A stretch of 29,761 nucleotides of DNA from a virus, in the IMG/VR virus record IMGVR_UViG_3300045988_081399; one strand, given 5' to 3'. Shown here piece by piece: positions 1 through 29,761 of the stretch. The notes under the pieces were generated by a model. The model did no database searches, was not told the origin of the DNA, and worked only from the letters and a program-made list of their open reading frames with translations. A program made the translations under genes and the position numbers. Within the stretch, counting starts at the first letter, position 1. The number at the start of each line of letters is the position of its first letter.

Positions 1-148
1 CAAGGACAGAGTCGCTGCCCAGAAGAAGGCATGGTACGAGGCGAACAAGGACAAGCTCGCCGCCTGGCAGAAGGCATACCGCGAGGCGAACAAGGACAAG
101 ATTGCCGCCTGGCAGAAGGCATACCGCGAGGCGAACAAGGACAAGATT
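1..148. repeat. 45-bp tandem repeat array, 3' block (tail of R4/R5 overlap, R5 to nt 58, R6 59-103, R7 104-148)
   Basis: R6 and R7 are identical over all 45 nt (gccgcctggcagaaggcataccgcgaggcgaacaaggacaagatt). R5 is a hybrid of the upstream and downstream repeat types. A degenerate eighth unit follows at 149-193. Confidence 0.9.
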
Positions 149-328
149 GCCGCCCAGCAGAAAAGCATTGCGCTGGCGCGCAAAGCCCAGGGTATGACCC
201 AGAGTGGGCTTGCGGCTATAGTCAGAGTGACCCAGGCGACTGTATCGCTATGGGAGACCGGCGCGGTCAAAGCAAACTGGGACAAGCTCTGCGCAGCGCT
301 GCCGGAGCTGGAGACGCACAGACCGTAA
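1..328 (+). CDS. 3' part of the junction-spanning regulator gene (continues from 29401..29761): last 15-aa tandem repeats plus a C-terminal XRE-type helix-turn-helix
   Basis: Frame 2 (codons from nt 2) is open from the window edge to TAA 326-328. It reads KDRVAAQKKAWYEANKDKL, AAWQKAYREANKDKI x2, then ...GMTQSGLAAIVRVTQATVSLWETG, a typical HTH_3/XRE motif. The phase matches the ORF that runs off the 3' end. Tracked ORF 31..384 is the wrong frame of the same repeats. Confidence 0.8.
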   Translation, partial: KDRVAAQKKAWYEANKDKLAAWQKAYREANKDKIAAWQKAYREANKDKIAAQQKSIALARKAQGMTQSGLAAIVRVTQATVSLWETGAVKANWDKLCAALPELETHRP

Positions 329-414
329 AAAGCCGCCGCCGGAGGGGCAACTCCGACGACGGCAGTAGAAAAAACTACAACTAAAGTATATCTGAAAAAG
401 AGGGTGTATGCAAG

Positions 415-606
415 ATGTTTGTACCAGATAACCCCATCATCCGGGACGCTGAACGGAACGGGATGCCGGAACCCAGCGTCCCCATCTGCCCGGTCTGCGA
501 GCAGGAATGCGAGGACATCTATCTGGACGCAGACGGCAACGTGACCGGATGTGACAACTGCGTCCGGATCAAGAGCGCCTGGGCGATCCGGGAGTGTTTT
601 GAGTGA
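415..606 (+). CDS. Small zinc-ribbon-like protein (63 aa), function unknown
   Basis: ATG 415 lies after a purine-rich AGAGGGTG. The protein has two CxxC pairs (CPVC ... CDNC) plus an extra Cys. Stop is TGA 604-606. Confidence 0.6.
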   Translation: MFVPDNPIIRDAERNGMPEPSVPICPVCEQECEDIYLDADGNVTGCDNCVRIKSAWAIRECFE

Positions 607-620
607 AGGAGGACAGGAAG

Positions 621-1508
621 ATGGAAGAAATGACGATCATCCCCGCGGAGGCGGAGCATGCGGAACTGATCTCGGTGGTGCAGCTGCCCATCATCCAGGA
701 GCAGTTACATACCATCAAGGCGCAGATCGAGGCACGGGCGGCGGCAGCACTGGCAGCACCGTGTACAGAGGAGACAGTCAAGTCGGTCAAGGAGCTGCGG
801 GCAGACCTGCGGCGGGACTTTGCCGAGCTGGAGAGACGCCGCAAGGCGGTACAGGCAGCCGTACTGAAGCCCTATGACGAGTTCATGGCCGTTTATCGGG
901 AGTGCGTGACAGATGTGTTCACCCCCTGCGACCAGGAGCTGAAGCGCAAGATCGACAGCGTGGAAGAGGAGCTGAAGGCCAGGAAGGCAGAGCGCGTGAA
1001 AGTCTATTTTTTGGAGTGCTGCCAGAGCGTGGGCATCGACTTCCTCCACTTTGAGGACGTCGGCCTGAACATCACCAAGACGGTCAGCGAGAAGCGACTG
1101 AAGGAGTCGGCGAAGGCGTGCGTAGACCGGGTGGCGCAGGACTGCGCTGTGATCGGCCAACAGGAGCACGCGGCGGAGATCATGGCCGAGTACCGCGTGA
1201 ACGGCTTCGATTGTGTCGGAGCGATGAACACGGTGGCATCCCGCCTGCGGAGAGAACGCGAATGCAGGATGCGCCAGGAAGAACAGGCCGAACAGGAACA
1301 GCAGGAGCAGGAACGCCAGGCGGAAATGCTCCAGGAGGAACTAGTGTCGTTTGCACCTCCCCAGGTATGTGAAACGCCCATCGACGAGGTGCAGGAAACC
1401 GTCGAGAACGACCCGTATAAGACCCTGACCTTTACCGTCCGGGGCCGGCTTTCCGACCTGCGCAAGCTGAAGCAGTTTTTGGTCAGCGGCCCCTATGAGA
1501 TCGTCTAA
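621..1508 (+). CDS. DUF1351-like phage protein (recombination-module accessory protein)
   Basis: The ORF is open from GTG 603, but ATG 621 sits 8 nt after AAGGAGG (606-612). The N-terminal VVQLPIIQEQL...KSVKELRADLRRDFAELERRRKAV..KPYDEF pattern resembles, from memory, the DUF1351 family that usually precedes RecT/Erf in Firmicutes phages. The C-terminal half is Q/E-rich. Confidence 0.65.
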   Translation: MEEMTIIPAEAEHAELISVVQLPIIQEQLHTIKAQIEARAAAALAAPCTEETVKSVKELRADLRRDFAELERRRKAVQAAVLKPYDEFMAVYRECVTDVFTPCDQELKRKIDSVEEELKARKAERVKVYFLECCQSVGIDFLHFEDVGLNITKTVSEKRLKESAKACVDRVAQDCAVIGQQEHAAEIMAEYRVNGFDCVGAMNTVASRLRRERECRMRQEEQAEQEQQEQERQAEMLQEELVSFAPPQVCETPIDEVQETVENDPYKTLTFTVRGRLSDLRKLKQFLVSGPYEIV

Positions 1509-1523
1509 CAAGGAGGAAGAACC

Positions 1524-2456
1524 ATGGCAAGAAATACCCCGATGGTGCAGCAGAAGAAGTTCAGCACCATGATCTCCACACCCAGCTATCAAGCGATGAT
1601 CGCCAACACCCTGCGAGACCCCAACCGGCAGAGACGCTTTGTGGCGGCGATCACGTCCGCCGTGGCGGCCACGCCTGCGCTCCAGAGCTGCAATCCCAGC
1701 AGCATTTTGGCTGGGGCACTGCTGGGAGAAGGGCTGAACCTCAGTCCGTCGCCTCAGCTGGGACAGTTCTACCTGGTGCCCTTCAAATGCAAGGCCAAGG
1801 ACGCCAGGGGGAACCAGCTCAAGGATCAGAACGGGGAAGACCTGTATGAGAACAAAGCACAGTTCGTCCTTGGATACAAGGGCTATGTCCAGATGGCGCT
1901 GAAGAGTAAGCAGTATGTGGACATGGACGCAGTGGTCGTGAAGGAAGGGGAGTACCTGGGACGAGACCCCAGCACCGGGAAGCCAATGTTCACGTTCCTC
2001 TCGGATGACGAGGAATGGCAGCAGCGCCCCACGGCCGGTTACATGGCCTATCTGGAGTATGACGGCGGCTTCCGCAAGACCGTCTACTGGTCAAAGGAGA
2101 AGATGATGGCGCACGCCGACCGGTTCAGCCCGGCGTTCTCTGCCCAGGCGCTGAAGCGGCTGGAGGCTGGCGAGATTCCCGACCGTGACTTGTGGCGATA
2201 CTCCTCCTTCTGGTACAAGGATTTCGACGGGATGGCCTGCAAGACCATGCTGCGGCAGCTGATCTCCAAGTGGGGCATCCTCTCCACGGAGATGCAGGCT
2301 GCGATCACCCAGGATGGGCAGTTTGCCGACTGCGACTTGAAGAAACAGGACGTCGTAGTGCATGACGTGGACGTCGTGTCGGATGCGCCGGAGGAAGCGA
2401 TGGACGAGCTGGACCCCATCGTAGAGGATGGGGAGATCACCCTGGATGACCTGTAA
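1524..2456 (+). CDS. recT: RecT-family single-strand annealing recombinase
   Basis: AAGGAGG at 1510-1516 precedes ATG 1524. The 310-aa product carries RecT-like blocks (SILAGALLGEGLNLSPSPQLGQFYLVPF, GYKGYVQMALKS, KTMLRQLISKWG). Confidence 0.85.
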   Translation: MARNTPMVQQKKFSTMISTPSYQAMIANTLRDPNRQRRFVAAITSAVAATPALQSCNPSSILAGALLGEGLNLSPSPQLGQFYLVPFKCKAKDARGNQLKDQNGEDLYENKAQFVLGYKGYVQMALKSKQYVDMDAVVVKEGEYLGRDPSTGKPMFTFLSDDEEWQQRPTAGYMAYLEYDGGFRKTVYWSKEKMMAHADRFSPAFSAQALKRLEAGEIPDRDLWRYSSFWYKDFDGMACKTMLRQLISKWGILSTEMQAAITQDGQFADCDLKKQDVVVHDVDVVSDAPEEAMDELDPIVEDGEITLDDL

Positions 2457-3148
2457 TGCAGTGCGAGATATTGGCCACTGGCTCCGCCGGGAACGCGGTG
2501 GTGCTGGGCGGGACGATCCTGATAGACTGCGGTGTGCCGTACAAACTGCTGGCACCCTATGTCCCTGACCTGCAGCTGGTGCTGCTGACCCACATCCACA
2601 GCGACCACTTCCGACGAGCTACCATCCGGCGCCTGGCCGCGGAGCGCCCCCGGTTACGCTGGGGGTGCGGGCCGTGGCTGGTGCAGCCCTTGGGTGAGCT
2701 GGGCGTGTCGCGACGGCAGATCGACGCGCTGAAGGACGGCCACACTTACCAATACGGCAGCAAGGTGGTGGTGTCGCCGGTGCTGCTGGTGCACGATGTG
2801 CCCAATCAGGGGTACAAGCTGCGTATAGGCTGGGAGCGGTGCATTTACTGCACGGACACGGCCAACCTGCACGGGGTGTCGGCCCCAAATTATGACCTGT
2901 ACCTGATTGAGGCGAACTATGACGAAGCGGAGATTGCCCAGAGGATCGCAGACCGCAAGGCGGCGGGAGAATACGCCTACGAACGCCGGGTGACACGGAG
3001 TCACCTGAGCGTCCAACAATGTGATGATTTTATCTATTCCAACATCGGTGCGCGTGGGCAGTACGTCTATATGCACCAGCATGAGGAGAAGGAAGAAAAT
3101 GAACGTGAAATACATGAACGAACTCCCTGCGGGCTTAAAAGAACGTAG
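2456..3148 (+). CDS. MBL-fold metallo-hydrolase (probable nuclease partner of RecT)
   Basis: Start overlaps the recT stop (TAATG). HxHxDH motif is present (LLTHIHSDHF), with N-terminal ILATGSAGNAVVL typical of the metallo-beta-lactamase fold. Confidence 0.8.
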   Translation: MQCEILATGSAGNAVVLGGTILIDCGVPYKLLAPYVPDLQLVLLTHIHSDHFRRATIRRLAAERPRLRWGCGPWLVQPLGELGVSRRQIDALKDGHTYQYGSKVVVSPVLLVHDVPNQGYKLRIGWERCIYCTDTANLHGVSAPNYDLYLIEANYDEAEIAQRIADRKAAGEYAYERRVTRSHLSVQQCDDFIYSNIGARGQYVYMHQHEEKEENEREIHERTPCGLKRT

Positions 3149-3362
3149 GGAGACCAAGACCAGCAAGCTGCTGGCAGTGATGCAGGATTTTATGGCGAGG
3201 CCTGAGCCCATCATGGAGGTGGCGTGGGAGGAAACCTACAGCAGCGTAACTTCCGCAGCTGCCTCCGCACGCAGCGCGATCCGGTCGAATAAACTTGCGC
3301 TGCGCGTGACCCGCTGCCAGAACCGGCTGTTCATCCAGAAGGAGGCCGCCGATGCTGAATAA
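3099..3362 (+). CDS. Hypothetical protein (87 aa)
   Basis: ATG 3099 is preceded by GGAGAAGGAAG. The tracked ORF 3021..3362 probably over-extends the N-terminus. It overlaps the MBL gene end by 50 nt and the ssb start by 11 nt. Confidence 0.5.
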   Translation: MNVKYMNELPAGLKERRETKTSKLLAVMQDFMARPEPIMEVAWEETYSSVTSAAASARSAIRSNKLALRVTRCQNRLFIQKEAADAE

Positions 3363-3789
3363 GGTATTCCTCCAGGGTCGCCTTGTAGCAGACCCAGAAC
3401 TGCGCAAGACCCAGCAGGGGACGCCGGTGGCGTCCTATCGCTTGGCTGTGGATCGGGGTTACAAGAGCAAGGACTCCAACGCCCAAAACACGGACTTCGT
3501 CAACATCGTGTCCTGGCGCAACACGGCGGAGTTCGTCTGCAAATACTTCACCAAAGGCCGCATGATGCTGGTGGAAGGCCGCCTGCAGATGCGTGACTAC
3601 ACGGACAAGGACGGCAACAAGCGAGTGGCCGCGGAGGTCGTGACGGATAACGTCTACTTCTGCGATTCACGCAAGGATGAGAGCGGGACAAGCTCCGGCG
3701 GCGGTTACGGACCGCCCAGCGGCTCCGGGGTGCCCGGTGACGGCGGCTTCGCAGAGCTGAGCGACAATGACGGCGAACTGCCGTTCTAA
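3352..3789 (+). CDS. ssb: Single-stranded DNA-binding protein
   Basis: OB-fold N-terminus (MLNKVFLQGRLVADPELR...VNIVSWRNTAEF...GRLQMRDYTDKDGNKR), a Gly-rich linker and an acidic C-terminal tip DNDGELPF. Confidence 0.9.
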   Translation: MLNKVFLQGRLVADPELRKTQQGTPVASYRLAVDRGYKSKDSNAQNTDFVNIVSWRNTAEFVCKYFTKGRMMLVEGRLQMRDYTDKDGNKRVAAEVVTDNVYFCDSRKDESGTSSGGGYGPPSGSGVPGDGGFAELSDNDGELPF

Positions 3790-3800
3790 GGAGTGAGAGT

Positions 3801-4799
3801 ATGGCGTGGATTGAATTACATCAGAATCTTCCGGCGCACAGAAAAGTGAAAAAGTTGAAGCGGCTGCTGAAGATCAAGACGCCGCAGGCAGTTGGGCATC
3901 TGGCCATGCTGTGGCTCTGGGCAGTGGACAATGCGCCGGATGGTGATCTATCCGCGCTGGATCCAGAGGACATTGCAGAAGCGTGTGAGTGGCCGAAGGA
4001 CGCGGAACAATTCGTGCAGGCGCTGACCGAGGCCGGTTTTATCGACCCGGACGCAAAACTGCACGATTGGAGCGATTACGCCGGGATGCTCCTGGACCGC
4101 CGGGAGAACCAACGAGAGCAGAACCGCAAGCGGCAACAGCGTTACCGTAACAAACGGAAAGCGGACAGTAACGCGACCGAGTCCAATGCGCCAACGCAAG
4201 ATTCTAGCCCCGTAACGCATGACGATAACGTTAGCGTAACGCGTTACGAAAGCGTTAGTAACGCCCCTGTAACGACCCTACCTAACCTAACCATACCTAA
4301 CCATACCAAACCTAACCTTAACCAGGGGAGGTATGAGGATACTTGTAAGGCGTTACCAGGCACCGACAGCGTTACGGCGCCAGCACCCTGTCCGCCGCAG
4401 AAACGGTCAGAAGCAGTGGCCTATTACTGCCAGCATATCAACCCCACACCGTCTGGGTACTCACTGCAGGCGCTGGAACGCTTTGAGGGCATCTTGGGGG
4501 CAGAGGTGACCATCCATGCCATCCAGATTGCTCAGGACGAGCGCAAGCAGAGCTGGAATTACATCAAGGCCATCCTGGAGCGCTATGAGCGTGAGGGAGT
4601 CCGGTCTCTGGCGGACATCCAGGCATCAGAGCAGCAGCGCCAGGCGGCAAGACAGCAGCAGGGCTGGAAGAAGCCTGCAAAAGCGCCCGTGCCGGAAGCG
4701 GACAGACAGCCGGAAGACCAGGCGGAGTTTGCAGCTAGAATCGCGGAACAGGACGCCTGGATGCGAGGCTTCTTGGAGAGCCAACGGGAGGAGGGATGA
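3801..4799 (+). CDS. Replication initiator / replisome organizer with C-terminal DnaD-like domain
   Basis: The C-terminal block YYCQHINPTPSGYSLQALERFEGILGAEVTIHAIQIAQDERKQSWNYIKAILERYEREGVRSLADI looks like a DnaD/DnaB_2 domain. The N-terminal WIELHQN...LAMLWLWAVDNAPDG is typical of phage initiator N-domains. A low-complexity linker is encoded by the iteron cluster. Confidence 0.7.
   Translation: MAWIELHQNLPAHRKVKKLKRLLKIKTPQAVGHLAMLWLWAVDNAPDGDLSALDPEDIAEACEWPKDAEQFVQALTEAGFIDPDAKLHDWSDYAGMLLDRRENQREQNRKRQQRYRNKRKADSNATESNAPTQDSSPVTHDDNVSVTRYESVSNAPVTTLPNLTIPNHTKPNLNQGRYEDTCKALPGTDSVTAPAPCPPQKRSEAVAYYCQHINPTPSGYSLQALERFEGILGAEVTIHAIQIAQDERKQSWNYIKAILERYEREGVRSLADIQASEQQRQAARQQQGWKKPAKAPVPEADRQPEDQAEFAARIAEQDAWMRGFLESQREEG
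4140..4376. repeat. Iteron cluster inside the initiator gene (candidate origin of replication)
   Basis: GTAACG at 4168, 4212, 4236, 4258 and 4269 (plus CGTAAC 4146). Its complement CGTTAC at 4140, 4242, 4350 and 4369. CCTAACC at 4281, 4286, 4296 and 4311. Confidence 0.6.
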
Positions 4800-5299
4800 T
4801 GGATAACACCAGAGCAAAGCTCCCGCCTGTCTTGGATGTAACCTGCGGCGGGCGGATGATGTGGTTTGACAAGCAACACCCGTTGGCACTGTACCTGGAT
4901 AACCGGGAGATTGCTGACGTGGAGCTTTGTGACGGACGGCATTTCTCAGTGCGTCCGGATATTGTGGCAGATTTCACGGCGTTACCGTTCCCGGACAAGA
5001 GCTTTCGGCTGGTGGTCTTCGATCCGCCGCACCTGGTGAGAGCCGGGGAGGCGTCTTACACAGCGATCAAGTACGGTCGTCTGGATCCAGACTGGCGGAC
5101 AACGCTGCGAGCTGGATTCCGGGAGTGCATGAGAGTGCTGCGGCCGGGCGGGACGCTGATCTTCAAGTGGTCTGAGTACCAAATTCCGGTTAAGGATGTG
5201 CTGGAAGTTATCGGGGATGTGCCACTGTTTGGGCACCGGAGTGGGCGAGCCAGCAAGACGCACTGGATGGTGTTTATGCGAGGGGAGGAGGAACGATGA
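4796..5299 (+). CDS. Small class-I SAM-dependent methyltransferase, probably an orphan DNA (N6-A/N4-C type) methyltransferase
   Basis: Motif I-like VLDVTCGG and motif IV-like FDPPH (a (D/N)PP(Y/F/H)-type tetrad). 167 aa. No adjacent restriction gene. Confidence 0.6.
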   Translation: MMDNTRAKLPPVLDVTCGGRMMWFDKQHPLALYLDNREIADVELCDGRHFSVRPDIVADFTALPFPDKSFRLVVFDPPHLVRAGEASYTAIKYGRLDPDWRTTLRAGFRECMRVLRPGGTLIFKWSEYQIPVKDVLEVIGDVPLFGHRSGRASKTHWMVFMRGEEER

Positions 5300-5682
5300 A
5301 ATATACCATCCGCGGGACACCGGTCACAAAGAAGAACAGCTCGCGCATCATTCTGGTGCATGGGAAGCCGAGGATCATCCCCAGTAAGCAGTTTGTGGAA
5401 TACGAAAAGGCGGCACTGTATCAGCTCATGCCGGTGAGACCACATACCGCCGTTGACTACCCAGTCAACGTGAAATGCGTGTACTACATGCCGACCAATC
5501 GGCGGGTGGACTTGACCAACCTGCTGGCGGCAACCATGGACATCCTGGTGGACGCCCATGTCCTGGCCGACGACAACGCCAAGATCGTGGTCGGGCACGA
5601 CGGCAGTCGGGTGATGTACAAGGCGGACAAACCGCGGACAGAAATCGAAATCAAGGAGGAATTACAAAGTGAAAATGAATGA
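5296..5682 (+). CDS. rusA: RusA-family Holliday junction resolvase
   Basis: Start ATG 5296 overlaps the upstream stop (ATGA). Characteristic VDLTNLLAATMDILVDAHVLADDNAKIV acidic catalytic block. 128 aa. Confidence 0.85.
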   Translation: MKYTIRGTPVTKKNSSRIILVHGKPRIIPSKQFVEYEKAALYQLMPVRPHTAVDYPVNVKCVYYMPTNRRVDLTNLLAATMDILVDAHVLADDNAKIVVGHDGSRVMYKADKPRTEIEIKEELQSENE

Positions 5683-6001
5683 GTACCAGAAAGCCGCAAT
5701 GAGAACCGCAAACGGACTGGATCGGCACGAACTGCTTATGAATGCTGCCCTGGGTATTTGTGGCGAAGGAGGTGAGGTGGCTGACCTGGTGAAAAAGGCA
5801 GCCTTCCAGGGTCACACGCTTGACGAAGAGCATGTGGCAAAAGAGCTGGGGGACTGCTTGTGGTATATCGCTGTTGGCGCGGAAGCTGTAGGGCACACGC
5901 TGGACGAAATTGCCAAAATGAACGTGGACAAGCTCCGGAAGCGCTATCCTGACGGATTTGACGCCGAACGTTCCCGGCACCGTGAGGGAGGCGACGTATG
6001 A
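5669..6001 (+). CDS. MazG-like nucleoside triphosphate pyrophosphohydrolase
   Basis: GEGGEVADLVKK and ELGDCLWYIA motifs are typical of all-alpha MazG NTP-PPases. AAGGAGG 5653-5659 lies 9 nt before GTG 5669; ATG 5675 is an alternative start. Confidence 0.8.
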   Translation: MKMNEYQKAAMRTANGLDRHELLMNAALGICGEGGEVADLVKKAAFQGHTLDEEHVAKELGDCLWYIAVGAEAVGHTLDEIAKMNVDKLRKRYPDGFDAERSRHREGGDV

Positions 6002-6621
6002 AACGAGAAGAAATCCTGAAAGAAGCGCTCCGGTGCGTGACCGGTGAGCGCGAGCAGCAGTACGGCAGCCCGGAAGACAACTTTATGGTGATCGCAGAGC
6101 TGTGGACGGTGTACCTGGAGCACGGATGCGTAGAGGACAATGGTGCGGTGCTGCTCCATCCGGAGGACGTAGCCGCTATGATGGCGCTGCTCAAGATTGC
6201 CCGCATCTGTACGGGCAAGTACAAGGGCGATAGCTGGGTTGACCTGGCCGGTTATGCCGCCTGCGGCGGTGCGTGCCAGAGCGGCAATCGCCCGGCAGAA
6301 TGGGAGCTCGAGGACAAGGAAGAACGTAGGGTGGAAGCGAAGCTCAAAAAGCTGTACGCTTATTGTCGTTTGTCCGAAGACTGCGACCTCTGTCCAATTA
6401 AAAAGGATAGCGACCTCTTTAACCTATGCCACGTGAAAGATGTCGAAGCTATGGACGAAGAAGAACTGGACAGTTACCTGACATTCTTCCGCAACGTCGC
6501 CTCGGATCGTGGCCCCAGCTGCTACAGTTGCAAGCACATGGCCTGCGGGAGTAACGAGGATCCCTGCCGGGACTGTAAGTATCTCAACAAGTACGAGGAG
6601 GACGCCAATGAACAGAGTTGA
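5998..6621 (+). CDS. Phage protein with a DUF6378-like N-terminal domain and a Cys-rich C-terminal half
   Basis: The N-terminus REQQYGSPEDNFMVIAELW...DVAAMMALLKIARI..GKYKGDSWVDLAGYAACG resembles, from memory, DUF6378. The C-terminus has CDLCP, CYSC and CRDC pairs. Confidence 0.5.
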   Translation: MKREEILKEALRCVTGEREQQYGSPEDNFMVIAELWTVYLEHGCVEDNGAVLLHPEDVAAMMALLKIARICTGKYKGDSWVDLAGYAACGGACQSGNRPAEWELEDKEERRVEAKLKKLYAYCRLSEDCDLCPIKKDSDLFNLCHVKDVEAMDEEELDSYLTFFRNVASDRGPSCYSCKHMACGSNEDPCRDCKYLNKYEEDANEQS

Positions 6622-6787
6622 CGGAATGGAAGTCCTGGACGCCGTGGAGAATGGCATGATTAAGCTGGGGCAGAGCCGGGACATCTGGCAGAACGACGTG
6701 GTCTACGCCGCACTGGCAGGCGTGAGACTGTTGCTGCTGGATGCGCTCAAAGACAAAGCACTGGAGGATGACGATGACAAAGCGTAA
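6608..6787 (+). CDS. Hypothetical protein (59 aa, acidic C-terminus)
   Basis: ATG 6608 follows GAGGAGGA. The tracked ORF 6509..6787 over-extends the N-terminus through the previous gene. Confidence 0.5.
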   Translation: MNRVDGMEVLDAVENGMIKLGQSRDIWQNDVVYAALAGVRLLLLDALKDKALEDDDDKA

Positions 6788-6857
6788 CCTATGTGACACC
6801 TGCCTGCACCACGCGGTGTGCAGGCACGGGATCGCTCAGCGGTGGGGGATGACTTGA
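6774..6857 (+). CDS. Possible 27-aa Cys/His-rich micro-ORF (MTKRNLCDTCLHHAVCRHGIAQRWGMT)
   Basis: GGAGG 6763-6767 lies 6 nt before ATG 6774. The ORF is not in the track because it is under 60 aa, and it contains the 9-bp palindrome at 6801-6826. Support is weak. Confidence 0.2.
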   Translation: MTKRNLCDTCLHHAVCRHGIAQRWGMT

Positions 6858-6876
6858 TTGTAGAAGGGTGACTCTG

Positions 6877-7071
6877 ATGAAGTTTAAGTGCATGAAAGAT
6901 GTCCGTGCTCTGAAAGAGTTTTTGAACAGTATTCCAGATGATACGATGTGTACCCATACTTACTATGGTTATGACAATAACTGTAATTACGGTGTTCAGG
7001 AAGCGGCGTATATGTATGTTGGATACGACGAAGAAAAAGATAAGATTGTGTTTCCAGCTGATAGCAAGTGA
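6877..7071 (+). CDS. Small acidic hypothetical protein (64 aa) in AT-rich island 1
   Basis: GAAGGG 6863-6868 precedes ATG 6877; GTG 6868 is an alternative start. My hand count gives about 38% G+C over 6877-7071, against about 53% hand-counted over the next 100 nt downstream (7141-7240). Confidence 0.55.
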   Translation: MKFKCMKDVRALKEFLNSIPDDTMCTHTYYGYDNNCNYGVQEAAYMYVGYDEEKDKIVFPADSK

Positions 7072-7140
7072 CTATAGAGGCGTGATGAGCGCGACTACAA
7101 AGGTTATCAGGACTGCGACACCACCAGAGGAGGATGAGAC

Positions 7141-7677
7141 ATGACGGGAGCGGAAATCAAAGCATTTCGGCGTCGCGAGTTATTGACACAAGAGATGCTT
7201 GCGCAGGCAATCGGCACATTGCAAGCGCATATCAGCGGCTGGGAGAAAGAGCTACGCCCTATCCCAGCAGAGCAGGAGGCCAAATTGCGGCAGCTCGTGG
7301 GCGCATCCCCGCAAGAGAGATGGGAGATGCTGGCCGAAATCCGAAAGAATAAGGCAGAAGCTGAGCACAGGAGAAAGCTCGCAAGACGGGCAAGGCCGAA
7401 GAAACCGCCAAAGCCGCCCGAAGCTGCTGCCGCTCAGAACGCCGCAGCCAAAGGCGTTATCCCTTGCAAGGCCTGTCCCCACTGGCAGCACATGGACGCA
7501 GTGAAAAGCAAGACCATGTACTGTGCCTGCATCCAGGAGACCGGCCATGCCCGTACCTGCGGCGTAGAGCGTACATACCAGCGGTACAGGACGCTCAATC
7601 CGCTGTCTCTGGACGCTGCTAGGGCGGCGGAGTTGGGGTTGAGCTATGGGCAGTACAAGGCGAGAGAGGTGAGCTGA
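7141..7677 (+). CDS. HTH (XRE-like) DNA-binding protein with a basic linker and Cys/His-rich C-terminal domain
   Basis: GAGGAGGA RBS. N-terminal LTQEMLAQAIGTLQAHISGWEKELRPIP is an XRE-type HTH. C-terminal CKACPHW...CAC...H..TCG is a putative metal site. Confidence 0.65.
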   Translation: MTGAEIKAFRRRELLTQEMLAQAIGTLQAHISGWEKELRPIPAEQEAKLRQLVGASPQERWEMLAEIRKNKAEAEHRRKLARRARPKKPPKPPEAAAAQNAAAKGVIPCKACPHWQHMDAVKSKTMYCACIQETGHARTCGVERTYQRYRTLNPLSLDAARAAELGLSYGQYKAREVS

Positions 7678-8033
7678 TGGCAAAAAGAAAGCGTCGGTTT
7701 TGCGACAACCCGAAGGAAATGTCGCTGAAGTACAAACTCGCAGAAAAACAGGCCATGCAGGACACGATGGTAAACTACATCGGTGATTGTGCCTTGCTGG
7801 TACTCAACAATGAGTTTGGGTTTGGGCAGGAGCGATTGGAACGGTTTAACAAAGCACTCAACACCGAGCTAGAGAAATGGTGGGAGGTCACCGCTGCACC
7901 GAGACCAGGGGACAAAACGTCCGAGATCGGATACGTCCGGAGCAAATTTGACGAGGCGCTCAAGCGAGTGTGCGGTGACAGCTATGTCCCCTTTGAGCAG
8001 CGGTATGAGTGGATTGACAACAACGTGATCTAA
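7677..8033 (+). CDS. Hypothetical protein (118 aa)
   Basis: Start overlaps the upstream stop (TGATG). Coding-like composition. No motif recognised. Confidence 0.55.
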   Translation: MAKRKRRFCDNPKEMSLKYKLAEKQAMQDTMVNYIGDCALLVLNNEFGFGQERLERFNKALNTELEKWWEVTAAPRPGDKTSEIGYVRSKFDEALKRVCGDSYVPFEQRYEWIDNNVI

Positions 8034-8061
8034 GGGCGTTGACGCCGGAAGGAGGAAGAAA

Positions 8062-8391
8062 ATGGACGCACGAAAATGCAAATGGGAGCATCCGCGCTGC
8101 AAGGCGTTAGACTGCAACGGGAGATGCGTGGCGCTAACAGACACGAGCTTCCCACGCCGCATGGATTGCCCGTTTTACGATAAGAACGCAAAATTTAAGC
8201 CCACTGTGGAGCAATGGGCGGAGAAAAAGCGGAAGCGGGCGAAAATCCGTGACGGACTGACCGAGCTGAAATATAGGGTCAAAGGCACAAAAGCGTGCAA
8301 AGAATGCGCGTGCCGCGAAACGTGCACAATGCTCAGCTATGGATGCTTGCTCATCAACCTGGCGCTCGACGAGCTGAGGACGGACAAATGA
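8062..8391 (+). CDS. Cys-rich hypothetical protein (109 aa)
   Basis: GGAAGGAGGAAG RBS. 12 Cys, including CKWEHPRCKALDCNGRC, DCPFY and CKECACRETC. Confidence 0.6.
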   Translation: MDARKCKWEHPRCKALDCNGRCVALTDTSFPRRMDCPFYDKNAKFKPTVEQWAEKKRKRAKIRDGLTELKYRVKGTKACKECACRETCTMLSYGCLLINLALDELRTDK

Positions 8392-8618
8392 GCGGGCGAC
8401 GGCAAGGCGTAGACAAGCGCATAGGCTACCGGACAGCAGAGTGTGTGAGGGCGCGATGGGGGACGCCGATCAAATTTGAGCGGGCAACGCACATGGATCG
8501 CAAGGCAGTGCATTATTGGGCACACGGCGTTAACCCGAGCGCAAAAGTGCTCCAGACCTTGTGTGAGGCGGGCATTGACGTCGTATACATCCTGACTGGG
8601 AGGTTGCAAGATGAGTAA
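8388..8618 (+). CDS. Small HTH DNA-binding protein (Cro/XRE-like, 76 aa)
   Basis: ATG 8388 overlaps the upstream stop (ATGA). ...RKAVHYWAHGVNPSAKVLQTLCEAGIDVVYILTG has the ending typical of XRE-family HTH proteins. The tracked ORF 8295..8618 over-extends. Confidence 0.6.
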   Translation: MSGRRQGVDKRIGYRTAECVRARWGTPIKFERATHMDRKAVHYWAHGVNPSAKVLQTLCEAGIDVVYILTGRLQDE

Positions 8619-9078
8619 GCCACGTTACTGGTGGTGGGGCAGTATCCAAAACGCCCTGCGAGCCTATCCAAGGCTCAAACAGCAGTATGAGGCTCCGGAT
8701 GTGGCTGTGACGGCGCGATACGCAGAGGGGGTGGGTCACGGTAGCGACCCTGGCAGAACGACGGAGACAGCGGCGTTAGAGCGCTTGTACGACGGTGACT
8801 ACAAAATCTACCTTGCGATTGCGGCAGCGGTGAAAGAGACGGAGCAGATGACAAACGGACGCGACCGGCTCCGGATCGTCGAGCTGATCTACTGGAAACG
8901 CTACTGGAAAACCATTGAGGGGGCGGCCTACGAGGTGGGGTACTCAAAAGACCGGGCGAAAGAGCTGCATACGGAGTTTGTCCGGCTGGTGGGGCACTAC
9001 ATGGGCTATATCCCGCGGGACAAAGTAGCCAAAAGGAGAAATGTCACCTTAAACAGCCAAAAAAGTGTGAGAAAATAG
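8611..9078 (+). CDS. Putative late-gene transcriptional regulator (RinA/ArpU-like, sigma region-4-like HTH)
   Basis: It occupies the position immediately upstream of the packaging genes. N-terminal ALRAYPRLKQQYE and C-terminal RLRIVELIYWKRYWKTIEGAAYEVGYSKDRAKELHTEFVRLVG resemble RinA-type activators, from memory. Confidence 0.5.
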   Translation: MSKPRYWWWGSIQNALRAYPRLKQQYEAPDVAVTARYAEGVGHGSDPGRTTETAALERLYDGDYKIYLAIAAAVKETEQMTNGRDRLRIVELIYWKRYWKTIEGAAYEVGYSKDRAKELHTEFVRLVGHYMGYIPRDKVAKRRNVTLNSQKSVRK

Positions 9079-9211
9079 TAACATCCCATAGCGGATACGG
9101 GATGCGTAAGTCCGCTGTGGGACACCTCCTGGTATATGGGGCGGCAGGGAGACAGCCGCCCCAACAGGATGCAGGATAACCCCTTTTTCTTTCTTCTCAC
9201 CCTTTCCGAGG

Positions 9212-9243
9212 TGGCGGCGGAGCGTATGTTCTGCCGCCATTTT
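9212..9243 (+). terminator. Terminator-like GC hairpin followed by TTTT
   Basis: TGGCGGC (9212-9218) pairs with GCCGCCA (9233-9239), with extra inner pairs. It is followed by TTTT at 9240-9243. Confidence 0.4.
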
Positions 9244-9256
9244 GGCGGGGAGACAC

Positions 9257-9327
9257 ACTCCTGTAGCTCAGCAGCTAGAGTGTGCGGCCATATCGCAAGG
9301 TCGTGGGTGCAAATCCCACCAGGAGCA
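9257..9327 (+). tRNA. tRNA-like element with candidate CAU anticodon and several non-canonical positions (possibly a pseudogene or decoy)
   Basis: Acceptor ACTCCTG/CAGGAGC (A1 x C72 mismatch). D arm GCTC-AGCAGCTA-GAGT. Variable loop AGGTC. T arm GTGGG-TGCAAAT-CCCAC. The anticodon arm TGCGGCCATATCGCA is 15 nt rather than 17. Confidence 0.45.
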
Positions 9328-9403
9328 GATGAGACGGCATATGGGACTATCTGACAGCTGGAAAGACAGCCCCGGACCGGTGGGTAATCCGGGCGCCTGT
9401 TGA

Positions 9404-9430
9404 AGAGACTCAGAGATGAGTCTCTTTTTA
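9404..9430 (+). terminator. Rho-independent terminator
   Basis: AGAGACTC (9404-9411), loop AGAGAT, GAGTCTCT (9418-9425), then TTTTTAT. Confidence 0.75.
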
Positions 9431-9441
9431 TATAAACAGAT

Positions 9442-9473
9442 AGCGCAGCCTGAACGGGTTTGCGCTCTTTTTA
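9442..9473 (+). terminator. Second Rho-independent terminator, 19 nt before the terS start
   Basis: AGCGCAG (9442-9448) pairs with TTGCGCT (9460-9466), followed by CTTTTTAT. Confidence 0.65.
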
Positions 9474-9491
9474 TGCCGGGGAGGTGAGTTT

Positions 9492-9971
9492 GTGCCGGCA
9501 CTGAGAAACGCAAAACGTGAAAAATTTGTGCAATGTCTGATTGTTGGAATGAGCCGGCGCAAGGCATATCTGGAGGCGTTCCCGGCGGCACGCAAGTGGA
9601 AAGACAACACGGTGGATTCCCGCGCCTATGAGCTTTTTCAGAACAGTGAGATTCTGGATAGGTTTACGGAATTGCAAAACCAAGCCGCCCAGGGCGCGGT
9701 CTTGACCCGCCAGCGCAAGCGAGAGATCCTCTGCACCATTGCGGAGGATGAGGAACTAGAGCCGAGAGACCGCATCAGGGCGATCGACACGGATAACAAG
9801 ATGGAGGGCGAGTACACGGAGAAGGTGGAGGTCAGCGAGACCAACAACAACCTGTTCGCCCAGATAGAGGAGTCAATCAATGGTTTACAAGCGATTCAGC
9901 CGGAAGCAGCTGCTGACGCTGCTGTGGTGGAAACAAGCGGAACTGAATCAGTACGACGGTCTCATCTGTGA
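9492..9971 (+). CDS. terS: Terminase small subunit
   Basis: GGAGGTGA RBS precedes GTG 9492. N-terminal NAKREKFVQCLIVGMSRRKAYLEAF is typical of Terminase_2-type small subunits. The ORF overlaps terL by 92 nt. Confidence 0.7.
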   Translation: MPALRNAKREKFVQCLIVGMSRRKAYLEAFPAARKWKDNTVDSRAYELFQNSEILDRFTELQNQAAQGAVLTRQRKREILCTIAEDEELEPRDRIRAIDTDNKMEGEYTEKVEVSETNNNLFAQIEESINGLQAIQPEAAADAAVVETSGTESVRRSHL

Positions 9972-11136
9972 CGGCTCTGTTCGGTCTGGTAAAACCGTTG
10001 CCATGTCTGTGGGCTTCCTGCTCTGGGCTATGTCCACCTTTGACGGTTGCAAGTTCGCCCTATGCGGTAAGACCATCGAGGCGCTGCGGCGGAACGTGGT
10101 ATCCCTCATCCCCGGCCTGATGGACGGGATCATGCGGGTGCAGGAGCGGCGCAGCGACAAGACCATGACGGTGTGGGGCTTCGGCCACGTCAACACCTTC
10201 TATCTGTTTGGTGGTCGAGACGAGAGCAGTTACACCCTGATCCAAGGCATGACGCTGGCGGGCGTGCTTTTCGATGAGGTAGCGTTGATGCCACGCTCCT
10301 TCGTGGAGCAGGCGTTGGCTCGTTGCAGCATCAGCGGGTCACGGTACTGGTTCAACTGCAATCCGGAAGGGGCTTCCCATTGGTTTTACCGAGAATGGAT
10401 TTTGAAAGCAGAGGCACACAACGTGCTGCACCTGCATTTCACCATGGCGGACAACCTGGCCTTAGACCCGGCGGTGCGGGCACGGTACGAGACGATGTAT
10501 ACCGGCGTGTTTTATGACCGTTACATCCGTGGACTGTGGGTGGCGGCGGAAGGCCGCATCTATGACTGCTTCGACCCGGCCAAGCACATGACCGGCACAC
10601 TGCCGGAGTTGGCTGGTGACTGCTATGTGAGCTGCGATTATGGCACGCAAAATGCCACAGTGTTCCTGCTATGGCAGCGGGAGCGGGGCACAGAGCGGTG
10701 GATATGCCGTCGAGAGTATTACTATTCCGGCAGGGAGAAAAAACGGCAGAAAACGGACAAAGAGTTTTGCGCTGACCTGGGCACCTGGCTGGGGGATGAA
10801 CGTCCTCGTGCTGTGGTGGTTGACCCTTCAGCGGCTTCGTTTATTGCGGAGCTGCGCCAAGCAGGCTACCCGATGCAGCAGGCGGACAATGAGGTGTTGG
10901 ACGGCATCCGCAACGTATCTACCCGGTTACAGGCCGGGACACTGCTGTTTTCCGCCTCCTGCGTCCATACGGCGGATGAATTTCAGGCGTATGTTTGGGA
11001 CGAGAAGGCAGCGGAGCACGGGGAAGATAAGCCAGTCAAAGTCAATGACCACTGCATGGATGCGGTGCGATATTTTGTGACCACCATACTGGGGCGGCAG
11101 GTCGTGAGAGTCGGCAAGCGCCCAGCAAGATTGTGA
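9880..11136 (+). CDS. terL: Terminase large subunit (PBSX/Terminase_3-like)
   Basis: Walker A DGSVRSGKT, Walker B-like VLFDEV, and a C-terminal nuclease block (VVDPSAASFIAELRQAGY ... NDHCMDAVRY). Confidence 0.9.
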   Translation: MVYKRFSRKQLLTLLWWKQAELNQYDGLICDGSVRSGKTVAMSVGFLLWAMSTFDGCKFALCGKTIEALRRNVVSLIPGLMDGIMRVQERRSDKTMTVWGFGHVNTFYLFGGRDESSYTLIQGMTLAGVLFDEVALMPRSFVEQALARCSISGSRYWFNCNPEGASHWFYREWILKAEAHNVLHLHFTMADNLALDPAVRARYETMYTGVFYDRYIRGLWVAAEGRIYDCFDPAKHMTGTLPELAGDCYVSCDYGTQNATVFLLWQRERGTERWICRREYYYSGREKKRQKTDKEFCADLGTWLGDERPRAVVVDPSAASFIAELRQAGYPMQQADNEVLDGIRNVSTRLQAGTLLFSASCVHTADEFQAYVWDEKAAEHGEDKPVKVNDHCMDAVRYFVTTILGRQVVRVGKRPARL

Positions 11137-11145
11137 GGTGAGCGT

Positions 11146-12597
11146 GTGATTATCTACTTAGACAGGGCGGAGGCGCCTGACCTGGAGCACATCCCAGGAC
11201 AGGTGCTCCAACACCTGATTTCGGCGTCCGAGCAGGCAAATGGACGCTATGACAAGCTCCATCGGTATTATCTGGGGCGACATGACAACACCAAAAAGCC
11301 GCCAGATGAGGGCGAGAGCGTTGTGACCATCAACTACGCCAAGTACATCACCGACATTATCCTGGGTTACTACTTGGGCGAGCCGGTCAAGTACGACACC
11401 AATCCCCAAAAGGACAAGAGTGTAGCGGCAGCCGGAACGGATGAGGCAGCGGGTGTGCTGTCCGCGGACAATGAGCCGGTGGATATTTCGGCGCTGCAAG
11501 ATGCCTACGATGTCCAGCAGATCGCGGCCATTGATGCGGACATTGGAAAATATATGGGCGTCATGGGCGACTGTATGGAGCTATGTTATGCGTCTGACGA
11601 TGAGGTGCCCATGCCCCGATCGGCGTACATTGACCCACGCAACGGCGTATTGGTCTGCGACACCAGCGTAGAGCACAAAAAGCTGTTCGGCGTGGTCTGG
11701 GACAAGCGCCAGACGGTGGCCGGTCAGACGTATTACGCAGTGTCCATCTATACGGACACTGGCGTGCAGGAGCTGCGGTGCGATGATTTGGCCACGGCGG
11801 CATTTACCCCAGTGGCAGACCGGCGGGAGCACTATTTCGGCGCTGTCCCGCTGATCGCATACACCAACAACCGGGAGCGGCAGGGCGACTTTGAGCAGAT
11901 CATCAGTCTGATTGACGCTTATGACGAGCTGATGAGCAACCGCCTGACCGACAAAAAGAAATTTGTGGATGCGCTGCTGGTGTTCTTCGGGATGACCCTC
12001 CGAGATGGGGATGATGAGAAACTGGCGCAGGAGAAGTTTTTGGATGGCGCTCCGCTGGACGCACGAGCCGAGTACATCCAAAAGACCTTTGACGAGTCCA
12101 GCGTGCAGGTGCTGGCAGACGCACTGGTGCGAGAAATGCACAAGATGACTATGACGGTGGACATGAGCGATGAACAGTTCGCCGGGAACAGCTCCGGCCA
12201 GGCGTTGAAGCTGAAACTCCTGACCATGAATCTGCTGGCCAAGAACAAGATGCGCCGAATGGAAAAAGGGCTGAAGGAGCGCTTCTCGCTTTATAATCAC
12301 TGGCTGGTCACCCGCGGTGATATGGCACCGGTCGGTGTCAACGATATTGATGTTGTGTTTACCCTGTCCATGCCCATCAACGAGAGTGAGATTGTCCAGA
12401 TGGTCACCAGTTTGCAGGGCATTGTGGATGACCGAACCCTGCTCAGCCAGTTGTGGTTTGTCCGCGATCCGGCGGAAGCGGCTGAAAACATTAGGCGGCA
12501 GAAGCAGGCAAACGCGGCCATCTATGGCGTCCCGTCCCAGGCGGATGAGACAGAAGCGGAGGAAGACACCAAGAAAGCATTGAAACAGGATGAGTGA
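11146..12597 (+). CDS. Portal protein, SPP1 gp6-like
   Basis: GTG start follows GAGGTGA. N-terminal RYDKLHRYYLGRHDN ... INYAKYITDIILGYYLGEPVKY pattern. 483 aa, directly after terL. Confidence 0.88.
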   Translation: MIIYLDRAEAPDLEHIPGQVLQHLISASEQANGRYDKLHRYYLGRHDNTKKPPDEGESVVTINYAKYITDIILGYYLGEPVKYDTNPQKDKSVAAAGTDEAAGVLSADNEPVDISALQDAYDVQQIAAIDADIGKYMGVMGDCMELCYASDDEVPMPRSAYIDPRNGVLVCDTSVEHKKLFGVVWDKRQTVAGQTYYAVSIYTDTGVQELRCDDLATAAFTPVADRREHYFGAVPLIAYTNNRERQGDFEQIISLIDAYDELMSNRLTDKKKFVDALLVFFGMTLRDGDDEKLAQEKFLDGAPLDARAEYIQKTFDESSVQVLADALVREMHKMTMTVDMSDEQFAGNSSGQALKLKLLTMNLLAKNKMRRMEKGLKERFSLYNHWLVTRGDMAPVGVNDIDVVFTLSMPINESEIVQMVTSLQGIVDDRTLLSQLWFVRDPAEAAENIRRQKQANAAIYGVPSQADETEAEEDTKKALKQDE

Positions 12598-14179
12598 TCG
12601 CAAGTATTGGCGCAAGCGCTCCGTGAAACTGGGGCTCTTGAGTGAGCGAAAAGCCCAGCGGACGGCGCGGGCGGTGTTAGACGCCTATGACAAGGTGCTG
12701 ACCACCGTGCAAGGGCGGATTGAAAGGATTTTTGCCCGATTTGTCCGGAACAACGACAGCCTGAACGCAGAGAAAGCCCGCCAACTCCTGTCGGTGCGGG
12801 AAACCCAGAAATATCGGCAGGAGCTGTTGGTGTTGTACCACAGCACCACGGATAAGGCGCTGCGGGATGAGCTGCGTGCCATGCTGGAGGCTCCGGCCTA
12901 TGCCAACCGGATCAGCCGCCTGGAAGCCCTGCGGGACATCGTGCGGGCGGATTGCAGGCAGTTGGGTCTGCTGGAACGGGAGTTGGTCGGCAAAGGGCTG
13001 GCTGACGCCCTACAGGAGGCATACACCCGGCAGGTGTTTGACATCCAGCAGGGCACAGGGTACGGCAGGCGTATCAAGACACTGGAGGACAAGCAAGTTC
13101 GCGCCATCCTGGGGCAAAAATGGCAGGGCGGCAACTTTTCCGGGCGCATTTGGAACAACAACCAGGCGTTTGCGGACGCGGTGCAGCAGGCCGTTTTGAC
13201 CGGCACCCTGGCGGGGATGAGCTTCCGCGAGATGTCGGATATGCTCTTACAAATCACCGGCACGGACGCGACTTCTGGCGCAAAAGCACGCTCCATGCGG
13301 CTCATCCGCACGGAGTTTTGTCATATGTCGGCACAGGGTGCGTTGCTGGGATACAAGTCATATGACCTGGAATACTACCGCTATCTTGCCACGCTGGACT
13401 CCCAGACGGATGAGGAGTGCGGTGCGCTGGATATGCGGCGCTTCCCGGTCAAGGACGCCACGCCAGGGTTGAATCTCCCGCCTATGCATCCAAATTGTAG
13501 GTGTACCACCATGCCGGACATGAGTGAGCAGGTGATCGCCAAGATCAAACGTGCCGCACGGGACCCAGTGACAGGAAAGAGCATCACCGTGCCGGGGGAT
13601 ACGACCTATGCGGAGTGGCACAAGAAGTTTGTCCAGGGCGTGCCGGACAGAAAACAGGTGGAGCAGCAGAAGCAGAGAACGGTTTCCTATGCGCACCTTG
13701 CGCAGAAAAGTGTTGCAACGGCAGGCGGGAATGGTATAATAACAGGAGCGAGAATTACAGACCCTCTAAGCAAGGAGGCAGATGAATTTGCGGAAATGTA
13801 TTATAGGGAAATACGAAACTTTTCTACCGATGCGGAGAAGATAGCTAAAAATTTAGGGAAAAGAAAATCGGACATCAAACGAATCAAAATGTATCTTTTT
13901 GAAGAAAAGTCACTCTATGATGAAGATATTAGAGAGTGGCGACGGTTTGATTCGGATTGTGCAATTGCTCAAAGCTGGCAACGTCTCATGGTCGGAAAGG
14001 ATATCAAGCCGCACGACAGGATATTGATCGAACATGAATTGCTGGAAATGCAAATCAAAAAAGAAAACCCAACGTTGGAGCATTGGAAGGCGCACGAATT
14101 AGCGTCAATGAAGTATAATTATCAAAAGGCTGCGGATGAATATTATGGTAATCTTAAGAAACATCAAAAAAACGGATAA
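12590..14179 (+). CDS. Minor head protein of the MuF / SPP1 gp7 family with an extra ~150-aa AT-rich C-terminal domain of unknown function
   Basis: MuF core includes the LNLPPMHPNCRCTT signature (about aa 290-305). From about nt 13730 (aa ~380) the composition switches to AT-rich, and the sequence (..EMYYREIRNFSTDAEK..FDSDCAIAQSWQRLMVGKDIKPHDRILIEHELLEMQ..KAHELASMKYNY) is not part of the MuF core. Confidence 0.85.
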   Translation: MSDRKYWRKRSVKLGLLSERKAQRTARAVLDAYDKVLTTVQGRIERIFARFVRNNDSLNAEKARQLLSVRETQKYRQELLVLYHSTTDKALRDELRAMLEAPAYANRISRLEALRDIVRADCRQLGLLERELVGKGLADALQEAYTRQVFDIQQGTGYGRRIKTLEDKQVRAILGQKWQGGNFSGRIWNNNQAFADAVQQAVLTGTLAGMSFREMSDMLLQITGTDATSGAKARSMRLIRTEFCHMSAQGALLGYKSYDLEYYRYLATLDSQTDEECGALDMRRFPVKDATPGLNLPPMHPNCRCTTMPDMSEQVIAKIKRAARDPVTGKSITVPGDTTYAEWHKKFVQGVPDRKQVEQQKQRTVSYAHLAQKSVATAGGNGIITGARITDPLSKEADEFAEMYYREIRNFSTDAEKIAKNLGKRKSDIKRIKMYLFEEKSLYDEDIREWRRFDSDCAIAQSWQRLMVGKDIKPHDRILIEHELLEMQIKKENPTLEHWKAHELASMKYNYQKAADEYYGNLKKHQKNG

Positions 14180-14369
14180 CAGCATTTCGGCGGATTATTA
14201 CCCTGAAGGCGAGAAGTTGAAAGGGTTTATGAAAATCCGCATTAAAGATGGAGAAATCTTAGAGCACGACAATGCAAGTTCGTTTTCCGCTGCGCACGTT
14301 CTGCGCGAGTTGAAGCGCCTTGCAAAATCAGATAATCCGCCGAAGGAAAAAACGTTGTTGTGGTATTGA
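14136..14369 (+). CDS. Small hypothetical protein (77 aa) in AT-rich island 2; candidate partner or immunity protein for the MuF C-terminal domain
   Basis: ATG 14136 (weak AAAGG RBS; alternative ATG 14145) overlaps the MuF gene end by 44 nt. AT-rich. Followed by three hairpins, including a strong terminator. Confidence 0.5.
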   Translation: MNIMVILRNIKKTDNSISADYYPEGEKLKGFMKIRIKDGEILEHDNASSFSAAHVLRELKRLAKSDNPPKEKTLLWY

Positions 14370-14480
14370 TACCGCCAATTTGGGCGACATCTAAAGCGGG
14401 TAAACTCAATGAGTCCAAAATTGGACTCACCAATATACTGGTAGCCCCGAAAATTCGGGGCTATTCTAAAATGCTGATTC

Positions 14481-14507
14481 AAGCACGTTGTAAGACGTGC
14501 TTTTTTC
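14481..14507 (+). terminator. Rho-independent terminator inside the structural operon
   Basis: AAGCACGT (14481-14488), loop TGTAAG, ACGTGCTT (14495-14502), with the T-run continuing to 14506. Confidence 0.75.
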
Positions 14508-14582
14508 ATACCCAAAACGCAACGGCATGGGGCTGGCGCGTCCAGAAATGTGCTGGGGCAACGATAAATGGAGGACATGACC

Positions 14583-15224
14583 ATGAGATACAAACATAGA
14601 CCGTTGGCATTTGCCTGCTACGCTCCGGAGGGCGCTGGAAACGGCACCACTCCGCCGGAAGGCGGCAACAGCGGCGACAACGCAAACGCCGGGGGCGGCA
14701 ACCCGAACCCGGACGGGGGCAGAGCGCCGGAAGAACCCCTGACCTTTGACCAGCTTCTTGCCAGCAATCGGGATTACCAGAGCGAGTTTGACCGCAAGGT
14801 GACCCAGGCACTGACCACAGCAAAGCAGAATTGGGACAAGGAGCAGGCGGAGAACATGGACGAGGCCAAGCGGCTGGAGAAGATGACCGCCGCCGAACGG
14901 GCGCAGTATCAGCTGAGCAAGGATAAGGCCACCTTGGAGCAGGAGCGTGCCGCCTTTGAGCGGGAACGCTTGCAGGTGTCCGTAGGCACCGAGTTGCAGA
15001 AACGCGGCTTGAGTGCTGATTTTGCGGTTTATCTGACCGGCAACGACGCCGAGACCAGCAAAGCCAACATCGATGCGTTTGCATCCCTCTGGAAAGCCTC
15101 CCTGAGCGATGCCGTGAACGGCAGAATGCGTTCTGGCGCACCGCCCAGAGACGCCAATCCGACACCGGATTACAGCAAGATGAGCGACGCAGAATACTAC
15201 GCCGCCACCTACGACAAAAAATAA
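14583..15224 (+). CDS. Capsid scaffolding protein (DUF4355-like)
   Basis: TGGAGGA 14569-14575 lies 7 nt before ATG 14583; in-frame ATGs at 14568 and 14577 are alternatives. G/N/P-rich N-terminus, then a helical charged core (FDQLLASNRDYQSEFDRKV...ERAQYQLSKDKATLEQERAAFERERL). Located between the MuF and capsid genes. Confidence 0.72.
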   Translation: MRYKHRPLAFACYAPEGAGNGTTPPEGGNSGDNANAGGGNPNPDGGRAPEEPLTFDQLLASNRDYQSEFDRKVTQALTTAKQNWDKEQAENMDEAKRLEKMTAAERAQYQLSKDKATLEQERAAFERERLQVSVGTELQKRGLSADFAVYLTGNDAETSKANIDAFASLWKASLSDAVNGRMRSGAPPRDANPTPDYSKMSDAEYYAATYDKK

Positions 15225-15238
15225 GGAGATGATATGCT

Positions 15239-16351
15239 ATGGCAAATAGCTTTATTACCATCCAGGAGATCGCCAGAGCAGCGCTGCCCCGACTGATCGA
15301 AAACCTGGTATTCCCCAACCTAGTTTATAAGGACTTTTCCAACGATTTCTCCCGCAACCTGGGCGACACCATCCAGGTGCGCAAGCCCGTCCTGCTGGAG
15401 GCAAAGGAGTTTGACCAGAGTGTGGGCACCACCGCCCAGGACATTGTGGAGACCTCCGTCCCCGTGACCCTGGACAAGATCGCCACCGTTGACGTGGAGA
15501 TCACCGCCATCCAGGGTGCCACCAACATCAACGACCTCCAGCGTCAGGTGCTGGAGCCTGCCGCCGTGGCGCTGGCACAGAAGATCAACTCTGACGGCCT
15601 GGCACTGTACAAGGACATCCCCTACATCTGCGGCACTGCCGGCACCGCCCCCAGCGCCCTGAAAGACCTGGCAGACGTCCGGCGTGTGCTCAACGCCAAC
15701 AAAGCACCTGTCTCTCCCCGCTATGCGGTCTGGGATACTGCGGCAGACGCCAGCCTGGTGACCATCCCCGCCATCGTCAACGCCGAAAAGAGCGGCAGCA
15801 CCCAGGCGCTGCGGGAAGGCTCCCTGGGCAGAGTGATGGGCCTGGATAACTACATGAGCCAGGGAATCCATCAGCACACCACCGGCATCACCAGCGCCTC
15901 CGCCGTCAAGGTCAACGGTGCGGTGACTGCGGGTGCTACCACCCTGGCCATCGACGGCACCGCGCTGGTCGGCAAGCTGGTCAAGGGCGATGTGCTGACC
16001 ATCGACGGCAAAAGCTACGTGGTCACCGAGGACAGCGCGGCCGCAGCGTCCAATGCCATCACTGGCGTCAAGGTCTATCCTGCCCTGCCCGACATCAAGG
16101 ACAATGCCGATGTGACCCTGGCAGGCAGCCACACCGCAAACCTGGGCTTCCACCCCTCCGCGTTCGCCTTTGTGACCCGTCCGCTGGTCAACCCCTCCGG
16201 CGTGGAGTCCTATGTGACCTCTTATAACGGTGTGAGCCTGCGTGTGGTTAAAGGTTACAACATGCAGTACAAGAAGGAGACGCTGTCCATGGACGTCCTG
16301 TACGGTTACAAGACCATGTATCCCGAGTTGGCTGTCCGTGCCATGGGCTAA
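15239..16351 (+). CDS. Major capsid protein (HK97 fold, P22-coat-like family)
   Basis: AAGGAGA RBS. 370 aa. The N-terminal FITIQEIARAALPRLIENLVFPNLVYKDFSNDFSRNLGDTIQVRKP pattern matches P22-coat-like capsid proteins, from memory. Located after the scaffold gene. Confidence 0.85.
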   Translation: MANSFITIQEIARAALPRLIENLVFPNLVYKDFSNDFSRNLGDTIQVRKPVLLEAKEFDQSVGTTAQDIVETSVPVTLDKIATVDVEITAIQGATNINDLQRQVLEPAAVALAQKINSDGLALYKDIPYICGTAGTAPSALKDLADVRRVLNANKAPVSPRYAVWDTAADASLVTIPAIVNAEKSGSTQALREGSLGRVMGLDNYMSQGIHQHTTGITSASAVKVNGAVTAGATTLAIDGTALVGKLVKGDVLTIDGKSYVVTEDSAAAASNAITGVKVYPALPDIKDNADVTLAGSHTANLGFHPSAFAFVTRPLVNPSGVESYVTSYNGVSLRVVKGYNMQYKKETLSMDVLYGYKTMYPELAVRAMG

Positions 16352-16360
16352 GGAGACAGC

Positions 16361-16507
16361 ATGATGTATATTGCGACCGACAAAGACGGGAACGAATACA
16401 ATTTGACCGAAGACCAGGTGGAAGTCTGGGAGCGGTGCGGGTATCAAATCCGCAAAGCGGAGCCGAAGAAGGCAACCGCCAAGAAAACGGCCAAGAAGGT
16501 AGAATGA
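16361..16507 (+). CDS. Small hypothetical protein (48 aa, Lys-rich C-terminus), not in the ORF track
   Basis: AAGGAGA 16350-16356 precedes ATG 16361. Reads MMYIATDKDGNEYNLTEDQVEVWERCGYQIRKAEPKKATAKKTAKKVE, stop TGA 16505-16507. It fills the gap between the capsid and connector genes. Confidence 0.45.
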   Translation: MMYIATDKDGNEYNLTEDQVEVWERCGYQIRKAEPKKATAKKTAKKVE

Positions 16508-16526
16508 CCAGAGGAGGTGATCCCGT

Positions 16527-16889
16527 GTGACAGAAGTACAGCACGAAAAGGCATATGCAAAGCTCATCCGGAAGCTGGAACTGACAGAGCAGAGCGGCGG
16601 CGACGTCGCCCGCTTGGATGATGCTTTGGAGGAGGCAGAGGGGGCGCTCCTCCTCTACCTCCGCTGGGACGAGATGACGGATGTGCTCCTCGCCAAGCTG
16701 GTGGAGCTGGCTGCGCTGTATTACCGGCGTGACGCCGCTGGGGTCACCTCCGGCGGCGTGAAGTCCAGCTCATACACCGAAAATGAGGTCAGCCAGAGCG
16801 AAACCTACCTGACCGCCGGCGACTATGCCACAGCAGAGCAGGATATTTTAGCTGGCCTGGCCAGATACCGGGAGGTGCGGATGAGATGA
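16527..16889 (+). CDS. Head-tail connector (gp6-like / DNA-packaging adaptor)
   Basis: GAGGAGG RBS precedes GTG 16527. 120 aa, helical; ...LDDALEEAEGALLLYL...LAKLVELAALYYRRD resembles Phage_connect_1-type proteins. Confidence 0.65.
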   Translation: MTEVQHEKAYAKLIRKLELTEQSGGDVARLDDALEEAEGALLLYLRWDEMTDVLLAKLVELAALYYRRDAAGVTSGGVKSSSYTENEVSQSETYLTAGDYATAEQDILAGLARYREVRMR

Positions 16890-17227
16890 GACAGACACCA
16901 TGCGCATGGCGCAGGGCGTGGAAGCTGTATCGCTCCGTCCAGACCGTGGACAGCCGAGGTGACCCGGTGCGCAAGTATGACATGACCTCCCCCGACTATA
17001 CAGGGGAGGCTGGGAAAGCGTCCGGTGTTTGCTGGCAGATCACCAGCGACGGCATCCAGGTGGATGCGTCCGGCGAGCGACCGGCACGGACGGCGGCTTT
17101 TGCGCTGTACGACAGCGCCGTGGAGATCGCCCCATTCGACCGCTGCATTTTTGACGGCGGCACATGGGAGGTCAAGGCGGTGCAGAGTTGGCCAAACCAC
17201 CGGTATGTGACATTGGAGGCGGTGTGA
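16886..17227 (+). CDS. Head closure / head-tail joining protein (SPP1 gp16-like)
   Basis: ATGA overlap with the upstream stop. 113 aa. Call rests on position and size; weak motif support only. Confidence 0.55.
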   Translation: MRQTPCAWRRAWKLYRSVQTVDSRGDPVRKYDMTSPDYTGEAGKASGVCWQITSDGIQVDASGERPARTAAFALYDSAVEIAPFDRCIFDGGTWEVKAVQSWPNHRYVTLEAV

Positions 17228-17228
17228 T

Positions 17229-17741
17229 ATGGGAGACCTGGGGAAATTCCAGGCGGCTGTTGAACGCTCTGCCGATACGCTCATGCAGGAGCTGGGACGG
17301 AAAGCAAAACTACACGCAGATATGTTGGCGGGCATGACCAGAGCGATGACGCCGGTCGGTATCGAAAACGGCGGCAGGACTAGAGAGAGCATCCAGAGCT
17401 TTGTCGAGCGCGACAAAGACACGATAACCGGCGGCGTAAAATCTGACTATCCGGTCGCTGTGTTTTTGGAGTTTGGCACCGGCCCCGTTGCAGAGGAGAC
17501 TGGGTATCCTGGAGATATTCAGGTCTCACATGTGGCCGAGGGCTGGTGGTGGTACTCCGACGAGGCCGGACAGCGTATCAAGGCGGCCAGACACGGTGGC
17601 GATCCGGATGACTACAGCCTGTTTACGTACACACGGGGGCAACCGCCCAGGGCAATGTTTCACAACGCAATCCAGGCATGCGGCGACAAAATCATGGAGG
17701 ATTTCGGCGCAACGGTATTGGAGGTGCTGCGAGATGACTGA
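17229..17741 (+). CDS. HK97 gp10-family neck / tail-attachment protein
   Basis: ...GGVKSDYPVAVFLEFGTGP... is characteristic of the HK97 gp10-like family. 170 aa. Confidence 0.72.
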   Translation: MGDLGKFQAAVERSADTLMQELGRKAKLHADMLAGMTRAMTPVGIENGGRTRESIQSFVERDKDTITGGVKSDYPVAVFLEFGTGPVAEETGYPGDIQVSHVAEGWWWYSDEAGQRIKAARHGGDPDDYSLFTYTRGQPPRAMFHNAIQACGDKIMEDFGATVLEVLRDD

Positions 17742-18120
17742 CTACCCCGGCATGATTGACGCGATCCCGCAAATCCGGCAGGCGCTGGCGTCCTTGAATA
17801 CCACGCTGCCCTATACCATCTCTGAGCAGTGGCCAAGAGCGGCCATCACCGGCAATCTCATCACGGTGACGGAGATCACCAACACCTCCACCGGCTGGCG
17901 CTGCGTGGACGACCTGGCCTATCAGATTGACGTCTGGGCAGCAGAGGCGGACGCCGTGCGAGAGCTGACGCCGCTGGTCAATGATGCACTGTTGCGCATC
18001 GGCTTCCGTCGCACCGCCTCCCAGCCGTTGGACAGATACGATAAAAACGGCGGATATTTCCGCAAAGCACTCCGATTTGGGCGCAAAATCGACAAACGGT
18101 TTATGCGCTTGATCGATTAA
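17734..18120 (+). CDS. Tail completion / tail terminator-like protein (128 aa)
   Basis: ATG 17734 overlaps the upstream stop (ATGACTGA). The tracked ORF 17473..18120 over-extends through the previous gene. Call is based on position. Confidence 0.55.
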   Translation: MTDYPGMIDAIPQIRQALASLNTTLPYTISEQWPRAAITGNLITVTEITNTSTGWRCVDDLAYQIDVWAAEADAVRELTPLVNDALLRIGFRRTASQPLDRYDKNGGYFRKALRFGRKIDKRFMRLID

Positions 18121-18136
18121 GAAAGGATGATTGATT

Positions 18137-18574
18137 ATGGCGGATAACACCACCAGACAGGGCATTGCCTCCATTGGCATCAAGGTGGAGATCAACTCGG
18201 TCGAAATGAACTATGTGCAGGAGATTGGCGACATCGGCGGCGCGCCTTCCGACCTGGACGCCACCTGCCTCAAAGACTCCATGAAAAAGAACGTTCCTGG
18301 TGTTCAGGACACCAAGTCCTTTGAAATTACCTACTTCTTTGATAACAGCTCCGCCGACTCCGACTACCGGAAGATCAAGGCGTTGCAGACTGCCGGAAAT
18401 GTCGTCCCCGTGGCGGTCACTTTCCCCGACGGCACCAAGTTTGCTACCACCGGTTACATCACCACTTACACCTCTGGCGTCAAGGTTGACGAGCTGATCA
18501 TGGCAAAACTGACCGTTGGCCTCCAGAGCGATTGGACGGTGACTAATCCGACCGCTAGTACCGGTGGGGGCTGA
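18137..18574 (+). CDS. Major tail (tube) protein
   Basis: AAAGGA precedes ATG 18137; TTG 18131 is an alternative start. 145 aa. Located before the chaperone pair and tape measure. Followed by a hairpin. Confidence 0.65.
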   Translation: MADNTTRQGIASIGIKVEINSVEMNYVQEIGDIGGAPSDLDATCLKDSMKKNVPGVQDTKSFEITYFFDNSSADSDYRKIKALQTAGNVVPVAVTFPDGTKFATTGYITTYTSGVKVDELIMAKLTVGLQSDWTVTNPTASTGGG

Positions 18575-18602
18575 TAACCCGGAGATGCGTAAAAACAACA
18601 AG

Positions 18603-18636
18603 GGGAGGGGCTTTTCGGCCTCTCCCGTCTAATTTT
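18603..18636 (+). terminator. Hairpin / partial terminator after the tail tube gene
   Basis: GGGAGGGGC (18603-18611) pairs with GCCTCTCCC (18618-18626), 9 bp with one G-T pair and loop TTTTCG. It is followed by GTCTAATTTT. Confidence 0.45.
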
Positions 18637-18647
18637 GGAGGAAAGTT

Positions 18648-19055
18648 ATGAGAACTTACGAAAGAATGATTGGCAACGACAAGTATCAGTTCCGCCTGAC
18701 CGCAGGCGCACAGAAAGTATTGGAGAAGCGGTTTGATGCGACGGGGCTCCAACTGATTCTGGAAAGCGCTGCAAACGTTGAGAGGATGACCGCTATCCTG
18801 GGCGCATCCGCAAACTACAAAGGCAATGAGAACCCGACGGTTGACGGCGCAATGATCTACGACCTGCTGGTAGACGATGGTGTTGCCGGTGAAGATGGGT
18901 TCTTCGAAATTTCGCTTGGAATCGCCGTGGCCTCCGGCATCATGAACGAGACGAATGCAGGCAAGACCATGGAAGCGATCACAAAGGCCGTGGAGGAAAC
19001 CTATGCCAGCCTGGACCCTACGGGGGAGAAGGATGCGGAAGCGGCAGAGAACTGA
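18648..19055 (+). CDS. Tail assembly chaperone (gpG-like)
   Basis: GGAGGAAAG RBS. 135 aa, acidic. Located between the tube gene and tape measure. Confidence 0.6.
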   Translation: MRTYERMIGNDKYQFRLTAGAQKVLEKRFDATGLQLILESAANVERMTAILGASANYKGNENPTVDGAMIYDLLVDDGVAGEDGFFEISLGIAVASGIMNETNAGKTMEAITKAVEETYASLDPTGEKDAEAAEN

Positions 19056-19057
19056 CC

Positions 19058-19363
19058 TTGGATGACATCGTGCAAGAAGGAGTCATCGCCGGAATACCGG
19101 CCATAGAGGTTTGGGATTGGACGCTGGGGGAAATCTTGGCGCAGATCAAGGCTGTATTTGAGCGGCGGCGGCGTGACGGGCAAATGCTCGCACAAGTCGC
19201 CGTTGGCGAGGCGCACATGGTCGCAGCGCACTTCTCCAATGGTGCGAATCCGGAAATTTGGGAGGTTTTCCCGTTTTGGACAGACGATGAAATCATGCGG
19301 TGCAAGGTGGAAAAGTACAAGCGCCTGATGTGGCGACATGCAGGAGGTGGTAGCCATGGCTGA
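19058..19363 (+). CDS. Downstream -1-frame ORF (gpT-like extension, probably made as a G-T fusion by frameshifting)
   Basis: The ORF is in the -1 frame relative to 18648..19055. That frame is open from at least nt 18980 through the G-gene stop. There is no good RBS, and TTG is the only start. The end overlaps the tape measure start. Confidence 0.5.
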   Translation: MDDIVQEGVIAGIPAIEVWDWTLGEILAQIKAVFERRRRDGQMLAQVAVGEAHMVAAHFSNGANPEIWEVFPFWTDDEIMRCKVEKYKRLMWRHAGGGSHG

Positions 19364-22300
19364 CGGCAGCGTAACAATCAAAGAAATTCGGGCGAAATTT
19401 ACTGCCGACATCCAGGATTACCGGCAGAAAATGCAGGCACTATCCAGCTCCATTGCGGGCATGGACAGCAAGCTGGAGGGCATCAAACGCAAGGCGCAAG
19501 TGGCGATGGACTCCCCGTCCAAGAGTACGCAGAAGCTGGGGCGGGCGCTGAACTCCTCTGTAACGGCGCTCCAGCGGAGTCGGCGTCAGTTTGAGTCTGT
19601 TGCTCAAGCAGGCGACCGGACAGCAAAAGAAATGGAAAAGGTGTCACAAAAGATGGCCGAGGTGGGGAAAACATATCAGGCCATCATGGACGCGAAGGCG
19701 TCCGGGATTGATTTGGCCACACCCATCCAAAAGCAGATGGACGCGGCATCAGAAAAAGTTGATCAGCTATATAACCGAATTTCCGGTCTGAAACAGCAGC
19801 TTGTAGCAACGAAGGGAACGAATTACACGGCGGTTTTTGACGGTAATGAGGTGCTCAACGTTGAAGACGTCAGCGCACGAATCAAAAAGCTGACCAGAGA
19901 AGCAGAAACGGCAGGCCAGGTGGTCGTAAAATTGGCTGCCGCCATCGACAATATTGGCGAAAGCAACCTGAAATTCGCAAATGAAAGCGGGCTTGCAAGG
20001 CTCCGAAAGCAAATGGAGGCGTCTGCGGATAAAGCTGAGAGGTTAGGGGGAAAACTCGCCCAATCTGGAAAGAAAGCCGAGGAAATGGCGGGCAAAGTCC
20101 GCCAGAACAGCCAAGCGCTCAACAGCAACGCAAAGAGCCTATCCAGGACATCTGCCCTGTACAATGCACTCATTTCCGCCGGCGACCGCCTTGGGAAAGG
20201 CTTGTCCTCTGTCAAAAACAAAATCGCAGGAATCGGGAACACGTCCAGGAGCAGCACAGGCAAAGTAGAAGGGCTGTTGAGATCTATCCGACGCATCTCT
20301 ATCGTTAATTTGGGCTTACACCTTGCGCGGGCGTCCTCTGGCATCGGAGAGCTGCAAGGCGCCGTCACCAGGTATATGGACACCAATGACGCAGCGGCGG
20401 CGTCTATCAACCGCTTGCGTAATGGTTTAACCAACGCTCTTGCGCCTGCTATCAATCTTTGTGTCAACTTGCTTAGCAAGGTCATGCCGTATTTGATCGG
20501 CATTGTTGACGCCGTGGCCTCCCTCATTACCAATATCTTCGGTGAAGGATGGACGACCGTCAGCACCGGCGCAGGAGCGGCAGCGGACGCCACAAAGGAC
20601 GTAGCCGACAACACCAAGGACGCTGCCAAAGCCCAGAAGGAGTACAACAAGCTCATTGCGGGGTTTGATGAAATCGAAAAACTAGAGAAGCAGTCTGACA
20701 CTGGCGGCTCCGGTGGTTCGGGCGGCTCCGGCGGGAAAGCGAAGCAGGACAAAGCGGAAGGTACGGAAGGCATCGCCGGGAAGCTCCCCAAATGGTTGGA
20801 GAGTCTCATCAACGATATTGACAGCCTACTGACCAAAGGCGACTTTTACGGCATCGGCACCCGCATCAGCGAGACGCTCAACAGCGCCACAAAGGCGGTG
20901 GACGACTGGTTTAACAATGTCCTGCGCCCCAAGGGCGTGCTGTGGGCTGGCCGCTTTGCGGACGTGTTCAACGGCTTGGTAGAGGGCTATGACTGGGGGC
21001 TGCTGGGGGATACCATCTCTGATGGGCTCTTGGCGGCTATCGACATTGCCGGTACGTTTATCCGCAACGCTCGGTTTGAGAGCTTGGGCAAAGGGATTGC
21101 GACCAGTATCAATCGAGCTATCAAGCGCATCAACGAGTCTGACATCAACTTTGGGTCGTTCCTGGCTGACCTGCTCAATGCGGGCATCCGCGGGCTGTAT
21201 GGCTTTGCAAGCACCGTCAAATGGAACCAGATCGGCACCTTTGTCGCCAACAATGTCAACAAGTTTTTTAAGACCGTTGACTGGAAAAAGGCTGGACGAA
21301 CTGCTGGTAAGCTGATTGCTGGCCTGGGCGAGATGCTCGTAACAGCTATATCCAAAATCAGCATAAGCAAAGTTGCGCGAGCATTCAGCGATTTTTTGGA
21401 GAGCGCAGGAATTAGCAAATCTCTGGTGGTTGATATAGCATTGCTTTTTGCCGTTGCGAAAGGCGTGAAAATCGCAAACGCAATTTGTGGTGCGATCGGA
21501 TTAGGCGCAACTACATCAATGGCTGGAATTTCTGGTATAGCGTTACCTATCACGTTAGCTGTTGGGTCGGTTATGGTGATGCAGGGCGTAGCTGAACTGT
21601 TGCATACCAAGGTGAAAGCAATCCTCAAAGAAGCCGGGTACGACCCAGACAAAGATTTTAACTCGAATGGCACAAGAAAAGGGAACGAGCACTGGTACAA
21701 CAGTAAAGTAAATATCGGAGACGTATGGAAAGACATAAAGGATTTCTTTACGTCCGGAAACGATAAAGGCTCGCGAACAGACCTCCAAAAGGAAGCCGAC
21801 GCAGCTCGAGCAAAATACAAGCAGTATACCGAAGGAGCAAAACGACGGACGTCGAACCAGGGCGGCAGGGTCGCCGAAAACACCCAGAAAGCTACCGAAA
21901 AGGGCGCAAAGGCGTCCACCGATGGTTGGAGCTGGTTGAAACGTGTTGGCGTGTCTGCCTCCGCCGTAGCGAAAGGTACGAGCGCCAAGATCAAGACGGT
22001 ATCGACTATCAATCAGAGCGGTAAAAACACCCAAACCGTTGGCGTCAAACTGGCACAAGACGGTTGGGGTTCCGTTGGTGACTGGGTGCAAGAGCACATT
22101 GGCAGCCCTGTTGCCAAAGCGGTCGGCCTTGGTCGAGACAAATGGGAGTATGTCAGCAGCTGGGTCGGCGAACGACTGGGCGGCGGCGTTAGTAAAGTGA
22201 TCGGCCTTGGACAGGACGGATGGAGCTCTGTCAGCGGATGGGTTAAAGAGCATTTTGGCGGCGGCGTCAGCAAAGGAATCGGATTGCTCAAAGACGGTTG

Positions 22301-22988
22301 GAGTTCTGTAAAAGATTGGGTCAACGATCACACCGGCGGTGCGGTGAGCAAGCTGGTGGGGCTGGTGAAGAACGGATGGAGCAGCGTGGCAGCCTGGGTG
22401 GGCAGTGCGCGGACATCGGTGAAGGCCAAGATCGGCTTGGTCAAGAGCGGCTGGCGGACGCTGGCCGGATTCATCGGCTCCTTTAAAAAGAATATCCGGC
22501 TGAAGCTGACCTGGGTGACCAGCGGCTTGAGCAGCTTCAAGAAAACCGTGGCGCGGATACTGTTCGGCAGCGCCAAGTGGCCGACCCTGCAATTTGCCGC
22601 TCGAGGCGGCGTGGTCAACGGAGCAACGCTGTTCGGCAGCACGGTAGTAGGTGAGGCGGGACGAGAAGCCATCGTGCCCCTGGAGCGGAACACCGAATGG
22701 ACTGGACAGGTAGCCAAGCTCCTGGCGCGGCATCTGTACGATCTGCCGCAGCCCACCGCTCCGTCTATGTATAGCACTGACAACGCAATCAGCGACTCCG
22801 ACATGGCTGAGCTGGTCGCTCTCCTGCGGGCAATCCGCTCTGATGTGGCCGCAGTGCGGCAGAGCAGCGGCGGGAGCGTCACGGTCAACACCAACCTGGA
22901 CGGTCGTACCATCGCACGGAGCACCATTGACTACATCAACGGCCAGGCCAAAGCCACCGGCGTCAACCCGCTGGCTGCTTATATGTGA
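19356..22988 (+). CDS. Tape measure protein (~1210 aa)
   Basis: AGGAGG 19342-19347 lies 8 nt before ATG 19356. It is the largest gene, with a coiled-coil-rich N-terminal half, a GGSGGSGGSGG linker (about 20701-20735), a hydrophobic segment (about 21420-21600), and about six ~26-aa W-containing repeats at 22038-22485. Confidence 0.9.
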   Translation: MADGSVTIKEIRAKFTADIQDYRQKMQALSSSIAGMDSKLEGIKRKAQVAMDSPSKSTQKLGRALNSSVTALQRSRRQFESVAQAGDRTAKEMEKVSQKMAEVGKTYQAIMDAKASGIDLATPIQKQMDAASEKVDQLYNRISGLKQQLVATKGTNYTAVFDGNEVLNVEDVSARIKKLTREAETAGQVVVKLAAAIDNIGESNLKFANESGLARLRKQMEASADKAERLGGKLAQSGKKAEEMAGKVRQNSQALNSNAKSLSRTSALYNALISAGDRLGKGLSSVKNKIAGIGNTSRSSTGKVEGLLRSIRRISIVNLGLHLARASSGIGELQGAVTRYMDTNDAAAASINRLRNGLTNALAPAINLCVNLLSKVMPYLIGIVDAVASLITNIFGEGWTTVSTGAGAAADATKDVADNTKDAAKAQKEYNKLIAGFDEIEKLEKQSDTGGSGGSGGSGGKAKQDKAEGTEGIAGKLPKWLESLINDIDSLLTKGDFYGIGTRISETLNSATKAVDDWFNNVLRPKGVLWAGRFADVFNGLVEGYDWGLLGDTISDGLLAAIDIAGTFIRNARFESLGKGIATSINRAIKRINESDINFGSFLADLLNAGIRGLYGFASTVKWNQIGTFVANNVNKFFKTVDWKKAGRTAGKLIAGLGEMLVTAISKISISKVARAFSDFLESAGISKSLVVDIALLFAVAKGVKIANAICGAIGLGATTSMAGISGIALPITLAVGSVMVMQGVAELLHTKVKAILKEAGYDPDKDFNSNGTRKGNEHWYNSKVNIGDVWKDIKDFFTSGNDKGSRTDLQKEADAARAKYKQYTEGAKRRTSNQGGRVAENTQKATEKGAKASTDGWSWLKRVGVSASAVAKGTSAKIKTVSTINQSGKNTQTVGVKLAQDGWGSVGDWVQEHIGSPVAKAVGLGRDKWEYVSSWVGERLGGGVSKVIGLGQDGWSSVSGWVKEHFGGGVSKGIGLLKDGWSSVKDWVNDHTGGAVSKLVGLVKNGWSSVAAWVGSARTSVKAKIGLVKSGWRTLAGFIGSFKKNIRLKLTWVTSGLSSFKKTVARILFGSAKWPTLQFAARGGVVNGATLFGSTVVGEAGREAIVPLERNTEWTGQVAKLLARHLYDLPQPTAPSMYSTDNAISDSDMAELVALLRAIRSDVAAVRQSSGGSVTVNTNLDGRTIARSTIDYINGQAKATGVNPLAAYM

Positions 22989-23000
22989 GGAGGCGGCAGT

Positions 23001-23384
23001 ATGGCAAATATCACGGTCAGTGATCTGTATATCAACAGCAAGCAAATGCCGACTCCGGCGGCAGAGGGCGTGACCATCACCCGGGAGAAAATCTGGTCGG
23101 AAGACACCGGGCGAACGGCGGACGGCGGCATGACAGGCACCATCATCGCCATCAAAACGAAAATGTCCATCCGCTGGGCACTGCTGACGCCGGCGCAGGT
23201 GGCCACTATCGAGGCAGCTGTCTCCGATGGTGGCCACCCCTTTGTGCCGGTGAAATTCACCGATGCTACCGGCGCAACGGTGACCAAGACCATGTACTTT
23301 GGTACACCCACCTATACGGTTTACTCCTGGGCGAATGGCTACCAGTACATCAAAGACGTGTCGGTGGATGCAATCGAAAAGTGA
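23001..23384 (+). CDS. Tail-tip component in the distal-tail-protein position (127 aa, unusually short)
   Basis: GAGGAGG RBS. Immediately after the tape measure gene. Beta-rich sequence. No motif recognised. Confidence 0.45.
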   Translation: MANITVSDLYINSKQMPTPAAEGVTITREKIWSEDTGRTADGGMTGTIIAIKTKMSIRWALLTPAQVATIEAAVSDGGHPFVPVKFTDATGATVTKTMYFGTPTYTVYSWANGYQYIKDVSVDAIEK

Positions 23385-23395
23385 GGTGACAGATT

Positions 23396-25219
23396 ATGTA
23401 TAATACAACAACAGCCTTAGCCTCTGCCCTGGCAACGCAGAAGCTATACACCAAGGTAGTGTACGGGTCTACGACCATCGGGGCGGAGCAGGTCAAAAAG
23501 TGCGTTTATTCCGGCTCTTTTGGCGGGATGGATACGGTGACCATTGGAGGCGTAACGGCGGCCATGGTCACGCTGACGCTGTCCGGGGCGCACAATCTGA
23601 GAGATAAGACCATCACGGTCTCTGTAGGGGCAGACGTGAGCGGAACCGTCCAGTATGTTCCGCTGGGCACCTTTGTGGTGGCCACCTGCAAACAAGTCGA
23701 TGACACCACAACGGTCACCGCCTACGACGCTGCCTATTACGCCCTGGGCGGCACCTATACGCCTACCGTGTCCTCTGGCGCTACTGTGGCGGCAGTGCTG
23801 TCCGATGTGGCTACCCAGTGCGGTCTGACCTTGGCCACGCTGCCTGCGGCGGCGTCCACGACCAACGTGGTGGGCGACCTGACCGGCAAGACCTGCCGGG
23901 ACATGGTGGGTTATCTGGCGGCGCTGGTGGGCTGTAACGCGCTCATCGACCGAGACGGTAAACTAGCCTTGCGCTGGTTTGCGGCCAGCGGCCAGAGCTA
24001 TAGCCCCAGCGACTACTACAACGCTGGTCTGTCCATTGACGGCACGTCCACCCTGGCCTGTATCCGGGCGGAGGTGGAGACGACCACCACGGACGCCGAC
24101 GGCAACACGTCCGTCACTACCAACGCATACACCGCAGGTGGCACAGGCGGCACAGGCGTGGGAATCTCCATCCAGAACCCGTACATGACCCAGGTCATAT
24201 TGGACGCCGTGTGGGCGTCCATCGGCGGGCTGGCTTATACCGTCGGCAACTGTGACATCTTCCACGGGCTTCTGACCGAGCCCGGCGACCTGGTGACCAT
24301 CACGGACAAGACGGGCGTGGCGCATACGCTGGCGGTCATGACGCTGGAACTGTCCATTGACGGCGGTTGCAAGAGCACCCTGCGGGCGACCGGTGAGAGC
24401 ACCACGGACGCCAGCGCCGCAATGCAGGGCAGTCTTGGCGGCAAGGTCAGTCAGCTGGTGGTTGACCTCGCCAAAGTCAAGCAGCTCATCATCGAAGACG
24501 TCAACGGCGTGACAAAGATTTATGGCGGGCGCATTGACACAAAGAGCCTCTTTGCCCAGGACATCACCGCCACCGGCACCATCACAGGTGCCAAACTCAT
24601 CGGTGCGATCTTGAGCGGGGAGAACATCAATATCGTATCAGAGCGTGTATACGACGACACGGACGAAGATGGGCTGCTGTATCAGCGGATATACACCCAA
24701 ACTGTCATCAAAACAGTGCAAGAACAAAACGGGGTTGATTACCTCCTCTTGAAGCAGGCGTCGGTAACAGATGATTATAACGACAATCCGCCGGTAGCGG
24801 CGACCACGCCGTATCGGACGAACATCCAATACGGGAATGGGAGCTATATCAAACTGACGAATGACGAATTATTTGTCTACACGCCACAAATTACAACGAA
24901 TTCTAGCGTTAAGTCGTACACCAGCTTTTCCGGCGGTGTAGTGTCGGACGGCACGGCGGCGGTAACCAAAAAGCTGGGAATGTGCTTTATCAACGCTGGC
25001 ATAACCTTGACTGGGCCGGTCAGCGGCTGGACGACATTGTTAGACAGTAGTAAGGTGCCGGGTCCGCAAAACGGAACGGCCATCTATGCAACACTGCCCT
25101 CCTGGAAAGCGCCCACTACCAATCCGGCCAGACTGCGTATCCCTGCCGACGGTGGATTACAGATCAATCGTGGATCCGCCAACGCCTTTTGGATCAACCT
25201 GGCCTATCCAATCAATTGA
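23396..25219 (+). CDS. Tail-tip hub / receptor-binding protein (607 aa)
   Basis: The N-terminal ~330 aa resemble phage minor structural / Tal-like N-terminal regions (..TCRDMVGYLAALVGCNALIDRDGKLALRWF..). The C-terminal ~190 aa, from about nt 24640, have visibly lower GC, as expected of an exchangeable receptor-binding domain. Confidence 0.6.
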   Translation: MYNTTTALASALATQKLYTKVVYGSTTIGAEQVKKCVYSGSFGGMDTVTIGGVTAAMVTLTLSGAHNLRDKTITVSVGADVSGTVQYVPLGTFVVATCKQVDDTTTVTAYDAAYYALGGTYTPTVSSGATVAAVLSDVATQCGLTLATLPAAASTTNVVGDLTGKTCRDMVGYLAALVGCNALIDRDGKLALRWFAASGQSYSPSDYYNAGLSIDGTSTLACIRAEVETTTTDADGNTSVTTNAYTAGGTGGTGVGISIQNPYMTQVILDAVWASIGGLAYTVGNCDIFHGLLTEPGDLVTITDKTGVAHTLAVMTLELSIDGGCKSTLRATGESTTDASAAMQGSLGGKVSQLVVDLAKVKQLIIEDVNGVTKIYGGRIDTKSLFAQDITATGTITGAKLIGAILSGENINIVSERVYDDTDEDGLLYQRIYTQTVIKTVQEQNGVDYLLLKQASVTDDYNDNPPVAATTPYRTNIQYGNGSYIKLTNDELFVYTPQITTNSSVKSYTSFSGGVVSDGTAAVTKKLGMCFINAGITLTGPVSGWTTLLDSSKVPGPQNGTAIYATLPSWKAPTTNPARLRIPADGGLQINRGSANAFWINLAYPIN

Positions 25220-25233
25220 AAAAGGAGAACAAC

Positions 25234-25671
25234 ATGAAAGAAATGATTTGTACGGGTGCGGGGCTGGTTGGTGCCGCCATCTCTGGTTTCATCGGCGGCC
25301 TGGATCTGGCGCTAAAGGCGCTTTGCATCTTCATGGCCATCGACTACATTTCCGGCTTAATCTGCGCCGGGGTGTTCCATCGCAGTCCTAAGACAGTCAA
25401 CGGGGCGCTGGAATCCAAAGCCTGCTGGAAGGGGCTGGTGCGCAAGTGTATGGCGTTGCTGATGGTGCTGGTGGCGCATCTGCTCGACCTGCTGTTGGGC
25501 ACTGCCTTCGTCAAGGACGGCGTCTGCACGGCGTTCATTGTCAGTGAGGTCATCTCCATCACGGAGAACGCTGGCCTCATGGGCGTGCCCATGCCTGCGG
25601 TGATGCAGAATGCGATCGAAATGCTCCAGAAGAAAGGAGATAACCATGGCGGCAACAGTGACGAAGATTGA
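25234..25671 (+). CDS. Holin (Phage_holin_4_1 / TcdE-like family)
   Basis: AAAGGAGA RBS precedes ATG 25234. LALKALCIFMAIDYISGLI ... SEVISITENAGLMGVPMP is the family signature. Several TM segments. Confidence 0.85.
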   Translation: MKEMICTGAGLVGAAISGFIGGLDLALKALCIFMAIDYISGLICAGVFHRSPKTVNGALESKACWKGLVRKCMALLMVLVAHLLDLLLGTAFVKDGVCTAFIVSEVISITENAGLMGVPMPAVMQNAIEMLQKKGDNHGGNSDED

Positions 25672-27040
25672 TTACCTGGCCAAGGCGGCAGAGGCAGCGG
25701 ACAAGCTCTATCCGAAGATTGTGTCCCTGCGCTGCACTCACGCCAGCGGTGCGAAGACCTACGCCCAGCTGCTGAGCGCCAAGAAGGTCACCTGCGCTTC
25801 CTCCGCCTCCATCGCCTATCAGCTGGCTGGAATCCTGGCCAGCGGCGATGTGGTCGGCCATCGGGACGCCGTGGGCGGCTCGGACGCCAACATCCTGCGC
25901 AAAAAGTCCACCGTGGCCAAGGCGATGACCGGCGTGGCCAATCTGCCTAAGGACAAGGTGGACGTGGTGTGGGTAGGGAAGAAGTACGCTGACCTGCCCG
26001 CGAAGTACCGGCAGAAGGGCGTCCTCTGCGTCCAGGACAGCAACGTCTGCATTTGCGCTGGCGGCGGTGCGATCTACAGCTGCAACGGCGCAAAGGGCAG
26101 TCAGCTGGACAGCAAGGGGCGTTACAAGGCCAACAAGATCACCAGTGGCTATGCGTTCAATTCGCCCATCCTGGTGGTGGTCGTGCCCAAAATAAAGGAG
26201 GTTCCCACAGTGACAAAACTGCATTTTATGGACGTCAGCCAGTTCAACCCGACCGTCGATTGGGCGAAGGCAACTAAGGATGTGGATGGCGTCGTCATCC
26301 GTGCCGGTTACCGCGGAACGGGCGGCGGCCTGAAGACTGACCCCATGTTCTTGAAGCACATCCAGGGCGCCATCAGCGCCGGGGTCAAGCGGATCGGCGT
26401 CTACTGGTGGACGGCGCACACCTCTGTCGCTCAGGCGGAAGGGGATGCGGCCTATCTGACGAGCTTGCTGAAGCCCTACAAGGCGCACATCAACTTCCGG
26501 GTCTGGCTGGACAGTGAACCGTCCGCCAACCCCAGCGCCTTCAACCGCCTGTCCGCTGCGGCACGGACGACCTGCGCCAAAGCGTTCCTGGCGGCTACGG
26601 CGGCGGCAGGGCATGCTGTGGGCATCTACTCCAGCGACAGCTATTTCATCAGTGGCCTGCAGTTGTCCAAGCTGTCTAGCTACCCGCTGTGGGTGGCCAA
26701 ATGGTCGGCAATCCCGCCCAAGCAGGTTAAGAACTACGTTGGCTGGCAGTACACCGACAAGGGCAAGGTGACCGGCGTGACCGGTAAGGTAGACCGGTCC
26801 TATTTCTATGAGGACTTCGCGAATAATAAGTCGATTGAGGAGGTACATGATATGGACACGCTGAGAAAAGGTGACAAGGGACAGCAGGTGCGTGCGCTGC
26901 AGAAGCTGCTGGGTGGTATCGCTGTGGATGGTGTCTTCGGCAATGCCACCAAAGCGGCGGTGGAGGCGTACCAGCGGCAGTATCAGCTGAGCGTGGATGG
27001 TGTCGTGGGGGCGAAGACTTGGGACGCGCTGCTAAAATGA
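25646..27040 (+). CDS. Three-domain endolysin: N-terminal putative Cys peptidase/amidase, central GH25 muramidase, C-terminal PG_binding_1
   Basis: AAAGGAGA RBS precedes ATG 25646, which overlaps the holin end by 26 nt. GH25 blocks: FMDVSQFNPTVDW, GVVIRAGY, VWLDSE, GIYSS, LWVAKWS, GWQYTDKGKVTGVTGKVDRSYF. C-terminal LRKGDKGQQVRALQKLL...DGVFGNATKAAVEAYQ...VDGVVGAKTWDALL is PG_binding_1. The N-terminal VTCASSASIAYQLAG resembles Amidase_5-type Cys hydrolases (low confidence). Confidence 0.9.
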   Translation: MAATVTKIDYLAKAAEAADKLYPKIVSLRCTHASGAKTYAQLLSAKKVTCASSASIAYQLAGILASGDVVGHRDAVGGSDANILRKKSTVAKAMTGVANLPKDKVDVVWVGKKYADLPAKYRQKGVLCVQDSNVCICAGGGAIYSCNGAKGSQLDSKGRYKANKITSGYAFNSPILVVVVPKIKEVPTVTKLHFMDVSQFNPTVDWAKATKDVDGVVIRAGYRGTGGGLKTDPMFLKHIQGAISAGVKRIGVYWWTAHTSVAQAEGDAAYLTSLLKPYKAHINFRVWLDSEPSANPSAFNRLSAAARTTCAKAFLAATAAAGHAVGIYSSDSYFISGLQLSKLSSYPLWVAKWSAIPPKQVKNYVGWQYTDKGKVTGVTGKVDRSYFYEDFANNKSIEEVHDMDTLRKGDKGQQVRALQKLLGGIAVDGVFGNATKAAVEAYQRQYQLSVDGVVGAKTWDALLK

Positions 27041-27058
27041 TGTGATAGACAGCAAAAA

Positions 27059-27099
27059 GCCTGGGGCGGTTCAAACTGCCCCAGGCCTTTTGTTTTTTT
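27059..27099 (+). terminator. Rho-independent terminator ending the late/lysis operon
   Basis: GCCTGGGGC (27059-27067), 10-nt loop, GCCCCAGGC (27078-27086), then CTTTTGTTTTTTT. Confidence 0.85.
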
Positions 27100-27179
27100 C
27101 AGAAGAGGAAGAATTGTAAAACATAAGCAAAGTCCGCATTTTGGAACTAAATGTCTATTATAACCGTTCGAGGTTTGAT

Positions 27180-27203
27180 TTGTCAATAGACCCTGGTTGA
27201 CAA
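27180..27203. promoter_or_regulatory. Inverted repeat TTGTCAA-N10-TTGACAA overlapping the -35 box (candidate operator)
   Basis: TTGTCAA at 27180-27186 and its exact reverse complement TTGACAA at 27197-27203. Confidence 0.5.
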
Positions 27204-27225
27204 CCGCGGCTCCGACATGTATAAT
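27197..27225 (+). promoter_or_regulatory. Consensus sigma-A/sigma-70 promoter (probable early promoter)
   Basis: TTGACA 27197-27202, exactly 17-nt spacer, TATAAT 27220-27225. Located between the late-operon terminator and the first early ORF. Confidence 0.7.
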
Positions 27226-27316
27226 CAAAAATAAGAGTAAACTTTGTTAAAGTTTTGATGATATTTTAGCAAAGTTTCGGGAGTAGGACATAAAGTTTAA
27301 TGAAAGGGGGGTATAT

Positions 27317-27946
27317 ATGGACATGTTGACACGCGAATATATCAACGAGTTGGCTGAACTGATTATCGAAATATACGACATCCGAGTTCCAATAAAGAAT
27401 ATCGATGAAATCGTAGAAAAATTAGGCGGATGCGTTGATAATGAAAAAGAAAGTCTATATGATGGGACGATTGAAAAAGTAGACCAAGATAGTTTTTGCA
27501 TTAAAGTATCCCCCTACCAAAGCGAGCGAAGGAAAAATTTTACGGTAGCGCATGAGCTGGGACATCTGTTTTTGCACATGGGTTACAAGACAAATCCACA
27601 GATTTGGGAAAGTCATGAGTCTGGGAAAAAATATCAGAGGTCTGGGACAACGGAACAGGAATATCAGGCAAATGAGTTTGCGGCATCTCTGTTGATGCCT
27701 AAAAAAAAATTCATAGCAGAGTTAATGAGGATTGCAGCTGACGTCCTGGCTGAAATCAAAGCGCTGGACCCGGACACGCGGATCACCCTGCATTACATCC
27801 GGAGCATCATCAACCAGGGCAAGGTGCCTGTCCGCAAGGCTGGCACCAAGAAGCTGGTCGATTTGGACAAGGTGCTGGAGTACCTGGCTCGCGGAGACGA
27901 AGATGAAAAGACACCAACCGGAGAAATCCGGAGAGTGGAGCTGTGA
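27317..27946 (+). CDS. Chimeric ORF: AT-rich ImmA/IrrE-type (M78) metallopeptidase N-terminal part fused in frame to a GC-rich excisionase/HTH_17-like C-terminal part
   Basis: FTVAHELGHLFLH (HExxH) and EQEYQANEFAASLLMP are ImmA/IrrE signatures. After an A9 run (27701-27709) the composition switches to GC-rich at about 27722. The rest (ITLHYIRSIINQGKVPVRKAGTKKLVDLDKVLEYL) resembles Xis/HTH_17 proteins. An in-frame ATG at 27725 could start a separate 73-aa product. Confidence 0.7.
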   Translation: MDMLTREYINELAELIIEIYDIRVPIKNIDEIVEKLGGCVDNEKESLYDGTIEKVDQDSFCIKVSPYQSERRKNFTVAHELGHLFLHMGYKTNPQIWESHESGKKYQRSGTTEQEYQANEFAASLLMPKKKFIAELMRIAADVLAEIKALDPDTRITLHYIRSIINQGKVPVRKAGTKKLVDLDKVLEYLARGDEDEKTPTGEIRRVEL

Positions 27947-28128
27947 AAGCGGCTTATGTCAGCACCTGCCCCAAATGCGAAAAATGCCGCCTATACATCC
28001 AGCGCCGCTGCAAGGGTCTGCTGGACTACCAGCGGCGGTGGTGCCCGGAGTGGATTACATCCGGGATGGTGGCGGACGCTTGGGGTCGGCGGGTGCAGAC
28101 AAGACAACTGAGGCAACGAGACAGATGA
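27943..28128 (+). CDS. Small Cys-rich hypothetical protein (61 aa)
   Basis: GTG 27943 overlaps the upstream stop (GTGA). Contains CPKCEKC...C...WCPEW. Confidence 0.45.
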   Translation: MKAAYVSTCPKCEKCRLYIQRRCKGLLDYQRRWCPEWITSGMVADAWGRRVQTRQLRQRDR

Positions 28129-28140
28129 GGAGGAAACGAA

Positions 28141-28566
28141 ATGACCATCAACGAAGCAGTAGAGCAACTGAAAGAACTGAGAAGCGCGTCGTGGAACAAC
28201 CGGGATGAATCGAGCGGAGACAGCACCAACGACGAGTATGCAACGGCGTTGGCGGACAGCGTTGCGCTGGACGTAGCGCTCAACGCCCTCACCGGGCACA
28301 CACCGGAGCCCAGTGCTGACGTGTCTCCTGCCCTGGCCAACGAGGCGCGCGCAGAACGGCTGTGGGACGATGACCGGCGTCTGTTTGTGCGCAACCTGGG
28401 TTGGCTGCTGAGCCAGACTCGGTGCGGCGTGGTGTCCTGTGAGCTGTACGGAGACCAGGACCGCGAGTATGTGATCGCGCTGTACGACCACGGCGGCAAG
28501 CGGGAGATCGACGTCACTGCGGACAGCTATTTGGCGATCATCAAGGACGTGACCAATCGGGTATAA
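28141..28566 (+). CDS. Hypothetical protein (141 aa, acidic)
   Basis: GAGGAGGAAA RBS precedes ATG 28141. No motif recognised. Confidence 0.6.
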   Translation: MTINEAVEQLKELRSASWNNRDESSGDSTNDEYATALADSVALDVALNALTGHTPEPSADVSPALANEARAERLWDDDRRLFVRNLGWLLSQTRCGVVSCELYGDQDREYVIALYDHGGKREIDVTADSYLAIIKDVTNRV

Positions 28567-28578
28567 GGAGGGATAACA

Positions 28579-28884
28579 TTGGACTACACGAAAACAGTTT
28601 TAAGGCTCCGTGACGCGGGGCAGGAAGAAGAGGCGCGCAAAGTTCTGGCCGAAGGTGTTATGTATTATTCGCGCAAGGCGGAAGGCCTGTTTAATGGGAC
28701 GCCGTATTGCGACATCCCTATTTTGGTTATGGCGGCAGAGCGGATTTGCGGGTTCTTACGCAACACGGATGGCTTTATCAATGGGCAGGCAAATGTGTTT
28801 GATGAAAGCCTTGGCGAGTATGTATCCAAATCCATCATCGCAATGACAATCGCCGGAGGGGAGGAAGAACGATGCTGGGAGTAA
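28579..28884 (+). CDS. Hypothetical protein (101 aa)
   Basis: AAGGAGGG RBS precedes TTG 28579. No motif recognised. Confidence 0.5.
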   Translation: MDYTKTVLRLRDAGQEEEARKVLAEGVMYYSRKAEGLFNGTPYCDIPILVMAAERICGFLRNTDGFINGQANVFDESLGEYVSKSIIAMTIAGGEEERCWE

Positions 28885-29081
28885 AACACACTTGCCAGTT
28901 TACGGTGGGGTTTGTGTCCAGTCTGATGGCCTTGGGAGCCGGGGTATCCGGCCTGACTATGGCGATGGAGGGCAACCACTGGCCTGGCGTTGCGATGATG
29001 GTGGCGACGGCGCTGCTGCTGAGCGTAGCAGAGGACGCCTTCGGGCGGATGCGTCAGCGAGGTGACTATCGTGGCGCGTAA
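28872..29081 (+). CDS. Small two-TM membrane protein (69 aa) with a charged C-terminus
   Basis: GGAGGGGAGGAAG lies upstream of ATG 28872. Hydrophobic stretches FTVGFVSSLMALGAGVSGLTMAM and WPGVAMMVATALLLSVA, then RMRQRGDYRGA. Confidence 0.55.
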   Translation: MLGVKHTCQFTVGFVSSLMALGAGVSGLTMAMEGNHWPGVAMMVATALLLSVAEDAFGRMRQRGDYRGA

Positions 29082-29388
29082 GCCCTGCGCCCACTGCCAG
29101 CGCCTATGGAGCACCAAAACCCTGGTGACGGTCGGCGCGGCGGAGCTGTGTCCGGTCTGCTACAAGCAGCGGAGATGGACACGGAAATTGTGGCCGTGCA
29201 GAGACTGCACGTTTGAGACGGACAGGACGCTGGTCTGCCACGACAAGTGCCCGCGGTACGCAATGCACCGTGCCCTCATTTGGGCGGGTAAGCCCAGCAA
29301 GGGTGACCGGGCGGCAGCAGAGGTGACGCTGGAGGGCAAATTGCGGAGTATCCGGCACAGAGGAACCGGTAAGATTATTCAAATATAG
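29071..29388 (+). CDS. Cys-rich zinc-ribbon-like hypothetical protein (~105 aa)
   Basis: GAGGTGA 29058-29064 lies 6 nt before GTG 29071; the tracked start GTG 29062 is an in-frame alternative. Contains CAHC, CPVC, CRDC and CHDKC pairs. Confidence 0.5.
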   Translation: MARKPCAHCQRLWSTKTLVTVGAAELCPVCYKQRRWTRKLWPCRDCTFETDRTLVCHDKCPRYAMHRALIWAGKPSKGDRAAAEVTLEGKLRSIRHRGTGKIIQI

Positions 29389-29400
29389 GAGGCGTCTAAC

Positions 29401-29761
29401 ATGATCGAGTGCAACCACAACTGCCTGGAGTGCCCATATCCTGACGTGCCGGAGGAGTGCCTGGAGGCGGCTCTGACATGGGATGAGTACAAAGAGCTCG
29501 ACGTCATCGACAAGGACATTATCAACCCAAAGACGGCAAAACAAAAAGCAGTCGCCGCCTGGCAGAAGGCGTGGTACGAGGCGAACAAGGACAGAGTCGC
29601 TGCCCGGCAGAAGGCATGGTACGAGGCGAACAAGGACAGAGTCGCTGCCCGGCAGAAGGCGTGGTACGAGGCGAACAAGGACAGAGTCGCTGCCCAGAAG
29701 AAGGCATGGTACGAGGCGAACAAGGACAGAGTCGCTGCCCAGAAGAAGGCATGGTACGAGG
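29401..29761 (+). CDS. 5' part of the junction-spanning regulator gene: zinc-ribbon-like N-terminus followed by 15-aa tandem repeats (continues at nt 41 of the window)
   Basis: AGGAGG 29387-29392 lies 8 nt before ATG 29401. The ORF has no stop before the window end and so is absent from the ORF track. It reads MIECNHNCLECPYPDVPEEC...KQKAV, then AAWQKAWYEANKDRV-type repeats. Confidence 0.8.
   Translation, partial: MIECNHNCLECPYPDVPEECLEAALTWDEYKELDVIDKDIINPKTAKQKAVAAWQKAWYEANKDRVAARQKAWYEANKDRVAARQKAWYEANKDRVAAQKKAWYEANKDRVAAQKKAWYE
29554..29761. repeat. 45-bp tandem repeat array, 5' block (R1 29554-29598, R2 29599-29643, R3 29644-29688, R4 29689-29733, R5 from 29734)
   Basis: The period of 45 nt was confirmed by position (ggcagaaggc at 29561 and 29606). 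R2 and R3 differ at one nt. The 41-mer caaggacagagtcgctgcccagaagaaggcatggtacgagg occurs at 29676-29716, 29721-29761 and 1-41. Confidence 0.9.

Follow-up and report, generated by a model that had tools for sequence, protein, structure and literature searches.

What does a phage head protein carry when the last third of its gene is written in DNA of another composition? The question is raised by the muf gene (12590-14179, + strand; 529 aa by translation) of the virus record IMGVR_UViG_3300045988_081399, of which a stretch of 29,761 nucleotides, hereafter the window, was analysed as a whole. MuF proteins such as SPP1 gp7 and Mu gpF sit in the capsid beside the portal. Here, we find that the locus is polymorphic and that the 3' third of muf and an overlapping 74-aa open reading frame (ORF) make up a single cassette exchanged by horizontal transfer, and propose that together they probably encode an uncharacterised effector or toxin delivered by the capsid, along with a partner that neutralises it.

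The gene lies in the head-morphogenesis and packaging module, where it adjoins an SPP1-type portal gene directly upstream (11146-12597), itself preceded by the gene for TerL (9880-11136); downstream follow genes for a DUF4355 scaffold (14568-15224) and the capsid protein (15239-16351). Matches to PF04233 (aa 194-308, E 3.6e-14, Pfam) and TIGR01641 (E 1.8e-19, NCBIfam) bear out the MuF/gp7 identity given by an earlier sequence-only reading, and the three C-terminal motifs which that reading quoted are all found in the 529-aa translation. From these profiles and the identity to sister phages we delimit a constant SPP1 gp7-type core of aa 1-352 (12590-13647, + strand). Its DNA has a GC content of 0.60 and a GC3 of 0.75 and, as far as 13647, shares 92-97% identity with sister phages, and the homology of known-phage MuF proteins to the muf product ends at aa ~349-366. 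The window also contains an ImmA/IrrE (M78) gene (27317-27946) and a RecT gene; no integrase gene was found within it, and backbones near-identical to that of the window occur on contigs of up to 110 kb.

Beyond the core, GC content in 200-nt windows drops from 0.58-0.62 to 0.38-0.44, falling most sharply near 13781, and GC3 in the C-terminal part of muf is 0.415. Both measures display the abrupt switch from GC-rich to AT-rich DNA that had been described inside the gene, although its borders had to be redrawn. The AT-rich C-terminus stands, but the end that had been placed at 14179 does not, as low GC runs on through the small ORF to ~14550; the break that had been placed near 13730 has its recombination junctions at 13647 and 13664, ~70 nt upstream of the visible change in composition. 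The foreign segment takes over muf from about aa 353, with a GC content of 0.42 against 0.60 for the backbone. The mobile cassette (13664-14369, + strand) comprises a promoter-bearing linker, an effector-like domain and the partner ORF; its 706 nt have a GC content of 0.419 (z = -3.5 against all windows of the same size) and constitute one of two low-GC islands in the 29.8 kb.

Comparison with other loci reveals that this cassette moves as a piece. In locus L004, a PF06152 (Phage_min_cap2) backbone bears a copy that aligns gap-free along 706 nt at 97.2% identity. The match breaks off precisely where the partner ORF terminates, with its stop codon, and GC content is 0.42 in both copies of the cassette and about 0.60 in both backbones. 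In a second relative (P0221), a domain 100% identical to that of the window follows a MuF core that is only 77% identical, and these two cases together substantiate the earlier claim of an exchangeable foreign cassette. Blastn matches to L091, L092, L094 and L096 end at 13647 (in L092, at 13740) and resume at 14467-14486, and in the sister loci flanks that are 92-97% identical surround unlike C-termini. Relative to the sister phages, positions 13648-14466 (+ strand) form a hypervariable island, which takes in the part of muf that encodes the C-terminus, then the partner ORF, and lastly some 100 nt of residual sequence.

A survey of MuF homologues for alternative C-termini, which the sequence-only reading had suggested, found at least five at the same junction: they are borne by MuF cores 94-98% identical, diverge after AEWHKKFVQGVP (aa ~352), and include the known toxin domain Ntox50 (P0211). 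More distant MuF cores (about 40-56% identical) bear ADP-ribosyltransferase (ADPRT), PBECR2 and CdiA_C domains, and DUF6883 is also among the C-termini on more distant backbones. In the four sister loci that were fetched, every alternative C-terminus comes with a downstream small ORF of its own, and these ORFs are mutually unrelated. A structural domain conserved in related phages with backbone-like composition, named beforehand as an outcome that would refute the idea of a foreign effector cassette, is not what we found.

Between the cassette and the backbone lies a residual non-coding stretch (14370-14466) that matches neither L004 nor the backbone flanks. It contains two short palindromes, GAGTCCAAAATTGGACTC (14408-14425) and TAGCCCCGAAAATTCGGGGCTA (14443-14464), whose arms were too short for our repeat scan, at the settings chosen, to list them; both match the 5' part of sister-phage pRha genes, on either strand. 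In the sister phages a conserved pRha gene follows the C-terminus and its small ORF, and this gene is absent from the window. A terminator-like hairpin (14481-14510, + strand; a 9-bp stem followed by a T-run, TTTTTCATACC) precedes the scaffold gene and belongs to the backbone, as it falls within the conserved flank beginning again at 14467-14486; it is the first terminator-like site 3' of the cassette.

The partner ORF overlaps the 3' end of muf by 35 nt. It had been described as a 77-aa ORF, which is the length of the longest frame (beginning at 14136); homologues are 72-74 aa long and have the N-terminus MV(I/L)LKNI, and the true start is probably the ATG at 14145, giving a candidate immunity or inhibitor protein of 74 aa (14145-14369, + strand). 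While its length is thus probably to be corrected, its association with the domain holds in essentially all of the 84 loci compared. Downstream of the domain we find the partner family in 76 of these, a second family of ~80 aa in six and divergent small ORFs in two, and the domain was never seen among them without a small partner ORF. One locus (L043) is an in-frame fusion of domain and partner. Pairwise identities of the two are correlated (Mantel r 0.57, p 0.001), and the partner evolves faster, with a mean identity of 30% versus 49% for the domain. The AlphaFold2 model of the partner has a beta4-alpha-beta topology (pLDDT 87) with no PDB fold match in Foldseek, and its sequence gave no match in Pfam, PHROGs, NCBIfam, PADLOC or PDB sequences and profiles. 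We also considered a -1 frameshift at the A AAA AAC heptamer (14167-14173) that would fuse domain and partner, and rejected it: judged from the sequence, a -1 slip would add no more than a 17-aa tail, given that the partner is read in the +1 frame. The fused read P0059 is more likely explained by a homopolymer indel.

Orphan partners occur as well. One belongs to a bacterial chromosome (L098-L103), where an IS30-type transposase and a tRNA cluster flank it and where it has promoter-like and terminator-like sites of its own; another is carried by a phage (L104-L107) whose MuF protein has a different C-terminus. At 27 loci, some of them outside head modules, the domain is a stand-alone ORF accompanied by the partner. 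One such pair adjoins a stand-alone DUF6883 protein, itself a MuF C-terminus type, and another has a TOTE system on one side and a Fic gene on the other; in a third (L058), beside an integrase and a T4SS coupling protein, the domain copy has an internal stop.

The domain itself (aa 381-529 with the stop codon, 13730-14179, + strand) represents an uncharacterised family of at least 1,783 clusters (50% identity, E<=1e-3) and is C-terminal in nearly all matches examined. Among 90 full-length relatives, 72 have MuF-type N-termini (PF04233, PF06152 or PF25310) and the others unrecognisable ones; an LXG, Rhs, CdiA or PAAR-type N-terminus was found in none of the 90. The isolated domain had no match in Pfam, PHROGs, NCBIfam, PADLOC or PDB sequences and profiles. 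Structural prediction by AlphaFold2 (pLDDT 89, pTM 0.83) yields a mostly helical model with one short beta-hairpin, for which Foldseek returned no match at E<0.3 in PDB or BFVD (best E-values 5.6, 0.37 and 0.2 across the searches of the domain model in PDB and BFVD and of the partner model in PDB). The earlier suggestion of a toxin had invited a fold and profile check of aa 380-529, and a known toxin fold was not found there with Foldseek or PDB profiles. Several family members have weak, sub-threshold matches to HTH_ParB, HTH_36 and terminase small subunit models in the same stretch. In some relatives the domain is placed after a Peptidase_Mx-like or PBECR3 predicted effector, an arrangement in which it may be no more than an accessory module at the end of the chain; three relatives (P0066, P0070 and P0168) have at least two effector domains per polypeptide.

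A constellation of invariant residues (13976-14095, + strand) marks a candidate metal-binding or catalytic site. W463 (13976-13978), R465 (13982-13984), D476 (14015-14017) and the H, E and E of H482-E483-x-x-E486 (HELLE, 14033-14047) are identical in 84/84 loci and H502 (14093-14095) in 83/84, all on the + strand, and the same W, R, D, H-E-x-x-E and later H are invariant in two further family alignments. In the AlphaFold2 model, H482 and E486 share one predicted helix and H502 lies on the next. We consider the domain most likely to be a metal-dependent hydrolase, because the invariant H-E-x-x-E is predicted on one helix with the H on the next, and because this would amount to a permuted version of the His/His/Glu ligands found in gluzincins, accompanied by an invariant D, W and R.

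Gluzincin zinc metallopeptidases have an HExxH...E motif with His/His/Glu ligands. Like them, the domain has a His and an acidic candidate ligand four residues apart on one helix, a Glu beside the first His, and a third candidate ligand 15-16 residues later on the following helix. Unlike them, its motif reads HExxE...H, which to our knowledge is not among recognised catalytic motifs. The order of helices also fails to fit the zincin fold, which counts against the hydrolase assignment: the element ahead of the candidate active-site helix is another helix, not a beta-strand, and the only sheet in the model is a two-strand hairpin, followed by two helices. Zincin similarity was found neither by sequence nor by Foldseek, and we treat the gluzincin resemblance as a lead rather than as membership. 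Other assignments were tried and set aside. Matches to Peptidase_Mx in three relatives fall in a separate inserted domain; the Cys of 'DSDCA', which might have indicated a cysteine protease, is not conserved; and the His-Asp of 'KHDLG', as in an HD-phosphohydrolase, is missing in the window's own subfamily, the sole HD-domain fold match being 4s1b at E 9.3.

The linker that joins core and domain contains a predicted sigma-A/sigma-70-type promoter (13713-13740, + strand), with the -35 element TTGCAA at 13713-13718, a 16-nt spacer and the extended -10 element TGgTATAAT at 13732-13740, embedded in the codons for VATAGGNGII. The sequence-only reading had drawn attention to this site, which is present and conserved across the family but stands at chance level on the sequence of the window alone: it scores 10/12 consensus matches, and a single-sequence scan found three promoter-like sites where 2.0 +/- 1.6 are expected. 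Its significance comes from the comparative data instead. The equivalent position has at least 10 of 13 matches in 54/77 family loci and at least 11 in 40/77, with a perfect consensus in five, whereas control windows from the same genes reach 10 in 6/231 cases and 11 in 0/231. Third-codon bases within the promoter are kept though the encoded residues vary, and in L092, which has a different domain, the linker is common up to exactly the -10 box. No start codon 3' of the promoter is conserved across the family, and a transcript from it would have a leader of about 400 nt ahead of the partner ORF. An internal start producing a free domain was rejected, Met403 being conserved in the close subfamily only. 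In the sections of the MuF literature drawn on here (PMC5576092, PMC12226406), we found no mention of a nucleotide-conserved promoter inside a coding linker.

Temperate phages have an established class of MuF toxins whose immunity genes lie downstream, and about 75% of MuF toxin domains are reported to recur in other polymorphic-toxin families (Jamet et al. 2017, PMC5576092); experimental validation exists for the Apk2 (p)ppApp-synthetase MuF toxins and their IapK/Aph1 immunity proteins (PMC12226406). As in this class, the N-terminal MuF domain of the window protein is encoded just after the portal gene, its variable C-terminal extension is exchanged between near-identical backbones, a small ORF (<150 aa; here 74 aa) lies directly downstream, close relatives have Ntox50, ADPRT, PBECR and CdiA_C at the same place, and the setting is a Firmicutes gut phage. 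By contrast, the C-terminal domain is not a catalogued toxin domain, and, unlike most MuF toxin domains, none of its 90 full-length relatives places it on a polymorphic-toxin carrier of another kind. In Jamet et al. (PMC5576092), its homologue in Clostridium phage CDMH1 is listed as 'Cter-Unk', and the Ct_MAD domain belongs to Proteobacteria phages.

In the polyvalent proteins described by Iyer et al. (2017, PMC5512222), MuF attaches effector domains to the virion, and these presumably enter the cell along with the DNA. Some relatives resemble these in forming chains (min_cap2, a Peptidase_Mx-like domain and our domain, or PBECR3 and our domain). The window protein differs in having one extra domain only after MuF, the Pfam LPD, PBECR and MPTase models from that work do not match it, and a small partner gene that is obligate would rather be expected of a toxin-immunity pair. 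With CDI and Rhs systems the locus shares a toxin-tip-like domain and an immunity-like gene that are swapped as a unit at a conserved junction, a cassette of foreign composition, and the occurrence elsewhere of orphan immunity genes and orphan CT-immunity pairs. Delivery, however, would be by the phage capsid rather than a secretion system, the shared junction is the promoter-bearing linker QQKQRTVSYAHLAQKSVATAGGNGII, and known pre-toxin motifs such as VENN or PT-TG are absent.

We observe, then, cassette exchange, alternative alleles at one junction, strict linkage of domain and partner, orphan partners and promoter conservation. The interpretation that we favour, at a probability of about 0.62, is that the exchanged cassette specifies a capsid-delivered effector or toxin, a partner that neutralises it, and a promoter of its own that could be active in a lysogen. 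The constant MuF core would put the protein in the capsid beside the portal, and the variable domain (aa 381-529) would be the cargo, entering the next cell along with the DNA. The overlapping ORF would encode the cognate neutralising (immunity) protein, and translational coupling may ensure that the two are made together. The linker promoter and the first terminator-like site downstream may bound a single transcription unit, which could express the partner while the late operon is silent, as in a lysogen; the partner would there shield the cell when related phages bring in the same effector. What we infer is that the protein is packaged and injected, that the domain does harm and has the chemistry proposed, that the partner neutralises it by binding, and that the promoter is active; as neither protein matches any toxin, enzyme or immunity protein known by family or by fold, the harm in particular is read from context. 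Against a toxin count the unusual conservation and abundance of the domain for a weapon, its restriction among the 90 relatives to MuF-type or unrecognised carriers, and the decay of some stand-alone copies.

Some of these features would also suit a non-lethal early effector, injected to aid the infecting phage in anti-defence or host takeover, with the partner as its inhibitor or chaperone in the producing cell. This we consider unlikely, though plausible. Confinement to MuF-type carriers, high conservation and great abundance point toward it, as do the polyvalent-type architectures in which the domain follows a Peptidase_Mx-like or PBECR3 domain, and the variable island of related phages has anti-defence genes, such as a Tad2-like gene in L104-L107; this is, moreover, the role proposed for MuF fusions by Iyer et al. 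(PMC5512222). Yet close relatives bear the growth-inhibiting Ntox50 and CdiA_C at the same junction, and the domain has no sequence or fold similarity to known anti-defence proteins (BFVD Foldseek, PADLOC). Orphan partners in a chromosome and in rival phages likewise suggest harm to the recipient, though a host countermeasure would fit them too.

Still less probable, in our judgement, is an autonomous toxin-antitoxin or addiction moron fused to muf by insertion, which would act in the lysogen through abortive infection or prophage maintenance without being delivered by the virion. Such a module would account for the conserved promoter of its own, the 27 stand-alone pairs of domain and partner, some away from head modules, and the overlap between a toxin-like gene and the small gene without which it is never found. 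However, a free domain would have no conserved translation start 3' of the promoter, in 72/90 full-length proteins the domain continues a MuF-type head protein in frame, the swap point is the exact place of bona fide MuF toxin domains, PADLOC gave no match, and at least one stand-alone copy is a pseudogene. The idea of a structural or assembly part of the head, binding portal or DNA via HTH-like N-terminal helices with the small ORF as its assembly chaperone, is very improbable and already largely refuted: it could draw on the sub-threshold HTH-family matches in several members, on a PHROG 115 'minor head protein' match covering aa 1-509 and on the binding of SPP1 gp7 to DNA and portal (cited in PMC12226406), but sister phages with head genes 92-97% identical have unrelated C-termini in place of the domain, its composition is foreign, the identical cassette occurs on three different backbones, and an assembly chaperone would have no purpose as an orphan in a chromosome, away from any phage head genes.

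Read as a capsid-delivered effector or toxin with a neutralising partner, the cassette defines one very large uncharacterised class of MuF C-terminus (at least 1,783 clusters at 50% identity), for which the cognate partner is now identified. MuF toxins are predicted to be common in the human gut, and most MuF C-terminal extensions have been catalogued simply as 'unknown'; we know of experimental study of the Apk2 type only. W463, R465, D476, H482, E483, E486 and H502 offer themselves for mutation, and near-isogenic phages that differ only in the cassette constitute a natural experiment. Orphan partners are predicted to protect the cells that carry them, and the intragenic promoter to express immunity in lysogens. 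A new enzyme fold may come of this, as may a tool for tracking cassette exchange among gut phages. Tentatively, the domain may even stand for a new class of enzyme, delivered by the capsid and metal-dependent, with a permuted H-E-x-x-E...H motif on a fold outside the PDB, which would be among the commonest MuF cargoes in gut Clostridia phages, with orphan copies of the 74-aa inhibitor retained by bacteria and rival prophages as a dedicated defence and a promoter in coding sequence rendering lysogens immune. If true, this would add a layer of injected effectors and opposing immunity to phage-phage and phage-host conflict.

The ORF at 12590-14179 (+) encodes a 529-aa product that contains all three motifs cited in an earlier sequence-only reading, and its N-terminal two thirds are, as that reading proposed, a MuF/SPP1-gp7 minor head protein (PF04233 at aa 194-308, E 3.6e-14; TIGR01641; PHROG 115/2841, 'minor head protein'). 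The gene, hereafter muf, sits in a standard siphovirus head module ordered terminase large subunit, SPP1-type portal, muf, DUF4355 scaffold and major capsid protein. Elsewhere the window carries RecT, a replication initiator, a methyltransferase, tail genes, an endolysin, an ImmA/IrrE-type protease and a phage-encoded tRNA gene upstream of the packaging genes (9257-9327, +; Rfam RF00005, 45 bits).

The break in composition previously reported for the C-terminal part of muf is real by GC, GC3 and window z-score. GC drops from 0.58-0.62 upstream to 0.38-0.44 across ~13700 to ~14200 and recovers only at ~14550, and GC3 falls from 0.75 in the MuF core to 0.415 in the C-terminal part. The 706-nt cassette (13664-14369), comprising a promoter-bearing linker, the C-terminal domain and a small partner ORF, has a GC z-score of -3.5 against all same-size windows of the stretch. 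Only one other low-GC island exists in the window, at ~26700-27750 (GC minimum 0.387). It follows the endolysin gene (25610-27040), reaches into the beginning of a Peptidase_M78 gene of the ImmA/IrrE type (27317-27946) and could be a further acquired module where lysis and lysogeny genes meet.

We found that the cassette, made of domain, partner and promoter, is foreign and exchangeable and sits in a polymorphic MuF locus. A metagenome contig (L004) matches window 13664-14369 at 97.2% identity over 706 nt without gaps, its copy being fused to a minor capsid gene of the Phage_min_cap2 (PF06152) type. Identity starts in the linker codons (QQKQRTVSYAHLAQKS...) and stops exactly at the partner stop codon, with a GC of ~0.60 in both backbones as opposed to 0.42 in both cassette copies. 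A third backbone, represented by the database protein P0221, combines a MuF core 77% identical to ours with a domain that is 100% identical. The exchange of C-termini at this junction anticipated by the sequence-only reading is seen on MuF cores 94-98% identical to the window's, which diverge after 'AEWHKKFVQGVP' (aa ~352) into at least five types of C-terminus in proteins of 501-573 aa. The C-terminus of database protein P0211 is Ntox50 (aa 406-496, E 8.5e-26), and more distant MuF cores carry ADP-ribosyltransferase, PBECR2, CdiA_C or DUF6883.

In the four sister-phage loci fetched for comparison (L091, L092, L094 and L096), the flanks are 92-97% identical to the window, and homology ends at 13647 (13740 in L092) and restarts at 14467-14486. 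Each alternative C-terminus is followed by a small ORF (72, 61, 81 or 67 aa) unrelated to the others and to the window's partner, and all of these cassettes are low in GC (0.44-0.485). The locus thus has the layout that defines polymorphic toxin loci of the MuF type, a variable C-terminus with its own small ORF (PMC5576092). The sisters also conserve a ~650-nt gene for the phage regulatory protein Rha (pRha) between cassette and scaffold gene. The window lacks it, and 14370-14466 retains only a pair of short palindromes, GAGTCCAAAATTGGACTC (14408-14425) and TAGCCCCGAAAATTCGGGGCTA (14443-14464), with matches on both strands to the 5' portion of the sisters' pRha genes; they could be deletion scars or operator-like sites.

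Sequence and profile searches with the domain (aa ~381-529) returned no match in Pfam, NCBIfam, PADLOC or PDB, and its AlphaFold2 model (pLDDT 89, pTM 0.83), mostly helical with one beta-hairpin, had no Foldseek neighbour in PDB or BFVD. A profile search delineated a family of 1,783 50%-identity clusters at E<=1e-3, 1,109 of them at E<=1e-10, in which the domain forms the very end of the protein, most members having a tail of only 0-3 residues. Among 90 full-length members, N-termini were PF04233 in 39, PF06152 in 26 and PF25310 (VG15), which we take to be MuF-like too, in 7; a few members have an extra Peptidase_Mx-like or PBECR3 domain ahead of the C-terminal one. PF04233 and PF06152 are MuF1 and MuF2 in Jamet et al. 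(PMC5576092). One 548-aa member, P0063, has a long non-MuF-like N-terminus with CxxC zinc-ribbon motifs, in which no head-protein domain was recognised, and may be an unrecognised carrier type. GTDB genomes with the domain are mostly Clostridia, and the closest relatives (66-76% identity) are mostly Lachnospiraceae such as Blautia and Dorea, presumably low-GC genomes, which would fit the cassette GC. Nineteen deposited phage records also carry the domain, at 30-39% identity to the window's; among them are C. difficile phage CDMH1 (gp4), the S. suis phages Clyde, phi20c and phi5218, a Staphylococcus phage and several Streptococcus 'Javan' prophages. The CDMH1 MuF is labelled 'Cter-Unk' in Jamet et al. 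(PMC5576092).

All of 84 loci have W463, R465, D476, H482, E483 and E486 of the domain unchanged, and 83 retain H502; a Cys singled out by the sequence-only reading is not conserved in the family. In the model, one predicted helix bears H482 and E486, at a spacing of four residues, and the next helix bears H502, suggesting a putative metal site with a gluzincin ligand set in permuted order. The domain falls outside the zincins on both motif and fold, so this putative site is only a mechanistic lead, and that the domain might be a metal-dependent hydrolase is the least secure of our four functional proposals.

The partner most likely starts at ATG 14145, giving 74 aa and a 35-nt overlap with muf; homologues are 72-74 aa with the N-terminus MV(I/L)LKNI. 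Its AlphaFold2 model (pLDDT 87) has a beta4-alpha-beta topology and no significant PDB neighbour. The partner family lies directly downstream of the domain in 76 of the 84 loci, counting an in-frame fusion in L043; another family, of ~80 aa and with a matching secondary-structure pattern, follows in 6, and divergent small ORFs in 2. Domain and partner identities correlate across pairs of loci (Mantel r 0.57, p 0.001), and the partner diverges faster (mean identity 30% vs 49%). In the L043 fusion (4923-5645), one 240-aa ORF spans both ('...EYYAEIDKHKKDDETISADYVPENS...VVWF'); this is either a Rosetta-stone clue that the two interact physically or an indel introduced when a MAG was assembled. The database protein P0059 also runs on into the partner frame, probably through a homopolymer indel. 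Within the overlap, the muf frame contains a classical slippery heptamer, A AAA AAC (14167-14173); since the partner is in the +1 frame, a -1 slip there would not join domain to partner and would add only 17 aa.

The domain was never found without a partner in the 84 loci, whereas the partner occurs without the domain, a pattern to be expected of a harmful protein paired with an antidote. This asymmetry is hard to reconcile with the partner being an assembly chaperone. One orphan, P0336 (73% identical to the window's partner; listed in 234 collection blocks), lies on a bacterial chromosome, flanked by an IS30-type transposase and a tRNA cluster, with promoter-like and terminator-like sites of its own and no trace of the domain in its neighbourhood. 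A second, P0356, belongs to a related phage in which MuF ends in another, JAB-like C-terminus accompanied by a 45-aa ORF of its own; a Tad2-like gene follows P0356. By eye, that C-terminus carries a JAB/MPN-like 'HNHPxxxxxxSxxD' motif. The order in this phage (L104-L107, 1051-4174), namely muf, 45-aa ORF, zinc-ribbon ORF, orphan 74-aa partner copy, Tad2-like (anti-Thoeris) gene, Phage_VG64, indicates that the muf-to-scaffold space is a hotspot where conflict genes collect.

The domain ORF is under 300 aa long in 27 loci. Stand-alone copies follow a split MuF, a min_cap2 remnant or TerL, or lie beside bacterial surface-protein genes; one pair is flanked by a TOTE system and a Fic gene, and one, whose domain copy has an internal stop, adjoins an integrase and a T4SS coupling protein. 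In L033 (3346-5646), a stand-alone domain and its partner have, 0.9 kb upstream, a stand-alone protein of the DUF6883 type, which is also one of the MuF C-termini; the layout resembles that of orphan toxin-immunity arrays downstream of Rhs and CDI loci. These pairs look like cassettes that have been orphaned or are decaying, and like cargo of conflict islands.

The promoter-like TTGCAA-16-TGgTATAAT at 13713-13740, already picked out at the composition break, is unremarkable on this sequence alone but conserved across family loci. Scored out of 13 against TTGACA-16/18-TGnTATAAT, the homologous position upstream of the domain reached at least 10 in 54 of 77 loci, at least 11 in 40 and a perfect match in 5, compared with 6 and 0 of 231 control windows in the same genes at the first two thresholds; the loci are related by descent and the counts not independent, yet the pattern still spans cassettes only 36-76% identical in protein. 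Among the 18 most similar cassettes, the amino acids encoded at -35 (V/I/L then A/E/V) and at -10 (S/P/N/F/G/D then D/A/G-I-I/M) differ, while the codons ..TT G.A A.. and ..T G.T ATA AT. are kept in 17, indicating that selection acts on the DNA. L092, which carries another domain, shares the linker up to the exact end of the -10 box, and so the promoter-bearing linker doubles as a recombination junction.

In the family comparison, no start codon from which a free domain could be translated is conserved after the promoter; the first conserved translatable ORF is the partner, followed in a scan by a terminator-like hairpin (14481-14502). We infer that this promoter-to-hairpin unit would express the partner while the late operon is off. 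Just downstream of the promoter, a perfect Shine-Dalgarno AAGGAGG is followed after 3 nt by an out-of-frame ATG (13772-13784) that would open a 20-aa ORF (MNLRKCIIGKYETFLPMRRR); the AAGGAGG arises from SKEA codons, and its conservation in the family is not apparent.

This kind of system is already known (PMC5576092, PMC12226406, PMC5512222), and the available text of these MuF-toxin and polyvalent-protein papers does not mention the domain family, its partner, the orphan partners or the conserved intragenic promoter. Our firmest functional reading is that the partner would neutralise the domain. Second in confidence, the domain would be an effector or toxin delivered from the capsid, and, third, the promoter may give immunity in lysogens.

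Follow-up and report, generated by a model that had tools for sequence, protein, structure and literature searches.

The stretch of viral DNA analysed here (the window; 29,761 nucleotides, IMG/VR record IMGVR_UViG_3300045988_081399) carries, directly before its early genes, an ORF of 209 codons (27317..27946, + strand) that an earlier note had described as a chimera of an ImmA-like peptidase and an excisionase-like DNA-binding protein. The ORF is present in the ORF list of the window, and its translation contains HELGH at residues 79-83 and EYQANEFAASLLMP at residues 115-128. An A9 tract occupies 27701-27709, an in-frame ATG lies at 27725, and the GC break reported with them is real, the content being 0.376 over 27096-27725 versus 0.571 over the rest of the window. 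As a whole, the observation was partly confirmed and the interpretation built on it partly supported: the two parts of the chimera had been placed end to end at the A9 tract, while the actual joint lies 16 nt further downstream, at 27724/27725.

The last backbone feature before the locus is a bidirectional intrinsic terminator (27053..27092) that closes the endolysin gene (25610-27040). It has 19-nt arms and a 12-bp stem with 9 GC pairs followed by a T run, and the hairpin is also found on the minus-strand RNA. Homology to the relative L021 ends at 27095, and what follows is an AT-rich cargo remnant (27096..27724, + strand, GC 0.38) which is 94.6-99.7% identical to contigs L001-L008 and L053 up to 27725-27728. 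This remnant contains two divergent predicted promoters. One is a sigma-70-type cassette promoter on the plus strand (27197..27225, TTGACA-17-TATAAT, 12/12); upstream of the early genes and the fusion ORF, it is the sole strong consensus promoter that was found. The other, on the minus strand (27157..27186), has the perfect consensus TTGACA-18-TATAAT and would yield an RNA of ~100 nt ending at the bidirectional terminator. The 5' UTR of the peptidase fragment includes a 15-bp inverted repeat (27239..27277, + strand), read from the sequence as a hairpin, and the RBS AAGGGGGG (27304..27311, + strand) of the start codon at 27317. A search of Rfam over 26900-28200 returned nothing meaningful.

The first part of the ORF (27317..27724, + strand) encodes residues 1-136 of a 173-aa ImmA/CapP-like M78 metallopeptidase. 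Pfam Peptidase_M78 (PF06114) matches residues 58-137 with E=5.7e-15 and 55.6 bits versus a cutoff of 22; the match spans profile positions 27-97 of 123, and the domain is incomplete beyond the LLMP motif. P0001, an intact homologue of 173 aa, is 98% identical over residues 1-136 and then continues with RKHTDKNGRIDISAVARHFNVSFSAAVNRGRFLRYIK. A C-terminal loss of about 45 residues had been proposed, and residues are indeed missing, but they number 37: positions 137-173 of this closest homologue, a segment that forms the HTH-like linker in CapP and IrrE. The chimera shares with the ImmA/IrrE (PprI)/CapP family the PF06114 match of its N-terminal 136 residues, the HEXXH motif and the downstream Glu, while an unrelated winged helix stands in the place of the linker that these proteins keep. 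H79, E80 and H83 of the motif and E115, the predicted third zinc ligand, are retained and align with H96, E97, H100 and E129 of CapP. Nothing of the catalytic domain in its CapP definition, with five helices and three strands, is missing. CapP is also the best PADLOC model for the N-terminal part (E=4.8e-25), and the top structural matches of the model are CapP 7T5T, PprI 8SLN and IrrE 3DTE. CapP consists of a peptidase, an HTH-like linker and, at the C terminus, a GAF domain, often with a cysteine-switch loop, whereas the parent gene of the fragment encodes 173 residues without GAF domain or loop and its product aligns to CapP residues 87-178 only. In a search of species-representative genomes the ImmA gene had no close counterpart; its top match, in Gemmiger formicilis, is 56% identical.

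In CapP and ImmA systems an HTH partner (CapH/ImmR-type) lies beside the peptidase. Here, in contrast, the conserved partners in the complete cassette of relatives are two translationally coupled genes, for a 528-aa protein and a 2TM effector, and no repressor is among them. The earlier remark that an XRE partner is not adjacent holds for the window, where no XRE repressor was found beside the fusion ORF or nearby. Neither was a CapH-type divergent HTH partner, the endolysin-ImmA gap of 276 bp containing no plausible ORF in the window or in L001. L053 has an XRE repressor on the opposite strand, ~2.6 kb past the cassette; this repressor of the ancestor-type relatives is deleted from the window along with the integrase, and the remaining XRE-like protein of the genome is an unrelated 178-aa HTH_3 protein.

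The remainder of the ORF (27725..27946, + strand) comprises codons 6-78 and the stop codon of an early gene. Its 73 codons had been taken for a complete gene with a start of its own, but the native gene is 78 aa long (MGIPR followed by MRIAADV...) and has lost its RBS, GAGGAGG, and its first five codons; contig L011 carries the native gene with the GAGGAGG RBS in place. The excisionase/HTH_17-type assignment given to this part survives as a predicted fold only. No Pfam HTH_17 match was found, nor any other sequence-profile match in Pfam (E<=0.1) or PHROG, and none of the 17 homologue clusters of the 78-aa gene has a Pfam domain. The AlphaFold2 model of the 73-aa part (mean pLDDT 80) has the alpha1-alpha2-beta-beta-alpha3 order of a winged helix and looks Xis/MerR-like. 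Its top PDB match is Xis of mycobacteriophage Pukovnik (4J2N; 54 columns, rmsd 2.0 A), with a TM of 0.63 normalised to the target but a Foldseek E of 0.59, and further matches are a viral DNA-packaging-motor chain (7LWR), RacA and BldC. The likeness to excisionase and MerR-like proteins (HTH_17) is consequently one of modelled topology, with no significant sequence or Foldseek statistic. In relatives the 78-aa gene lies within the early operon, not adjoining the integrase, and is found in tyrosine-integrase phages as well as in L052, which derives from a type with a serine integrase. The next early gene (27943..28128, + strand, 61 aa, Cys-rich) has a GTG start that overlaps the TGA stop of the fusion ORF (GTGA), the same arrangement as in L011, and translational coupling to the fusion frame is probable given this overlap.

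Both edges of the joint can be located from relatives. On the left, DNA identity to the eight contigs with an intact peptidase gene stops at 27725-27728 (reaching 27728 with one mismatch), and on the right identity to L011 starts at 27724. Since the left homology extends to 27725 and the right homology begins at 27724, the recombination joint (27724..27725, + strand) is a 2-nt AA microhomology common to both parental sequences. As read from the sequence, both parts are truncated at this point, the peptidase by 37 codons and the 78-aa gene by its RBS and five codons. The A9 tract (27701..27709, + strand), which encodes KKK at residues 129-131, is native to the intact peptidase gene: the intact 173-aa genes of sister phages have the same A9 and KKK, and their identity to the window lasts for 16 more bases. 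Among the readings offered earlier was a switch in which slippage at this tract would toggle the 209-aa fusion versus short peptidase-only products. The arithmetic behind it is sound, as the nine-A homopolymer lies 16 nt before the joint and both changes of its length end the fusion frame, A8 giving a 132-aa product ending in ...PKKNS and A10 a 141-aa product. Such a switch is however extremely improbable. Within the intact 173-aa gene a frameshift at the tract would simply destroy the gene; the tract length is exactly A9 in 13/13 consensus assemblies, of which eight carry the intact gene and five the fusion; the ~95% identical sister allele (L053/L056) reads AAAAGCAAA and encodes KSK; more distant homologues have no KKK at this position; and neither frameshift product gains a recognisable domain. 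We therefore infer that the tract is simply a normal stretch of peptidase-coding sequence.

The identical joint, likewise read from consensus assemblies, occurs in four other assemblies from other samples: L009 and L012 (ENA records naming SAMN06164445 and SAMN06164444, respectively), L010 (ERZ1026936) and L013 (SRR6028197). The five fusion assemblies keep it despite their differing flanks. This bears on the suspicion that the assembler had linked two different phages from a single metagenome through a brief stretch of identical sequence, which the sharp change of composition at the joint and the overlap of only 2 nt could raise. We regard such an artefact as exceedingly unlikely because a 2-nt overlap is far too short to fool an assembler, because the same joint was assembled independently in these four contigs and in the window, and because a second, nested deletion found in relatives has the same ImmA allele.

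In temperate relatives, 5-8 kb separate the two endpoints of the joint, and this interval contains the remainder of the cassette, attP, integrase, repressor and cro. After the endolysin gene the cassette encodes ImmA (173 aa), the 528-aa protein (p528) and a 2TM/PycTM effector, and in L053-L055 the full order is endolysin, ImmA, p528, PycTM, serine recombinase (-), 127 aa (-), XRE (-) and cro-like (+). Two points separated by 628 bp in the window lie 7.6 kb apart in L021, where the DNA between them includes a tyrosine integrase, a CI repressor of the S24 type and cro. L043 is an integrated form with host flanks present. Integrase and repressor are present in most of the examined relatives that span the interval, the exceptions, L020 and L052, being themselves deletion-like. 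No match was obtained when the proteins of the deleted region of relatives were compared to the window by tblastn, and integrase, repressor and cro are lacking from it. The window circularises at 29.8 kb, its end joining its start in L016, L017 and L022 and the contig being as long as the window, and Pfam matches show its replication, packaging, head, tail and lysis modules to be complete.

Of the three options first proposed, the insertion scar left by foreign AT-rich DNA ahead of a native gene comes closest, in that 27096-27724 is AT-rich phage cargo that is complete in relatives. Its right edge, however, marks the end of a deletion rather than of an insertion, and the native gene too is 5'-truncated. 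Taken literally, as the insertion of ~630 bp at a site where no lysogeny module had ever been, this option is very unlikely. The AT-rich block does lie exactly between the endolysin terminator and the early gene, with its own promoter and in moron-like fashion, but both flanking genes are truncated at the joint, the ImmA gene is also without its two partner genes, and integrase and repressor occupy the site in most spanning relatives, L020 and L052 looking like deletion forms.

The fusion ORF is thus very probably the scar of a deletion by illegitimate recombination in a formerly temperate human-gut siphovirus. One deletion would have removed everything from ImmA codon 137 through codon 5 of the 78-aa winged-helix gene, taking with it the remainder of the cassette, attP, integrase, repressor and cro; the ends would have joined at the AA microhomology, by chance in frame, to create the 209-codon chimera. 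As the deletion spans attP, it presumably arose in excised or replicating phage DNA, and the window probably represents an obligately lytic deletion derivative. No single contig with intact cassette, lysogeny module and 78-aa gene was found, and the direct ancestor is therefore reconstructed from relatives of the L053 type and of the L021/L011/L052 type. L052 is the only contig with both an intact ImmA gene and the 78-aa gene, and it lacks the lysogeny module. A comparison of the right flank of L001 with attL/attP of L043/L021 for a shared att core gave chance-level matches only; L001 reaches ~90 bp beyond the attP point seen in L048, L049 and L056, so that its right flank is not a simple attR. 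Near and distant searches of GenBank phage records returned no match for the locus or the AT-rich block.

Further deletions affect the same region in relatives. L052 has undergone an independent deletion of 5,077 bp by which p528, PycTM, integrase and repressor are gone; it ends between the -35 and -10 of the cro promoter, and the ImmA promoter is kept. In L047 a second deletion of ~1.1 kb, nested on the first, gives a 148-aa fusion (P0139) that carries the window-specific allele G27416. It used a 16-nt repeat, CAGGCAAATG[A/T]GTTTG, whose left copy lies at 27665..27680 (+ strand) and whose right copy lies at 28786..28801 (+ strand), inside a 101-aa gene (28579-28884). The deletion between these copies takes out the final catalytic helix, all of the winged helix and two more genes, and contigs of ~28.8 kb are still assembled. 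Exact-pattern scans of IMG/VR and JGI metagenome contigs for both joints returned nothing, and a pattern scan for the ImmA allele returned one contig only, which carries the intact cassette. The intact temperate form, the 5-kb deletion of L052, the deletion of the window and the nested 1.1-kb deletion of L047 form a natural series which documents gut temperate phages losing lysogeny and defence cargo through microhomology-mediated deletion, and which offers concrete genomes for questions of virulence and immunity escape. Both ImmA fusions of this series, of 209 aa and 148 aa, are in frame, and the 209-aa one retains its catalytic domain in full. On these grounds, selection may act to some degree on translation across the joint or on the protein itself.

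A rival reading sees the chimera as a protein selected for a task of its own, an ImmA-type protease tethered to a DNA-binding winged helix that would, for example, cleave a repressor at specific DNA sites or serve as an anti-repressor. The frame is open across the fusion, H79, E80, H83, E115 and all catalytic helices and strands are retained, and the joint persists in five assemblies whose flanks differ. The AlphaFold2 model of the fusion runs one continuous helix (residues 129-150, pLDDT ~80-89) across the joint, and what has been lost corresponds to a linker that is itself HTH-like in CapP and IrrE. Such a function is nevertheless quite unlikely. All copies of the fusion ORF are 100% identical at the nucleotide level and their ImmA part is one base off the intact gene, so that selection has not yet had time to act or to become visible. 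The lineage with the nested deletion has lost the last catalytic helix, the winged helix and two genes and is still assembled, L015, L017, L018 and L022 have unrelated genes in place of the 78-aa gene, and except for the unrelated HTH_3 protein no XRE substrate is left in the genome. The ImmA-winged-helix architecture is absent among 120 listed of 535 homologues, and the five longer or high-coverage homologues whose sequences were read have no winged-helix tail. An established family of protease-HTH fusions, the remaining option of the earlier note, is not borne out by these homologues, as the sole related fusion is the product of the second deletion. For annotation, the fusion ORF should consequently be treated as a junction artefact of genome reduction and not as a new protease-HTH family or a phase-variable gene.

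If the fusion ORF is a deletion scar, the deletion would also have altered how the early genes are expressed. Consensus promoter scans revealed no native early promoter in L011 or L021, and its loss in the window is inferred from position. With this promoter lost, the early genes are now most likely transcribed from the cassette promoter at 27197-27225. Translation of the winged-helix domain, and of the overlapping gene after it, would now depend entirely on initiation at the ImmA start codon. The chimera is probably produced, though as a by-product whose function, if any, has not been selected for. More tentatively, and with clearly less than even likelihood, the deletion could have been an adaptive rewiring, by which the early operon came under a constitutive, repressor-insensitive cargo promoter and the in-frame joint feeds the coupled genes, yielding an immunity-insensitive, obligately lytic phage. 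In a weaker variant of this proposal, the 209-aa protease-winged-helix chimera may have an activity of its own. Were the rewiring true, the window together with L052 would point to a recurrent natural route from temperate to virulent phages in the gut.

Spontaneous deletions of the lysogeny module of phage Sfi21 were reportedly described by Bruttin and Brussow in 1996. Like virulent (clear-plaque) deletion derivatives of this kind, the window has an otherwise complete genome collinear with temperate relatives, from which integrase and repressor are precisely missing, with truncated genes and a microhomology at the joint and several independent deletions in the region. Unlike them, it has also lost a defence-like cassette and cro, a cargo promoter is left as the only strong consensus promoter found before the early operon, and it is known from metagenomic sequence, not from isolates. 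Virulent and temperate phages of dairy Streptococcus thermophilus are closely related, as stated in PMC3952083 (citing Brussow & Bruttin 1995, Lucchini 1999).

A further outcome of the comparison is a three-gene cassette, widespread in Clostridia and uncharacterised, that encodes a CapP-like peptidase, the 528-aa protein and the 2TM effector, and that is a candidate anti-phage system with an unusual arrangement of its regulator. The effector of relatives matches PF18967 as well as the PADLOC 2TM effector (E=9.2e-32) and PycTM (E=7.8e-25) models. The 528-aa protein could not be assigned by Pfam, the PADLOC cyclase models, NCBIfam or PDB and has a weak Nudix-like C-terminal signal only. Its invariant motifs FSFD[IV]VNS and GDE are, we presume, reminiscent of a class III cyclase palm. 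Pycsar/CBASS 2TM operons and CapP-CapH systems (bioRxiv 10.1101/2022.04.27.489752, 10.64898/2026.05.16.725639) resemble the parent cassette, in which a CapP-like peptidase is first and PycTM/2TM last. Unlike those operons, the parent cassette has no recognised cyclase or CD-NTase and no CapH, and the window keeps just the first 136 codons of the peptidase.

The position of the cassette recalls other phage cargo. Morons, as known from Hendrix and colleagues, are phage cargo genes with their own promoter and terminator, sited after lysis genes. The AT-rich block of the window is similar in composition and place, directly following the endolysin terminator and having its own consensus promoter, but only a stump of it is left and its promoter now faces the early genes of the phage. 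Other cargo is found there in relatives, and in L021 the site of the cassette is occupied by SocA/Panacea genes.

The fusion ORF (27317-27946, + strand, 209 codons) carries an HELGH motif at residues 79-83 and EYQANEFAASLLMP at residues 115-128 of its translation, and its residues 58-137 match Pfam Peptidase_M78 (E=5.7e-15; 55.6 bits, cutoff 22), in agreement with the ImmA-like peptidase described in the earlier note. The match covers only positions 27-97 of the 123 of the profile, and we assign the N-terminal part (codons 1-136) to the ImmA/IrrE/CapP M78 peptidases, as a truncated representative. The CapP catalytic domain was defined as five helices and three strands (bioRxiv 10.1101/2022.04.27.489752); according to an AlphaFold2 model, the chimera retains this entire domain but, unlike CapP, lacks the HTH-like linker. 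The tract of nine A (A9; 27701-27709, + strand), the in-frame ATG at 27725 (+ strand) and the sharp GC break (0.376 at 27096-27725 vs 0.571 in the remaining window) were likewise found as first described.

Joining of the two parts at A9 was not borne out by comparison with related contigs. Among the homologues P0001 is closest: an intact peptidase of 173 aa, it shares 98% identity over residues 1-136 and then runs into its own C-terminus, RKHTDKNGRIDISAVARHFNVSFSAAVNRGRFLRYIK; its gene in contig L001 shares with the window both A9 and the 16 bases after it, TTCATAGCAGAGTTAA. Eight contigs bearing the intact gene match the window at 95-99.7% identity from holin and endolysin through 27725-27728 and then diverge, and L011 matches it at 99.9% starting at 27724. 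These overlapping identities place the joint at 27724/27725, within a 2-nt AA common to both parents, and A9 is ordinary peptidase coding sequence (KKK). The 73 codons taken for a complete gene do not constitute one either: the L011 gene has 78 codons (MGIPRMRIAADVL...) with GAGGAGG eight bases 5' of its ATG, and nearly all of the 17 homologue clusters of the 78-aa protein start with MGIPR. Compared with L011, the window copy has lost the ribosome-binding site and the first five codons. Altering the tract does break the fusion frame as anticipated (computed lengths of 132 codons with A8 and 141 with A10). A slippage-controlled switch, one of the options originally considered, is nonetheless unsupported: consensus sequences show A9 unchanged in 13/13 assemblies, a sister allele about 95% identical carries AAAAGCAAA at the tract position, and more distant homologues lack KKK there.

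The C-terminal part matches no Pfam or PHROG family. Its AlphaFold2 model (mean pLDDT 80) has an alpha-alpha-beta-beta-alpha topology, for which the best PDB match is Xis of mycobacteriophage Pukovnik (target-normalised TM 0.63, rmsd 2.0 A, E=0.59); behind it rank a chain of 7LWR, an entry for a viral DNA-packaging motor, then RacA and BldC. This predicted fold can reasonably be called an "Xis/MerR-like winged helix", a description and not an established family membership; the Xis-like HTH of the earlier note stands in the first sense only.

Sister contigs have three overlapping genes 3' of the endolysin gene. The 173-aa gene leads, and the other two encode a 528-aa protein (p528) without a Pfam family and a PycTM/2TM effector of 180 aa (PADLOC). 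Three 31.1-kb contigs (L053-L055) share the order endolysin, ImmA, p528, PycTM, serine recombinase (-), 127-aa gene (-), XRE repressor (-), cro-like gene (+) and early genes. Contigs L048, L049 and L056 part from L053 at the same position, 12740, directly after the PycTM gene; this shared point is likely the attP of the serine-integrase relatives (L053:12640-12760). In L021 (35.5 kb), 7.6 kb separate the endolysin terminator from the 78-aa gene and contain different cargo together with genes for a tyrosine integrase, a CI repressor of the S24 type and a cro-like protein; 628 bp lie between the same points in the window. L043 represents an integrated form, adjoining host polA and tsaD. Searching the window by tblastn with the integrases, repressors, cro-like proteins, p528 and effector of these relatives returned no match.

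The window is otherwise a complete siphovirus genome encoding RecT, SSB, a DnaD-like initiator, RusA, MazG, terminase, SPP1-type portal, MuF, scaffold, P22-type coat, tail tube, tape measure, holin and GH25 endolysin. Its ends split a 45-bp (15-codon) tandem repeat array (1-162 and 29550-29761) which joins end to start in relatives L016, L017 and L022. Since these read straight through the repeat, and contig and window are equal in length, we take the contig to be a closed phage genome of ~29.8 kb, broken within the repeat and devoid of a lysogeny module. Short tandem repeats at 4211-4324 (24 bp x2, 15 bp x3.3), within the DnaD/DnaB_2-like replication gene (3801-4799), look like origin iterons.

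Judging from these alignments, the locus adds one more case to a known class of event, in which a microhomology-mediated deletion strips a temperate phage of its lysogeny module. The close kinship of virulent and temperate Streptococcus thermophilus phages is an established precedent, as outlined in PMC3952083. The deletion probably spans attP and so would have arisen in excised or replicating DNA, and the phage, having neither integrase nor repressor, would be obligately lytic. The consensus promoter (27197-27225, + strand, 12/12), the ImmA ribosome-binding site and the GTGA stop/start overlap between the fusion ORF and the next gene (27943-27946, + strand) are all kept. The cassette promoter would now read the early genes, and the winged-helix domain and coupled 61-aa gene would be reached only via ribosomes starting at 27317. 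The finding itself is ordinary; worth following are the recurrent deletions leaving a cargo promoter facing early genes, and the uncharacterised ImmA-p528-2TM cassette.

Other contigs show that the joint is propagated and that deletions recur in this region. The identical joint, A9 included, occurs in L009, L010, L012 and L013, from other assemblies and samples, and both flanks of L009 differ from the window. A second fusion, P0139 (148 aa), occurs at L047:3122-3568 and in contigs of up to 28.8 kb. It corresponds to window positions 27317-27674 and 28795-28884: ImmA residues 1-119 are followed, in the same frame, by the C-terminal 29 residues encoded by the 101-aa gene of the window. P0139 fits a ~1.1-kb deletion between near-identical 16-mers at 27665-27680 and 28786-28801, CAGGCAAATG[A/T]GTTTG, by which the genes for the winged-helix, 61-aa and 141-aa proteins disappear along with most of the 101-aa gene. 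It bears the window-specific base G27416 and thus descends from the window type. Independently, in a sister phage, L052 equals L053 minus 5,077 bp (L052:10519-10700 vs L053:10627-15702); the missing stretch begins at codon ~36 of p528 and stops inside the cro promoter, between its -35 and -10 elements. This deletion removes p528, PycTM, the serine integrase, the 127-aa gene, the XRE repressor and the cro promoter -35 element; ImmA is intact and its promoter faces cro. A 32.4-kb IMG/VR contig, L020 (L020:2363-4132), appears to be a further lysogeny-module deletion form, having lost the integrase, most of a 243-aa gene and part of cro and kept the CI repressor.

One base separates the ImmA part of the fusion from the intact gene, and all fusion copies are identical; consequently, the event is recent and no selection can be read. 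The nested deletion takes out the last catalytic helix together with the winged helix, which argues that the chimeric protein is dispensable.

The intact three-gene cassette (L001:2141-4793; L053:10001-12647; also L023-L030) is translationally coupled and conserved, and is a candidate anti-phage system. Its products are a CapP-like M78 peptidase of ~173 aa, a middle protein of 490-540 aa that belongs to no known family, and an effector of the 2TM/PycTM type; there is no CapH/XRE partner. The middle protein has invariant LFFSFD[IV]VNS and WR[VI]xGDE motifs and a weakly Nudix-like C-terminal part; it forms more than 500 clusters, every source name among those shown being 'hypothetical protein'. 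The cassette is present in many Clostridia (Gemmiger, Roseburia, Anaerobutyricum hallii, Oribacterium), and the triad is kept at 34-56% identity in Gemmiger, Angelakisella, Roseburia and Lachnospiraceae genomes.

Back to back with the ImmA promoter lies a perfect consensus promoter (TTGACA-18-TATAAT) on the - strand, within 27045-27186. Its predicted RNA of ~100 nt would end at the bidirectional endolysin terminator (fold -31.9 kcal/mol, z = -3.3) and is possibly a small RNA belonging to the cassette; this - strand interval has no ORF and no Rfam match. A 15-bp inverted repeat, AAACTTTGTTAAA...TTTAGCAAAGTTT (27239-27277), in the ImmA 5' untranslated region is a candidate operator or RNA hairpin, and similar CAAAGT motifs lie at 27128 and 27294. 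Finally, an MBL-fold early protein (2456-3148) has as its sole PDB sequence match the anti-Pycsar nuclease Apyc1 (7U2R; weak, E=0.0067), and relatives show a faint Apyc1 Pfam mark, a likeness worth noting because the ancestor-type phages have the PycTM cassette.

What the first reader, a model, noticed from the sequence alone, without database searches (positions are those of the whole stretch)
29401..29761. Unrecognised regulator architecture: Cys4 head, seven 15-aa tandem repeats, XRE HTH tail
Collapsing the overlap gives a 215-aa protein with three parts. (i) A 51-aa N-terminus with CNHNCLEC...EEC. (ii) Seven uninterrupted 15-aa units (AAWQKAWYEANKDRV / AAWQKAYREANKDKI). (iii) A degenerate eighth unit running into an XRE-type HTH (GMTQSGLAAIVRVTQATVSLWETG, window nt 190-260). 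I do not recognise this domain combination. The strict 15-residue period with W/Y/A/V at fixed positions suggests a long helical rod, possibly a pentadecad-type coiled coil. Such a rod would set the distance between a metal-binding head and a DNA-binding tail, giving a regulator whose geometry depends on repeat number. The genome has no CI/Cro pair, so this is one of the few candidates for a master regulator, or a partner/substrate of the ImmA-like peptidase at 27317.
Basis: partly seen in the sequence, partly recalled or inferred. Interest (0 to 1): 0.75.

Follow-up and report, generated by a model that had tools for sequence, protein, structure and literature searches.

The report
Variable-length repeat arm on phage regulator
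A gut-bacterial phage gene split across the ends of a circular contig encodes an uncharacterised DNA-binding protein with a four-cysteine head, a helical arm of 15-residue repeats (1 to 9 copies among relatives) and a standard helix-turn-helix tail; it appears to be an accessory early protein, not the phage's master switch.

Summary
The window ends overlap by exactly 41 nt inside a 45-nt tandem array. Joining them gives a 215-aa ORF with three parts: a Cys4 head (C4, C8, C11, C20), seven 15-aa units, and an XRE HTH that passes Pfam's cut-off. Seven units is a minimum, because the contig break lies in the array.

It is a real, undescribed family. There are 731 close homologues. Their heads and tails are about 95% identical and they differ almost only in unit number, from 1 to 9. 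About 25 divergent clusters keep the same three-part plan with degenerate repeats.

AlphaFold gives a helical arm (pLDDT >90) and an XRE-fold tail. The arm is basic (+13), the head is acidic (-7), and the arm is not amphipathic. I therefore favour a nucleic-acid-contacting arm over a classical coiled coil. The same repeat occurs in hundreds of phage HNH/EndoVII nucleases behind a Cys/His head.

Relatives sit in prophages that have integrase and CI/Cro, always in the early operon next to recombination genes. None of the related loci fetched shares the window's ImmA-like gene. The 'master regulator / ImmA substrate' idea is therefore not supported.

Verdict: a new variant of a known kind, of moderate interest.

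The parts
29401..29761 (+). 5' part of the gene: start codon, head (aa 1-51) and units 1-4 plus the first 28 nt of unit 5
   Evidence: An RBS-like aggagg lies at 29389-29394, seen directly in the sequence.
1..41 (+). Duplicate of 29721-29761, the circular-contig overlap. It must be collapsed to read the gene.
   Evidence: the only exact end overlap.
42..328 (+). 3' part of the gene: rest of unit 5, units 6-7, the degenerate eighth unit, the XRE HTH and the stop codon (326-328)
29410..29460 (+). Cys4 motif C-x3-C-x2-C-P-Y-P-D-x-P-x-E-C (aa 4-20); the head has net charge -7
   Evidence: C4, C8, C11, P14, P17 and C20 are invariant across divergent relatives. Head pN/pS is 0.15. Only 31 representative clusters in 1.84 billion proteins match the head.
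29554..29761 (+). 45-nt / 15-aa tandem array, first part (units 1-4 and the start of unit 5)
42..148 (+). 45-nt / 15-aa tandem array, second part (rest of unit 5, units 6-7)
158..316 (+). XRE (Cro/C1-type) helix-turn-helix domain, aa 160-212, ending in the family motif ANWDKLCAALPEL
   Evidence: Pfam HTH_3 scores above its cut-off. Foldseek matches ClgR, HipB, C.AhdI, P22 C2 and SinR over 52-68 columns at rmsd 1-2 A. The profile hits PDB HTH proteins.
332..363 (.). 13-bp GC-rich hairpin just after the stop codon. The T-run is on the minus strand only.
28872..29081 (+). 69-aa small protein, apparently with two hydrophobic (membrane-type) helices. It is a conserved upstream neighbour; small hydrophobic proteins of 75-77 aa also sit directly upstream of the gene in divergent relatives L011, L012 and L023.
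29062..29388 (+). 108-aa Cys-rich protein (..CHDKCPRYA..), the conserved immediate upstream neighbour. It appears fused to the head in the read-through variant P0129.
27197..27225 (+). Perfect sigma-70-type promoter (TTGACA-17-TATAAT). It is the only strong promoter upstream of the operon that contains the gene.

Best explanation
The gene encodes an accessory early-operon DNA-binding protein of an undescribed family found in temperate and ex-temperate siphophages of Oscillospiraceae.

Shown:
- It has an acidic N-terminal head with four invariant cysteines (C-x3-C-x2-C-x8-C).
- It has a basic helical arm built from 15-residue units, AA[QRW][QKR]KA[YW][YR]EANKD[KR][VI].
- It has a canonical C-terminal XRE helix-turn-helix.
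- The arm length differs between otherwise near-identical alleles, from 1 to 9 units.
- The same unit forms the arm of many phage HNH/EndoVII nucleases.

Inferred:
- The HTH anchors the protein on a specific operator.
- The basic, Asn/Lys/Tyr/Trp-rich arm lies along or near nucleic acid and extends the contact. Each unit is one short helix N-capped by the invariant Asn, as the arm would in the nuclease relatives.
- The Cys4 head binds a metal (Zn or an Fe-S cluster) and serves as a protein-contact or sensing module at the far end.
- Unit number changes by unequal recombination or slippage between nearly identical 45-nt units, and it tunes reach or footprint rather than switching the protein on or off.
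- The protein is not the lysis-lysogeny switch. It more likely controls or organises DNA around the adjacent recombination/replication genes, or another early target.
For: The gene and the family:
- The joined ORF and array are real.
- There are 731 homologues. The top 120 differ almost only by multiples of 15 aa. Loci with 1, 7, 9 and at least 8 units exist.
- L017, with 1 unit, is 94% identical to the window over 4.7 kb of flank.
- The identical 6-unit allele P0007 was assembled in four independent samples and 14 contigs, so counts are reproducible.

Constraint acts on the protein:
- Divergent relatives keep head, 15-spaced motifs and HTH.
- P0135 has no DNA-level repeat at all and P0127 has 79% repeat identity.
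- Head pN/pS is 0.15.

Structure:
- AlphaFold model 2 has mean pLDDT 92. The arm is helical with breaks at N62, N77, N92, N122 and N137. Asn-Pro at the same position is common in distant relatives.
- The tail has an XRE fold.

Charge and partners:
- The arm carries +13 and the head -7. Arms carry +1.7 to +3 per unit in all relatives and show no helical amphipathicity in 5 of 7 tested.
- The repeat matches PHROG 7091, 'HNH endonuclease', phage HNH/EndoVII proteins, and 286 proteins whose only Pfam domains are HNH or Endonuclease_7.

Context: the gene lies in the early operon after small ORFs and before RecT/YqaJ/SSB/DnaD-like genes.
Against: - No DNA target, oligomeric state or metal has been determined.
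- The arm-DNA contact rests on charge, residue types and analogy with the nuclease relatives, not on a structure.
- AlphaFold monomer models of long helices are confident whatever the true assembly.
- Model 1 gave one unbroken helix.
- The Ala stripe (positions 2, 6, 10) plus an aromatic stripe could still mediate helix-helix packing.
- One nuclease relative, Vibrio gp37, is significantly amphipathic at 96 degrees.
- Tail pN/pS is fairly high at 0.59, on few sites.
- Copy number in short-read assemblies can be collapsed.
Confidence: 0.45

Rival explanations
1. Coiled-coil ruler. The repeats form a homo-oligomeric, right-handed pentadecad coiled coil. It dimerises the HTH domains and sets the distance between the DNA-bound tails and the metal-binding heads, or, if antiparallel, between two HTH ends that bridge two DNA sites. 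Repeat number would then set the geometry.
For: There is a strict 15-residue period and a predicted long helix. XRE proteins usually bind as dimers (own knowledge). Exposed Trp, Tyr and Val and an Ala stripe would prefer burial (angle table). Length polymorphism of 1-9 units would give a graded ruler. Own knowledge: in Type I HsdS subunits, 2 versus 3 TAEL repeats in a coiled coil change the DNA spacer that is recognised.
Against: The hydrophobic moment at 92-104 degrees is not above shuffled controls for the window or for 4 of 6 relatives. The net charge of +13 on the arm (about +2 per unit, conserved) disfavours parallel self-association. The residues conserved across distant families are Asn, Lys and Tyr rather than a hydrophobic pattern, and the Ala stripe is not conserved outside the close family. 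Asn-Pro at unit boundaries and the helix breaks in model 2 argue for segmented helices.
Confidence: 0.25
2. Master lysis-lysogeny regulator of this phage, or the substrate or partner of the ImmA-like metalloprotease at 27317-27946.
For: The window has no integrase, CI or Cro and only two HTH proteins, this one and 7141-7677. The M78/ImmA/CapP-like protease has no adjacent HTH partner.
Against: The same gene (85-98% DNA identity) sits in prophages that have their own integrase and repressor/Cro pair, and it lies well downstream of that switch. None of the related loci shares the window's protease gene. L009 has an unrelated M78 gene next to a conventional HTH_3 repressor. The HTH is C-terminal, unlike ImmR, CapH and DdrO (own knowledge). 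The gene is the sixth in an operon about 2.2 kb from the only strong promoter.
Confidence: 0.07
3. The array acts mainly as DNA, for example as iterons of an origin, a recombination hot spot or protein-binding sites. The protein repeat would be a by-product.
For: The units are nearly identical at the DNA level, which indicates concerted evolution. The gene sits beside RecT and replication genes. Origins inside phage replication genes are known, e.g. lambda O (own knowledge).
Against: Divergent relatives keep the 15-residue protein motif with no detectable DNA repeat. The same protein unit occurs in unrelated phages of Vibrio, Staphylococcus and Acinetobacter. A better origin candidate exists at 4211-4324 inside the DnaD-like gene.
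Confidence: 0.05
4. The array or its copy number is an assembly artefact, and the ORF is not intact in the real genome.
For: The contig breaks inside the array. Units 6 and 7 are identical, and units 4 and 5 share 39 nt. Other contigs also end in the array (L010, L016). Short-read assemblers collapse such repeats (own knowledge).
Against: Intact in-frame arrays occur in hundreds of independent assemblies, including 0.76-Mb and 2.18-Mb contigs. An identical 6-unit allele was recovered from four samples. The flanks are collinear with the window junction. Only the exact count in this window is uncertain.
Confidence: 0.03
5. MBF1/EDF1-like factor. The HTH and the preceding basic helix would bind ribosomal or other RNA rather than an operator.
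For: The best PDB sequence matches of the family profile are EDF1/MBF1 on ribosomes (E=2.6e-7), and they cover the helical stretch plus the HTH. Archaeal MBF1 also combines a zinc ribbon with a C-terminal HTH (PMC3062615).
Against: The aMBF1 model TIGR00270 scores 10.6 bits against a cut-off of 110. The match is carried by the generic HTH; HipB, P22 C2 and 434 repressor score almost as well. MBF1 is absent from Bacteria (PMC3062615).
Confidence: 0.05

Closest known systems
XRE (Cro/C1-type, Pfam HTH_3) transcription regulators, e.g. P22 C2, 434 repressor, HipB, ClgR, C.AhdI
   Same: The C-terminal 55 residues pass the Pfam cut-off and superpose on these structures at rmsd 1-2 A.
   Different: The HTH is at the C-terminus and is preceded by about 160 residues (Cys4 head plus repeat arm) that no library recognises. 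There is no S24 peptidase domain and no known oligomerisation domain.
Phage HNH / endonuclease VII proteins with a Cys/His head and the same 15-aa repeat (Vibrio phage 1.240.O gp37 AUR97537, Staphylococcus phage f2b1 QIA28523, Acinetobacter phage AbC62 gp84 YP_009055505; PHROG 7091)
   Same: They share the same 15-residue unit ([KR]-x-[YW]-[YR]-E-x-N-[KP]-[DE]-K-[IVL]), also basic at about +2 per unit. They share the same order: Cys-rich head, repeats, then a DNA-acting C-terminal domain.
   Different: Their head is a CxxC/CxxH zinc-ribbon-like motif placed directly before the repeats, not C-x3-C-x2-C-x8-C followed by a 30-aa helical linker. Their C-terminal domain is a His-Me finger nuclease, not an HTH. 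Their repeats are diverged rather than a homogenised array of variable number.
MqsA antitoxin (N-terminal zinc-binding domain + C-terminal XRE HTH; PMC2791442)
   Same: A Cys4 metal-binding N-terminus and a C-terminal HTH_3 on one chain. It is the best NCBIfam hit, through the HTH only.
   Different: It scores far below the cut-offs (25.9 against 61.8 bits; Pfam E=0.15). It has a different Cys spacing, no repeat arm and no MqsR-like toxin gene nearby.
MBF1/EDF1 (archaeal MBF1: zinc ribbon + HTH; PMC3062615)
   Same: Metal-binding head, basic helical linker and C-terminal Cro-like HTH. These are the top PDB sequence hits.
   Different: It is not a member (TIGR00270 10.6 against 110 bits). MBF1 has no tandem repeats and is not found in Bacteria or phages.
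I-TevI DNA-binding domain (zinc finger + minor-groove helix + HTH) and NUMOD-type modules of homing endonucleases (own knowledge)
   Same: An extended, modular DNA-binding chain in which a zinc module and helical elements precede an HTH. In I-TevI the zinc finger acts as a distance determinant.
   Different: No sequence similarity was tested or found, there is no nuclease domain here, and the resemblance is recalled from memory only.
Repeat-number rulers such as the TAEL repeats of Type I HsdS (EcoR124I/II) and pentadecad stalks of trimeric autotransporters (own knowledge; for pentadecad literature)
   Same: In-frame tandem repeats in a helical segment whose copy number changes a molecular distance.
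   Different: Those are demonstrably coiled coils with hydrophobic seams. This arm lacks one and is strongly basic.

Membership tests
XRE / Cro-C1 HTH (Pfam PF01381 HTH_3) | Profile score above Pfam's gathering threshold | tested here: met
   27.3 bits against 23, E=3.8e-6, aa 163-194. Homologues carry precomputed PF01381.
XRE / Cro-C1 HTH (Pfam PF01381 HTH_3) | Five-helix lambda-repressor-like fold | tested here: met
   The tail has pLDDT 94-97 in model 2. Foldseek TM(target) is 0.6-0.75 and rmsd 1-2 A to C.AhdI, P22 C2, HipB and SinR.
XRE / Cro-C1 HTH (Pfam PF01381 HTH_3) | Sequence-specific operator binding | not testable with these tools
   Needs EMSA, DAP-seq or ChIP.
MqsA-family antitoxin (TIGR03830 / PF15731) | Whole-protein score above the curated cut-off, with an N-terminal CxxC...CxxC zinc domain | tested here: not met
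   TIGR03830 scores 25.9 against 61.8 bits, on the HTH part only. PF15731 gives E=0.15. The Cys spacing is C-x3-C-x2-C-x8-C.
MqsA-family antitoxin (TIGR03830 / PF15731) | Adjacent MqsR-like toxin gene | tested here: not met
   The neighbours are small ORFs with no hit in PHROGs, Pfam, NCBIfam or PADLOC.
Archaeal/eukaryotic MBF1 | TIGR00270 score above the cut-off | tested here: not met
   10.6 bits against 110.
ImmR/ImmA-type (also CapH/CapP, DdrO/IrrE) repressor-protease pair | Repressor with N-terminal HTH encoded next to, and co-occurring with, the M78 protease | tested here: not met
   The HTH is C-terminal. The gene lies 1.4 kb and five ORFs from the protease. The protease segment is absent from all related loci.
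ImmR/ImmA-type (also CapH/CapP, DdrO/IrrE) repressor-protease pair | Cleavage by the protease | not testable with these tools
   Needs a biochemical assay.
CI/LexA-type phage repressor | HTH plus S24 peptidase or an oligomerisation domain, divergently transcribed from cro beside the integrase | tested here: not met
   There is no S24 hit. The gene lies within the rightward early operon. Relatives have a separate CI-like gene.
Phage HNH/EndoVII nucleases with the 15-aa repeat arm (PHROG 7091) | Tandem 15-aa [YW][YR]ExN[KP][DE]K units | tested here: met
   phrog_7091 E=1.5e-8 over aa 84-153. tblastn hits in 41 phage records. In-register alignment A3.
Phage HNH/EndoVII nucleases with the 15-aa repeat arm (PHROG 7091) | His-Me finger catalytic domain | tested here: not met
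   No HNH or Endonuclease_7 Pfam hit at E<=10. The C-terminus is an HTH.
Pentadecad (15/4) coiled coil | 15-residue sequence period in a helix | tested here: met
Pentadecad (15/4) coiled coil | Continuous hydrophobic seam (amphipathic at about 96 degrees per residue) | tested here: not met
   The moment is 0.13-0.14 against a shuffled 0.16-0.22; the fraction of shuffles reaching the observed value is 0.69-0.77.
Pentadecad (15/4) coiled coil | Homo-oligomeric bundle with knobs-into-holes packing | not testable with these tools
   Only monomer prediction was available.
Zinc ribbon | Two CxxC-type knuckles on beta-hairpins | tested here: not met
   The spacing is C-x3-C-x2-C-x8-C. The model shows coil and short helices, no strands, at pLDDT 64-84. 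The metal itself was not testable.

The most novel reading that the evidence does not exclude
The 15-residue unit is a new modular nucleic-acid-reading repeat shared by this HTH family and by phage HNH/EndoVII nucleases. Each Asn-capped helix would contact a few base pairs through the face that carries the variable positions 3, 4, 7 and 8 (Q/R/W, Q/K/R, W/Y, Y/R) together with the invariant Asn11. Reshuffling and changing the number of units would then retarget or resize the DNA footprint. That would be a TALE-like logic in a phage regulator, possibly coupled to a redox- or metal-sensing Fe-S/Zn head.
Probability: 0.08. Interest if true: 0.85.

Novelty: new variant of a known kind. Interest (0 to 1): 0.5.

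Why it matters
In-frame repeat-number polymorphism is well known in surface proteins but unusual in a cytoplasmic DNA-binding regulator. Here, near-identical alleles with 1 to 9 units form a natural series for asking how arm length affects DNA binding.

The repeat itself has no Pfam model and matched no solved structure by sequence, yet it is present in hundreds of phage nucleases. Working out what it does would annotate a widespread module.

The Cys4 head is rare: 31 clusters among 1.84 billion representatives. It could be a metal or redox sensor in phages of strict anaerobes.

For genome annotation, the case also shows that a gene can be hidden by a contig break placed inside its own repeat array.

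Tried and rejected
- Foldseek of model 1 against PDB gave no hits. Model 2 against PDB and BFVD matched only the HTH domain, so the head and arm have no structural analogue.
- phmmer of head plus arm, and of a nuclease head plus arm, against PDB sequences found nothing significant.
- A profile of 45-aa three-unit segments (A3) searched with the search for homologous proteins returned only 45-81-aa fragments with no domain information. It was uninformative.
- The genome-contig scan returned one 2.2-kb Oscillospiraceae MAG contig that ends in the array. That is the only host clue.
- Megablast of 20.8 kb of the window against 50,697 GenBank phages found no match. tblastn of the protein found no close homologue in cultured phages; the best was 34% identity over the repeats.
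- Divergent family members sit on contigs of 1.4-2.8 kb, so their wider context could not be read.
- Literature searches for pentadecad coiled coils, 15-residue repeats and zinc-ribbon HNH enzymes found no description of this repeat or architecture.
- The '27180-27203 inverted repeat' proposed as an operator consists of the two -35 hexamers of back-to-back promoters.

Full report
**1. The observation**

The window is a circular phage contig whose two ends fall inside one gene.
- The last 41 nt equal the first 41 nt, and no other exact end overlap exists.
- Collapsing the overlap joins 29401-29761 to 42-328. The result is a 648-nt ORF of 215 aa.
- TRF reports the 45-nt array on both sides of the break. 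At 29550-29761 there are 4.7 copies at 95% matches; at 1-162 there are 3.6 copies.
- The protein reads as follows: a 51-aa head with C4, C8, C11 and C20; seven 15-aa units; a degenerate eighth unit; and an XRE HTH. Pfam HTH_3 scores 27.3 bits against a cut-off of 23.
- The junction is genuine. Both window ends align collinearly to an independent 2.18-Mb contig and to several other loci.
- The caveat is the count. The break lies between two units that share their first 39 nt, so seven is the minimum.

**2. It is a family, and the repeat number varies**
- The joined protein finds 731 homologues. The best 120 are 140, 155, 170, 185 or 200 aa long, apart from four with extended C-termini.
- Parsing them gives 2, 3, 4, 5 and 6 units in 2, 37, 60, 13 and 5 proteins. 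The window's 7 units are the most in that set.
- IMG/VR loci extend the range. L017 has 1 unit, L014 has 7, L015 has 9, and L016 has at least 8 before its contig ends.
- Heads and tails are about 95% identical throughout.
- L017, with one unit, is 94% identical to the window over 4.7 kb of flank. Copy number therefore changes faster than point substitutions accumulate.
- The exact 6-unit allele P0007 was assembled in four different samples and 14 contigs. This argues against the counts being assembly noise.
- Within units, positions 1, 2, 5, 6 and 9-13 are essentially invariant. Variation sits at positions 3, 4, 7, 8, 14 and 15.
- At the DNA level the units are nearly identical, with a constant GAGGCGAACAAGGAC core. 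That is the substrate needed for unequal recombination or slippage.

**3. The constraint acts on the protein, not the DNA**
- An exhaustive search of 1.84 billion representatives with the 51-aa head alone returns only 31 clusters.
- Most full-length members have the same plan: a head CN-x-x-C-x-x-CPYPD-x-P-x-EC, degenerate [YW][YR]xxN[RKP][DE] motifs, and an HTH ending ANWxxLxxxLPEL.
- The motifs keep 15-residue spacing.
- C4, C8, C11, P14, P17 and C20 are invariant.
- One divergent gene has no detectable DNA repeat. Another has 79% unit identity, against 95% in the window.
- Head pN/pS is 0.15.
- One relative, P0147, has the head followed by two HTH domains and no repeats.

**4. Structure**
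- With a shallow alignment, AlphaFold gave one helix from residue 43 to 170, and a poorly defined head and tail.
- With the divergent alignment, mean pLDDT rose to 92. The arm stays helical but breaks at N62, N77, N92, N122 and N137, which is the invariant Asn11 of the units. The tail becomes a confident XRE fold.
- Asn-Pro at that position is frequent in distant relatives. This fits Asn as an N-cap, so each unit would be one short helix.
- Foldseek matches only the tail, to ClgR, HipB, C.AhdI, P22 C2, SinR and EDF1. It finds nothing for the head or arm in PDB or BFVD.
- Sequence searches of PDB likewise find nothing for the head or arm.

**5. Coiled coil or basic arm?**
- A 15-residue period in a helix forces a 3.75-residue harmonic. 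The useful question is whether a hydrophobic seam exists at that harmonic.
- It does not. The moment at 96 degrees is 0.13-0.14, no higher than shuffled controls.
- The arm carries +13 net charge and the head -7.
- About +2 per unit is conserved in divergent family members and in 120 nuclease relatives.
- The residues conserved across all these proteins are Tyr/Trp7, Tyr/Arg8, Asn11, Lys12 and Asp/Glu13. The Ala stripe of the close family is not conserved.
- I therefore rate a nucleic-acid-contacting basic arm above a classical coiled-coil rod. The latter is not excluded.

**6. The same repeat elsewhere**
- PHROG 7091, 'HNH endonuclease', matches the repeats at E=1.5e-8.
- tblastn finds the unit in 41 phage records annotated as HNH endonuclease, endonuclease VII or 'coil containing protein'.
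- Three examples were read directly. Each has a Cys/His head, then 15-aa units, then a nuclease-type C-terminal domain; Pfam confirms HNH only for the Staphylococcus phage protein.
- The head plus arm of one of them finds 286 proteins. Their only Pfam domains are HNH or Endonuclease_7.
- Pfam and NCBIfam have no model for the repeat.
- The window's family is thus the HTH-bearing counterpart of a widespread, unnamed module.

**7. Context and the regulator hypothesis**
- The window is a complete siphovirus-type genome on one strand. It encodes small and large terminase, portal, head and tail proteins, holin and endolysin. After these come the early operon, RecT, SSB, a DnaD-like initiator, a methyltransferase, RusA and MazG.
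- It has no integrase, CI or Cro.
- Close relatives of the gene lie in prophages that do have integrase and a repressor/Cro pair. There the gene follows the same 69-aa and 105-aa ORFs and precedes YqaJ/RecT or AAA-ATPase/RecT; in L005-L008 a block of small ORFs is duplicated between the gene and the Sipho_Gp157/SSB genes.
- The window's ImmA-like gene has no counterpart in any related locus.
- The proposed operator at 27180-27203 is the pair of -35 boxes of two perfect back-to-back promoters.
- The gene is therefore an accessory early gene. It is not the switch, and it is not a dedicated ImmA partner.

**8. Comparison with known families**
- It is a member of the XRE HTH superfamily through its tail only.
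- It fails the tests for MqsA, aMBF1, ImmR-type and CI-type repressors, HNH nucleases, zinc ribbons and amphipathic pentadecad coiled coils (see the membership table).
- No cultured phage in GenBank carries a close homologue.
- No paper describing the repeat or the architecture was found.

**9. Verdict**

This is a real, conserved and uncharacterised architecture, with a striking natural series of arm lengths. I class it as a new variant of a known kind. The function remains inferred. Interest is 0.5.

Noticed in passing
window 27157-27225 (with terminator 27059-27086): Two perfect 12/12 sigma-70-type promoters lie back to back. The plus-strand one drives the early operon. The minus-strand one points only at the bidirectional terminator after the endolysin gene. 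In temperate relatives a repressor and an integrase lie on the minus strand upstream of the early operon, so this phage looks like a derivative that has lost its lysogeny module. Four AAAGTTT/AAACTTT sites follow at about 27235-27300.
   Followed up: partly
window 4211-4324: A cluster of tandem repeats (24 nt x2, 11 nt x2, ACCTA x8.6) lies inside the DnaD-like replication initiator gene 3801-4799. It is probably the origin iterons.
   Followed up: no
window 7141-7677: A second HTH protein of 178 aa has an N-terminal XRE HTH and a Cys/His-rich C-terminal half. It is conserved upstream of the terminase genes in relatives (L004 14973-15497, L009 13057-13584) and may be a late-gene regulator.
   Followed up: partly
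window 9257-9327: Rfam tRNA model hit at 45.3 bits with a 5-nt rather than 7-nt anticodon loop. ARAGORN calls no tRNA. It may be a degenerate or unusual tRNA-like element upstream of the small terminase gene.
   Followed up: partly
window 27317-27946: The ImmA/IrrE-like M78 protease is best matched in PADLOC by CapP, the CBASS-associated protease (E=4.8e-25). It has no adjacent HTH partner in this genome.
   Followed up: partly
window 28872-29388 and 415-606; L011, L012, L023: Small neighbours travel with the gene: a 69-77-aa protein that looks like a two-helix membrane protein, and Cys-rich proteins of 63-108 aa (CHxxCPRYA motif). P0129 looks like a read-through fusion of the Cys-rich neighbour with the head, and P0128 also carries an N-terminal extension.
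   Followed up: partly
L005-L008, about 10687-11979: In the P0007 prophage the 101/69/105-aa ORF block is present again after the gene, next to a 156-aa SMC_N/AAA_23 fragment. This is a local duplication or rearrangement around the gene, seen in four samples.
   Followed up: no
window 332-363: A 13-bp GC-rich hairpin lies directly after the gene's stop codon. Its T-run is on the minus strand only, so it would terminate antisense rather than sense transcription.
   Followed up: no
P0121, P0142, P0147 (proteins): Odd alleles exist. P0121 (111 aa) has no repeats, and the start of its tail region is read in another frame. P0142 (76 aa) joins the head almost directly to the HTH end. P0147 has the head plus two HTH domains.
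   Followed up: no
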